The position numbers and the translations under genes were made by a program. This document shows positions 1 through 53,352 of a stretch of 53,352 nucleotides of DNA, one piece after another. Origin of the DNA: a virus (lineage: Duplodnaviria; Caudoviricetes); IMG/VR virus record IMGVR_UViG_3300024518_002533, positions 1 through 53,352 of that record. One strand, given 5' to 3'. The notes below the pieces were generated by a model. That model did not search any database. It was not told the origin of the DNA and worked only from the letters and a program-made list of their open reading frames with translations. The number at the start of each line of letters is the position of its first letter. The first letter of the stretch is position 1.

Positions 1-166
1 CCAGAGCCATAGCCATAGCCAGAGCCAGAGCCAGAGCCATCGCCAGAGCCATCGCCATAGCCATAGCCATAGCCAGAGCCAGAGCCAGAGCCAGAGCCAT
101 CGCCATCGCCAGAGCCAGAGCCAGAGCCATCGCCATAGCCAGAGCCATCGCCATCGCCATAGCCAT
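1..166. repeat. Hexamer tandem array (CCAGAG/CCATAG/CCATCG); 1-125 identical to 53208-53332 (terminal overlap, circular genome)
   Basis: Unit-by-unit comparison of the two ends: 20 units plus 5 nt match, then the ends diverge. Confidence 0.9.
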
Positions 167-179
167 CAATTAGTTCCAT
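1..179 (-). CDS. Gly-rich (G-S/G-Y/G-D)n repeat protein, 5' part; continues across the circular junction
   Basis: ATG at 179 overlaps the end of the upstream gene. It reads MELIDGYGDGDGSGYGDGSG..., built from GGC-TCT/TAT/GAT dicodons. Not in the ORF track because it crosses the contig end. Confidence 0.75.
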   Translation of the reverse strand, partial: MELIDGYGDGDGSGYGDGSGSGSGDGDGSGSGSGSGYGYGYGDGSGDGSGSGSGYGYGS

Positions 180-492
180 GTGATTGTTTCCCCTCGATCG
201 ATTCTCGTGCAGCATCACTACAGCACGTAGTTGAGTACGCCTCTATGATCGTTTTTGTAGACACAGCTGGCGACAACTTCGAATCTTCGGATACTCCAGA
301 ATTCGCAACGCCTTCGTACCAGGCTTGTGTTTCGTCAAGCGGCTTGTGGTGCCAGATACGGCGCACACTTCGCAACTTAATACCGTCCTTTGTTGCCGCT
401 ACCACATACCCAGCGTTGATGCCTTCGTTTCTAGATCGCACTATCACGTATTCGTTTTTATTGGCGAATACGTTTTGTAGTTCTGTGTTCAT
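166..492 (-). CDS. DUF6948-like small phage protein
   Basis: Motif YVIVRSRNEGINAG...RRIW...GV...CS..ARESI. This family is typically followed by a Gly-repeat ORF in phages. SD AAGGA lies before the ATG at 492. Confidence 0.7.
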   Translation of the reverse strand: MNTELQNVFANKNEYVIVRSRNEGINAGYVVAATKDGIKLRSVRRIWHHKPLDETQAWYEGVANSGVSEDSKLSPAVSTKTIIEAYSTTCCSDAARESIEGKQSHGTN

Positions 493-530
493 TTTGGTTT
501 CCTTGTTCGTTTGAAAGTGAAAAGTTAAAA

Positions 531-776
531 GCACCCGGCTGGAGTCGAACCAGCAACTTCGTTACCACAGCAAGGATTCTCCCGATTTACCGGGCTGGAA
601 TGCAGAGTAGTGGGGTCTCCAGGACTCATTCGGAGTTTAATTGTCGGCGAGTAACCAAGCCACACGATCGTCCAGGTGTTGAGAACCCGCTGGTAATACA
701 GGGGACGGCAAAACATTTTTCCCAAACGAAACGCTGCTGGGCTACCGCAAGCGTTTACCAATTTCGCCACGGATGC
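531..776 (-). ncRNA. tRNA-like RNA with a ~190-nt structured insert replacing the anticodon arm
   Basis: 7-bp acceptor stem GCATCCG/CGGGTGC; tRNA-Leu-type D arm TGGCGAAATTGGTAAACGC; perfect T arm GCTGG-TTCGACT-CCAGC. Intergenic, starting 2 nt after the RecT stop. Confidence 0.75.
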
Positions 777-778
777 AA

Positions 779-1882
779 CTACTGTCCTACGTCGTCTTTT
801 GTTTCGAACAGATTACCTCCTTCGGCTGACTGTTTCGTTTCGAGCGCGTCGCGGAGCGGCACGGCTATTTCGCACAACTCTTTCTCTAGGTCTGGTTCCT
901 TGGCGATCGCCGCATTCAGGATTGAGTCGACTTCAGCTGGGTCGGTTGCATCGCTGACGAATTCCCGGAACTCTTGCAGGTGCGATACGACCGCTGGCGT
1001 CTGGTGGCTGACCGCGTCAACCTCCTCCGCTGCCTCGGTCGCGGCTGCCGCTGGTTCCGCTGGTTCCGCTGGTTCCGCTTCCTGCCTCTTGCGTTCCTTG
1101 CGGCTGCCGCTGGTGGTGGCGATTAACTTCTTGACGTCTCCAAACTGTACGCGGTTCGGGTCGTTTCCTAGTGCCTTATCTTCCGCTTCGATAAGCGTTT
1201 GAAGGTCGCGGTTAACTCCCGCGTCGATGGTCACCACTCGCCTAGCGTATCCGTTACGCCATAGCGTTTTGATTGCTTGCTCTTTGGGCCATTTGTTCCA
1301 GACCTTAGCGGTTTGCGCACAAGCCTTCGCTTTCTTGATGGTCTCGAGCGTCACGAAATGGAACTTCTGCGGCCGGCCGTCGCGGTAGGTGATGCGCAGA
1401 TATCCGCCCTTTAGGTTGCTTAGGTCTTGCTCTACTTCACGATCTACGAACGGGTCGAAGTCGTGCCCGAATGAACCGTCGCTGTGCCGCTTGTAGTTCT
1501 CACCAACGAACACCAACTCATGCTCGATATAGAACACGTTCGGGTGACGTTCCATCACGGCTTTTAGCCCTTGCCATTGCGGCATGACGTCCATTTCAAA
1601 GACGCCTGTTGGCTTGCCGTTGTCGCGAATCTCGCGAGGTATCAACGCGACGTGTCCGAGCGTCGGCAACAGGTTCAACGCCGCGCAAACGTGCGCCGCT
1701 TTGAACTTACTGATGTCCGTGCATCCCTCTAGCTCTGGTTTCATGCAAGCGATTGCAAACTGAGACACAAATTCTTCTTCGTCAATCCATCCGCTGAGCG
1801 CTTTCGATACTCGGTTTTGAATCGTCGGATTATCCAACCAACCTGAAAACTTATTCTGCTTTGCTACTACTGCCGTACTCAT
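779..1882 (-). CDS. recT: RecT-family single-strand annealing recombinase
   Basis: Motifs LNLLPTLGHVALIPR, PQWQGL, W.KWP.EQAIKTLWR; acidic C-terminal tail; adjacent to an exonuclease. Confidence 0.85.
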   Translation of the reverse strand: MSTAVVAKQNKFSGWLDNPTIQNRVSKALSGWIDEEEFVSQFAIACMKPELEGCTDISKFKAAHVCAALNLLPTLGHVALIPREIRDNGKPTGVFEMDVMPQWQGLKAVMERHPNVFYIEHELVFVGENYKRHSDGSFGHDFDPFVDREVEQDLSNLKGGYLRITYRDGRPQKFHFVTLETIKKAKACAQTAKVWNKWPKEQAIKTLWRNGYARRVVTIDAGVNRDLQTLIEAEDKALGNDPNRVQFGDVKKLIATTSGSRKERKRQEAEPAEPAEPAAAATEAAEEVDAVSHQTPAVVSHLQEFREFVSDATDPAEVDSILNAAIAKEPDLEKELCEIAVPLRDALETKQSAEGGNLFETKDDVGQ

Positions 1883-1973
1883 CTTTTTACCTTTCTGTTG
1901 TTCCAAAAACACTGGCTGCGGTTGCCTCCGCAACCAGCGCGTAGCCCGTCAACAAGACGAGCCGACCTAACGT

Positions 1974-2219
1974 TCACGTTCCATCGCCGATTCGAATGGA
2001 CTCGCCTATCCCAAGACGTTCTGCTAATTCCATCTGCTCAGGCGTGATACTTCCACTTCCGAGAAGCTCAACGACACGATTAACTAATGCTGGCGGGTCG
2101 TGATTATGCTCAATTGGTGCCTGCGATACAGTTCCGCATCGTGGACACCAGAACCACGGTTCGATTCCGCCGTTTAAGTTTTGCATTGTGTGGTCGCATG
2201 TTGGACAAGCCATTTTCAA
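1974..2219 (-). CDS. Small zinc-ribbon protein
   Basis: CPTC...CPRC motifs; start overlaps the upstream stop. Confidence 0.6.
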   Translation of the reverse strand: MKMACPTCDHTMQNLNGGIEPWFWCPRCGTVSQAPIEHNHDPPALVNRVVELLGSGSITPEQMELAERLGIGESIRIGDGT

Positions 2220-3256
2220 ACCTCGTACTGACGGTCACGGTTGATGTATGCCGGCATGGATAGTGTAACCATTTCGGCGTCCTCTTCGTCACCCCACTCG
2301 AAGTTTTTTATCTGCTGCAACACCTCGTCGAGCCGATCGTCGCCCCACTGCATCCAAGTTTCTGGAACGTCATAGGGTCGAATGCGATACGAGCCAGTGT
2401 TTTCGATGGCACAAACCGCCGTTGTGTAGTGTCCGCTTCCCTCGCGATTCGCTCGAAATCCTCGACGATAAACCGCTAACTGTAGGGCGTAGTCTCCGTT
2501 GTGCATCTCGTCGCTAAACCGCTTCGGTTTTACATACCGCGTCGTTTTCCAGTCGACGATTCGGTGGTCTTCGTTGTCGATACAATCCAGCTTGCAACGC
2601 ATCGGCAAGCTTGTTTTTTCGTCCACCCAATCGAAGTAAACCTCTTTCTCCTCCGACTTCAGCCACGCGTTAGCCTCGCTGTTTTTTAGTAGCTGGTTGT
2701 AGACGTGCGCGTACGTGTTGAATTCTTCACTGGTGAACGCAATTTTGTCGCCATGTTGCGACTTCCAATCGACGTAATTTGAGATTTTGTCGCGCGTTCC
2801 AGCTGGAACTATTTTTCCTACCTGCTGTTTCTTCCACACTTGGTACGCCTTGCGACCTCGGCGCCCTTCGAACGTGCCGTCATCGTTGTAGGCCGACAGC
2901 AATTCGGGCGGTGCGTTTTTCGGCGTAGGTTCCTCCACCCAGCTTGCGGACTCGGCTATTTTGTCGTCGCTGAATGTTTCGAAGTCTTCGCCTACCTCAA
3001 CGGTGATATGCTGAGGACCGCCAAGCTCGAGCATGAAATGTACGTAGCTTCCGAATATTATTGCTGGCGTAGGTTTTTCCGCTTCCCAGTCTTTTGCCAC
3101 GAACCGGTGATACCACTTAGTTCTATCGTCAATGAAAACCTTAATTTGCGATGCAGAAAAAGACTCGAGCGCGTGATAGCGTTTGTTGTCTTCGATTGCG
3201 TCCATTAGTCGAGTCTGTCTGATAGTGCCAGTAAAATTTATATCGGTATTCAGCAT
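2216..3256 (-). CDS. PD-(D/E)XK exonuclease, ExoVIII/RecE C-terminal-like (DUF3799 type)
   Basis: YHA...SASQIK, FGS.VH...LE, RCKLD, IVDWKTT, YALQLAVY; paired with RecT. Confidence 0.85.
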   Translation of the reverse strand: MLNTDINFTGTIRQTRLMDAIEDNKRYHALESFSASQIKVFIDDRTKWYHRFVAKDWEAEKPTPAIIFGSYVHFMLELGGPQHITVEVGEDFETFSDDKIAESASWVEEPTPKNAPPELLSAYNDDGTFEGRRGRKAYQVWKKQQVGKIVPAGTRDKISNYVDWKSQHGDKIAFTSEEFNTYAHVYNQLLKNSEANAWLKSEEKEVYFDWVDEKTSLPMRCKLDCIDNEDHRIVDWKTTRYVKPKRFSDEMHNGDYALQLAVYRRGFRANREGSGHYTTAVCAIENTGSYRIRPYDVPETWMQWGDDRLDEVLQQIKNFEWGDEEDAEMVTLSMPAYINRDRQYEV

Positions 3257-3362
3257 TTTTTTATCCTCGGATTGAATTAAATCGTTTTTGAAAAACTGCC
3301 TTGCCCCGGTCGTCCATCTCCGGGGCTCCTTGGCAACACAACCGTACGGGTGTCCGTCCCGC

Positions 3363-3503
3363 CTAGTCGTACCAAATATCGGCGTATTCCTCAGATAGAC
3401 GGTCTTCGCGGTCTTCGTCCGTCTCGTGCTCGAAGTCGCCGTCGATCAGCTCGTCTAGTTCGTCGTCGGTTTGTTGTGGCAGAACGCCAAGAATGCTTTC
3501 CAT
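3363..3503 (-). CDS. Small acidic hypothetical protein
   Basis: 46 aa from MESILG, with SD GAGG; D/E-rich. Confidence 0.45.
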   Translation of the reverse strand: MESILGVLPQQTDDELDELIDGDFEHETDEDREDRLSEEYADIWYD

Positions 3504-3711
3504 GTTTTTGCCTCGTTGCAAAGAGTGTGAGAATTGTTCAGCTACGAGTATCCTAGTCACCGTATCGGTTCCCGTCAACAGGTATCGTGAAAATAAACTC
3601 CCGCTTGTCTCGGCAGGGAAAGGTAATCCACCTGCCGAGACTCAAACGGCGATTCTCACGGCACCGTGCGGGGTTAACCTGTTGAGGTGTTTCTTCGATC
3701 TGCGCCGCACT

Positions 3712-3996
3712 CTAACCCACCGATTTGGTTACCGCAAGCCAGACGACGGCGCTTCGTCCGCTGCGAGTCTTCCGCCGTAATCCTGAATCGAGAATCAACC
3801 CGGACTGTCGCAGCTCGCGAATGAACGCCAGCACCCGCGCTCGCAGCGAGCCGGCGACCGGCTCGATTGATTCCGCCGCTGATTCGCTGGTATCGCTACC
3901 GGCGACGTACGGAGCTGTCCGGCTGGCTGCCGCCTGCTTGTCCGCTAGGTCTCGAGCGTGCTCCGCTGTGTCGAATTTGTCGAAGAGGTCGCTCAT
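3712..3996 (-). CDS. Hypothetical protein, winged-helix-like family (middle helices appear missing)
   Basis: DTS..AAESI...LRARVLAFI...GLILDSGLRRKTRSGRSAVVW; start overlaps the upstream stop. Confidence 0.55.
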   Translation of the reverse strand: MSDLFDKFDTAEHARDLADKQAAASRTAPYVAGSDTSESAAESIEPVAGSLRARVLAFIRELRQSGLILDSGLRRKTRSGRSAVVWLAVTKSVG

Positions 3997-4484
3997 GGCT
4001 TCACCTTCGGCGCAACCATCGAACCGGGTGGCAGCGGTATTTCTGCGCCGGGCAGGTCGCCGTACGGCCAATCATCGCCGTCGCGTTCCCACTGCTGGCG
4101 GATAGCCTCAATTTCCGATCTGGTCTGCGGACGCCAAAGGTGAAGGGAGAATTCATGGAAGTTTCGATAGTCCGACTCGGGCGGGTGCAATTGCATCACC
4201 GCTTCATGTGGTTCGAAGCACCAATTCTTGACCTGGCACATCTCACCCCACGTCGGGCATCGCGTTTTGAATGAAACCGAAACGTGGTCCCAACCGCCCC
4301 CGTCTGAGGTTCGAACGGTCATCCCCTTTCGGATAAAATGGCGGTTGTGTTCGTCAATCGCCTCGGTGCAGTAGCTGTTCAGCGCTTCGTCAAATTTTGC
4401 TCTCATGTTCGGCTTTCTGTTGGAATTGATACAAATGGTCCGACATTGGTCCGACATTGGTGGAAACGGTTTCCACCACCTCAC
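3993..4484 (-). CDS. Conserved phage protein (DUF7694-like)
   Basis: GWDHVSVS...RCPTWGEMCQVK..F...EAVMQLHP..SDY.N.H...LHLWRP motif. Confidence 0.7.
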   Translation of the reverse strand: MRWWKPFPPMSDQCRTICINSNRKPNMRAKFDEALNSYCTEAIDEHNRHFIRKGMTVRTSDGGGWDHVSVSFKTRCPTWGEMCQVKNWCFEPHEAVMQLHPPESDYRNFHEFSLHLWRPQTRSEIEAIRQQWERDGDDWPYGDLPGAEIPLPPGSMVAPKVKP

Positions 4485-4524
4485 GCAATCGCCTTGCCGA
4501 CCAGCTCGTCGCCTGGCTTGCGTT

Positions 4525-5124
4525 CTAATCCTCTGGCGACTCGGAAGTCGGGTTGGGCGGTGCGCTCGCTAGAACGCCTCTGGGGGCTCGAAACCCTAAT
4601 CTTCGGGTCTTGCCGCGAAAGTCGCCAGCAATCCAGACTTCGGCCGGAAGGCGTGTTGAAAGCCCGCACAAAGGCCCGCAGTCGGTACTGAGCACGCCCC
4701 GCCGCACAAATCCGGTGTAGATGCGGTCAAACTCCTTTCTTATCCACTTTTCCTGCGATTCCCCCTCCGCGAACCTGTCGCACATAGCCACCCAGCCGCC
4801 CATCGCTCGAATCGTTGCGGTTAGTGCTTTGTCGACGAATTGAACATGGACGTATGGGCCAGTTCTGATGCACTGGCATAGCTCCATCCAGGCCTGGTCA
4901 CATCGCGCCGAACCCTCGATTCTTCCCGCAAATTCGCGTATTTCTACGATAGTTGGCATGAATTTGAGCGATTTCATAGCCTCAGTGACGCCCCTTTCTA
5001 GTTCCCGCAGCTCTAAGTCTCGTAAACCCATCCAGAACCCGCCGAAATTGCTGATTTTCCGCCCGAAACAGTCAGCCAGCCCGCTAATGATCGTGACGAA
5101 TTGCTCTTTGTCGGTGTCTTTCAT
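4525..5124 (-). CDS. Helicase loader/inhibitor-like protein with DUF6475-like domain
   Basis: KFMPTIVEIR followed by AW..L...I..GPY..V.F.D......IRAMGGW; directly after the replication initiator. Confidence 0.7.
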   Translation of the reverse strand: MKDTDKEQFVTIISGLADCFGRKISNFGGFWMGLRDLELRELERGVTEAMKSLKFMPTIVEIREFAGRIEGSARCDQAWMELCQCIRTGPYVHVQFVDKALTATIRAMGGWVAMCDRFAEGESQEKWIRKEFDRIYTGFVRRGVLSTDCGPLCGLSTRLPAEVWIAGDFRGKTRRLGFRAPRGVLASAPPNPTSESPED

Positions 5125-6062
5125 CGTCCATCTCCGTCTAGGAATCGCTGGGCGGCTTCGAAGTTGCGCGCGGTCGTGTCGTGTACAACCACCCGCTGCC
5201 ATGAATCGGGGTTGTCGTCATACCGGCCGTTATCGAGCCAGCGGTAGACTTTCATCGGCGACCGGTCGAGGGGGTTTGCGTCCGTCGAAATGCACCAAAG
5301 ACGAAGTTTTTCGGTGATAAACCCCTCAGCCTGACCAGTTTTCGAAAATTTTTCTGTTAGCGCTGGATCTCCTAGCGCCTGACTCCACGCCTTGAACGTG
5401 CGCGCCTTGTCTGTGGCATGGACCCCTATGATGTTCCACATGCGCAGGAACTCGGGCGTATATGCCGCTCGCTTGCGCTTCGGCTTGGGCGCTGCGCTGG
5501 CTGTCGCCTCGCTGGCTGGTGGTGGTGGTGGTTTAGCGGAGTGCTCGGACGGAGCATCGCTGGCTAGCGCCTCGCTCGCTCCACTTACTTCGTAAGTTGT
5601 TCCTGTCTCTGTTCCTGTGGGCGCAAAGTGTCCCGCACTTGTCCCGGAATTGTCCGGGACATTGTCCGGGACATCCTGTTTTTCCGCTGTTTTTGATACC
5701 CTTTGGCTCTTTTTGCGCTCACGTTCGTACTGCTTGCGCTGTTCTGCGCCTCCGAACCATCGCTCCCAGTTCGGTATTTCGAGGCTAGGTCTGCCGTGGT
5801 CGTCCTTCCATTCTTTTAGCCAGCCGTGCTTTTCCATTAGCTGCGGGAAGTCGTGTAGATGGGTCGAGCCCTCCAGCGCTTCTATCGAAACTCCGTGCGC
5901 TATCCCAGATTCGGTATGTGAAGCAAACCACCCCCAAACTGAATGTAGGTATCCGACGATCACCTCGGGACGCTGTTTGATTTCTGCCGCCATCATGGCG
6001 ACTGTGGGGTCTGTTGCGAGGTCAATTCGCATCACGATAAAGAACTTGCCGGTCCTGCTCAT
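5121..6062 (-). CDS. Phage replication initiator protein
   Basis: N-terminal MRIDLATDP.V...VG.L..VW.W...GWL...IPNWERW...ERERKK.QR pattern; internal iteron repeats; C-terminal F..MW...WL..GRYDD. Confidence 0.75.
   Translation of the reverse strand: MSRTGKFFIVMRIDLATDPTVAMMAAEIKQRPEVIVGYLHSVWGWFASHTESGIAHGVSIEALEGSTHLHDFPQLMEKHGWLKEWKDDHGRPSLEIPNWERWFGGAEQRKQYERERKKSQRVSKTAEKQDVPDNVPDNSGTSAGHFAPTGTETGTTYEVSGASEALASDAPSEHSAKPPPPPASEATASAAPKPKRKRAAYTPEFLRMWNIIGVHATDKARTFKAWSQALGDPALTEKFSKTGQAEGFITEKLRLWCISTDANPLDRSPMKVYRWLDNGRYDDNPDSWQRVVVHDTTARNFEAAQRFLDGDGR
5629..5672. repeat. Iteron-like repeats (TGTCCCG/TGTCCGGGACA) inside the initiator gene; probable replication origin
   Basis: gtcccgcacttgtcccggaattgtccgggacattgtccgggaca; same placement as in lambda O-type initiators. 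Confidence 0.6.
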
Positions 6063-6076
6063 TTCCAGATAACTCC

Positions 6077-6167
6077 ACGAAAAACGCCCGCAATCTCTAG
6101 CAGGCATCACTATGCTCGAGACGGGGCGTTTTTTCGTATTTGGATTGTGGCGAGCTAGGGTGACGCC
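6077..6167 (-). promoter_or_regulatory. Terminator/antiterminator-like leader upstream of the replication initiator
   Basis: Stem CGAAAAAACGCCC...GGGCGTTTTTCG; upstream GGCGTCAC..TAGCTCG can pair instead with the loop sequence CGAGCATAGTGATGCC. Confidence 0.5.
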
Positions 6168-6213
6168 GACTCGCGAATGGTCATTGTGGTCGGCGTTCCT
6201 GTCACCGTCAAGG

Positions 6214-6960
6214 TTATTCCAGCAGCTTCCAATACCGATCGCCTACCAAAATCCCCTCAGCGCCTTGCATGCTCAGCCAGTCGATCCGCTTGCCCTGGCG
6301 GTAGAGGTCGATGCAATGCTCCGCCGTCAGATTTGACGTAATCCCGTTGCCGTCCGGGTTGTGCTTATGCTGCACCTTATTGACGTCTTGGGTGATAAGA
6401 CACCCGATGCCCGTTGATGCGATTGTGCGGGTCCTGCGGTCCTTGTGGATCTGCCCAACGATTTGCGCCTCGATGTCATTGGGAACCTCGAACAGATGGG
6501 AAAGACTGAACGCACGGCGGATGTCATCGACACGATGAATGCTAGATGAAATGTCAAACGGGTAGTCTCTGTGGATCTCACCCGCCGAGCCGGCTTTCCA
6601 GCACGCCCGACCGTCCGCTGTTCGTCCACTTCGAAGCGTGACCATGTCAACGGCTGGGTTATCAAGAGCCGCTTCACATTTTTGTGGAATCCATGGATTC
6701 GTCCACACGGAATCGTCAACGCTAAATTGCACGGTCTTATGAGTTGTTGACGTAAGCCTAGTGCGGATCGTATTGTCGAATCCTGTTGGCCGCTGTTCCC
6801 ACTTGACCCATTGAAACAAGTTTCTGAGGTCATAGTATTCTGGCGTCATAGTATGCACCGAAACGACTACCTCAGATAGCCCGCGCTGGTTGTGCATCAG
6901 GCTTTCAAGATGTGCCGTTAGCTGTAGCGGTCGGTCTTTCGTGAATATGATATTTAGCAT
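6214..6960 (-). CDS. Glycosyltransferase (GT-A-like)
   Basis: IIFTKDRPLQL..HLESL, FSVDD motif, YPF.IS..I, PNDIE. Confidence 0.7.
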   Translation of the reverse strand: MLNIIFTKDRPLQLTAHLESLMHNQRGLSEVVVSVHTMTPEYYDLRNLFQWVKWEQRPTGFDNTIRTRLTSTTHKTVQFSVDDSVWTNPWIPQKCEAALDNPAVDMVTLRSGRTADGRACWKAGSAGEIHRDYPFDISSSIHRVDDIRRAFSLSHLFEVPNDIEAQIVGQIHKDRRTRTIASTGIGCLITQDVNKVQHKHNPDGNGITSNLTAEHCIDLYRQGKRIDWLSMQGAEGILVGDRYWKLLE

Positions 6961-8363
6961 TAAAGTTTTCTCCAGCATCCCCAAGCCGCGTTACGCATGA
7001 CGCCTCGATGGATGCGTTGAAGTCCAGTTGTTGTGATTCTGTTTTGGCAGCATTCCCACCAATCCCAGATACGCGCCGCCCTCGCTCGCTCAAAGTCTGC
7101 TGCGGTGTCAAAGTAATCGTGAACCATGACGACGTCGCCCGACTTTAGATACTTGGAGTATCTGCAAAACTCTTCTGGCTTATTTCCACCGTCGCAAATC
7201 AAAAGCGTCTTTCCTTTAGACATAAGTGAAGCGTTGTTCGCCTCGACGGCATCCTCAAACACGTTCGCTTCGATGTAGGTAACTCGGTCGTCGGTGACCT
7301 CTCGCAACTCTTCTTTCTTGTCGATGGACAACACGGCGCCGTAGTCCACTAGATGCTTTGCTAATCCTCCCTTTCCAGTTCCTAGCTCGATGATGTAATC
7401 CGGCTTCCAATCCGAAAACAAAGCTTCGAACGCTGGGACCATCGCGGGACTCTGTTGCGAGTGCGGGTAGAATTCAATCTCCTTTTTAGACAGCATCCAA
7501 AGCAGCATATCCCTAATTCCGTTGGCTAGATAATCCATGTGCGAATACTCGATTAGCTCGCGCCGCATGCCTTCTAGATACTCTCTCTTGGCGTCGTATT
7601 GCTCTAGCGCGACTCGCGCCGCATCGCCGATATCCGAGAAGTCTGGTTCGCAGTAGACGACATTGTCCTGCCATGGGTTACACGATACGTCCATCGAAGG
7701 TTGTCGCGGTTTAACAATCATCGCGCAGCCCAACACGGCTTCGTAGTCTCGCCAGCTGATTTCGCATACTCCCCACGGACTCACTACGACCTTGGAACGT
7801 GCTGCGAGATTATAGGAATCCTGCCACGACAAAAGCCTAGGTCTGCCACCAAATACGCTAACAGTCTTATTGCGTGCGACTTGATGCCAATTCGCCATCA
7901 ATCGGCTTCGGTGTGCTGTCGCGAACGGAATCGAAGGGTAGTAAACCGTGCCAGCGAAAGTAACGTCAAACCTCTTTGGTAGGACGTGTAGCGTTAAGCC
8001 CGGAACCTGGTCCCAAGGCAGCGTAGTAATGGATCGAGTCGGCTTATTCGATGGTGGCGGCTCATTCCAGACTCCATGACTGATGCTAGTTCCGCGTGAC
8101 CTGATCGGTAAAACATATCCTAAAACATCGGGGTTTGATTCGTGTTTTTCTACCGAGTAGGACGTCGCCGCCGACGTGTCGAACCGATCGAGAATAACCG
8201 TGTTCGGTTCAACGTCGTCCACGCAGGTATCTTGGAACGTGACGTCCTGCCCTTCGTCGACCACTTCAACACCCAACTTCTTCAGTTCCACGATGCACTT
8301 CGCGGAATTCATGGGGCGTACCCACTGACCGTCATCAGCGGGGAAGTTGAATTTGACTCTCAT
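6960..8363 (-). CDS. Glycosyltransferase (GT-B-like) fused to a CmcI-like SAM methyltransferase
   Basis: SKVVVSPWG..EISWRDYEAVLGC; C-terminal PDYIIELGTGKGG...SID...ICDGG...MVHD. Confidence 0.7.
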   Translation of the reverse strand: MRVKFNFPADDGQWVRPMNSAKCIVELKKLGVEVVDEGQDVTFQDTCVDDVEPNTVILDRFDTSAATSYSVEKHESNPDVLGYVLPIRSRGTSISHGVWNEPPPSNKPTRSITTLPWDQVPGLTLHVLPKRFDVTFAGTVYYPSIPFATAHRSRLMANWHQVARNKTVSVFGGRPRLLSWQDSYNLAARSKVVVSPWGVCEISWRDYEAVLGCAMIVKPRQPSMDVSCNPWQDNVVYCEPDFSDIGDAARVALEQYDAKREYLEGMRRELIEYSHMDYLANGIRDMLLWMLSKKEIEFYPHSQQSPAMVPAFEALFSDWKPDYIIELGTGKGGLAKHLVDYGAVLSIDKKEELREVTDDRVTYIEANVFEDAVEANNASLMSKGKTLLICDGGNKPEEFCRYSKYLKSGDVVMVHDYFDTAADFERARAARIWDWWECCQNRITTTGLQRIHRGVMRNAAWGCWRKL

Positions 8364-8746
8364 GATTTACCTACGTGCGGGAGATCCTTTGGTGCGCCCT
8401 TGCCGATACGCTCTGCAAACTTCGCCCACTCGTTAGTTAGGTTTGAATAGGACAAATAAACATCAAGCGGAGCATTCAGGAATGATCCGGAACTACGAAC
8501 CGATTCCTTTGGAACTTCGAACTTTTCACAGAAACTATCGATGCGTGCTTCTTCGTCTCGAATCACGGTGAATGTCGTGTAAGCTTCCCAAAACTGTTCG
8601 TATTCCAGACGAGCCTTGGATGCCGAAATGTGCTTGGTGTCTTGGTCGATGGACCACCAATCCTTACCTACAAGTGCAACCTCAATAGACGTTCCGGCGG
8701 TCCTCGGGATGTGTACGAAAATAACCTTATGCACGTGTGAAATCAT
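8360..8746 (-). CDS. Sulfotransferase family 2-like protein (short)
   Basis: PAPS-binding motif IFVHIPRTAGTSIE, then KH and FTVIR. Confidence 0.75.
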   Translation of the reverse strand: MISHVHKVIFVHIPRTAGTSIEVALVGKDWWSIDQDTKHISASKARLEYEQFWEAYTTFTVIRDEEARIDSFCEKFEVPKESVRSSGSFLNAPLDVYLSYSNLTNEWAKFAERIGKGAPKDLPHVGKS

Positions 8747-9900
8747 ATCGTTTCGATCGCTCCATTGCGGGATATATCCAGCCATTCTTGGCAGCACTGG
8801 TAATAGAATGACTCCCATCTCCCGACCATTGCGGACGCGGAGAAATGTCGTCGCGAGATTACCGCCGCGCGCCGTACAATCTCAACCGATGCATCGCTTG
8901 TAGTGGCAAGTTGAATCGACTTTGCTAGATGCTCTGGCTTTGGCGGGCAATCTGTGTGCCACGCCGCCGGTTCGCCCCCAAAGTAAACCGTCTCGACTTC
9001 TTTCAGCGTATTGAACTCGGAACAAACCAGCGGAACGCCAGCGTGAAACGCCTCAATCATTACCAGCGGAAACGCCTCGCTACTGCTTGGGATTGCGACG
9101 ACGTCCGAAGCGGCGTAGACGTCGCCCAGCGCCTGCAATTGCGGAAGTGGAAAGAACACCCGCCCCGGCGTCTCCTCTGCCATAACTCGCAGGTCCCTGG
9201 CTTGGTCGCCCCAACCGTAGATGACCGCAACGTAATCCTGCGGCAAGTATCGCATTGCCTTTACCAGCAGATCGGCGCCCTTGCCTTCGAAGAGTCGCCC
9301 GACGTAAAGAACCACCTTCTTATCGTTCGGGATTCCCCATAGATTTCGTTGGTGGTCACGACCGAAGCAAACACACGTTCGCTCGGTGTCCGCACCGTTG
9401 TGAATGACGTGAATTTTGCTCGACTTGCGCACGCGTTCAGAGAATGAAAGAACTGCCGATTCACTAACCGCAACGTGGTAATGGGCTAGGCTTTCGCCGC
9501 GGTCTTGCGTCCATTTCCAAGTCCATTCGTTCGCCTTTTCCATTCCGCTAGCATGCGTCACGTGGACTACGGGAACTTTCAACGCGTCGAAGTTCATTGG
9601 ACCGAAACCCCAGTACATAATCAGATCGAACCGTAGCCCTCTAGCCACTTGCTCGTGAACAGCCCGAACTATCGCATTATCGTGGCTTTCATCTTCTTCT
9701 CGCTTTGCCTGGCAGACTGGAACGCCGCCCAATTGCGAAGACAGACGAGGGGCGCCGTCCAGCGTGATAATGCCGGCATACTTCACGCGCGAGGCATGTC
9801 GCACGAGTGTAGTCAGATGTTGCTCGGCTCCGCCTGGAGCTAGACCTGGAGTCAGCGCGAGAACTCGTAGCGTAGGCTCGTAGAATTGAACGCTCTGCAT
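8743..9900 (-). CDS. Glycosyltransferase family 4
   Basis: GGAE, AVSES, IHNG, YVGRL..GKG, SSSEAFPLVMIEA..AGVP. Confidence 0.9.
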   Translation of the reverse strand: MQSVQFYEPTLRVLALTPGLAPGGAEQHLTTLVRHASRVKYAGIITLDGAPRLSSQLGGVPVCQAKREEDESHDNAIVRAVHEQVARGLRFDLIMYWGFGPMNFDALKVPVVHVTHASGMEKANEWTWKWTQDRGESLAHYHVAVSESAVLSFSERVRKSSKIHVIHNGADTERTCVCFGRDHQRNLWGIPNDKKVVLYVGRLFEGKGADLLVKAMRYLPQDYVAVIYGWGDQARDLRVMAEETPGRVFFPLPQLQALGDVYAASDVVAIPSSSEAFPLVMIEAFHAGVPLVCSEFNTLKEVETVYFGGEPAAWHTDCPPKPEHLAKSIQLATTSDASVEIVRRAAVISRRHFSASAMVGRWESFYYQCCQEWLDISRNGAIETI

Positions 9901-9951
9901 GTTGTTTTCCTTGTTCGAAAACAACATTATAGACACCACCGCTGCGGTTAC

Positions 9952-12603
9952 CTATGGACCATAACCGGAATCTACCTCTGGTTCATCCCATGGGTCGTTA
10001 AGATGAATCGGTATGTCTGGCTTGGGCGGTTCCGGTTTCACCACGTTTGGATCGGTTATCGGCGTGGTGTTCGGTGGTTGCGATTTTATAAAGCAGGGAT
10101 CGCTCCATGGGTCGTCCAGTGGATGGACTCTGCAATGGTCGACCGGGTCGAAGTCTGGCGGTACTCCAATGTCTGGCGGGTCGTCTGGTTCAGGATCCGG
10201 TAACCCTGGGTCACCATCTGGATCTGGACCGCCTGGACCGTCTGGACCGTCTGGACCGTCTGGACCTCCGGGTCCACCGGGACTCGGGATACCGCCGCCG
10301 CCCTCGCTGTCAGTGGAGCCACATGGATTCCAATGAAAACCCGGAACGATAGCGGGACCGGGGAACGTTCTATTTGTGGGCAGCCGCCCGTCTGGGTGCT
10401 CAATCAACAGCCCGTTTCTGAAGACCCACTGAACGCAATCGCTCGGCGCCCCTGGCTCCGTCTCTGGATATTCGCCTTCCGTCGGCGCGCAAGGATCCTC
10501 GCCTGGACCGTGTGGTGTTCCGTAGTCCTCGCAGTTTTCCATCCATTCACAGAAGTATGGAAACAGATTGCGGCATAGTAAACGCTGGAATTCTTCGTCA
10601 CGCTCTTCATTTGTAAGGCATCGCTGGACCTTCGGCGATACGTCCACGCCTGGACCGAACCATCCTAGCTTTGCTGCGTTTGGTCCCCGTCGCTCCGCAA
10701 TCACGTATTTGTGTGACCGTCCTGGATCGGGGGGAAGCACGATATGGGCGCCACCGTCCGTGAGACTCGATTGCGGGAATGAGCTAGCGCCAAACTGGAT
10801 TTGTCCATGCAGTAGGTGAACGGCTGATGTACGCGGGATCGTCGACCATTTTAGCTGCCGGCCGCTCTGCGTATTCAAGACTGTGTTTACTGGTCCTGGC
10901 GTAAAGTCAATACCAATCGAGGTTCCAGCGAGACGCAATAGCCGAAGCATGCCGCCCTTGTTGACTACGATCAGCGATGGGTCTTTTGCTTCGTTGATTG
11001 TGCGTCCGCTGACACATCGCGCCGCCCAGTCAGCGAAGTCGGCCACGCCTGGTACTCCGCCGCCGCCTGACGTCCCACCGATCGCGACGATGACCCACAT
11101 ACCGCCTTTGCCCAGTTGGTAATTCCACTGGCAGTAGCAAACCTTTCCAGGTTTGATGGGTCCACCCGTGCCGTTCATGGCTAGCTGCTGGCGCTCCGGA
11201 AGCCAGTTAACCTGCGTACCGATGACAGCACCCGAGCGCGGATTGATATACACCATCGAATCGGCGTTGATTTCTCCCGTGTCTTCGTTTTGGTCGGCCT
11301 TGTTGACCGGTCTGTTTATCGTCGCGTGGACGAATCGCGAGTAGGGCGCCCAGTCCAGCGTATTCGGCGGTCCTGGTTTGAACACGGTTCCAGGTTGATA
11401 ATCGGCGTCGACTTCGACACTAGAAATCGTGGTAGTCATTCCGTCAGCAGTTCCCCGGTTGCGGTAGGTGACGGATCCCCATCGCGCCGACACCTGCACA
11501 CCAACCAGCCCCGCCAGCGTGTACCCCTGCGCTCTCGCCCGCATCAACTCCATGTCGAAGTATCTTCGCGCGTATCGCTTCATCATGGCGTGCAGCTGAG
11601 ATTGATTGACGATTGCGCCTTTGTCGTCACGTATCGCAAACGTCGGGCACCAGACCACTGAACGCCCCTCAAGATGCGCCGCTATCTGCACGCTCGGAAC
11701 CTCTTCGTGCGTGGTCGTACGCTTCGGTTGCCATTCGGTGGTCGAATAGTCCTGCTTATAGACCGGCTTCATACGGTGGACGTCGCCCGGCGTAACGGAT
11801 CGCGTGTCTGGGTGTCGATGCCATTGGTAGTCTCGGTTTTGGCATGCAACAACCACCGTGCGAGGTACAACCGGACGCTGTAGTAAAAACTTACCATCGA
11901 CGTTTAGCGGTGAGGGTAGAGGCGTCGTAATGTTTTCCCATTGGAACACCTCAGCGCGACCGGTGGTATCCAAACGCAAGGACCATCCAACCGTATTCAG
12001 CACGTGCCAGAGTGCATCCCACGCATTGACGCCATGAAACGCGACGTCCAAAAAATCCTCATCTACCACATTCGCGTGGAATCGCAGAGGTCCGCCGAAC
12101 AGACCTTCCAGCGGATCGAACAACGCGCTACAGATTGCCTTGGCTCGCATCGTCGTATCGTTAGCTGGTTCACTTCCGCCTACGCTCGCCTCCGTGAACG
12201 CTCGGCGGTTGAACGTCTCGTCCACGTACGCTAAATGAGCTTTGCTCCGTGCGTCTGCGATCGTGACTAAATATGGGGTCTGTGCGTCGGTAATGAAATC
12301 GACCGCGAACGGAAAGACGGCTTGCGTGTCGATTACCGATAGATTGACAACCTTAAACGTACGGTTAGGGAGATCGCTAATTTCTAGAACATGCTGGTTC
12401 AGCTGCGGATTCGGTAGCGTCCCTATGTGCTGCTTGGTCATTAGAATATGACCAATTGACGGTTCGCGCCCGCGGTTGTTCGTCCATCGGTTCGCCCGCT
12501 TCAGAAGCGGCGTAACCTCGATGTCGTATTCGTCGAGCTGGCGCAATAAGTCGTCCGGCTCTAAAACCGGTCTATTTGCAAATTGCCATTTCAGAACCGA
12601 CAT
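9952..12603 (-). CDS. Large tail/baseplate-hub-like structural protein with Gly-Pro-Asp collagen-like and Pro-rich C-terminus
   Basis: 883 aa at the end of the morphogenesis operon; (GPD)n encoded by CTGGACCGT repeats at about 10224-10268. Confidence 0.5.
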   Translation of the reverse strand: MSVLKWQFANRPVLEPDDLLRQLDEYDIEVTPLLKRANRWTNNRGREPSIGHILMTKQHIGTLPNPQLNQHVLEISDLPNRTFKVVNLSVIDTQAVFPFAVDFITDAQTPYLVTIADARSKAHLAYVDETFNRRAFTEASVGGSEPANDTTMRAKAICSALFDPLEGLFGGPLRFHANVVDEDFLDVAFHGVNAWDALWHVLNTVGWSLRLDTTGRAEVFQWENITTPLPSPLNVDGKFLLQRPVVPRTVVVACQNRDYQWHRHPDTRSVTPGDVHRMKPVYKQDYSTTEWQPKRTTTHEEVPSVQIAAHLEGRSVVWCPTFAIRDDKGAIVNQSQLHAMMKRYARRYFDMELMRARAQGYTLAGLVGVQVSARWGSVTYRNRGTADGMTTTISSVEVDADYQPGTVFKPGPPNTLDWAPYSRFVHATINRPVNKADQNEDTGEINADSMVYINPRSGAVIGTQVNWLPERQQLAMNGTGGPIKPGKVCYCQWNYQLGKGGMWVIVAIGGTSGGGGVPGVADFADWAARCVSGRTINEAKDPSLIVVNKGGMLRLLRLAGTSIGIDFTPGPVNTVLNTQSGRQLKWSTIPRTSAVHLLHGQIQFGASSFPQSSLTDGGAHIVLPPDPGRSHKYVIAERRGPNAAKLGWFGPGVDVSPKVQRCLTNEERDEEFQRLLCRNLFPYFCEWMENCEDYGTPHGPGEDPCAPTEGEYPETEPGAPSDCVQWVFRNGLLIEHPDGRLPTNRTFPGPAIVPGFHWNPCGSTDSEGGGGIPSPGGPGGPDGPDGPDGPGGPDPDGDPGLPDPEPDDPPDIGVPPDFDPVDHCRVHPLDDPWSDPCFIKSQPPNTTPITDPNVVKPEPPKPDIPIHLNDPWDEPEVDSGYGP

Positions 12604-13870
12604 GTGGAGAACTCCAGGGGAATTGTTGCGACAATCTTAGCTGATTCCCCTGGTTTGGGTCGCGGTTCTTCTTGACCGCTGCTTTCGCGCCGGCTGCTAC
12701 TTCATCAGGCAATTGCGAGCCATCGGCGGTCATCGGGTCTGGACCGTGGCCGGCGTCATCTTCCTCGATCAACCCGAACGGCACAATCTCGTAGTCGGTG
12801 GATAGCCCTCGCATGCGGCATAGCGGCTGGAATATCTGCCGGTCTGCATCGTGAATCAGCCAATAGACGACTTGCGTCATAATCGCCCGTACGGCGGTCT
12901 CGGGAATCTTCCGACCACTGAATCCTGAACCGGTTTCCGCTGCCTGGAATACTTCTTCAGACAATCCAAGCCCCTCGGTCATCTCGCGCCGAAGATTCTT
13001 GATGTATTCGATGACTTCCGCCGAACCCGTGACGGCTGGGACAGCTTCTACGTCCCATTTGTATTTATTGCTTACTGGATCAACATCACTCGGCAATGTG
13101 AACACGGCTCCGCTTCGGTGGTTTTCAATCGCTTTCTTGGCCACAGTCCTCGCGTTTCTCATCATTCCGGTTTCGGGATCCTTAACCATTTCGTTGGGGT
13201 GTCGGATGATGTGCCCCTGGAATGCGTACTTGTAGAAGAAGACTCGCCGCATGTCCATCGCGCCGAATTCATCGTATAGCTCGTTCCATGGAATGTAGGC
13301 GCTCTCGTACTTGCTGCGCCCCCACCATGGGTGATAGTCGCGACGGTGGACCGTCCAGAAAGCCTGATGACCGCCTAGATATCTCTTCTGCGCGTTGTGC
13401 TGCAGCTCCAGACCAATCAGGCGCCCGGCCATCGTTACCGGGCGCATGTCCTGCGCTCGGAACTTCTGAAAGTGTGAGAATTCCAAGCCGTCGTCGGTGT
13501 GTTCGTAGATCGTCTCTCCGCCTGCCCAGCCCCAATCCATGCAATCCATCATGTGCGGCGCACCGCCAACCCAGAACTTTTCTAGCTGCTTCATCACGAA
13601 TTGTTTTGTTTCGCTCGGACGGTCAATTGGGCAACCGTCGTTGATCCAAAACTTAGGTAGGCTCGTCGCCATGCCTTTTAAGACGTCCATGCCCAGCGAT
13701 AATCTAGGCTCGCGTTGCATTGCTGGTACGTGCGTAAATCGGTGGAACGGAGGGTTGCGCCGCCAGTCATACCACCACTGCGACAAAATGGAAGTTTGGT
13801 AAGGCTCGTAATCGACAATCGACTGCGTGGTTCTATTAACCTGCTGCTGTTTTCGCTTGTTGAGCAACAC
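12572..13870 (-). CDS. Portal protein (Mu gp29/DUF935-like)
   Basis: 432 aa; WGW...E..Y, PWWGRSKYESAYIPW, F..KYA, DRQIFQPL...; SD GGAGGAG before a GTG start. Confidence 0.75.
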   Translation of the reverse strand: MLLNKRKQQQVNRTTQSIVDYEPYQTSILSQWWYDWRRNPPFHRFTHVPAMQREPRLSLGMDVLKGMATSLPKFWINDGCPIDRPSETKQFVMKQLEKFWVGGAPHMMDCMDWGWAGGETIYEHTDDGLEFSHFQKFRAQDMRPVTMAGRLIGLELQHNAQKRYLGGHQAFWTVHRRDYHPWWGRSKYESAYIPWNELYDEFGAMDMRRVFFYKYAFQGHIIRHPNEMVKDPETGMMRNARTVAKKAIENHRSGAVFTLPSDVDPVSNKYKWDVEAVPAVTGSAEVIEYIKNLRREMTEGLGLSEEVFQAAETGSGFSGRKIPETAVRAIMTQVVYWLIHDADRQIFQPLCRMRGLSTDYEIVPFGLIEEDDAGHGPDPMTADGSQLPDEVAAGAKAAVKKNRDPNQGNQLRLSQQFPWSSPHVGSEMAICK

Positions 13871-14116
13871 GGTACTCCTCCAATATGAATTCTGATTCGG
13901 CTATCTCTGCTTCTTCGAGGCTTCCAGTAGTCGCCAGCGTTAGCCGTTTTGCTGTTGCTGCTGTGGGGTCTCTGGTCCACTCTCGGTGGTCGAGTTCTCG
14001 CTCTGCTCGCAGTCGGGCGATGTGCCCTCTGAGTATTTGATAGTCGTCTCTGGTGATTTGGCTTGGGAGTATTCGGAAATGGTCGGCGATGTCGGCGAGC
14101 CATCTAGTTTTTTTTT
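13836..14116 (-). CDS. -1 frameshift extension of the tail chaperone (gpGT-like)
   Basis: The -1 frame after the A9 run is open for 90 codons: TRWLADIADHFRILPSQITRDDYQILRGHIARLRAERELDHREW...QAKTAAG*. Confidence 0.65.
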
Positions 14117-14485
14117 GAATAACGCAAACCCAGCACGTATCGCCCTGTCGATTTGAATCGCTTCGTCCATCGTCACCGCATCAAGTCCGTACGCATCCTG
14201 AAAGTGTAATGCTATCAGCCCGTAGTATTGCTCATCCCTGCGATCACATTCGATGCGATAGTTTTGTAGGACCATCTCTTCACGCGCCTTGTCTGGATCC
14301 TCCGATGATTGCGGGTGTTCCTCGGTTGCTTTCGCAAGGAAGTCCAGAAACAGATAGTAGGTGTGCGAAGCCGCCACCTTCAGAGGTCCGGTAGCGAACT
14401 GCAGTTGAACGTTGACCCTGCTGATTTTCGCAACAATGGTTTCCGATCCGTCGTCTTCGGTAATTGTTTCGTACTGTTGGCTCAT
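13940..14485 (-). CDS. Tail assembly chaperone (gpG-like, zero frame)
   Basis: Contains an A9 slippery run (14108-14116) encoding FKKK; the zero-frame tail is low-complexity S/T/P/E. Confidence 0.65.
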   Translation of the reverse strand: MSQQYETITEDDGSETIVAKISRVNVQLQFATGPLKVAASHTYYLFLDFLAKATEEHPQSSEDPDKAREEMVLQNYRIECDRRDEQYYGLIALHFQDAYGLDAVTMDEAIQIDRAIRAGFALFKKKLDGSPTSPTISEYSQAKSPETTIKYSEGTSPDCEQSENSTTESGPETPQQQQQNG

Positions 14486-16203
14486 CTTGGAATCCTAATG
14501 TTCGGAGAAGTGACATAGCCCAGCTGCGGGTCGGGTATGCCGCGGACTTCGTATCTTTGCGCCCACGTCGCGTAATGTACACGGCACTTGCCAACCATGC
14601 GCTCTGTATGGTTGAAAACCATCTCCCCACGAGGCGTAAGATTGGCATTTCCACCGTATGACACTAGCTTCGGTTCTGGAATCTCTTTGTTCATTCTTTC
14701 GGCAATGCCAGTGAACAATATGTACACCCGCGGTTCGCCCTGAGTGTGCATCACTAGGTCTGAGTCAGACGCTACAGGAAACGGCGGTCCAGCCCTACTG
14801 TTGAATGTTTTGAATCCACCAGTTGGATATAGCGGTGCCGTCTTGGTGTCGGTCACCTGTTTGATTGTCGGTTCAAATATTACCCACGCAGTCTTGCATT
14901 CATCTGGACCCACCAAACGCACTAAGGTAGTCGGGCGAAATGGCGAAGCCTGGGTGTCTATCACCTTCATTGCTCCGTCGCTACTTCCGGTATTGCAGAG
15001 TGTAATCAGCTTAGACTTGGTCCGCGTTAACGCTGCCACACCTCGCGGGTTCCAGATGCGCGGTTCCATAATCTGCTGGTACGCTTGCCAGCTGGTCGTC
15101 ATCGGCTGCGTGAATAATCCCGCCGCCTTGAAGGAATCCTGCGGGTTGTCCGTGATTAGCTGATACGTGTAGCTCGCTGAGAAGTCGCGCCCGGTCTCGT
15201 CGTTCGTGATTTGGAAATCCAGAGGTTTTACCGAAACGTCGTCTATTGGATCTCCGTTACCGTCCGTTCCACTGCTCGCGGTAACCGTCGCGTTGGATGC
15301 GTCTAGCTTTGCCTTTAGGTGCAACAGGAACAGCGACAGCGCAACCGACTTGTGAAACCCTGGCGCTACGCTGAAATTTCCTCGTATGGTGTTGTGCCAT
15401 CTGATTCCAGGAAATCCCACCGACTTCATAGTGTGCGTGACGTCTTGTTTTGTTATCCCTGGTAGCGGCGGATAGTCGCTTTCAGATTGCGTGTCGACAA
15501 TATTGAAGCTGAGTATTCTGTCGCCACGTGGAAGCGTCCAAGTCTGCGATTCGCGAATGAAGCCCTCGGGGACTGGTATCTTGACTTTACTTCGGTAGGA
15601 GTCGACTAAGACAGTCACCTGTCCCGACGTTAGCTTATTACTGATTTCGACCGAACCGGTTACCTGACGCGACGTCAAACCGTCTCGAATCGTGTAGGCA
15701 ACATCGAATACGAATTCGGAAACGCTGCCGGCAATCGTAGATTCGCATTCAGACAGAGCTACTTCCACTTCCCAGACTAGCTTCGCTGACTGGTTCGCCG
15801 CGATGGGTTCCCAACTGAGAAGCTTCACCACTGGACCAAATTGGATATCGTCTCGCCCGGATGAAGTGTTGATTTCGAAGTCGTAACCGAAGCCCTTGCC
15901 CCAGAAATGAAACTCTTTCCCTTGCTCGGTGAGAACGCGTCTCAGCCGGTCCATGCCTTCTTTAGCGCCTGGCGGGAGTGTTCCGTCAATGGATTCTAGC
16001 GCGTCAGGAAAATACGACTCATCAAGGTGTTCGTCGATGCCTACGTAGACAATACACTCCACCGTGATCGTGTAGAGCACATACTTCGTGTAGCGTCCGC
16101 TCTGGTCCATCACCGGGCGCGCCGCGACTCTAGCCTGAATCGCTGCGGGGAAGTCAAACCCGTTGTAAAACAATCGACCTTGTACGAACGTCTCGTGTTC
16201 CAT
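14482..16203 (-). CDS. Tail structural protein (distal tail/baseplate-like)
   Basis: 573 aa, beta-rich, immediately after the tape-measure-like gene. Confidence 0.5.
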   Translation of the reverse strand: MEHETFVQGRLFYNGFDFPAAIQARVAARPVMDQSGRYTKYVLYTITVECIVYVGIDEHLDESYFPDALESIDGTLPPGAKEGMDRLRRVLTEQGKEFHFWGKGFGYDFEINTSSGRDDIQFGPVVKLLSWEPIAANQSAKLVWEVEVALSECESTIAGSVSEFVFDVAYTIRDGLTSRQVTGSVEISNKLTSGQVTVLVDSYRSKVKIPVPEGFIRESQTWTLPRGDRILSFNIVDTQSESDYPPLPGITKQDVTHTMKSVGFPGIRWHNTIRGNFSVAPGFHKSVALSLFLLHLKAKLDASNATVTASSGTDGNGDPIDDVSVKPLDFQITNDETGRDFSASYTYQLITDNPQDSFKAAGLFTQPMTTSWQAYQQIMEPRIWNPRGVAALTRTKSKLITLCNTGSSDGAMKVIDTQASPFRPTTLVRLVGPDECKTAWVIFEPTIKQVTDTKTAPLYPTGGFKTFNSRAGPPFPVASDSDLVMHTQGEPRVYILFTGIAERMNKEIPEPKLVSYGGNANLTPRGEMVFNHTERMVGKCRVHYATWAQRYEVRGIPDPQLGYVTSPNIRIPR

Positions 16204-17145
16204 TTAGATGTTGCTCAGTAGCTGGAATGGATCGAGTAAGTTATTGAGCTGCTGCATCTGCTGTGCGGTGGCGTTGGGTATGAAAATCCCAAGAACGAAA
16301 TCAATCACTTCTTCAATCTTATTCATCAACGGTTCTGGAAGGATTTCGCGGAGCACCTCAAGGAGAGTAACTTTTCCCTGCTTTGCCCACTGCGTGAAAT
16401 CAACGATTAGGTTTATGGCGTTAAGGATTGCCGTCAATCCTTGCGTGATCCGCGTAAGATCTGGAGCAATTGACCCAACGAAGGCGGCGCGCAGGTCGCG
16501 AACTTCTTCGAGTAGTTGTGACCTCGCCGTGACGAATCCGCCAAGTGCGCCTTGATTCTCCCGCGCCCGGCGTAGGTCTCCCATCAACTCCCGAACTTCA
16601 GATTGTGCTGTTGCTGCCGCGACAGCAGCGTTTATGTCTTTGGCTCGCTTAATTTCCGTGTTCAACTGATTGAGCTGGAACTTCACGGCGACCGCTGCCA
16701 AACCTAAGCCGGCTATCGCTGGCGCTGCCGCTGCGGCAGCCATCCCCAGCGTGACTGCCCCCGCGACTGGCGCTCCGCCTATCACCATACCCGCTAACCC
16801 CGATCCCGCGGCCGCCGATCCCGCGCCAAGACCGAAGGTCGACGCGACTTGCGTTAGCTCGCGACTGCCCTCTGGTCTTGTTGGTGGACGGACACCACCG
16901 CCTCTGCCAGATCCACCTCCTCCGCCGCCAGCTCCACCTCCAACGGATGGCGGTGCGCTTTGACCGATGGGAATGCCAAGACCCGATGCTTGCTTCAGAA
17001 GCGCGTCTTGTTCCGACTTAGGCAAGTCGCCCAACTGCGAGCGTATCTGGTCCGCCGGCGTTGGGCGCTGGGTTTGTGTCGGACTCCCACCGGTTGCGTC
17101 ATCGGTGACGATTTCGACTTTAAGGACAACGTCATCATCAGCCAT
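16204..17145 (-). CDS. Short tape-measure-like protein
   Basis: MADDDVVLKVEIVTD start, Gly/Ala-rich hydrophobic segment, helical C-terminal half; follows the tail tube gene; only 313 aa. Confidence 0.5.
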   Translation of the reverse strand: MADDDVVLKVEIVTDDATGGSPTQTQRPTPADQIRSQLGDLPKSEQDALLKQASGLGIPIGQSAPPSVGGGAGGGGGGSGRGGGVRPPTRPEGSRELTQVASTFGLGAGSAAAGSGLAGMVIGGAPVAGAVTLGMAAAAAAPAIAGLGLAAVAVKFQLNQLNTEIKRAKDINAAVAAATAQSEVRELMGDLRRARENQGALGGFVTARSQLLEEVRDLRAAFVGSIAPDLTRITQGLTAILNAINLIVDFTQWAKQGKVTLLEVLREILPEPLMNKIEEVIDFVLGIFIPNATAQQMQQLNNLLDPFQLLSNI

Positions 17146-17154
17146 CGGTGCGCC

Positions 17155-17682
17155 TTATGTGGGTGGGTTGTCGACCTGGTCAAACAGCGCCCAGCGGTCT
17201 GGATTCGGGTCAACTCCTTCAAAGAATGTAGCGTACACCTGAAGCACAAGCGGAACGTTTCTGTTCCTGGACCCCCAACGCTGCGTAATATTGAAGCCCG
17301 GCGCGACTCCAACATTGTGGAAAAGTCTCTGGTAGGGTCTTGCGCAACCGTGCGCCGTGATTCGCAGTTGCCGCCCGACGATAGGGCATCCTACTGTTGA
17401 TAGATCGATTTCACCTAGGGTTGTCGGGCTGAGAGGCCACTGCAATATTTTGGCGGCTTGTAGGTTCGCTTCCAGCAAAGTGAACGATATCGACATGGAT
17501 CCGGCCCGATTGATCACGCCTAGCACCAGGTCGCCCGTTGCGTCTCCCCTAATCTCTTCTCCAGTAAACGCGACGTTGTCCTCGGGAATGTCCATTACGG
17601 TGCCAAGTGGAAGCCAACTCGGCGTGCCGCCGGGGTTCCCGTCCAGTTCCCAGAGATATGAACCGCTTGTGAAACCTGCCAT
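17155..17682 (-). CDS. Major tail tube protein
   Basis: 175 aa; W.PLG...EEIRGD..GD.VLGVI...MSISFTLLE; position after the terminator-like gene. Confidence 0.65.
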   Translation of the reverse strand: MAGFTSGSYLWELDGNPGGTPSWLPLGTVMDIPEDNVAFTGEEIRGDATGDLVLGVINRAGSMSISFTLLEANLQAAKILQWPLSPTTLGEIDLSTVGCPIVGRQLRITAHGCARPYQRLFHNVGVAPGFNITQRWGSRNRNVPLVLQVYATFFEGVDPNPDRWALFDQVDNPPT

Positions 17683-17686
17683 GTGC

Positions 17687-19363
17687 TTAGCTCCTGAATT
17701 CTTCGGGTATCGTGGAAATTACCACGTTGCGGTCTGTGTGCATGATTGCCCGCGCTCCGTCGATCGATATCCCCGGCGTAACCGAGAATTCGAACGCGTA
17801 CGGTCTCGGCGGGTTTGGTAGCGGTCCTTCGATGGCTTGCGGATCGTTGCCCGGTATCCATTGCACCAAATACCATTCTTCGGTATCAGACCGATACCAC
17901 GCTAAGACCATCGCGTCGCCCGCCCAGTGTGCGTGTTCGAATCCAACGTACACATCCACTCCGAGTGTGGCTCGCATCGTCGCCTGGGTCAGTGTGTGCG
18001 TTTTGATGGGCGTACCGCGATCGGAATAATCCCAGACTTCAAACCCGTCTATGTCCGCGAAGTAGCCAACCATTTTGGAGCCTCGAAATGTCTCGTGAGA
18101 CATCTCCCGTCCAACCTGGATTTCTTGGATATAGCTTCCTGTCCAATCGCTAATAAACGTCTTCGCCTGCAAGTCTGGAATCGCTACGTTAGATAGCGAG
18201 AATCCGATACCTAGCGTGCCTCGGTCAAAGACGTTGTGAAACTTAGTCGCGAGACTAGCGCTCATGTCATTGACCCAGAAGCCCCCACGCAGCGTTCCGT
18301 CATTGTCGAACGGCTGTAGGTAATCTGAGTCGTCGTTGTTGTACCCCAAGACGTAAAGGATGGGACCGCCAGCACTGTTGGCTGACGTCGACCAAGAGAC
18401 GGCCTTGCCGTCACGGTCTCCCCCTAGGTCTGTGGCGCCTCTCAGTTCCAAGACTCCTGCGGTTGACACATGCCACCGCTCCAGGGAATTAGCGTTGAGT
18501 AAGAAAAACTCATCCCCAGAACTTCTCCACATCCAATTTCGCTGCACTGAGGTAGGGACCACCGGCACCGAATCGCCGGCTTGGTTAACCAGTCGCCAAT
18601 TAAACTGGAAGTCGCGAACCGCTACCCACTCACTCGGGATTGAAAACGGAAGAGAACCGCCGCCACTGGTATAAGAGAATCTCGTCTCGAACAGTGTTTC
18701 GCTCCAGTCGACTTCGGGCGGTTCGACAATTGGCGGCTCACCTGCGTTCTCAGAAACAATAAACGTGTTGCCGATGACCATGACACCGATGCCATCGTCT
18801 GCATCTTCTGTCGGGTCGAATCGCTCCAGGTATCGAATTCCGTGCAACGGCAGCAAACCGTAGTAGCCCCAGTCGTCGCAATTCTTCCTGCCTTTCTGGT
18901 CCTCTGGCGAGGCGTGGAAGTGTGTCGGGCCTGCGGCGCGGATGGTGGTCGACTTGGAAAACCGTAGCGGTTCCATGAATCCTTTGCCTGGACAGCCTTC
19001 AAACCCTAGTGCAATATTCGCGTTAACGTTGATCGAGTATCGCAATTGCTTCAAACGGACAATCAACCGCTCCATCCACCAATAACAGCCAACGCCTTGC
19101 TTCTGGATAAGCTGCTGTCGTCTGTCTGGCGGGTGTACGCCTGTTCTCTGCGTAATGCCAATTCCAACCTTAAATTCCAGGTCGGTTGTCCTCGGAGTGT
19201 CGTTGACAACAAAACCATCGGGGTAAACCGATATGTAGAATTGCCCAGCGCGCGGCGGTGGTCGGTGGTCCGCTTGGACTCCGCATTCTTTTTCCGTGAT
19301 ATCGAAGTCCGATCGGATCGTGGCAGCAATCGTATCGAGTATTGCGCTGAGGTTCGTTGTCAT
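17687..19363 (-). CDS. Tail terminator/completion-like N-domain fused to a beta-rich (propeller-like) C-domain
   Basis: N-terminal ~185 aa resembles neck/terminator proteins by position and pattern; acidic Pro linker; aromatic beta-rich remainder. Confidence 0.5.
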   Translation of the reverse strand: MTTNLSAILDTIAATIRSDFDITEKECGVQADHRPPPRAGQFYISVYPDGFVVNDTPRTTDLEFKVGIGITQRTGVHPPDRRQQLIQKQGVGCYWWMERLIVRLKQLRYSINVNANIALGFEGCPGKGFMEPLRFSKSTTIRAAGPTHFHASPEDQKGRKNCDDWGYYGLLPLHGIRYLERFDPTEDADDGIGVMVIGNTFIVSENAGEPPIVEPPEVDWSETLFETRFSYTSGGGSLPFSIPSEWVAVRDFQFNWRLVNQAGDSVPVVPTSVQRNWMWRSSGDEFFLLNANSLERWHVSTAGVLELRGATDLGGDRDGKAVSWSTSANSAGGPILYVLGYNNDDSDYLQPFDNDGTLRGGFWVNDMSASLATKFHNVFDRGTLGIGFSLSNVAIPDLQAKTFISDWTGSYIQEIQVGREMSHETFRGSKMVGYFADIDGFEVWDYSDRGTPIKTHTLTQATMRATLGVDVYVGFEHAHWAGDAMVLAWYRSDTEEWYLVQWIPGNDPQAIEGPLPNPPRPYAFEFSVTPGISIDGARAIMHTDRNVVISTIPEEFRS

Positions 19364-20049
19364 GGTCCATACGTCCCACTGAAGCTAACCGCATGGTTCC
19401 CGCTCCCAGACTGGTCGTTAACCTGTCCGGCGTAGTCGTAGTGCATCACCAACGCATCTGTCGGTGGAAGATAGTTTTTATAGGCTTCGGTCAATTCCTC
19501 CGATGTCCAGGCGCGAGAATAGAACCGCGAGTCGGCCATGTGCATCGGCTGTGCGTCACCGCTCGTAAAGTTCGACTTGCCGATCCAGACTTCCTGATTC
19601 TGGTAAATACCTACAGGCCCGGCAAAGGTATTCGAACCGATCTCAACCCCGTTTAGGTAGAGCTTTTGCTCGCCAGCTTTGTACGTTGTTACGAAATGAT
19701 TCCACTTGTTATAGAGCCCCGTCCCCGTCACGACCTTAATGGAAAACCCGCTACTCTCAAAGTACGCCTGGCATTCCCCGCCGATACGGATCTGTTGCGC
19801 CTGCTTGTAGAACGGCGCTGCATGGGAAGTGTAATCGTATGACCAAAGGATGACGTAGTTAAGATCGACTAGCGGCTTGACCCAGTGCGCTATTGTGTAT
19901 TCCTGCAAGTTGAATGTCCCGAATCCATCTGCCTTCACCAACACGAAGTCGTCAAGCGCGAAGATTCCCCACGCCAACGTAGGATCCGGACCCTTCGCCG
20001 CACCAGACGTGGCAATTGCTCCGCGCTGATTTCTAAGCCATAGGGTCAT
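19360..20049 (-). CDS. LamG/concanavalin-A-like lectin domain structural protein
   Basis: YTIAHWVK, WNHFVTTY, KLYLNG, IGKS, DSRFYSRA, DQSGSGNH. Confidence 0.85.
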   Translation of the reverse strand: MTLWLRNQRGAIATSGAAKGPDPTLAWGIFALDDFVLVKADGFGTFNLQEYTIAHWVKPLVDLNYVILWSYDYTSHAAPFYKQAQQIRIGGECQAYFESSGFSIKVVTGTGLYNKWNHFVTTYKAGEQKLYLNGVEIGSNTFAGPVGIYQNQEVWIGKSNFTSGDAQPMHMADSRFYSRAWTSEELTEAYKNYLPPTDALVMHYDYAGQVNDQSGSGNHAVSFSGTYGP

Positions 20050-20345
20050 TATGAGTATCGGTATGCGAGAAATACGGGACGCAGTTGTAGGGTAAGATCG
20101 GCAGCCGTCGCGCCAGTTAGCACCGCGCGTACGTGTCCGGATGGGATTTCAATCGCTGCGTTGATCAAATCTATATCAGCCAGCGTGTCAACCAGAAACC
20201 AGTTTGCTCCTCCGTCCGGACTCCACTCCACCGTTGCGGATCCGCCACCTAATCCGTCCCACCCTACTAGGGCATGGCGTCCCGATCTTGCTTCGAATGC
20301 TGCGCTAGTGCCGTCTGCCGTTTGGTTTGTAAAAAACGTAATCAT
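20049..20345 (-). CDS. Small beta-sandwich virion protein
   Basis: GG.ATVEWSPDGG.NW...VRAVLTGAT; coupled to its neighbours by start/stop overlaps. Confidence 0.6.
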   Translation of the reverse strand: MITFFTNQTADGTSAAFEARSGRHALVGWDGLGGGSATVEWSPDGGANWFLVDTLADIDLINAAIEIPSGHVRAVLTGATAADLTLQLRPVFLAYRYS

Positions 20346-21037
20346 AGCTCACCTTGTAACCGTTCTGCCAAATCATTTCGCGCTACTACTGCCGCGGCTC
20401 TTACCCACTCGGACGCCTCTGTTTTGGTCGGCTTAATCCGTCGCGCTGGTCTGTTTTTCGATGGGTCGCCTCGATCGCAGTCGCCAGCATACGGCACCGA
20501 TGTGCCAAACGTCATTGACGTACCGTCAACCTCTTTCACCTGGTCTGGAGAACCATCAGGATGCAAGGATTCTGCCAGCCGCTCGGTATCCACGTGGATA
20601 GGAACGCCCCCGGCTGTCTCCGTTGCGCCCCAGACCATACTTACCGCCATCGCGTTAGCGTCGACCTTGTCATAGCCCTCTGACTGGAAATGACGCATTA
20701 AGTCTTGAGCACGCCACGACGCACGTTTCTCCTGATACGCTGGTCCAATTTGAGCCCAATTGTTTTGTGTCTGCTGCTTTCGCTTTATCGTCGATGGAGC
20801 CAATGGCGCCCACTCTTGCAAAAACTCGTCATGTCCACCCTGAGACTTTGCCATGAAAGCGGTATGCCAGCGAGTAAAGAACACCTCGGCGACCGTTTCT
20901 CCTAGGTCCGCAATCATCTCTTGAGTTGCGTTCACAACGTGAAAGGTGACGACCTCGCCGGTGGGTGGATTAAAGACCACGGTACTCCAGTCGCCTCCAA
21001 TCATATTCCGTCTCTTCAGAGGCGGCATCGTCGCCAA
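20342..21037 (-). CDS. Virion morphogenesis / tail completion protein (Mu gpG-like)
   Basis: WAPLAPSTIKRK, DT.RLAESL, FGTSVPYA, RPAR. Confidence 0.75.
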   Translation of the reverse strand: MATMPPLKRRNMIGGDWSTVVFNPPTGEVVTFHVVNATQEMIADLGETVAEVFFTRWHTAFMAKSQGGHDEFLQEWAPLAPSTIKRKQQTQNNWAQIGPAYQEKRASWRAQDLMRHFQSEGYDKVDANAMAVSMVWGATETAGGVPIHVDTERLAESLHPDGSPDQVKEVDGTSMTFGTSVPYAGDCDRGDPSKNRPARRIKPTKTEASEWVRAAAVVARNDLAERLQGEL

Positions 21038-21521
21038 CGCTGGTATGCGGGTCGACTCGAACCGGATTGAGTCGGTAGTTACGGTCGATAGTCATGTTGC
21101 TCATCGCCATACCGACGTCCGAAATCGTCTGAATGTCGGGAATGTTGAAAGCGCCGCTCTTGAGTAACGCGAGCTGTAATTCTATCCGCGTGATTTTGTT
21201 GCAGAATTGTTCTGGATTGCCTCGGCGTCCTGACAATGCGCTTGCTGCCATGTAGCTTGCCCAGCGGCGAACCGTGCGAGAACCAAGCAGCACGCTTGGA
21301 TCGTATTGGTGGGTCGCGAATCCGTTGATATCGTCGGTGGCTTCGGCGATGCAAAGGATTAGGCGTTCCTCTTCAATGCTCCCAACGGTCCCGTCGTCGT
21401 CATCATCCAGCCGGACGTCGAGCCCTTCGATGCTCCAGATAGCCTCCACCTCCGCTCGAGACGAATACAGGGGTAGCTCGGCGACCACTTCGAGGTAATT
21501 AAAACTAGCGTTGAACGGCAT
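20970..21521 (-). CDS. Head-tail adaptor (Mu gp36/DUF1320-like)
   Basis: YSSRAEV, IAEATDDINGF...Y, L.LLKSG. Confidence 0.75.
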   Translation of the reverse strand: MPFNASFNYLEVVAELPLYSSRAEVEAIWSIEGLDVRLDDDDDGTVGSIEEERLILCIAEATDDINGFATHQYDPSVLLGSRTVRRWASYMAASALSGRRGNPEQFCNKITRIELQLALLKSGAFNIPDIQTISDVGMAMSNMTIDRNYRLNPVRVDPHTSVGDDAASEETEYDWRRLEYRGL

Positions 21522-21523
21522 TA

Positions 21524-21889
21524 TCAAACCCCAAATGCAACAGACCAACCGTCGCCCAGCAAATCGCCCCGCACCTGCCCTCGATGGTGACAAAACACCT
21601 CTAAGATAGTGCCTGGCAAATCCGAAATGAAATACAGTCTCTCCCACAATCCGAGCAGCTCTCCAGTCTCAAACCCTGGCTTTCCGGCAGGGATTGCCAG
21701 CCCGCCTCCTTCGTCTAAGTCTTCAGCGGCAAACGCTATCCTCGAAAACCCGCTCAGCGTTCTTGAATTTTTTGAAAACGCACTGTTTGCCGTCCTGTCA
21801 ATCACTGTCAGCCGAGTCGTATTCGGCACCAGAGTTAAGACCTGCACATGGGTGTTCGGATAAATTCGTAATAGCGTGCGGTGTGACAT
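21524..21889 (-). CDS. Hypothetical structural protein
   Basis: 121-aa ORF between the capsid terminator and the adaptor gene. Confidence 0.5.
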   Translation of the reverse strand: MSHRTLLRIYPNTHVQVLTLVPNTTRLTVIDRTANSAFSKNSRTLSGFSRIAFAAEDLDEGGGLAIPAGKPGFETGELLGLWERLYFISDLPGTILEVFCHHRGQVRGDLLGDGWSVAFGV

Positions 21890-21920
21890 AAAAAAAGGGG
21901 GAAGGGTTGCCCCCTCCCCC
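21890..21920 (-). terminator. Rho-independent terminator after the major capsid gene
   Basis: G-rich/C-rich hairpin with a GCAA loop, followed by a T7 tract on the minus strand. Confidence 0.85.
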
Positions 21921-21955
21921 GTCGCGGCGGCGCTCAGGTTGTGTCCAACTTCTTC

Positions 21956-23098
21956 CTACGCTGGTGTGTAAAGGTCAGCCCAGAACCAAGCTTGGGGAAC
22001 GTAGGGCGTAGGCAATCCGTTATCCAAGGCAACAAGCGACAGACTAACTGGATGCCGGTTCGGCTCCAGCCACATCGTCATACCATACGCCTCCCGGATT
22101 GGTCCCTGCAACCGCTCCTGAACAAGCTCCGAACCGTTACGCCATTCTATCCATTCCGAACTAGGCGCTGGAGTGAACAGCCCCTTTCCAGGAGGGATGA
22201 ACGGAACAGCTGTGCCATCGTCCAGCAATACTTCGTCGTCGTAAACAATGAACTGAATCATTGGGTAACCACGAAGATGGAATGTCAACACGTTCGACAA
22301 TTGCCGCTCGGGGTTGTTCGATTCCCAAGTGATATGCTGCCCTTCGTTCGTGATCACGTTCGCCGTACCGGTATGAGTATTCACCGCTTCGGACTTCAGC
22401 AAGTATTGAGCACCTTCAGCGTCCAGCCAGCAGAGCTGAATCGGGTAGCGGCTGCCTTTGACTGCCACTTTGTTCAGCGTAATAAATTCGCCGATTGGGT
22501 CGCAATTAACCGCGTCCTGCCAGTTGCCCGCGAACGTGTCTTTACCGCCATGAGGTACGGCGCCTTGATTGCTCGCCGGCAATCCAAAATCAACGTTGTA
22601 GTCTCCTGACCCAACCGGCACGGGCATGATGTCGTCCCCGTCCAGCAGCAGATCGAATCCACCTTGGAAGCAGAACGCCGTCAATGCTTCTCGGGTGTTC
22701 ATGAATTTTTCATGCTGATACCCAATCTGCTTGGTGATGTATTCCTGTCCTCGGACGTCCAAGGCACCGATGGGGCCACCTAGCTTACGCTTGCGAAAAA
22801 TGCGATCGCCTTCGATTGGAATCTGCTCGTACTGACGATAGACCGTCGCGGTCTTGGTCCCGACCAGGTTCGGCTTTCGTGTCGCCGGTCCAGAGTTTCG
22901 CAGACGCCCCGAGGACATCTTTCGCGTCCTGTCGAAGATATCCCAGCCGAATACCTCACCGCCGATGTCCGAAACGGCTGAACCGCCTGGCTGGAGCCCG
23001 TATATTTGCGATAGCCGGTGATTTGGTGAGCGCACGGTCGAAATGATTCGATCAATCACGACATGATTGAAGAGTTCCGAATAGGTGGCAGCAGCCAT
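21956..23098 (-). CDS. Major capsid protein (lambda gpE-like, HK97 fold)
   Basis: 380 aa; NTREAL...G, VDFGLP, W.D...DPIG, YD......G...FIP, GLP.P..P; preceded by decoration and protease genes. Confidence 0.85.
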   Translation of the reverse strand: MAAATYSELFNHVVIDRIISTVRSPNHRLSQIYGLQPGGSAVSDIGGEVFGWDIFDRTRKMSSGRLRNSGPATRKPNLVGTKTATVYRQYEQIPIEGDRIFRKRKLGGPIGALDVRGQEYITKQIGYQHEKFMNTREALTAFCFQGGFDLLLDGDDIMPVPVGSGDYNVDFGLPASNQGAVPHGGKDTFAGNWQDAVNCDPIGEFITLNKVAVKGSRYPIQLCWLDAEGAQYLLKSEAVNTHTGTANVITNEGQHITWESNNPERQLSNVLTFHLRGYPMIQFIVYDDEVLLDDGTAVPFIPPGKGLFTPAPSSEWIEWRNGSELVQERLQGPIREAYGMTMWLEPNRHPVSLSLVALDNGLPTPYVPQAWFWADLYTPA

Positions 23099-23172
23099 TG
23101 TTGATTTCCTTTAATGTTGTTTCGTGCGTTCTCCGGGGTTGTGGTTTGCCTGTTGGGCGTCTTGCTCGTTAA

Positions 23173-23676
23173 CTATTCTGGTTCCGCTGGTTCCGCTGGT
23201 TCCGCTGGTGGCGTGCTCGCTCCGATGATTTCCAGTAATTGAGCTGCACACCCCTCGACGTATTCCTTGCCACATTCGTTGACTTGTCCAAGTAGGTGCA
23301 TCTTTACGCCCTGGACTTCGTCGCGCGTCACGCACCGCCTGAACGCGCCGTCTATGTCTTTTTTCTCAAGGGATCCGTAATCGACCACCGTAACTCGCTC
23401 GCATGGTTCGCCCTGCCCGTCAATCTCAAACTGCGTAACTGTTGGGATGACGATTACGCGCCCGGTGACCTTCACCGCGTCAGCTCCGCAAATCTTGTCG
23501 GTTGCCTGCGTCTGGAGCTGTACACAACAGTTCAGACAATACAGGTCAAAACCGATTCCCTGCGACTTCTTGAGTTCAGGTAATTGAACCGTCACGTCCT
23601 CATCCATAAACAAGAACAAGCCAGTGTTCTGCCTTGGGTTGAGACGCTTCAGATTGTTGGTTGCGTTTAATATCAC
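23173..23676 (-). CDS. Hypothetical head-associated protein with (AEP)n tail
   Basis: 167 aa; TVQLP..K...G...motif; lies between the decoration and capsid genes. Confidence 0.55.
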   Translation of the reverse strand: MILNATNNLKRLNPRQNTGLFLFMDEDVTVQLPELKKSQGIGFDLYCLNCCVQLQTQATDKICGADAVKVTGRVIVIPTVTQFEIDGQGEPCERVTVVDYGSLEKKDIDGAFRRCVTRDEVQGVKMHLLGQVNECGKEYVEGCAAQLLEIIGASTPPAEPAEPAEPE

Positions 23677-23711
23677 GTTGCTTTGGGTCCGGTTTACTTA
23701 TTCAAAAACCG

Positions 23712-24191
23712 CTATGCGTTTTCGTACCAATCGTCCAGGAGGTAACCCAGCGCGATCAGTGCCGCAACAATAGTAGCTTCGGCTAAATGGCCAACGACGG
23801 GTCCGGCTGTCCCGTCATTGGTCCATAGTGCGCCTAGCTTGATGCGGGCGTGCGGGGCGTAGGTAACGCCTTGCTTGTTGGTGTCCACTCCGTTTACTTG
23901 AACTACTTCCTCGCCACGGAGAACGCCGTTTAGATTGTCGTTGACACCCGTCGCAGCGCTGTCGTAGGGCAGCCATAGCTTGGTTGCGTCTACAAAGGAC
24001 ATCAGCAAACCCGGGCGCAGATAGGTTGTTCGCCCGGTGTGGCTTTCGTCGCGAGCTGCGCCGCTAATGTTGATCGCTTGCGTCTGCAGATTGGCTAGCG
24101 TTTGGTCGCCCCAAGATACGACACTTTCGAACGTCGTGTGTACGTCGTGAACGCCTGGCGTCTGGTGGGTGACTCCGGGTAGATGTCCCAT
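23712..24191 (-). CDS. Head decoration protein (lambda gpD-like)
   Basis: TTYLRPGLLM......W.PYD.......GVL motif. Confidence 0.7.
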   Translation of the reverse strand: MGHLPGVTHQTPGVHDVHTTFESVVSWGDQTLANLQTQAINISGAARDESHTGRTTYLRPGLLMSFVDATKLWLPYDSAATGVNDNLNGVLRGEEVVQVNGVDTNKQGVTYAPHARIKLGALWTNDGTAGPVVGHLAEATIVAALIALGYLLDDWYENA

Positions 24192-24270
24192 CGTTATTTA
24201 CTCCAGTGTGTTTCGTGATCCTTTGGTTAATGGGGCTGTGTTGCTGTTGGTCTTGTTCGGATTGGGACGA

Positions 24271-26313
24271 CTAACGTACGAGTGGCTGCTGTGCGTTCGT
24301 GGGTGGAAGCAAGCCAGCGGTTCGCATCATGGCGTCAGCTGCTTGGATCGATTGCTCCTCGGACATATCGCTGTCTCCGGAAAACTGGTCTGGCTGGTCG
24401 TTGACCTGGAACGGCATGCCATTTCCAAATGCACCTGGCTGCTGCTGACCGAAAACGACGGAGTTCAGGTCGTTGCCGATCGTCTGCGACGTTTGCCCAG
24501 TCAATGCCGATCCGTCGTTGCCGGCTTTCAGCATATGGATTCGCTGGAACATGCCAGCGAACGTTGGGTCTTCTTTGTTTAGCTGGCCAGTTTGACTGAA
24601 CGTCAATTCGTTGTGTGTGAGTAGCTGCACGAACGCCTGCGCCTCGTCGGGTCGCATTCGCTGACCTTGAACTAACGAACGTAGTTCGCCGGCAATCAAA
24701 TGCTTCTCGACGTCTTGGCGTGCTTTGGTGGCGTTGCTGAACTGCAGGTCTTTGCCGTTGGCAATCGACGCCGTGTCTCCGGCCTGCATCTTGTGCATCA
24801 GTCGCACCGCATCGGGTGTCCACGCTTTGCCGGTCGCTGGGTTGGTCGGCGATCGCTTCAGGAGATTCATTGCAAAAGTAAGTTCGTCTTGAGACATAGC
24901 AATAGGGGCCGGTTGCTGAACCTTGGAACCTTCCGGTGCCTGAGTTCCGTATCCCTGCCCTTCCTCCATTTCTTGATAGTTGAGAACCGCTTTCGCCGCT
25001 CGGTAGATTGCCTCGATCGCGTTGTCGGCTCCAACATTGGGCCCGGCATCAATCCCTAGTTGTTTTAGCAGCTCTAGGCAGCTGTCAATAGTTATAACCT
25101 CAGAATTGGTACGCGTGCCAGAGTAGCTTGGCTGACCCATGGTCATCGAGCAGGCTAGACCATCGGTCGGGATGAACGGCTTTTGGTCGGTCATTACGGG
25201 ATGGACTACCGCCGCCACGTGGGTGATTACGTCGCGGTAATCGTTGCCTTTTCCGTCTCCCCAGTTCTTAGCTCGGATACTCAAGTCTTTGATTTTCGTG
25301 CCGAAGTTCTCGGCGTCGGCATCCGTGGACGGCTCGATTTCGACCGTCAGCGCTCCAGTTGCTTCGTCGAAGTCGATGTCCGTAAGCCAGCCGGCGTTGT
25401 CCTTCGGGTTCTCGCTCGGGTCGCGGTCTAGGATCGGCTCCGGGTCGCCGTTGTGGGTGTAAGGTACGGGAATGGACGTGCCGTTGTTGAGGAGCGTACG
25501 CGTTGATTTCGCCCAGTCCCGAATTCGATCCTTGGGAATGTCGATACGGTTCCCTTGCGGGTAATACGTTCCCGGTCGCATGACTTCCTTTTTGAATCGC
25601 TTAGGCATATTTGGCTTCCCTTGCGAAAATGGAACGAGTTCCCCTTCGCTCTTTTCTGTCGATTCTAAGGCGTCGAAGCTGTGCAGAATTTCGCCCATGG
25701 CGTCCCACACTTCCTCTGAATTGAGCGACGGGACCTGGCGCTTGCCTTGCTTCAATGCCTCGAATACTAACGCTTCGGTGTCACCTGCGCCAACCGATTC
25801 GGCGTTAATTCCTGATAAAAGAGCCGATTGCAGCTCGGGATGGTCCCGGACATATTGCACGGTTAGGTCGAATCCTTTGACCTGTGCCGGATCTCGGGCA
25901 CGGCTGAGTTTGCTAATAAACGAGCCCCGGTTTTGCCTTCCGCTGGCGTCTGCGCCTAGAAATTGGTCGACAACCTCATCGAATGCGTCGTTGTATTCCC
26001 TCGCCTGCCCCTCGATTAGCTGGTGCTGCTCGCGCATGGCGTCGCGGAAAGCCGTAATCGTTGCCGTATCTGCCGTATCCAGGGTCTCGGCGATATCCTT
26101 GTAGAGTTGTGAACGCCGGAACCGCTTATCGTTTTGGGCCCCTCGCTGCTGCTCTTTCTCGCTGGATGTAACCCGTGCCGCTTCCCGCCGCTGGGTTGCT
26201 TCGCCGAGTTTGGCGCGGTGGACTCCAGTCAGCTTCCAACACCAATTGCGCATCTTGAAGCCGTTTTTTGGTCCGCCCGTAGGTCCGCATGGATGGGTTC
26301 CGGTTTCTGGCAT
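24271..26313 (-). CDS. Prohead protease/scaffold (Mu gpI-like) with a ~235-aa N-terminal extension
   Basis: Protease core from MPKRFKKEVMRPGTY: VPYTH, NAGWL, DLSI, ITHVAAVVHPV; C-terminal scaffold-like region. Confidence 0.75.
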   Translation of the reverse strand: MPETGTHPCGPTGGPKNGFKMRNWCWKLTGVHRAKLGEATQRREAARVTSSEKEQQRGAQNDKRFRRSQLYKDIAETLDTADTATITAFRDAMREQHQLIEGQAREYNDAFDEVVDQFLGADASGRQNRGSFISKLSRARDPAQVKGFDLTVQYVRDHPELQSALLSGINAESVGAGDTEALVFEALKQGKRQVPSLNSEEVWDAMGEILHSFDALESTEKSEGELVPFSQGKPNMPKRFKKEVMRPGTYYPQGNRIDIPKDRIRDWAKSTRTLLNNGTSIPVPYTHNGDPEPILDRDPSENPKDNAGWLTDIDFDEATGALTVEIEPSTDADAENFGTKIKDLSIRAKNWGDGKGNDYRDVITHVAAVVHPVMTDQKPFIPTDGLACSMTMGQPSYSGTRTNSEVITIDSCLELLKQLGIDAGPNVGADNAIEAIYRAAKAVLNYQEMEEGQGYGTQAPEGSKVQQPAPIAMSQDELTFAMNLLKRSPTNPATGKAWTPDAVRLMHKMQAGDTASIANGKDLQFSNATKARQDVEKHLIAGELRSLVQGQRMRPDEAQAFVQLLTHNELTFSQTGQLNKEDPTFAGMFQRIHMLKAGNDGSALTGQTSQTIGNDLNSVVFGQQQPGAFGNGMPFQVNDQPDQFSGDSDMSEEQSIQAADAMMRTAGLLPPTNAQQPLVR

Positions 26314-26391
26314 GGCGATCGATTCCTGCTGTTGACGTTCCCCGGATAGTATATTATCGAGCGTGCAACCTCAAAATAGGAGACAAGCCCC

Positions 26392-27738
26392 GTGTCACTA
26401 ACGCCAGCCGAATACTTGGATTTATTCGAAGATATCGGGTCAATCATTAAGGCAATCGACATCTTTCACGGAACCGCTGCCGGACCAACCGGGACTCCGG
26501 ACACGGTGGCAAACCTACGGGACCATCTCTATGCGACCTTGAACACCAATACCTCGGAAAACACTATTCGGGGAATCCGTGACGCGTACGAAAACTACGC
26601 GAACGGCATGTCATCCAATATATCGCGGCTGCTGGATCTCGCTCACCAGCGGCTCACCGATCGTGATACTGTCGTCTACAAACTTCTCTCCACGCCGATT
26701 TTCGATATCCAAGAGCTACTAGCGGAAATCATTCGCGACCTGCGAGCCCAGGGCCTCACATTCAATCAATCGGTGTCCACGGTCCCTGCCCAAGGGTCAG
26801 CAATCGCTGCCAACACGGGAGACGGGACGGTTTATCTTACGAACATACTGGACGGCTACACGCCTCCGTCTTTCGACATGGCGCCCCAGTTCGATTATAC
26901 CGGACGTGACTCAGAACTAATCGTTCCAGCCGAAACATTGACGTTCACATGCACACAAGACGCAGACTCGGACGACGTTGCCCGCGGCGAAGAAACTTTT
27001 ATCGTTGAAGGTGAATCGGGATGGCGACGGCAGTATGACTGGTTGCTCGAGGGTTCGGGAATCACCGGCACAATGTCAACAGACAACGCAGCGGGAATTG
27101 TCGCCAACCGAGATTTCGAAAGTTGGAATGATTCGAACATTCCCGAATCTTGGGACGTGATTAGCGGTGCGCCTGGCGTCGACTTCACCCCCGAATACGA
27201 AGTTGCGAACGTGATCGCCGGGCAAGCTTCCCTGCATGCGTTGGGCGACTTCGAGTTGAACCAAATCATTCCGCCCGGAATCGGTATCCGCCCAAATCGG
27301 CTTTATCGTATTTCGCTCTGGACAAGTGCCCCCATCGCAACTACGTCAACGCTCGACTTCGACATCTACAGCGAGGCCGGCATTGTCTCATTCCCGCCTG
27401 GCGTTTCCACTAGCACTATCGGAGATGCCGTCGTACCTCGCACCGCGTTAATGATGATGCCCGCCAGCATTCCCGACGATATGCGTTTTCGTTTGAAGAG
27501 TTCCGCGTTTCAAGAAGAATACTACGTCGACCGCCTGTCCTTCGCCCCGGTTAGATACTTCGGTGGCGTCGGCGTCAACATCCTAGCTGGGTCGGTTGAC
27601 TTCAGACGGCACGATCGCTTCACCGGTGCGGTTAGCAACGTGGAGGGAACGTTCCAGAGATACTGGCGTAGACGGTATGGCGTCCAAATGCCCAGTGCAA
27701 CATCGTTGTTTGATTTCGACGACTCACTTGCTGAGTGA
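26392..27738 (+). CDS. Hypothetical 448-aa protein with a carbohydrate-binding-like C-terminal half (probable virion protein)
   Basis: Long ORF on the opposite strand with SD AGGAG; N.DFESW....P.SW motif. Confidence 0.6.
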   Translation: MSLTPAEYLDLFEDIGSIIKAIDIFHGTAAGPTGTPDTVANLRDHLYATLNTNTSENTIRGIRDAYENYANGMSSNISRLLDLAHQRLTDRDTVVYKLLSTPIFDIQELLAEIIRDLRAQGLTFNQSVSTVPAQGSAIAANTGDGTVYLTNILDGYTPPSFDMAPQFDYTGRDSELIVPAETLTFTCTQDADSDDVARGEETFIVEGESGWRRQYDWLLEGSGITGTMSTDNAAGIVANRDFESWNDSNIPESWDVISGAPGVDFTPEYEVANVIAGQASLHALGDFELNQIIPPGIGIRPNRLYRISLWTSAPIATTSTLDFDIYSEAGIVSFPPGVSTSTIGDAVVPRTALMMMPASIPDDMRFRLKSSAFQEEYYVDRLSFAPVRYFGGVGVNILAGSVDFRRHDRFTGAVSNVEGTFQRYWRRRYGVQMPSATSLFDFDDSLAE

Positions 27739-27740
27739 AT

Positions 27741-27881
27741 GCTGGAAGCAAAGGACGCAATCGGTCATCACTGGCATGGCGTTACTGACGAGACGCAACC
27801 TAAACGGGTTTGCCACCTTAATGCGTCTGGTCCCTCCGAAAGCCCTGACGGGAACACATCACTTTGCTCTTTGCTTCCAGC
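27741..27881. ncRNA. Candidate structured RNA between convergent genes
   Basis: Perfect 13-bp closing inverted repeat GCTGGAAGCAAAG/CTTTGCTTCCAGC enclosing internal stems AGACGCA/TGCGTCT and GTCA/TGAC. Confidence 0.4.
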
Positions 27882-27923
27882 CGTTGGATTGTACCGACTC
27901 GGTTACTGTCGAATCAATGGTTT

Positions 27924-28166
27924 TTACTGGCGAAGTATCGTCAAGATTTCTTCAAGACCTTCCATTATGTCCGCTATGTCCTGATCTCTTACAGGCTCCA
28001 TTCTGTGCAGGTCTTCAAGCACATCGCTAGGACGCGAGCTGAATAAGTTAACCACGATAATCAGAAGCACTATCGTCCACGGTATCAATCGGTTCCCTAT
28101 GAGGTTCCGGAATGCCTCTGTTCCCAATCCATCGGCGAAACTAATGATTGTCTTTTTTAGTGTCAT
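27924..28166 (-). CDS. Small single-TM membrane protein (lysis-associated?)
   Basis: LIPWTIVLLIIVVNLF helix; overlaps the holin-like gene. Confidence 0.55.
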   Translation of the reverse strand: MTLKKTIISFADGLGTEAFRNLIGNRLIPWTIVLLIIVVNLFSSRPSDVLEDLHRMEPVRDQDIADIMEGLEEILTILRQ

Positions 28167-28506
28167 CAGTTACGCCCAATTTCGCTTGGTAAAATTGCCA
28201 TACCCAGTCAAATGCTCGTTCGCCCAAGACACCAGTGCCAGCAGATAACGCGATATAGTAGCCCAGTCGAAAGCCTTCGGTTTTGGGGTCTTCAGAAATA
28301 TAGCCGACAACCGCCACTGAAAAAAATCCGGTCAGCACGCCCCATGCTAGAGTTTTTCCAACGCCCTGAAACTTGCCGTTGACGATGGCACGTGACATTC
28401 CAGCGAAAAAACCGACGATGAAAATTATCGTAAGAAATGATAGCCAACGTGTGTAAATGTCCATATCTTCACGTTTCCCAGTGGAATATTCGGTGCCAAA
28501 GATCAC
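28141..28506 (-). CDS. Holin-like protein (3 TM, LydA-like); start may be 28464
   Basis: Three hydrophobic helices, G..G..GERAFD motif, charged C-terminus. Confidence 0.65.
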   Translation of the reverse strand: MIFGTEYSTGKREDMDIYTRWLSFLTIIFIVGFFAGMSRAIVNGKFQGVGKTLAWGVLTGFFSVAVVGYISEDPKTEGFRLGYYIALSAGTGVLGERAFDWVWQFYQAKLGVTDDTKKDNH

Positions 28507-28611
28507 TTATCAGGCATGGAAGGAATCCCACTTGGGAATGGACTCTCCACGGCAACCGTCATCAATGGAAGTGGTGGCGGTTGTTTTCATTTTTACAGTG
28601 TATTAGCCCAC

Positions 28612-28714
28612 AAAAAAAGCCAGCGAATAATATCGCTGGCTTTTCGCCAATTCGACCATATTCCAGGTTAATATTTGCCATAAAAAAACAGCCCGCGAAG
28701 AATATCACGGGCTG
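28612..28714 (-). terminator. Two related terminator hairpins (28612-28644, 28682-28714)
   Basis: AAAAAAAGCCAGCGA-ataata-TCGCTGGCTTTT and AAAAAAACAGCCCGCGA-agaata-TCACGGGCTG on the plus strand. Confidence 0.7.
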
Positions 28715-28784
28715 CCGGTCTTTCGGGTGCTTCGTCTCAAAGCACCCGATCGAGGATCATGTGGCTCCTGCGCGTGTGTTCATT

Positions 28785-29279
28785 TTACAGCCGCCGCTCG
28801 AGTCGCTCAATTCGACGTTCGCGGCCACGGCGTAACCACCCTAAAGGATCAGCACCGCCGCGACGCAATAGCCCGCCGCGATCGCTACCGTAGCAGTCGC
28901 CGACAACCGGTGCCGCTCGTGGGGCTGGTTCGGTCTGGAATATCGTAGCACTGCCATGACAGCTACCGGGTGCTGCGTACACTTGCGAGCGAGGCACGGG
29001 TGCCGCTTGGATCTCCACTGGTCGAATCGTGGCCTGTCGCTGCACGGTCGTCGCAATGTCCATCGGGATCATCTGAGTCTCGGTGTACGTCTCGGCTTGC
29101 ATCGGAATGGATTGCATGGGGACGGACATGCGCACGCCCGGAACGGCTGCCACGACCGGCGTGCAACCCACACAGGGTACAGCCACCGCTGCCGGTACTG
29201 CGACTACCGATCGTAGTTCCTGGCCGGCTAATGCGACCGTAGCGAACGCTGCGACGATACAAAGTGCTGTGAATTTCAT
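28785..29279 (-). CDS. Secreted low-complexity Cys/Gly protein with an Arg-rich C-terminus
   Basis: Signal peptide MKFTALCIVAAFATVALA; PCVGC, GSCHG and GDCYG motifs. Confidence 0.65.
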   Translation of the reverse strand: MKFTALCIVAAFATVALAGQELRSVVAVPAAVAVPCVGCTPVVAAVPGVRMSVPMQSIPMQAETYTETQMIPMDIATTVQRQATIRPVEIQAAPVPRSQVYAAPGSCHGSATIFQTEPAPRAAPVVGDCYGSDRGGLLRRGGADPLGWLRRGRERRIERLERRL

Positions 29280-29330
29280 CTGAGTTACTCGCGAAAAAAG
29301 AAGTGTGTTAACGCTCTTTATCGTACCGAC

Positions 29331-30071
29331 TCACCGCCGCCAGCGGAACAGTCGCCCGCCCCGGTTCTGTGCGTGTCCTGTGGTTCTGCGTTGCATGACT
29401 CGACGCACGGGTTGCCGACCGCCTGTATTGACAATCCGCTGGTCGCTTCCGGAAAGTTGCAGGCAAAAATAGGTGCTGCGACCATTCGATGCACTGGCTG
29501 CCGCGCCTACCGGGTTGCCTGGCGTGTAAAGATAACACGCTCGGAAGTCATGTGCTCCCACCGTGCTCATTCCTACGCCCTCATAGCTTCCGCTGGTCCC
29601 TCCCGCGTGTGACATGCTACGCCGCCTAGCCTGGCTTTGCGCCTTTGCGTTCACGCTCGCCTGTAATCGCGGATCGTGGCGAATCGGATTCAGTCCGCGC
29701 TTGGCTCGCTGAGCGTTCGCCGCTGCAAGAGCGCTGCCGCCACCACCCGTCTGATAGCTGGCTTGCTGCGGCGCGTACGTGACTGGCGTCGAGTAAACAG
29801 GTTGATAGACCGTCGAACTGACGGCACCAGGGCGACGTCACGAGACGCAACCCGCCGGAGTCGATTGCGGCTGGGAGTAGACTACTGGCTGCTGGTACGT
29901 CGTTCGAACGGGTTGCTGATACGGATCAACGTACGTTTCGTCGATCGCAATCCCATACGATTCATCGATCTCCTGTCCGTCCGCCGCCGCGGCACAGATC
30001 ACGAATAGCATCGCACCGATCCACAGATACGCGATGCAAAATAGACACTGCTCGATTCGGTCCCACTTCAC
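29331..30071 (-). CDS. Secreted CAP/SCP-domain protein interrupted by an in-frame TGA (29838-29840)
   Basis: ORFs 29838-30071 and 29331-29654 share a frame with no other stop. The joined product contains ALAAANAQRAKRGLNPIRHDPRLQ...A...A....MSH...EGVG. Confidence 0.7.
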
Positions 30072-30301
30072 TTTTCACCCTCTCTCGGGTCAGCTGTAGC
30101 GTTCAACGTTATTTGATATCCTTCGTGTTCACTTTCTAGTTCGGAAATCCGCCGGCAAGCGAAGTGCAAAGCGAGTATCAAACCGCCTTTCAACTTCTTT
30201 GACTTTGCACGAAACTCAGCAGCTAGATTGAGCATCCGCTCATGGATTTCGATATGGTTACTTGGCATCCTGATTTCCATTGGTGATGATAGCGAACGCA
30301 A
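30068..30301 (-). CDS. Hypothetical protein
   Basis: Short ORF in a chain of overlapping genes. Confidence 0.45.
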   Translation of the reverse strand: MRSLSSPMEIRMPSNHIEIHERMLNLAAEFRAKSKKLKGGLILALHFACRRISELESEHEGYQITLNATADPREGEK

Positions 30302-30476
30302 CTTTCTTTAGTTCAGCAGAACCGCCGTTGCCGATTGCGTACTGTATCGCTTCCAGGCGTGCCGCATGCTGGCCTTCGATGAATGTGATCCGATCGACTA
30401 ACGCCGCTATCTGCGCGGTTCCGTTCCCGATGACCGTACCATCCATGGCACGTTTCACTAGCTCGTCTGCGTCCAA
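30258..30476 (-). CDS. Hypothetical protein
   Basis: 72 aa with SD AAGGA upstream. Confidence 0.5.
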   Translation of the reverse strand: MDADELVKRAMDGTVIGNGTAQIAALVDRITFIEGQHAARLEAIQYAIGNGGSAELKKVAFAIITNGNQDAK

Positions 30477-30498
30477 CGTTATTTCCTTGGTTGGTCAG

Positions 30499-31161
30499 CT
30501 AAAACCCAAATGTGAGTTGTCGATCGTCACCGCTTGCAACGTCAAGCCAACGCTTAGATCTCGCCCGTTTCTTGTCGCCCATATTCCAATTAATCACCGG
30601 CAATGCTGAGTCAACGGATTCTGCACCAATCGCAATAGCATCGCGTAAACGGTTAACGGTTGAACATCGGCCATAGTGAAATGGCTTTCCGTTCTCGTGG
30701 GCGAACTTACACCACGCGTTCGCGGATTGTTTAAACGCATTAGTTCCGCCCAGGAAAATGCCAGCAAAGTAGTCGATTACCTCCTGCACCATCGCTATCC
30801 CCATCCCGTCTTGCACCGCAAGATACCATGGCAATTCGCTGGGCAATCGATCCAACCAACGCATCGAGAAATCGAGCGACTCCGCACCTTGTGCCGGTAT
30901 GTCCGGAGTCACCGCAACTAAACAACGTTGGACGGCTGTTGGTTGAGCTAAAAACGCATCTAATCGTCTCTGCAAACGATTCGCATGAAATGGTTTTCCA
31001 GCTCGCCAGCTCGAATACGCCCCGTTGTCAAAACCGCAAATCTCTTTAGTCGTCTCGAACTTCGCAGGATCGCGAGCCCACATTCTTCCCCAATGGTGAC
31101 GCCTTAAATATCGGTCCAGACCGTTGGGCTGAACCGTATGCTCACCTAGTAAGATCATCAT
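30499..31161 (-). CDS. TGT/DpdA-like TIM-barrel protein (possible DNA base modification)
   Basis: DNGAYS.W, V.PD, AVQDG, IFLGG...K, HYGR, AESVDS motifs. Confidence 0.6.
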   Translation of the reverse strand: MMILLGEHTVQPNGLDRYLRRHHWGRMWARDPAKFETTKEICGFDNGAYSSWRAGKPFHANRLQRRLDAFLAQPTAVQRCLVAVTPDIPAQGAESLDFSMRWLDRLPSELPWYLAVQDGMGIAMVQEVIDYFAGIFLGGTNAFKQSANAWCKFAHENGKPFHYGRCSTVNRLRDAIAIGAESVDSALPVINWNMGDKKRARSKRWLDVASGDDRQLTFGF

Positions 31162-31814
31162 GGCTTCCCCAGTGCCGCTAGATGACCGTCGAGCCGCTCT
31201 CGGTCCATATACTGATCGTCCCACTTAGTTGCCTTCGTGCTGCCCGTCCATTTCACTCGCCAAAACGGTTGATCGTCCATCTCTTCCACGACGTCTATGA
31301 TGGTCGCACCCTCGGCTGTGAACGCCTTCCGCTCGTTCCCGTTCCACTGGTCGCAGCTCTCGCATGGATACGGTGGTTTGGCGGTCTTCATGTAAATCGT
31401 CACGCCTACTAACGTTTTGGCTGGGCGTTTTGTCGAAACTGGCAGCGGTGGCTGTACTACCGCTGCTGGTGCTGATTCGATGGGAGAAAACGTATCGCTC
31501 CCATCGGGAAGCTCTCGCACGATTAGAATCGTGGACTTCATCAGCGTCGCCTGCACTAACACGCCGTCAACAAAATCGGATCCTACGATCGTTAACAGGT
31601 GGTATCCCGGCTCGGCTTCGAACGTGCAGCTGTTGTTATCCGCAACTTCCGAAGTCGCACCGCTGAAGCAAAATGCATAGTACTTGTGATGCTTGTTCAG
31701 GGTCACGGTGATTGGAGACACCGCTGCCGTTACCTTCACGTAGTCGGTTTCTATATCGACTTCGCCGCCGATGGATGCCGCTGCGAGCCAAAGAAATAGA
31801 ATTATGGTTCGCAT
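31158..31814 (-). CDS. Secreted protein with a C-terminal thioredoxin-like CxxC domain
   Basis: Signal peptide MRTIILFLWLAAAS; PCESCDQW and QPFW motifs. Confidence 0.55.
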   Translation of the reverse strand: MRTIILFLWLAAASIGGEVDIETDYVKVTAAVSPITVTLNKHHKYYAFCFSGATSEVADNNSCTFEAEPGYHLLTIVGSDFVDGVLVQATLMKSTILIVRELPDGSDTFSPIESAPAAVVQPPLPVSTKRPAKTLVGVTIYMKTAKPPYPCESCDQWNGNERKAFTAEGATIIDVVEEMDDQPFWRVKWTGSTKATKWDDQYMDRERLDGHLAALGKP

Positions 31815-31856
31815 TAGTTAATTCCCCCCCTGTTGTGTCTTGCAATCTGTCATGAT

Positions 31857-32678
31857 TTAATCAAACTCGATCTGCTCGTAATCGTCGAGGGTTAGGTGCC
31901 ACTCGTCATCGTCTGGCAATGGGTCTGGATCAGGTGGGCCCGGTTCTTCCGGGTCAACTTCGAGCGAATATATCTCTTGGGCGAACGCTCGATCCTGGTC
32001 GTTGATTTCTAACCCGCCCGGTATCGGTTCGCGGCTCTTCGTGCAGCTCGCCGGGAAGCTATACGCCATGATGCTAGTCTCGTCCGCATCCGTCGACGTC
32101 AACCCGCTCTCTGGTTGCACCGTGAGTATCTGCTGATCCACCGTGCGACGGCTCCAACCGCTCGTCCGGCGGAAGTGGGCGTAACACCCCTGCGAATCGA
32201 GTCGGTCGATGATCTCTTCCCGTGAGTGCTCGTGCGGAAAACCTAGCGTGTGACCAAACTCATGACAGACCACGAGGTCCCACTGGCTATCGGGTGTCGA
32301 GACCGTGAACCCTTCCAGGTTCATCGTCGGTCGGTTTTTCGGAATGGAAAGAATGTCAGTCCCGAGGTAGGACCAATAGCCACCGGCACCCATCGATATG
32401 CGAACGTTGCCAGTCCCGTTCGTGTAGCGGAAGATAATTCCGCATTGCCATTTGTTTGCGTAGAGCAGGATCTTGTCGCGGAATGCCGGCGTAGTCCCAT
32501 CCGTAAACGAAACGGTCAACTCTGTGCGACTCGGTTTGAACTGCTTCGTGGTGAGCAGCGCTATCCGCTGAGGCTCTACGATTCCCGCCGGGTGATTGTG
32601 CGGGTTCTCCGCCACCGCGCGTCTGAGTAGCTCGTCCTGGTGTTTCTTCGGCGGGTCAATCGGTCGGCAGGCCTGCAT
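31857..32678 (-). CDS. Astacin/M12-family zinc metalloprotease
   Basis: HEFGHTLGFPHEH zinc motif, SIMAY Met-turn, WSYLGTD, PTMNL. Confidence 0.9.
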   Translation of the reverse strand: MQACRPIDPPKKHQDELLRRAVAENPHNHPAGIVEPQRIALLTTKQFKPSRTELTVSFTDGTTPAFRDKILLYANKWQCGIIFRYTNGTGNVRISMGAGGYWSYLGTDILSIPKNRPTMNLEGFTVSTPDSQWDLVVCHEFGHTLGFPHEHSREEIIDRLDSQGCYAHFRRTSGWSRRTVDQQILTVQPESGLTSTDADETSIMAYSFPASCTKSREPIPGGLEINDQDRAFAQEIYSLEVDPEEPGPPDPDPLPDDDEWHLTLDDYEQIEFD

Positions 32679-32865
32679 TTTCCATCTCCATAGCTTTGTT
32701 AGCGCACTCTAGACACCAATTCGCCCATTCGCCGCATCGCTGTCCGTCGTTGCGGTCGATGGTAGTCAGTAGGTGTTGAGCGTGTAGGTAGCGGACCTCC
32801 ATAGACGGTAGAGGCTCGCCGCACAAAGCCTTCTTGCCGTCGCCGCAATCCGCATGAATGCTCAT
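32656..32865 (-). CDS. Small Cys/His zinc-binding hypothetical protein
   Basis: H...ALCG...WCLEC. Confidence 0.5.
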   Translation of the reverse strand: MSIHADCGDGKKALCGEPLPSMEVRYLHAQHLLTTIDRNDGQRCGEWANWCLECANKAMEMENAGLPTD

Positions 32866-33170
32866 GCTTCATCGCGTTCTGTGCGCCACTGTTTGACAAC
32901 GCGCTGGAAATCACCCCTCGACAATGCCGCTAGTTCGTTTGCGACATTCCGCTCGGTGGCTTCCTTCCTCTCTCGTCGTTCACTGCGTGACCAGCCCATT
33001 TCTCTGCCGTGCCTGCGCGCGAGGCGCGTCACATCTCGCGACGAGTAGTTCTGAAGACGCTTCAACCGCCGGGAGTCTCTGCGATGGCGGGTGTCGTAGT
33101 GCGATTCCGACTCCTCGCAACGGTCCATTAGCAAAAAGATAAAATCCATGATTGTGTCAATAATCGACAT
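32862..33170 (-). CDS. Hypothetical Arg-rich protein
   Basis: SD GAGG and an upstream TGGTATACT extended -10. Confidence 0.55.
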   Translation of the reverse strand: MSIIDTIMDFIFLLMDRCEESESHYDTRHRRDSRRLKRLQNYSSRDVTRLARRHGREMGWSRSERRERKEATERNVANELAALSRGDFQRVVKQWRTERDEA

Positions 33171-33269
33171 CAAATAACCTCGGTTGCAGAAGCGGACTTC
33201 CCGCAACGAGTATACCACCGAACCGGTGGCGCCTAGTCCCCAATTCGGGTTTTGCGGTGACCCGCAATC

Positions 33270-35678
33270 TTAGACCGGAGAGAAAACCGTTGTTCCGTCT
33301 TGATCCGTCCAGACATCGGAGGCTAGAGCGCCAGACGCGTAGACCATGCGACTGGACGTCGTCGCCCAGACTGGCTTCGGTAGCCGCTTGTCTCCAGTGT
33401 TGATAGGATCACCGACGGCTAGCAGCTGTGCATCTGTCGCCGTGACATGTGCGTAGACAATGTTTGGTACAATATCCGCCTCAAGCGAGATATTCCGACA
33501 ACCGATGATTTCCACCTCTTGCCCATTTTCGCCAAAGACAGCCGCGCCAGTAATTGACGAAAAATCGGTGTCCTTAATCACTGCCCCTGTCACCAGCGCC
33601 GGATACAACATCCGAACATCGAGATTCAGTTTTTCTAGCGTTGTGTTATTTCGTTGGACGTAAAGGGAATAAGAGCCGGTGGTGCCTGTCGTCGTGATAT
33701 TCTTTAGCGACGAAATGCCAGTTCCAGCCACCGCCCAGACTGCTGGCAGCCCTGCGCAATTCACAACCGTGAGCCCATCGACGTTCACCGATGCGCCTAA
33801 AATTGCGCCCTTCTGCGTCGCGACGTTATCACAGTCAATGTAGACATCCTTCAGCGTTGCGCTGCCGCTCACATTCAGCAGGTCGTTGCTGGCTGGAAGT
33901 GCCTTAGCACCTCGAAGAATTTCGCAGTTCGTCATTGAGAAATGAGCATGCGAGGAAGTTGACGGACCAACGCTAACTCGATATCCACCGTCAATAAAGA
34001 AGCAATTGACAATATTTACACGCTGATGGTCGCCACATCCAAACGGGTTTCTGATGGACTCGAAGTCAAACCAGTTCGTTACGTTCAGGTTCCAGCTTCC
34101 GTCGACTTTATTCTGGCCGCAACGCATAGATAGAAGATTTGAGAAATTGCCGTTGGCACCGCCAGAACCGTCGCCAGCGTCACCGCTCCAATTGAACCCA
34201 ACGCCCTCGCAATCATAGCAACGTAAATGTGAGCCTTCGAAATATCTGTCTCCGATATCATTGATAGTGTCTTTCATTCCGAAGCCGGTAGTGCAATCTC
34301 GAGCCTCGCAGTCATGGAAAAAGATATTGCCGCCGATTATGGTGAAGCCGGCGCCGTTTGTTTCCCCAGGACCAGTGTTAAGCGCCGTGCAACCGCTGTA
34401 GCGTATGTGCTCGATGAAATCACCCGGCGCAACCTCAACCGCCTGGAAGCAGGCAATAGTCGAGCCTGTGTTGTTGGGTTGGTTCGCATCGCAAATCAAA
34501 TCGTTGACAGAAATGCGCTGTGTTGTGTTCCCGTCTCGTGCATAGAACTGCAAAACGCCGAAAACGTTCGCAGGCAAGCCAGCCACGTTATTTTGTATTC
34601 GAAGCGTTGAACCGTTGCCGTTCAGCGTGATACCGTTCTGTTCCCAGTCAATCACCAGCATCGCCTCTAACAGACCTTCGGTAGTTACTAGCGTGTAAAT
34701 TGCATCCTTCGCAAACTCCACCACTGGCGCGCCAGCATGGATCGCTGCGCTAATTGCCGGCTGAGAATCAAACGTCGAATCATTCGGCTTTGCTCCAAAA
34801 CGATCAACGTGCGCTATGGTCTTATCTAGTGCCTCCCACCAGTCGTCTACATCCGAGCCATACCAGCCGAATCCACCCTCTGCCACCGGGCGACCAGATG
34901 CCCTGTAACGGAATAGCCAAGGGAGTGTATCGCCAACAACGTAAAAGCCCCGAAGCGTTATTACGGTCCCATCCCCCAGCGCCGGCGATGTTGCGACCAT
35001 CTCCGCTCTCGTGTCGTAGCCAATCGCCGTCGCTCCAATCGCCGCAATGTCTGCGGTGTTGGTTGCTATGTTCCCGGTGTTAGTGGCGATGTTTCCTAGA
35101 TTCGTGGAAATGTCGGCCGCGTTTGTTCCGATGTTGGTGACGTTTGTCGCGATGTTAGTTGCATTCGTTCCGATGTTTGTAACGTTGGTTGCGATGTCAC
35201 CCGCGTTAGTTCCGATATCCGTAACGTTTGTCGAAATCCCAGCCGCATTTGTCGCGATGTCGGTATCGTTAGAAGCGATATTCGCCGCGTTCGCCGCTAT
35301 CGAAATCGTGTTGCCTGCGATGTCCAGAAGCGTGAAGGTTGCGCCGTCCGTAACGTAGATGTCGCCGTTGCTGGCGAAGTGTAGACCGGGTGTGGTCCTG
35401 CTTGCCGGATGACCTGGAGACACATCGCCGACTTGCTCGTAACTGACAGTGTTGACAACCTGATGATCACCGCCCGAAATGATCTCGTAGGTAAGACCGT
35501 CCGGCGTGTACAGATACCGGTCGCCGATGTTGTAATCCGTGTCGTTGGTCAGCGGATGTGTGATCCGATTCGTCTGCAACGTGCCTTTCGCACAGCGGTC
35601 AATCAGGTTGCCAAAATCTAGCTCGCTGGGTCGGTCGGCTGTTTCGAATAACGCTTTGACTTCATCGATTGTTGACAT
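33270..35678 (-). CDS. Tailspike/tail fibre: heptad coiled coil plus pectate-lyase-like beta-helix
   Basis: (NATNIAT)-type heptads at about 35050-35300; FGAKPND...AI.AAI entry motif; Asn/Cys ladder repeats. Confidence 0.8.
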   Translation of the reverse strand: MSTIDEVKALFETADRPSELDFGNLIDRCAKGTLQTNRITHPLTNDTDYNIGDRYLYTPDGLTYEIISGGDHQVVNTVSYEQVGDVSPGHPASRTTPGLHFASNGDIYVTDGATFTLLDIAGNTISIAANAANIASNDTDIATNAAGISTNVTDIGTNAGDIATNVTNIGTNATNIATNVTNIGTNAADISTNLGNIATNTGNIATNTADIAAIGATAIGYDTRAEMVATSPALGDGTVITLRGFYVVGDTLPWLFRYRASGRPVAEGGFGWYGSDVDDWWEALDKTIAHVDRFGAKPNDSTFDSQPAISAAIHAGAPVVEFAKDAIYTLVTTEGLLEAMLVIDWEQNGITLNGNGSTLRIQNNVAGLPANVFGVLQFYARDGNTTQRISVNDLICDANQPNNTGSTIACFQAVEVAPGDFIEHIRYSGCTALNTGPGETNGAGFTIIGGNIFFHDCEARDCTTGFGMKDTINDIGDRYFEGSHLRCYDCEGVGFNWSGDAGDGSGGANGNFSNLLSMRCGQNKVDGSWNLNVTNWFDFESIRNPFGCGDHQRVNIVNCFFIDGGYRVSVGPSTSSHAHFSMTNCEILRGAKALPASNDLLNVSGSATLKDVYIDCDNVATQKGAILGASVNVDGLTVVNCAGLPAVWAVAGTGISSLKNITTTGTTGSYSLYVQRNNTTLEKLNLDVRMLYPALVTGAVIKDTDFSSITGAAVFGENGQEVEIIGCRNISLEADIVPNIVYAHVTATDAQLLAVGDPINTGDKRLPKPVWATTSSRMVYASGALASDVWTDQDGTTVFSPV

Positions 35679-35698
35679 GGTTTATCCTACCAACATAA

Positions 35699-37447
35699 TT
35701 AGTTAGCCCAGTTTGCGAACGCCCAAGTCTTTTCGATCCCGAATTGTGCAGCAGCAACAAAGCAGCCCATATTGGCCTGGTTAATGGCGTCATAGCCAGC
35801 AGGATAGCACGGGTCCGAAACGCCAGCGTCAATCGCGTCGGAGAACTTTTCCCACTCCGCAATCTGTCCGCTGGCATCCTGAAGCAAGAACACTCCCCAG
35901 CCAACGACTGGTTTATCTTCGCCCGGTGGAATTGGATTGTCGACAGTCGTGCCGTCTGCGTACTGGTAAAATACAACGCAACCCGAACCGTCATCATTGA
36001 ACAGCTCGAAGTTTTTTCGGTATCCAGCCGTCAAGGGGTCAACTTCCGCGATTGCCGTAGCGTCAATCAGTACGCCAGTCGACTTCATCGCCAGCGTTAC
36101 TTGTGGGTTGCGCACATAGTGTGCGAGGTCGTAAACCGTTTGGTCTGAAAACAGCGTATGTCCAGATGCGTGGTACGTCGTGCCGCCGGTAATTGTGCGG
36201 CTGTATTGCGTTGAAGTCTGCCCGATGAGAATCCCCGAAACGTACTCGAACCACTTGCGGAAATCTGCTACCGCAACATCGTTCAGCGGTGCTGGAAGAA
36301 CGTCCGTTACAGTGAAGACCAGCGGCAGCGTTAGCGCCCATTGCGTGTACCAATAATGAATATACGCGTCCGACGTAGCCATTAGGAGGATTTTATCTCT
36401 AAACGCATACGGCGCATCACTGTCCGTTGGGTCCAGTTCCAATCCAGCCTTCTCCGCTGCGTAGTTCATGCTACGCCCATCGTCGCCGTCGCTTAGGTGG
36501 TATCTCTCGACCTGCAGCGCCATAAAGTTGATCCACGTGGTCGCCTTCGATTTGTCGCTGGCGCTTGTGTAGACGCTCCGCAAGATGCGATCGGCGATGA
36601 TGCAAACAGATTGAATGTACTGCATCGAGTGAACGTGACCGAGGTTTGCCCATGCTGCGTACTGCGTCACAGTGGCAACTTGCTTGCTGTTCATCTGCGA
36701 CAGCGTGTTCGTGTATCCGTGCAACGCCCAGTTGCTACCAAGCGCCGGGTCGCTGCCGTAGTCAACATCCACATCAACCGTCGCGGCTGCTGCTGCGTTT
36801 AGATGGTCAATCATCTCAATCAACTTGTCCATGTGTCTGCGTGCGCGAACCGGCTCGCCTGCACGCTGGTTGACTTCGAAGGCCAAATGCAGCGGGGATC
36901 CATAGATTTGCAGATTGTAAAACGGGAAGATTCGAGATACGTGGTCGATGTCGTCAGCAATCACCTTGTAGTTGTCTAGCGTGCTCTGGAACGCCGCATC
37001 GTCGACGTAGGCGCTGATTTTCTCCGCGAGCGTAGCCGATGGCGGAATTGTTGCGCCCCAAGCAAAGAAATCGTTGTTCAGCGATAGCAGCAAATCCCTC
37101 AGCACCGAAGGAAGCGCGCCATTTGGGTATGCGGTGATTTTGTCTCGCAGGTCTTGGACGTTGCTGGTGTCGCCCCCGCGGTTGCTCACATCGATAGCGA
37201 TCTGATCGACTAGATACGTGTACGCTTCGCGCTGGTCTGCGATGGAAATGGCCGCCGAGTAGTTCTCTGGAAGCAACGCGCCTATGCGGACTTGAATGTC
37301 CGTTCTGACTGCGGATGTCAGCCGTAAATCGTCGAGATCTGCCAGCGATATAACGCTAACTTGTACGTCTGTCGCGCTCACCTGCCGAGATACGTTGTCG
37401 TAAATCAGCGAAGCAATCAGGGTGTCAGTTTCCGTTTTCGTCGCCAT
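35699..37447 (-). CDS. Hypothetical virion-associated protein (helical catalytic-like C-domain)
   Basis: 582 aa; N-terminal repeated DN...I/VS.TD motifs; co-transcribed with the tailspike gene. Confidence 0.5.
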   Translation of the reverse strand: MATKTETDTLIASLIYDNVSRQVSATDVQVSVISLADLDDLRLTSAVRTDIQVRIGALLPENYSAAISIADQREAYTYLVDQIAIDVSNRGGDTSNVQDLRDKITAYPNGALPSVLRDLLLSLNNDFFAWGATIPPSATLAEKISAYVDDAAFQSTLDNYKVIADDIDHVSRIFPFYNLQIYGSPLHLAFEVNQRAGEPVRARRHMDKLIEMIDHLNAAAAATVDVDVDYGSDPALGSNWALHGYTNTLSQMNSKQVATVTQYAAWANLGHVHSMQYIQSVCIIADRILRSVYTSASDKSKATTWINFMALQVERYHLSDGDDGRSMNYAAEKAGLELDPTDSDAPYAFRDKILLMATSDAYIHYWYTQWALTLPLVFTVTDVLPAPLNDVAVADFRKWFEYVSGILIGQTSTQYSRTITGGTTYHASGHTLFSDQTVYDLAHYVRNPQVTLAMKSTGVLIDATAIAEVDPLTAGYRKNFELFNDDGSGCVVFYQYADGTTVDNPIPPGEDKPVVGWGVFLLQDASGQIAEWEKFSDAIDAGVSDPCYPAGYDAINQANMGCFVAAAQFGIEKTWAFANWAN

Positions 37448-37730
37448 ATCGCCCTCGTTCGAATCGAGTTTAGACCGCCGGGGCGCCCAGACTCTCAACC
37501 AGGCGCCCCTTGGGTCGAACAAGGTATGGTCCCAACAGAAACCACAATCCCATAGCCGACAAACTAGGGATGATTCCGCGAATAGTCAACCGATTTTGAC
37601 GGTTTGCGGCTGTTCTGGCTCGCACGCCTCGCAGGATTCTCGGCAATCATGGTATGTAAAGTTGCGTTCTATCTGGTCACTCAACATCGGTAGGCTCCGG
37701 TTCGAATCACGTCGAGCGCGTGCAGGAGGC

Positions 37731-39269
37731 TCAATGCGCGCTCATTGCCGAGGTACTGCCAAGCACGTTCTGCGTCAGCCAGATACCTAGATACGCCGTG
37801 ACGTCAACCTGGTCGTCGGTCTCATCGTCGGCGCCCGTCCACGTGAAAATCTCGTCTTCGTAATCGTCCAACCACGGTGGTCCAGGGTCCGGGAGAAGAA
37901 TCTTGCCCTCCTTCATACGTGTTGCCGCGTCGAACGAACGGCTCACTTTGTCTTTGCCCTGCGTCTTAAACGCGAACATTGGCAAGCCCTCCCGCTGGCA
38001 TTGCTGGTACAAGTGCGTTGACTGCGCTGTGAATTCCATTCCGACCGTGCGAACGCTGTCGCGGCCCATTAGAATCTGCTGCTTAATATTCGGGATGATG
38101 TCTGGCATTTCCTCCTGCACGCGCTCGACGTGAATCAACAACGCGTCTTTCTGCGGTGTGATTATCCAACGAGAAATAACCGTCCAGCTTGCTTTCTTGC
38201 CGATCAACGTACGCCCTGGCGTGTCCTTCGTGCTGCTCGCAGGGTCGACGATAATAATCTGGTAGCAATCCGCGATGTCGAAGAAAGTACCCGTGTCGAG
38301 CCATACCGTACCTCTTCCGTCCTTGCCGATCCCGTGATACCGCCAACGCTTTAGCCACGCGCGACGGAAACGAGCGTCAGCAACAACCGCCCAGTTTCCC
38401 GCCAGTAATTGTTCCATCGTCACCGGGTCGGACATCTCAGAAAGCTGCTGTGTGTAGTCCTCGACATCTAGAAACGGGTTGTCATGCACGAAAGCCGCGA
38501 TATGTGGCCTCGCCTGAATAATCCGACCCTTCTTTCCTATACGCGGAGACGTGAACCGTCCCGCATACAGTTGCTCTCCGGCTGGACCGCGCATTCCTGG
38601 AATCTTTCCAATGTCGTACCGTCGCTTGACGTAAAGATGCCCCCGATTCCCTGGATTGCTCGCGCACCGCACGCGAAGCGGAAACTTGGCGGTATGCCAG
38701 TAACGCTTACAGTAGTCGCACGATGGATTTCTCTGGTCTTTGTGAATCTGGCAAGTTGGCTTCCGTAATCTAGAGTTAACGACGTATTCAAATTGGTGCG
38801 GCTTGAATTGCGTAAGTTCGTCCCAGCCAAGAAAAGCGAATTCCGCCCCTTGCTGTTTAAGATGGTCGTCTTTCTGGTCCATGCCGCCGAATGCCAGCGT
38901 AGCGCCCGATGGAAACCGCCAACGCTGCCCGCCTTTCTCCTGCTTGGCATCGGTGTCCACCAACCACTCTCGAGCCCGGAACATGATGGACGATTCGTTG
39001 TCAGCATCCGCCAGCGTCAGACGAAATATCTTGGCGTGGTAGTCCTTGCAATCGACGTACTGCAGGGCTTCCATCAACAGCCAGTCGCTTTTGCCACCGC
39101 CGGCAGCTCCCCCGTAGAAGACCTCGCGAACGTGGTTCAAACACATCGCCGCGCGTTGCTTCTTGGTCGGGCGATTCGGAATGTACCGCGTCAGCCTCGG
39201 ACGAGTACGCCGGCGAAATGCTGGCGACTTTAGAACGGCTTCGCGGATCGGCGTTGTGGCGGAGATCAT
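37731..39269 (-). CDS. terL: Terminase large subunit
   Basis: Walker A YGGAAGGGKS, Walker B GWDELTQF, ASNPG, DNPFL, nuclease VDPA...DDQVD. Confidence 0.95.
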   Translation of the reverse strand: MISATTPIREAVLKSPAFRRRTRPRLTRYIPNRPTKKQRAAMCLNHVREVFYGGAAGGGKSDWLLMEALQYVDCKDYHAKIFRLTLADADNESSIMFRAREWLVDTDAKQEKGGQRWRFPSGATLAFGGMDQKDDHLKQQGAEFAFLGWDELTQFKPHQFEYVVNSRLRKPTCQIHKDQRNPSCDYCKRYWHTAKFPLRVRCASNPGNRGHLYVKRRYDIGKIPGMRGPAGEQLYAGRFTSPRIGKKGRIIQARPHIAAFVHDNPFLDVEDYTQQLSEMSDPVTMEQLLAGNWAVVADARFRRAWLKRWRYHGIGKDGRGTVWLDTGTFFDIADCYQIIIVDPASSTKDTPGRTLIGKKASWTVISRWIITPQKDALLIHVERVQEEMPDIIPNIKQQILMGRDSVRTVGMEFTAQSTHLYQQCQREGLPMFAFKTQGKDKVSRSFDAATRMKEGKILLPDPGPPWLDDYEDEIFTWTGADDETDDQVDVTAYLGIWLTQNVLGSTSAMSAH

Positions 39270-39469
39270 GCCGCCAGTCTATCGAGATTGGGCGGCAGGG
39301 CGAAAGATTACCCGCTGTTAGGCAGCTTGGGAGGTGGTGGATAGCACCACGCTATGACATCCTGCCCATAGTAAGAAAATGGACCGAATTGCCAATTGTA
39401 GCCCCGTTTATTGTTGCCGAGCGTTATTTGAATCTCGCATCGTTCTCACCTATGGTTCGCGGCTGTCAA

Positions 39470-40321
39470 CTACAAAAAACATCCGTCTTCACATTCGCCA
39501 TCGTCCTCGAATAGCGTGCCCTGCCCTTCGTCTAGATTCGCTTCGCTGAGAGGGACGCAAGAGCGGTGGGCGTACATGTTTTCCTTCATGCCGCGGCTTA
39601 CGACAGCCGTCTCGTCTCTCAACGTCTCGTCTACCTCAACCGCTCGCTTCCAGGCCTCGCGGTCGTGTTGCTTGATTTCCCGCCAATGCCTATTCGCCTG
39701 CAGGGGGCAGAACGAGCACCGCGAAGACCTCCACCCAAAACCCGACCGCTCCGTTATGTACTGCGTTGCGTCGTGGCGAGTCATCAACAGATCTTCATCG
39801 AACAGAGGAAACCCGCAGTTCCACTGGATTCCCCGCTGCTTGTACTGGGCCTGCATCCGCGTAGCCCGGCCCGATTCGTCTGTCGAAAAACCAAATAGAC
39901 TCGTGATCGTTACGTCCTTCGGTATTCGTTGCCGTGGCTTCAGCTTTAGCATTTCGTAGCGTATCCACTTCTCAATGGGGGCAATCTTGTATTCTCGCGT
40001 GCATTGTCGACGCGTGAGCCCGCCCTTCTCGCCTTCGACAAACGTCGTGTGAGCAGGGATAGATGCAAACCGCCGCTGGCCTTTCGCGGTGTAGACACCA
40101 ACTGCCAAGTCTTCACCTATCTTGCCTGCGGTAACCTCGACAATCGGCGGTCCGTCCAATGTCTTCAGCCAGTTGAGTTGCTCATATACCCACTTCGGCT
40201 CCTCCTGCGTATCGGAGAAGACAGCGTAGTCAGCTGGCTCAATCTCTCCATTAACCATCAATGCGTAGATAGCACCCGACTGCACGCCGGCCCCGAGGTT
40301 TAGAATGCGGTAATTCTTCAT
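39470..40321 (-). CDS. PAPS-reductase-like / adenine nucleotide alpha-hydrolase protein
   Basis: LNLGAGVQS PP-loop, FSDT..E, RQCTREYKI.PI, GFSTDE..R, FPL, SRCSFCP. Confidence 0.8.
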   Translation of the reverse strand: MKNYRILNLGAGVQSGAIYALMVNGEIEPADYAVFSDTQEEPKWVYEQLNWLKTLDGPPIVEVTAGKIGEDLAVGVYTAKGQRRFASIPAHTTFVEGEKGGLTRRQCTREYKIAPIEKWIRYEMLKLKPRQRIPKDVTITSLFGFSTDESGRATRMQAQYKQRGIQWNCGFPLFDEDLLMTRHDATQYITERSGFGWRSSRCSFCPLQANRHWREIKQHDREAWKRAVEVDETLRDETAVVSRGMKENMYAHRSCVPLSEANLDEGQGTLFEDDGECEDGCFL

Positions 40322-40385
40322 GCCGTTCCTAGTCTATGATTCGCGGCTGTCAATGTTTGTTTTCATTTCGTGGAACCGTAGCGAT

Positions 40386-40979
40386 TCATCTTGGCAGCCT
40401 CACCATCGCCTTGCGTCCTAATTGGTGATTAAACCCGAAACGTACCCGATACCAGCAACGGAGCGCCTCATTGTCAAGCGGTGGCTGTTCGCCCGAATAA
40501 TCGAACGGTTTGGGGTCAACAAACACTCGTAGTTTAAGATTGTCAGCCGTTTTGCAGATCTTATCGACCAATTGCGACGCAAGTCCATCGCCTCGATGTG
40601 ACGGCAACGTGTAGATCCGATATAGGAACCATCCTTTGTCTATCTCCCGCGTCAATGCCGAGCATGCGGCCATGTCGATCGACGGGTCTACGATGTCCCA
40701 AACTTTACAATCGAGGATTGTCGCCGTTAGTTTTTCTGGCTCTTCTGGCTCTTCTGGCTCTTCTGGCTCTTCTGGCGCTGCCTGTAACGGCTGACGAAAG
40801 AAGTCTGGCAACCTGTCGATTATTTCGTCGGTGAGTTCTTTCACCGCGCAACCGGGGGGGATGGTTGTGCCTCTTATGCTCAGCGTTTCCGCAATCGCCT
40901 TGCGGGGGATGCTTATGCCGTTTAGCGTTTCCGCAATCGCCTTGCGAATGTCAAGAATCGGATCTTCGTTAGTTTCCAT
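40386..40979 (-). CDS. GNAT-family acetyltransferase with (PEE)n linker
   Basis: IYT.PSHRGDGLASQL, L..WY...FGF. Confidence 0.75.
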   Translation of the reverse strand: METNEDPILDIRKAIAETLNGISIPRKAIAETLSIRGTTIPPGCAVKELTDEIIDRLPDFFRQPLQAAPEEPEEPEEPEEPEKLTATILDCKVWDIVDPSIDMAACSALTREIDKGWFLYRIYTLPSHRGDGLASQLVDKICKTADNLKLRVFVDPKPFDYSGEQPPLDNEALRCWYRVRFGFNHQLGRKAMVRLPR

Positions 40980-41163
40980 TGTTGGCCCTTGTTCGAAAAA
41001 GGTGTTGTGTTGCGCTTAAGGAAGATAGCAAGACGGAAGAGCGTACCAGCCCCCCCTACCCCCCATCGCTGAGAATGAGTTGTCAGGGCTGGCACTGAAA
41101 GCAATCCGGCTTTCACGCACCAGGGCAGGTGACCCCTATTTCCTACCACTTCCGCAGGCGCAC

Positions 41164-41253
41164 AAAAAAAGCAGAGTCGGATGCCGTTTCGCAAGGGTGC
41201 ATAACAACCCAACGACGCCCGATTCTGCTTTTCGTTATGCTTTGACCTGCGAA
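41164..41253 (-). promoter_or_regulatory. Terminator with an overlapping alternative pairing (attenuator-like)
   Basis: AAAAGCAGAATCGG...CCGACTCTGCTTTTTTT; upstream TTCGCA..GCATAAC complements GTTATGC..TGCGAA in the loop. Confidence 0.55.
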
Positions 41254-41288
41254 AGCCAGTCGTCACTGTCGTCCAATGCTCACCAATG

Positions 41289-41534
41289 TCAAGGGCGTCC
41301 TCCGTATGTTTCTTGCCACGTGCGGTCTACTAGGCGTTTTCTTGCTTGTTTCGCCTTCAGTTTATTCGCCGCGGTTGGGTTTTCCCTGGCTGCCGTGGCT
41401 GCCCTCACATGCCTAAAGCCGAGTTCATCCGTCGATGGCCGCATAGCGATGGCGACCACAACGAGCACCACGGAAAGAATGCAGGCCCCCATCATTGCCG
41501 CGATGGATCCCATGATGATGCAGAGAAGTTTCAT
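41289..41534 (-). CDS. Small membrane protein
   Basis: Long N-terminal hydrophobic segment and basic tail. Confidence 0.55.
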   Translation of the reverse strand: MKLLCIIMGSIAAMMGACILSVVLVVVAIAMRPSTDELGFRHVRAATAARENPTAANKLKAKQARKRLVDRTWQETYGGRP

Positions 41535-42253
41535 TGTTTTACCTTTCGGGTGATTGAAAGTGCAGCACCCAGGACAGCCAGCAGCGTAAACGCCGACGGC
41601 TCCGGTATGCTCATCGGTTGCCAGACTGGAAACCAGTTACGACCAGCTGTAATCGCCCCGCGCCCGTTTAGATGCAATCCATCTGCGGCGGTGCTCTCGG
41701 GTCCAATCTCGCTGAAATTGTCGATGTATCCGATCTGCTGCCCTGCGGCTCGCCTGGCGTTGATGTTGCTGAGCAGCGTTGAATTCCACTCGATCACGCG
41801 CGGCTGCTTGTGAGCCCAGCCGTATCGAAATGTCGTAACGTTGGCGACTAGGATGATCGCGCTGCTGTGGGCAAATCCATAATCAACCAGTGCGTCAAGG
41901 TCCGCCTCGATCGATGCCATTGACGCCTCGCCGGCGACGTCGTTGTAGCCGCCTAGGATTGTGATCACTTCGGGCGAGTACCGCGTTAATGCGTCCGTTA
42001 GCCCGTCCTGGTTGCTCGTCCCGGTGAGCATGTGCTCGAAGCGAAAACCACCATATCCCTGGTAGGAGTAATCGTTGCCGAGCCATGTCTGCTCAGTGTC
42101 GCCCACAAAATCCGGCGTGATGCTCGGTAGCAGATCGATCTCGAATCCTAGGCGAGTACCGACAGCGGTTGATACGCTGTCACCCGTCGAGAGGACTATC
42201 AGATCAGCATATGTGATAGATGCGAATAGTGAGAGTAGTATTGAGAGTCTCAT
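41531..42253 (-). CDS. SGNH/GDSL hydrolase with signal peptide and PEP-CTERM sorting domain
   Basis: GDSVS, GYGG, GYND, DGLH catalytic blocks; C-terminus IPEPSAFTLLAVLGAALSITRKVK. Confidence 0.85.
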   Translation of the reverse strand: MRLSILLSLFASITYADLIVLSTGDSVSTAVGTRLGFEIDLLPSITPDFVGDTEQTWLGNDYSYQGYGGFRFEHMLTGTSNQDGLTDALTRYSPEVITILGGYNDVAGEASMASIEADLDALVDYGFAHSSAIILVANVTTFRYGWAHKQPRVIEWNSTLLSNINARRAAGQQIGYIDNFSEIGPESTAADGLHLNGRGAITAGRNWFPVWQPMSIPEPSAFTLLAVLGAALSITRKVKQ

Positions 42254-42275
42254 TAGTTATCCTTTTTGAATGTCG

Positions 42276-42977
42276 TTATCCGCGCACGAGGTTGGTCTGA
42301 GGATCAGAGTCTTTCGCGTCCTGGCCGCCACAAACCACATGAAAACCGACGCCGATGGTACGGCCGCCGGGCGTGCTGAAGTTCCGGTTGGTAGCGCGGC
42401 AATCGAAGCTGCCACCCGCCCACGACCCGCCACGCAACAAGCGGCGGTTCGTCTGAGGATCAGAGTCTTTCGTCCACTCCCACACATTGCCGTGCATATC
42501 GTACAGCCCGAACTTGTTGGGCCGCTTAGTCGCCACTGCTTGCACCTGACTAACGCCGTAGACGGCATACTCGCTGAGGTCCTTATCAGGGCAACAATAC
42601 CTACCCGCGCTTCCAGCTCGGCAAGCGTACTCCCACTGATCGCAGGTAGGCAGCGAGTACGAATAGAACTCGCAAAACGCAACCGCGTCAAAATACGTCA
42701 CGTTAGTGATCGGCAGATCGTCCGCGAGGTTGTCAAATCTGCGGAGCCGATCCCACTCGTGGCCAGACTCCTCCAAGAAAACGCGCCACTGTCCTACGGT
42801 GATCGCCGTTTCTGATATTCGGTAACCGTCAACGGTGATCTCATCGCCGTCTTCCGTCCCGACCGTACCGGGCTCGATCGCAATAAATGTAGGTGATTGC
42901 CTATCGACCAATTGTTTCTCGAGGCGAGCTTGTTCGGTTCGCAATTCCGCGATCCGTGTTCGAATGTCAGCTTTCAT
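42276..42977 (-). CDS. FGE-sulfatase (C-type lectin fold) domain protein
   Basis: ITVGQW..F, P.TNVT..DA..FC, LPT..QWEYACRAG, PNKFGLYDMHGNVWEW, RGGSW, GF.VV. Confidence 0.9.
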   Translation of the reverse strand: MKADIRTRIAELRTEQARLEKQLVDRQSPTFIAIEPGTVGTEDGDEITVDGYRISETAITVGQWRVFLEESGHEWDRLRRFDNLADDLPITNVTYFDAVAFCEFYSYSLPTCDQWEYACRAGSAGRYCCPDKDLSEYAVYGVSQVQAVATKRPNKFGLYDMHGNVWEWTKDSDPQTNRRLLRGGSWAGGSFDCRATNRNFSTPGGRTIGVGFHVVCGGQDAKDSDPQTNLVRG

Positions 42978-43608
42978 TGATTTTTCCATCTGGTTCCTGT
43001 TCGACTCCGAGGAATACATGTATCAGCCCCATTGCCTTCAGCTCTTCGACCACTTCGATGCATTCTTCCGACGATGTCTGCTCGCGGAATGCAACGGCGT
43101 CGACGGTGTCCGTCTCTACTGGTGACTCTTCATCGATTTGCGGTGATTCTGCGAGCTGATGGCGTGTTAGAAAGTAGTTTCGCTGCTCTAGCTGCGCGCT
43201 GCTCTTTTCCTTCTGCCAATTGTCCCGCATCAATCGAGCGTAGCTGTTCAAAGCGTTTAGCGTTGTCTCTGGTTTGATGCTCTCATATTTATTTGCGAGT
43301 GCGAGCATATCGAGAGGGACTTGCTTTGCAGCTCCGTCGCTTGGGACCCAGTCGGGGTGCTTTCGGCGTATCTGGTTTAGCATGCCGATATCGTGCGTCG
43401 ACTCAATAATGGGTCGTTCGTCACGTTGAGAAGAATTCGAAGAATTCGGAATCACGGCAGACTCGGCTGCTCTCGCGCGATTTCTCGCACGTCTTCTTCG
43501 GAGCTTCGTCTGCTGTGAAATCGATAACTCAGGTTTGCCGTTCGAACTAGCGTTTCCCGAGCTGGCTATAGCTTTCGGTTTTTTAGCGGGTTTTTCGTTG
43601 CTAGTCAA
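42967..43608 (-). CDS. Hypothetical protein, possible terminase small subunit
   Basis: Basic N-terminus, helical core, acidic tail; upstream of terL in the same transcription direction. No diagnostic motif. Confidence 0.35.
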   Translation of the reverse strand: MTSNEKPAKKPKAIASSGNASSNGKPELSISQQTKLRRRRARNRARAAESAVIPNSSNSSQRDERPIIESTHDIGMLNQIRRKHPDWVPSDGAAKQVPLDMLALANKYESIKPETTLNALNSYARLMRDNWQKEKSSAQLEQRNYFLTRHQLAESPQIDEESPVETDTVDAVAFREQTSSEECIEVVEELKAMGLIHVFLGVEQEPDGKINES

Positions 43609-43835
43609 GTTTTATCACTCCGGAGAGATTGCATGTAGTAATCTACGGCGAACATTGCTTTCCTAGATCCTCTCATGAGCATGATCTCCTCTCCGTTGAC
43701 GTCGCGGAGGATTGCGTATGTGGATGTTGGCGCTACTGATTCGATGGGGACGTGAATTCGGTCGTAGTCGTTGGGGCGGATAGTTACCCAGCGTCCGATG
43801 TCTCTCGATGTGAATTTGAATGGTTGTATTTTCAC
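43605..43835 (-). CDS. Hypothetical protein
   Basis: Start and stop overlap the neighbouring genes. Confidence 0.55.
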   Translation of the reverse strand: MKIQPFKFTSRDIGRWVTIRPNDYDRIHVPIESVAPTSTYAILRDVNGEEIMLMRGSRKAMFAVDYYMQSLRSDKT

Positions 43836-44101
43836 CAGTTCCCCTTTTCGACTCCGTTGTATTTTAGCCTTTTCCAGCCGTGTTCTCCGAGTCTGTACCG
43901 GCGAGTGTGTTCTGAGGTTTTGTCTCGGCCCACGCGATAGCGGGTAACGAATGCGGTTTTTCCTGTTTTCAGCTGTGCGAGGTGCGCTTCAATTCGCCTC
44001 CAAGATTCGGTGGCGTCATTGCTCTCGAAGTAGCCGTTTAGCTCGGTATCACCCGATACAATCGTGTAGGTGTATTTCGTTGGGAACCTTGTTCGCGTCA
44101 T
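43832..44101 (-). CDS. Hypothetical protein
   Basis: Start and stop overlap the neighbouring genes. Confidence 0.55.
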   Translation of the reverse strand: MTRTRFPTKYTYTIVSGDTELNGYFESNDATESWRRIEAHLAQLKTGKTAFVTRYRVGRDKTSEHTRRYRLGEHGWKRLKYNGVEKGNW

Positions 44102-44386
44102 CTAATCACCAATAATTTTTGAGAACATGAGCCATAACCCACCTACCGACACAAAGATGCATACGTCGATTGCCGTGGAGAGCAAGCATGTGCACTGCTG
44201 AGATGCAATCGACGAGTTTGGTTCGCACTTGTAGCAGCGTCCGAGTTGTAGGACGGATCCGCATTCTGGACATGCCTTTACCTCGTTTGCTTGGCGTCGC
44301 TCGAGTTCCGATTGGGCGTGGAATGCCTTTTGCCTTTGGTGCCACTCAGTAAGCCCATACACAAAGTTTTGTTTATTGTTGTCCAT
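44102..44386 (-). CDS. Small zinc-ribbon membrane protein
   Basis: CPECG...CYKC plus a C-terminal TM helix. Confidence 0.55.
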   Translation of the reverse strand: MDNNKQNFVYGLTEWHQRQKAFHAQSELERRQANEVKACPECGSVLQLGRCYKCEPNSSIASQQCTCLLSTAIDVCIFVSVGGLWLMFSKIIGD

Positions 44387-44405
44387 CGTTTTTTTCTTTG
44401 GTGAT

Positions 44406-44645
44406 TTAGTTTTTCGGTCGAAGTTCCATCTTAAGCTCTGCGGCAATCGCAGACACATACCTGGAGTTTAGCGCGATATGGACGCGTTTTATATTTCCGT
44501 CTTCGTCGCTGCGGTTCATTCCGTGGAGATACCGATGGATAGTCCCTGGGTCCATTTTGATAGCCTTCCCGATGGAATAGCTGCTCCTGTCGAGCTGCAG
44601 GGCCCTCTTAGTGAGCGCCTTTCGTATTGTGTCGTTGCCTTTCAT
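44406..44645 (-). CDS. Cro-like HTH DNA-binding protein
   Basis: SSYSIGKAIKMDPGTIHRYLHG...IAAEL. Confidence 0.65.
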   Translation of the reverse strand: MKGNDTIRKALTKRALQLDRSSYSIGKAIKMDPGTIHRYLHGMNRSDEDGNIKRVHIALNSRYVSAIAAELKMELRPKN

Positions 44646-44653
44646 GCTTATCC

Positions 44654-44863
44654 TCAGTATGTGTTGATTAGCTTAGGGTCGTAAATTGCCAGCTGTTCGT
44701 CGATGTGATCGAACGTGTGACCATTGACGAAGTGACCATTGACGAAGAAATATGGTTTTCCCTGTGCGTCTTCGCCAGTTTCCAGCCCTACGAGTTTCTC
44801 GACGTACAGTACACCGTCTACGTCTTTGTATCTGATCCAAAAATCCATTGCGTTATCTTTCAT
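44654..44863 (-). CDS. Hypothetical early protein (FVNGH duplicated)
   Basis: ORF carrying a 15-bp tandem duplication at about 44717-44747. Confidence 0.5.
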   Translation of the reverse strand: MKDNAMDFWIRYKDVDGVLYVEKLVGLETGEDAQGKPYFFVNGHFVNGHTFDHIDEQLAIYDPKLINTY

Positions 44864-44921
44864 ATTCGGGAATCGCCCGAGCGAGGGGCGCCCGACATGG
44901 GCGCCCCGGTTGTTGGTTGGG

Positions 44922-45092
44922 TCAGGAGATTTGTGTAGCGTTGCCGTCGTAGACCGTCTCGCCTCCGTCGACTAGCCTAGCCGTTAGGTTTTCGGGGTCG
45001 TGCCACTCGCTTACTATCCGCTTGGCGTGCTGGGCGTCCTCAACACTGTACATTTCGCTGGCGCCTTGTTTGTTGATTAGGTAGAGTGTCAT
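44922..45092 (-). CDS. Hypothetical early protein (56 aa, not in the ORF track)
   Basis: MTLYLINKQGASEMYSVEDAQHAKRIVSEWHDPENLTARLVDGGETVYDGNATQIS; SD AAGGA. Confidence 0.55.
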   Translation of the reverse strand: MTLYLINKQGASEMYSVEDAQHAKRIVSEWHDPENLTARLVDGGETVYDGNATQIS

Positions 45093-45110
45093 ATCTGTCC
45101 TTTGGTGGTC

Positions 45111-45380
45111 TTAGAGAGTTTCAACGTCGAATAGATCTCTGTGCCTTGGCTTCCAATCGGAGCCCTTGGCAAACATGCTTAGCTGCTCGCCACTGTTGTT
45201 TTCGAACCTTGCCGGCTTCGGCTCCGTTGCTGGTGCTCGGGCGAGTGCGAATTTTGCTCTTGCTACTGCCTCGTCATCAACTGGGTTGACCAGCTCGGGG
45301 TGACCCATGTCGCAAGCTTCCAATGCGTCCGCTGCTGCTGCGTAAGTTTCAAAGCTTCCGAGGGGTGTTTCGTATCGCAT
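45111..45380 (-). CDS. Hypothetical early protein
   Basis: MRYETPLG...; SD AAGGA; directly downstream of the promoter at 45421-45449. Confidence 0.55.
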   Translation of the reverse strand: MRYETPLGSFETYAAAADALEACDMGHPELVNPVDDEAVARAKFALARAPATEPKPARFENNSGEQLSMFAKGSDWKPRHRDLFDVETL

Positions 45381-45420
45381 GGCCTTGTCCTTGTTTGAGA
45401 GTGTGTCTTGACTACTAGGC

Positions 45421-45480
45421 ATCTTATCGGCATCCGTGCCGATAGTCAATAGTGTATTTCACCAATTTGGAGATTATTTT
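45421..45480 (-). promoter_or_regulatory. Sigma70-type early promoter with a palindromic operator
   Basis: TTGACT-17-TAAGAT; palindrome TATCGGCA-N4-TGCCGATA (45425-45444); upstream AAATAATCTCC box. Confidence 0.75.
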
Positions 45481-45626
45481 CCGTTCAGTTTTTCGAGTGC
45501 CTCGATAGCCTTATATAGCTTGTCTTCGTCGACGGTTACCTGATCCGGGCGGACGTTGATGCTCCCGCAGTTGTTTCTGCTTGGAGTGACATGTTTCTGT
45601 CCTTGTGCGGGTTCCGCCCGTGCGGG

Positions 45627-45770
45627 TTACTGAGTAACGGAGATAAAAACGGTTAGAAACGGAGTACCTGGCTTGGCGATTAGAACCGCAAGAAGAAGTC
45701 GGAAACCGCCCATTTTTACGATTTGCTTTGCGTTACGAAGCGTGTTCCATTTGTTGATGACTCCTGGCAT
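45627..45770 (-). CDS. Small hydrophobic early protein (47 aa, not in the ORF track)
   Basis: MPGVINKWNTLRNAKQIVKMGGFRLLLAVLIAKPGTPFLTVFISVTQ; SD AAGGA plus the conserved leader hairpin. Confidence 0.45.
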   Translation of the reverse strand: MPGVINKWNTLRNAKQIVKMGGFRLLLAVLIAKPGTPFLTVFISVTQ

Positions 45771-45833
45771 GCTTCCGTCCTTTTTTCGAGGTCCGCTCGG
45801 GCGGTCGTTGGCGTTGTGCCTCAGATATAAGTA

Positions 45834-45881
45834 AGTATAAGCAGTGTTGCCGATAATGCAACACCAAAACGGAGATTATTT
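45834..45881 (-). promoter_or_regulatory. Sigma70-type early promoter (copy 2)
   Basis: TTGCAT-16-TATACT; TATCGGCA half-site; AAATAATCTCC box. Confidence 0.7.
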
Positions 45882-46067
45882 GGAAATAAGTTTTTCGAGG
45901 CTTTCGCGTGCGCTGGACAACGTTTCCGTGATGCGCTTCGTGCGCTGCTCAATGCGTGCCTGCGTGGCTGCTTCGGCTTCGGCTTCTGCTTGGCAGCGGA
46001 GTAGCTCAATTCGTTCGCCGGTTGCCATGTAATTCGATTCAATTGTTCTGATTTGGTTTCGTGTCAT
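45876..46067 (-). CDS. Small coiled-coil early protein
   Basis: SD GGAG; its stop codon lies within the AAATAATCTCC box. Confidence 0.55.
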   Translation of the reverse strand: MTRNQIRTIESNYMATGERIELLRCQAEAEAEAATQARIEQRTKRITETLSSARESLEKLISK

Positions 46068-46124
46068 CGTTTTTCTCCAGGTAAAAAGCACGAAGCGCCC
46101 CGAGGGGCGCGGTGGTGGTTGGTG

Positions 46125-53161: not shown

Positions 53162-53352
53162 TCATCCATCGCCAGAGCCAGAGCCATAGCCATAGCCATA
53201 GCCAGAGCCAGAGCCATAGCCATAGCCAGAGCCAGAGCCAGAGCCATCGCCAGAGCCATCGCCATAGCCATAGCCATAGCCAGAGCCAGAGCCAGAGCCA
53301 GAGCCATCGCCATCGCCAGAGCCAGAGCCAGATCCATCGCCATCGCCATAGC
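53162..53352 (-). CDS. Gly-rich (G-S/G-Y/G-D)n repeat protein, 3' part
   Basis: The GGC-TCT/TAT/GAT frame ends GGC GAT GGA TGA at 53162; joins 1-179 across the junction. Confidence 0.7.
   Translation of the reverse strand, partial: YGDGDGSGSGSGDGDGSGSGSGSGYGYGYGDGSGDGSGSGSGYGYGSGSGYGYGYGSGSGDG

What the first reader, a model, noticed from the sequence alone, without database searches (positions are those of the whole stretch)
531..776. 246-nt RNA framed as a tRNA: intact acceptor, D and T arms with a ~190-nt cargo domain in place of the anticodon
Seen (minus strand): GCATCCG at 776-770 pairs fully with CGGGTGC at 537-531. The 5' half has a textbook tRNA-Leu-type D arm (TGGCGAAATTGGTAAACGC). 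The 3' half has a small variable stem (AAC-GAA-GTT) and a perfect T arm. Between them are several hairpins (CCCA..TGGG, CGTCC..GGACG, CTCC..GGAG, CCCG-GTAAAT-CGGG) and an alternative 8-bp pairing GGGTTCTC/GAGAATCC. There is no canonical anticodon loop and no encoded CCA. Known: RNase P, 3'-trimming nucleases and CCA-adding enzyme recognise the acceptor/T-arm elbow. Inference: the tRNA shell lets host enzymes excise and stabilise a phage regulatory or decoy RNA (for example a decoy for anticodon nucleases or a ribosome/synthetase mimic). It does not fit tmRNA or a group I intron-containing tRNA.
Basis: partly seen in the sequence, partly recalled or inferred. Interest (0 to 1): 0.8.

Follow-up and report, generated by a model that had tools for sequence, protein, structure and literature searches.

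The report
Anticodon-less tRNA-like element after recT
A marine phage carries, two bases after its recT recombination gene, a leucine-tRNA look-alike whose anticodon arm is replaced by about 196 unrelated bases. Similar look-alikes follow recT in a few distant phages, so it is more likely an RNA-processing signal or scaffold than a working tRNA.

Summary
The tRNA frame is real. On the minus strand, 776-531 has a 7-bp acceptor stem, an exact Leu-type D arm, a perfect T arm and all elbow nucleotides, around 196 nt that contain no anticodon arm. ARAGORN, Rfam tRNA, tmRNA and Intron_gpI models all miss it. No single excision restores an anticodon arm better than shuffled cargo does. The "structured cargo" is weak. 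The whole cargo folds no better than shuffles (z +0.37). No sequence homologue of the cargo was found anywhere. The design does recur: anticodon-less Leu shells lie directly after recT in L153 (two or three in tandem, one strongly structured) and in L175, with unrelated cargo. The 45 recT loci held no canonical tRNA. These cases are scattered on the RecT tree. My best reading (0.4) is a tRNA-derived processing element, like plant-mitochondrial t-elements. RNase P would cut 2 nt after the recT stop, releasing a tRNA-like RNA. Rivals are a disrupted tRNA pseudogene (0.25) and a scaffolded functional cargo (0.17). No expression data exist.

The parts
770..776 (-). Acceptor stem, 5' strand (GCATCCG). 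It begins 2 nt after the recT stop codon and has U at position -1.
   Evidence: 7 of 7 pairs with 537-531, including one G-U.
751..769 (-). U8, G9 and the Leu-type D arm (3-bp stem GCG/CGC, loop AAATTGGTAAA with G18G19).
   Evidence: The 20-mer is unique in the window, with 0.01 expected. The same 20-mer heads at least 119 viral loci.
647..748 (-). Long irregular rod hairpin at the anticodon-arm position (RNA 29-130, apical loop UAUUAC). It has no 7-nt anticodon loop.
   Evidence: Helix probabilities are 0.62-0.99 with the shell constrained. Alone it gives MFE -36.7 and z -2.10.
555..646 (-). About 92 nt with no significant predicted fold, occupying the variable-arm position. It contains the weak hairpins CTCC/GGAG, CCCG-GTAAAT-CGGG and AAC-GAA-GTT.
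   Evidence: z +0.35. Pair probabilities are 0.34, 0.59 and 0.08-0.09.
538..554 (-). T arm GCTGG/TTCGACT/CCAGC.
   Evidence: Matches the GGTTCRANYCC motif. Probability 1.0.
531..537 (-). Acceptor stem, 3' strand (CGGGTGC).
530..530 (-). Discriminator position. It is U here and A in the three related shells. A TTTAAC trailer follows, with no encoded CCA.
779..1882 (-). Upstream recT gene (Pfam RecT, 63.6 bits). Its stop codon TAG is at 781-779.
166..492 (-). Downstream gene (DUF6948, 108 aa). Its ATG lies 38 nt after the element.
525..770 (-). An 81-codon frame (63 codons from the ATG at 716) that stays open through the whole element. It is probably not a gene.
   Evidence: No protein homologue and no Pfam hit. 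The codon score of 0.036 lies between in-frame and out-of-frame values, and the GC-by-codon-position pattern is not gene-like.

Best explanation
The element is a tRNA-Leu-derived, anticodon-less tRNA-like structure inside the phage's recombination operon. It acts through its tRNA upper half, not by decoding.

What the sequence shows: the acceptor/T-arm stack and the D-loop/T-loop elbow are intact. The element lies on the coding strand, between recT (stop codon 2 nt upstream) and a DUF6948 gene (38 nt downstream). No promoter-like site was found nearby.

What is inferred:
- The element is co-transcribed with its neighbours.
- Host RNase P cuts between U(-1) and G1 (window 777/776). [quoted passage not shown]
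- Host 3' nucleases, possibly followed by CCA addition, trim after U73 (around 530). That frees the downstream mRNA and releases a stable RNA of about 246 nt.
- The part under selection is the shell. The 196-nt middle (a rod of about 100 nt plus about 92 nt of loose sequence) is free to vary.

This works like the t-elements of plant mitochondria.
For: - The shell is intact at every canonical position and far beyond chance, while the anticodon arm is absent.
- The design recurs at the same position. L153 has a Pfam RecT whose stop is followed 11 nt later by a 171-nt Leu shell, then a 125-nt shell and possibly a third. L175 was found by shell pattern alone and turned out to have a YqaJ exonuclease and RecT, with a 145-nt shell 54 nt after the RecT stop. 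L135 has a T-arm-containing mini element within about 125 nt after its RecT stop.
- All 4 Leu shells (ours, L153 E1, L153 E2, L175) have U at -1.
- ARAGORN finds 0 canonical tRNAs in the 45 recT loci, yet at least 4 distinct tRNA-like elements without an anticodon occur there. Random decay of ordinary tRNA genes would not be expected to give that ratio.
- L153 E1 folds unaided into acceptor, D arm, three inner arms and T arm, with z -4.03 for the whole element and z -5.59 for its cargo.
- L131 and L136 show one compensatory pair in the acceptor-like stem.
- Cargo is unrelated between all 15 pairs compared, which points to the shell as the constant part.
- Precedent from passages read in PMC1920247: non-canonical tRNA-like t-elements direct RNase P and RNase Z cuts that form mRNA ends, and can persist as stable RNAs.
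Against: - There is no expression or end-mapping data. No RNA run holds the stretch.
- The element in the window is a singleton. No homologue of its cargo was found in phages, IMG/VR, JGI metagenomes or GTDB genomes.
- recT genes followed by a shell are scattered on the RecT tree: 3 changes are needed, the same as for shuffled labels.
- Only 2 of 37 recT loci with at least 150 nt of downstream sequence have such an element. It is therefore sporadic, not a conserved feature of the module.
- The 5 loci found through the DUF6948 neighbour lack it.
- A pure processing signal would not need 196 nt of cargo.
- E1, E2 and L175 each carry one acceptor mismatch relative to the canonical CGGGAGC, which could be decay.
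- The recT adjacency of L153 and L135 follows partly from how they were found, because the search was recT-based.
Confidence: 0.4

Rival explanations
1. The element is a dead tRNA-Leu gene. A phage tRNA-Leu(UAA)-type gene lost its anticodon and variable arms when foreign DNA was inserted or swapped in, for example by a mobile cassette homing into tRNA genes. The two halves are recent remnants with no function.
For: - L172 shows the process. tRNA-Leu halves identical to the intact genes of L173 and L174 flank a 145-aa ORF with sub-threshold homing-endonuclease/HNH matches, plus a complete second tRNA-Leu(UAA).
- A normal phage tRNA-Leu(UAA) with the same 5' acceptor strand and the same T loop exists in L126.
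- The cargo has no homologue, no significant fold and no relation to other cargos.
- The distribution on the RecT tree is sporadic.
- Ours has U73 rather than A73, and the relatives each have a single acceptor mismatch.
Against: - The shell of ours has no defect at any of roughly 50 positions.
- There are 0 canonical tRNAs but several anticodon-less shells in the 45 recT loci.
- L153 carries two or three such shells in tandem with no intact tRNA, and one of them has strongly structured cargo.
- The cargo holds no endonuclease ORF or replacement tRNA.
Confidence: 0.25
2. The cargo is the functional part (a regulatory, decoy or sponge RNA), and the tRNA shell only serves to excise and stabilise it. 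That would make it a natural counterpart of the engineered tRNA scaffold.
For: - 196 nt is a lot of sequence to keep in a tightly packed phage operon.
- A rod of about 100 nt sits exactly where the anticodon arm would stack, with probabilities of 0.62-0.99 and z -2.1.
- L153 E1 cargo forms three clean arms, with z -5.59.
- 8 of 31 oversize Leu-shell elements have cargo z <= -2.
Against: - The cargo of this element as a whole folds no better than shuffles.
- There is no conservation, so covariation could not be tested.
- No complementarity longer than 12 nt to the rest of the window was found.
- No Rfam family matches.
- No partner protein such as Ro/TROVE, an RNA ligase or a reverse transcriptase turned up among the 39 window ORFs scanned.
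Confidence: 0.17
3. It is a working tRNA-Leu interrupted by an unusually small or novel self-splicing or enzyme-removed intron.
For:
- L041 looks like such a gene.
Against: - The two ARAGORN calls disagree and use a 5-position stem with one mismatch and two wobbles.
- ARAGORN calls a tRNA for 661 different artificial excisions with more than 30 different 'anticodons', so its call follows from the shell alone.
- The best strict score is 9, against 11-13 for real genes, and is no better than shuffles.
- Intron_gpI finds nothing at E<=10, while the same search found hits in control genomes.
- The implied intron of about 150-175 nt is, from recall, shorter than the Azoarcus intron at about 205 nt.
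Confidence: 0.05
4. The region encodes a small protein (63 aa from the ATG at 716, or 81 aa from the GTG at 770), and the tRNA likeness is a remnant.
For: - One frame is open across the whole element.
- L153 E2 also lies inside a 66-aa ORF preceded by GAGG.
- The codon score of 0.036 is above 95% of out-of-frame windows and equals that of the real DUF6948 gene.
Against: - There is no homologue among 5.8 billion clustered proteins (5 candidates, none at E<=0.01) and no Pfam family.
- The GC-by-codon-position pattern is unlike the phage's genes, and the score is below the 5th percentile of in-frame windows.
- By my own rough estimate, an open frame of this length is expected by chance in about 7% of such stretches.
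- E1 and L175 have no such ORF.
Confidence: 0.04
5. It works at the DNA level. The conserved tRNA halves are short homology arms at a module boundary, used by the adjacent RecT recombinase for cassette or module exchange between phages.
For: - E1 and E2 of L153 have nearly identical 26-nt and 24-nt shell halves around unrelated cargo. L175 shares these halves although its RecT is only distantly related (A1 profile E 1.5e-5).
- The elements sit at the edge of the exo-recT module.
Against: There is no direct evidence. Ours shares only the generic Leu consensus with the others. The elements keep RNA-level features (paired stems, U at -1, elbow nucleotides) that a DNA homology arm would not need.
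Confidence: 0.05

Closest known systems
t-elements of plant mitochondria (tRNA-like processing signals)
   Same: Both have a non-canonical cloverleaf with a conserved T arm and acceptor stem, embedded next to mRNAs. In t-elements, RNase P and RNase Z cuts at the element's ends make the mRNA 3' and 5' ends, and the element can persist as a stable RNA (PMC1920247, passages). Our element starts 2 nt after a stop codon and ends 38 nt before the next start.
   Different: t-elements are about 70-75 nt, lie in organelles and have experimentally mapped ends. Ours is 246 nt, keeps a perfect D arm, lies in a phage and has no mapped ends.
Engineered tRNA scaffold for recombinant RNA
   Same: The RNA of interest is placed inside a tRNA frame. 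Only the search listing and the start of the abstract of PMC3753655 were seen. That the insert replaces the anticodon stem-loop, and that host enzymes process and protect the chimera, is recalled.
   Different: The scaffold is man-made, and the inserted RNA is known to be the functional part. Here nothing shows that the cargo matters.
tRNA-Leu minimal substrates lacking anticodon and variable arms
   Same: E. coli LeuRS ignores the anticodon and the variable arm. Truncated tRNA-Leu remains chargeable if A73 and the D-loop/T-loop contacts (A15-U48, G18G19, U54-A58) are kept (PMC9976931, passages). Our shell keeps those contacts.
   Different: Ours has U73. A73-to-C73 abolishes charging in E. 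coli, and U73 was not covered in the passages read. The relatives L153 E1, L153 E2 and L175 have A73.
[quoted passage not shown]
   Same: Both are Leu-type genes with a long insert between the D and T arms (preprint 10.1101/2020.01.27.920355).
   Different: Ours gives no Intron_gpI signal. No exon junction restores an anticodon loop. The insert is too short.
tmRNA
   Same: Both have a tRNA-like acceptor/T-arm domain enclosing a long non-tRNA middle.
   Different: tmRNA has no true D stem. It carries G3-U70 for alanine, pseudoknots and a tag frame. Ours has A3-U70 and a real D arm, and neither ARAGORN nor Rfam matches it to tmRNA.
Bacterial Y RNA (YrlA)
   Same: Both combine a tRNA-like module (T arm, D arm, acceptor-like stem) with a long helix (PMC4201824, search listing only; the details are recalled).
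   Different: The topology is permuted. In YrlA the RNA ends lie in the long helix, whereas here they lie in the acceptor stem. There is no Rfam hit and no Ro/TROVE protein among the 39 ORFs scanned.

Membership tests
Canonical tRNA (tRNA-Leu, type II) | 7-bp acceptor stem, D arm with G18G19, T arm with the TTCRA loop | tested here: met
Canonical tRNA (tRNA-Leu, type II) | 5-bp anticodon stem with a 7-nt loop (U33, purine 37), directly or after removal of one insert | tested here: not met
   The best score is 9, against 11-13 for real genes. 88% of 300 shuffles score at least as high.
Canonical tRNA (tRNA-Leu, type II) | Detected by tRNA models (Rfam RF00005 at 29 bits or more; ARAGORN default) | tested here: not met
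   In one search, 4 candidates were scored and none reached E<=10.
Canonical tRNA (tRNA-Leu, type II) | A73 discriminator (leucine identity in E. coli) | tested here: not met
   U at window 530. The identity rule comes from PMC9976931.
tRNA gene with group I intron | Catalytic core recognised by Intron_gpI (RF00028) | tested here: not met
   No match at E<=10. The same search found hits in 8 of 14 control genomes. The bacterial-tRNA-specific model of Williams 2020 was not available.
tRNA gene with group I intron | U(-1) and omega-G flanking an insert in the anticodon loop, so that the exons rebuild the loop | tested here: not met
tmRNA | Detected by ARAGORN or the Rfam tmRNA models; G3-U70; tag reading frame | tested here: not met
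   The 3-70 pair is A-U.
t-element-like RNase P/Z processing signal | Acceptor stem stacked on a conserved T arm, with a non-canonical remainder | tested here: met
t-element-like RNase P/Z processing signal | Element ends coincide with mapped transcript ends, or cleavage by RNase P is shown | not testable with these tools
   No RNA run holds the stretch. Only contigs could be laid.
Phage recT-adjacent anticodon-less Leu shells (provisional group: window, L153 E1/E2, L175) | Leu-type D arm, T arm and acceptor; no anticodon arm; directly downstream of recT on the same strand; U at -1 | tested here: met
Phage recT-adjacent anticodon-less Leu shells (provisional group: window, L153 E1/E2, L175) | Common descent, shown by related cargo or a single origin on the RecT tree | tested here: not met
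   Cargo similarity has z between -1.6 and +1.4 for all 15 pairs. The tree needs 3 changes.
Y RNA / YrlA | Rfam match and an Ro (TROVE) protein partner | tested here: not met
   No TROVE hit in the 39 ORFs scanned. The record is only 54% complete.

The most novel reading that the evidence does not exclude
Phages may carry a so far undescribed class of anticodon-less tRNA-Leu scaffolds. These would have a constant, RNase P- and LeuRS-competent shell and a freely exchangeable middle module. Some sit as the last element of the exo-recT module. They would be released as stable (in A73 copies perhaps leucylated) RNAs that act as decoys for tRNA-targeting host defences, or as carriers of variable functional RNAs. 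The window's element would be one member, and the 'AGTCAGG' shells with unrelated middles in many IMG/VR contigs would be another branch.
Probability: 0.15. Interest if true: 0.8.

Novelty: new variant of a known kind. Interest (0 to 1): 0.55.

Why it matters
If the shell is functional, phages use tRNA mimicry to punctuate operons or to package RNAs, and not only to decode. tRNA punctuation is known from organelles and from engineered tRNA scaffolds, but I found no description of it for phage recombination operons. My two targeted full-text searches listed no such paper, and no Rfam family matches.

There is also a practical point. Standard tRNA finders and Rfam miss these elements entirely. 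At the Leu D-arm motif, ARAGORN's default mode called no tRNA in 51 of 120 segments, so a sizeable population of tRNA-like genes in viral metagenomes goes unannotated.

If instead the element is a disrupted gene, it still documents tRNA genes as insertion targets in phages, as L172 does.

Tried and rejected
- **Homologue searches for the element.** All were empty:
  - blastn against 50,697 phage records, for the element and for the first 20 kb;
  - blastn-short of the cargo against 119 D-arm loci;
  - three IMG/VR patterns taken from the cargo or spanning shell and cargo;
  - one gapped shell pattern in JGI metagenomes;
  - the 26-nt 5' half in GTDB genomes.
  In IMG/VR the 26-nt 5' half found only a normal tRNA-Leu(UAA), in L126.
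- **Neighbour-based search.** The RecT protein alone in IMG/VR gave no relative. The DUF6948 protein gave 5 loci, none with a tRNA-like element upstream.
- **Protein trick.** The 81-aa frame through the element had no hit.
- **Sequencing runs.** Five seawater DNA runs hold the stretch and no RNA holder is listed. Contigs from 4 runs were laid and showed no variant, no joint and no end information. X1 and X2 span the whole stretch but may be the source of this DNA.
- **ARAGORN on all artificial excisions.** It calls a tRNA for 661 of them, so I rejected it as a test.
- **tmRNA-like tag frames.** I read the frames by eye and found none convincing.
- **Internal tRNA-like or group I-like pairings.** I tried these by hand. 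The P3/P7-like pseudoknot formed by CGTCC/GGACG and the 8-bp helix was rejected: I estimate that an 8-bp match of that quality is expected about 2 times by chance in 246 nt, and its ensemble probability is about 0.
- **Repeats or antisense targets of the cargo in the window.** Nothing longer than 12 nt.
- **L153 region against cultured phages.** No match. Edwardsiella phage Edno5, the best cultured match to L175's RecT, has no gap or tRNA after recT.
- **Second T-loop motif at 51551-51561.** Its fold is not supported, z -0.45.
- **Literature.** Searches listed no paper describing such phage elements. I read only the listings, plus the papers cited above. T4 'species 1/2' stable RNAs are recalled only and were not found. 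It might be more sensitive than RF00028.
Full report
**What the window is.** The window is a whole IMG/VR virus record of 53,352 b. It is linear and about 54% complete by CheckV. It is a tailed phage with a terminase large subunit, an E-type major capsid protein and tail-region genes, nearly all on the minus strand. Five seawater metagenome runs hold the stretch. Contigs of four were laid, and those from two of them span 300-1000 without a single difference, though those two may be the source of the record. No RNA run is listed.

**The observation.** On the minus strand, 776-531 reads as follows:
- acceptor 5' strand GCATCCG;
- U8, G9;
- D arm GCG/AAATTGGTAAA/CGC;
- 196 nt of other sequence;
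- T arm GCTGG/TTCGACT/CCAGC;
- acceptor 3' strand CGGGTGC;
- U73, followed by TTTAAC.

The acceptor pairs in 7 of 7 positions, one of them a wobble. The nucleotides that build the tRNA elbow (U8, A14, A15-U48, G18G19, T54, T55, C56, A58) are all in place. The 20-nt D-arm word occurs once in the window, against 0.01 expected with up to 3 mismatches allowed. The same word heads at least 119 IMG/VR loci, most of them ordinary tRNA-Leu genes. A tRNA-Leu origin for the two ends is therefore certain.

The closest normal gene I found is a phage tRNA-Leu(UAA) in L126. It has the same 5' acceptor strand and the same T loop.

**It is not a tRNA, an intron-bearing tRNA or a tmRNA.**
- ARAGORN in default mode finds no tRNA or tmRNA in the window.
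- Rfam finds nothing at gathering scores in the window and nothing meaningful at E<=10 around the element.
- Direct searches of the record with RF00005 and RF00028 are empty at E<=10, while both models found hits in control genomes.
- With introns allowed, ARAGORN gives two conflicting calls: Leu(taa) with a 154-nt intron, and Tyr(gta) with a 152-nt intron. Both use a stem with one mismatch and two wobbles.
- ARAGORN also calls a tRNA for 661 artificial excisions with more than 30 different 'anticodons'. Its call therefore reflects the shell only.

I scored every single excision for a 5-bp stem, a 7-nt loop, U33 and a purine at 37. The best result for the element is 9. Real tRNA-Leu genes from the same scan score 11-13. 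In 88% of 300 shuffles of the cargo the best score was at least as high. The same holds for the three related elements described below.

**The cargo.**
- The whole element folds no better than dinucleotide shuffles (z +0.26). The same is true of the 196-nt middle (z +0.37; +0.35).
- With the shell constrained, the ensemble is dominated by one long irregular hairpin from RNA position 29 to 130 (window 748-647). It starts where the anticodon stem should start, and its helix probabilities are 0.62-0.99.
- Alone, this rod has z -2.10, and 10 of 200 shuffles fold as well. The remaining 91 nt have z +0.35.
- A frame stays open through the whole element. It has no protein or Pfam match, and its codon statistics are ambiguous to poor.
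- The cargo has no repeat or antisense match longer than 12 nt elsewhere in the window.

**Context.** The element starts 2 nt after the TAG of a RecT-family gene (779-1882, Pfam 63.6 bits). It ends 38 nt before a DUF6948 gene. A PD-(D/E)XK exonuclease-like gene lies upstream at 2216-3256. No promoter-like site was found in 1-2300. The T arm plus UUUU was flagged as only a weak terminator-like site. No RNA-handling enzyme turned up among the 39 ORFs scanned.

**Relatives.** No sequence homologue of the cargo was found in any collection. The closest RecT protein is only 49% identical. A profile of 20 RecT relatives recovered 45 metagenome loci. ARAGORN finds no canonical tRNA in any of them, yet tRNA-like elements without an anticodon arm do occur there:

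| Locus | What is there |
|---|---|
| L153 | RecT stop followed after 11 nt by a 171-nt Leu shell (E1), then a 125-nt shell (E2) and possibly a third, less canonical one (E3) |
| L135 | A perfect T arm within about 125 nt after the RecT stop, in a small acceptor-like fold (z -2.0) |
| L138, L139 | A 105-nt shell about 1.3 kb upstream of recT (z -1.97) |
| L131, L134, L136 | An acceptor-plus-T-arm element of about 70 nt upstream of recT, with one compensatory pair between two variants |

A scan of IMG/VR with the 26-nt 5' half of the L153 shells gave four loci:
- two normal tRNA-Leu(UAA) genes (L173, L174);
- one tRNA-Leu split by an ORF with weak homing-endonuclease matches plus a replacement tRNA (L172);
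- L175, a 145-nt anticodon-less shell lying 54 nt after the stop of a distantly related RecT, itself preceded by a YqaJ exonuclease.

All four Leu shells (ours, E1, E2, L175) have U at -1. The three relatives have A73, and each has one acceptor mismatch. Ours has U73 and no mismatch. E1 folds unaided into acceptor, D arm, three inner arms and T arm (z -4.03; cargo z -5.59). Cargo sequences are unrelated in all 15 pairwise comparisons among the six elements tested.

**Limits of the recT link.**
- L153 and L135 were found through RecT, so their adjacency to recT follows partly from how they were found. Only L175 was found independently.
- Of 37 recT loci with at least 150 nt of downstream sequence, 2 have such an element directly downstream. 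Most have the next gene within 80 nt.
- On a RecT tree of 34 rows (L142 was left out as too short), the three RecT proteins with a shell directly downstream are scattered. Three changes are needed, the same as for shuffled labels.
- The five DUF6948-based loci lack the element.
- None of the other D-arm loci has a RecT.

The element is therefore sporadic. It was either gained repeatedly at this boundary or lost often.

**A wider population.** Of 120 segments carrying the D-arm word (one of them ours), ARAGORN's default mode called no tRNA at the motif in 51. A matching T arm and acceptor were found in 89. Of these, 28 distinct ones are 95 nt or longer (the 245-nt L023 row is probably two neighbouring genes). 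Together with E1, E2 and L175, 8 of 31 have cargo z <= -2. One group shares a nearly identical AGTCAGG...CCTGACT shell around unrelated middles of very different length. The general design, a constant Leu shell with a variable non-anticodon middle, is thus common in viral metagenomes and invisible to standard annotation.

**Interpretation.** Three facts are shown:
- an intact tRNA upper half with no decoding part;
- a position on the coding strand at a gene boundary, with U at -1;
- recurrence of the design with unrelated cargo.

From established knowledge, bacterial RNase P and the 3'-end enzymes recognise the acceptor/T-arm stack and the elbow, not the anticodon. Plant-mitochondrial t-elements show that such non-canonical tRNA-like folds can define mRNA ends and survive as stable RNAs (PMC1920247).

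I therefore favour a processing, or 'punctuation', element that also yields a stable tRNA-like RNA (0.4). The alternatives are:
- a recently disrupted tRNA gene (0.25), with L172 as a model for the disruption;
- the minor rivals: an intron, a small ORF, or a DNA homology arm.

E. coli LeuRS charges tRNA-Leu variants that lack the anticodon and variable arms, provided A73 and the elbow contacts are kept (PMC9976931). That makes the A73 relatives candidates for leucylation. The window's U73 copy probably is not, although U73 itself was not covered in what I read.

**Verdict.**
- The frame is real and unusual.
- The claim of a structured cargo is not supported for this element.
- No known RNA family fits.
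- It is best filed as a new phage variant of tRNA-like processing or scaffold elements, with moderate interest. Its function is untested because no RNA data exist.

Noticed in passing
L153:2459-3012: Directly after a RecT gene lie two clear anticodon-less Leu-type tRNA shells in tandem, and possibly a third: E1 of 171 nt, E2 of 125 nt and E3 of about 157 nt. E1 and E2 have nearly identical shell halves and unrelated cargo. E1 folds into a clean five-arm structure (z -4.0).
   Followed up: partly
L175:10505-13426: An IMG/VR contig has a YqaJ exonuclease, a RecT and then a 145-nt anticodon-less Leu shell 54 nt after the RecT stop. It was found by shell pattern alone. ARAGORN finds no tRNA in the 14.5-kb locus.
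   Followed up: partly
L172:130-740 (minus strand): A phage tRNA-Leu gene is split. Its 5' and 3' halves flank a 145-aa ORF with sub-threshold homing-endonuclease/HNH matches and a complete second tRNA-Leu(UAA). This looks like a mobile cassette inserted into a tRNA gene that brings its own replacement.
   Followed up: partly
L005, L008, L010, L012, L020, L023, L051, L066, L083, L118 (D-arm loci): Many IMG/VR contigs carry tRNA-like genes with a nearly identical AGTCAGG...CCTGACT Leu-type shell. Their middles are unrelated, and total lengths run from 70 to 121 nt. Some stand in tandem, and most lack a normal anticodon loop.
   Followed up: no
L041:2917-3847 (minus strand): A 308-nt tRNA-Leu(UAA)-like gene has a 227-nt insert in the anticodon loop, and excising it restores a perfect anticodon arm. 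It lies directly beside a ROOL RNA (340.8 bits). Rfam Intron_gpI did not reach its gathering score there.
   Followed up: no
L131:1428-1502, L136:1427-1501: An acceptor-plus-T-arm mini element of about 70 nt lies upstream of recT. Between the two variants there is one compensatory change in the acceptor-like stem.
   Followed up: partly
window 51538-51640 (minus strand): A second GGTTCGATTCC T-loop motif lies in a gap of about 350 nt, just upstream of a gene start. It has a 6-bp acceptor-like partner, but the predicted fold does not support a tRNA-like structure (z -0.45).
   Followed up: yes
window 1-165 (minus strand): A tandem repeat coding for a Gly/Tyr/Asp/Ser-rich repeat peptide starts right after the DUF6948 gene, and the record ends inside it. 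A similar short repeat peptide precedes the DUF6948 gene in L125.
   Followed up: no
L010:5938-6409: A phage contig from the D-arm scan carries a full tmRNA gene (Rfam 71.3 bits).
   Followed up: no
window 8743-9939 and 42276-43019 (minus strand): The phage encodes a family 4 glycosyltransferase (including a match to the 'GT4 in conflict systems' model) and an FGE-sulfatase-type enzyme.
   Followed up: no
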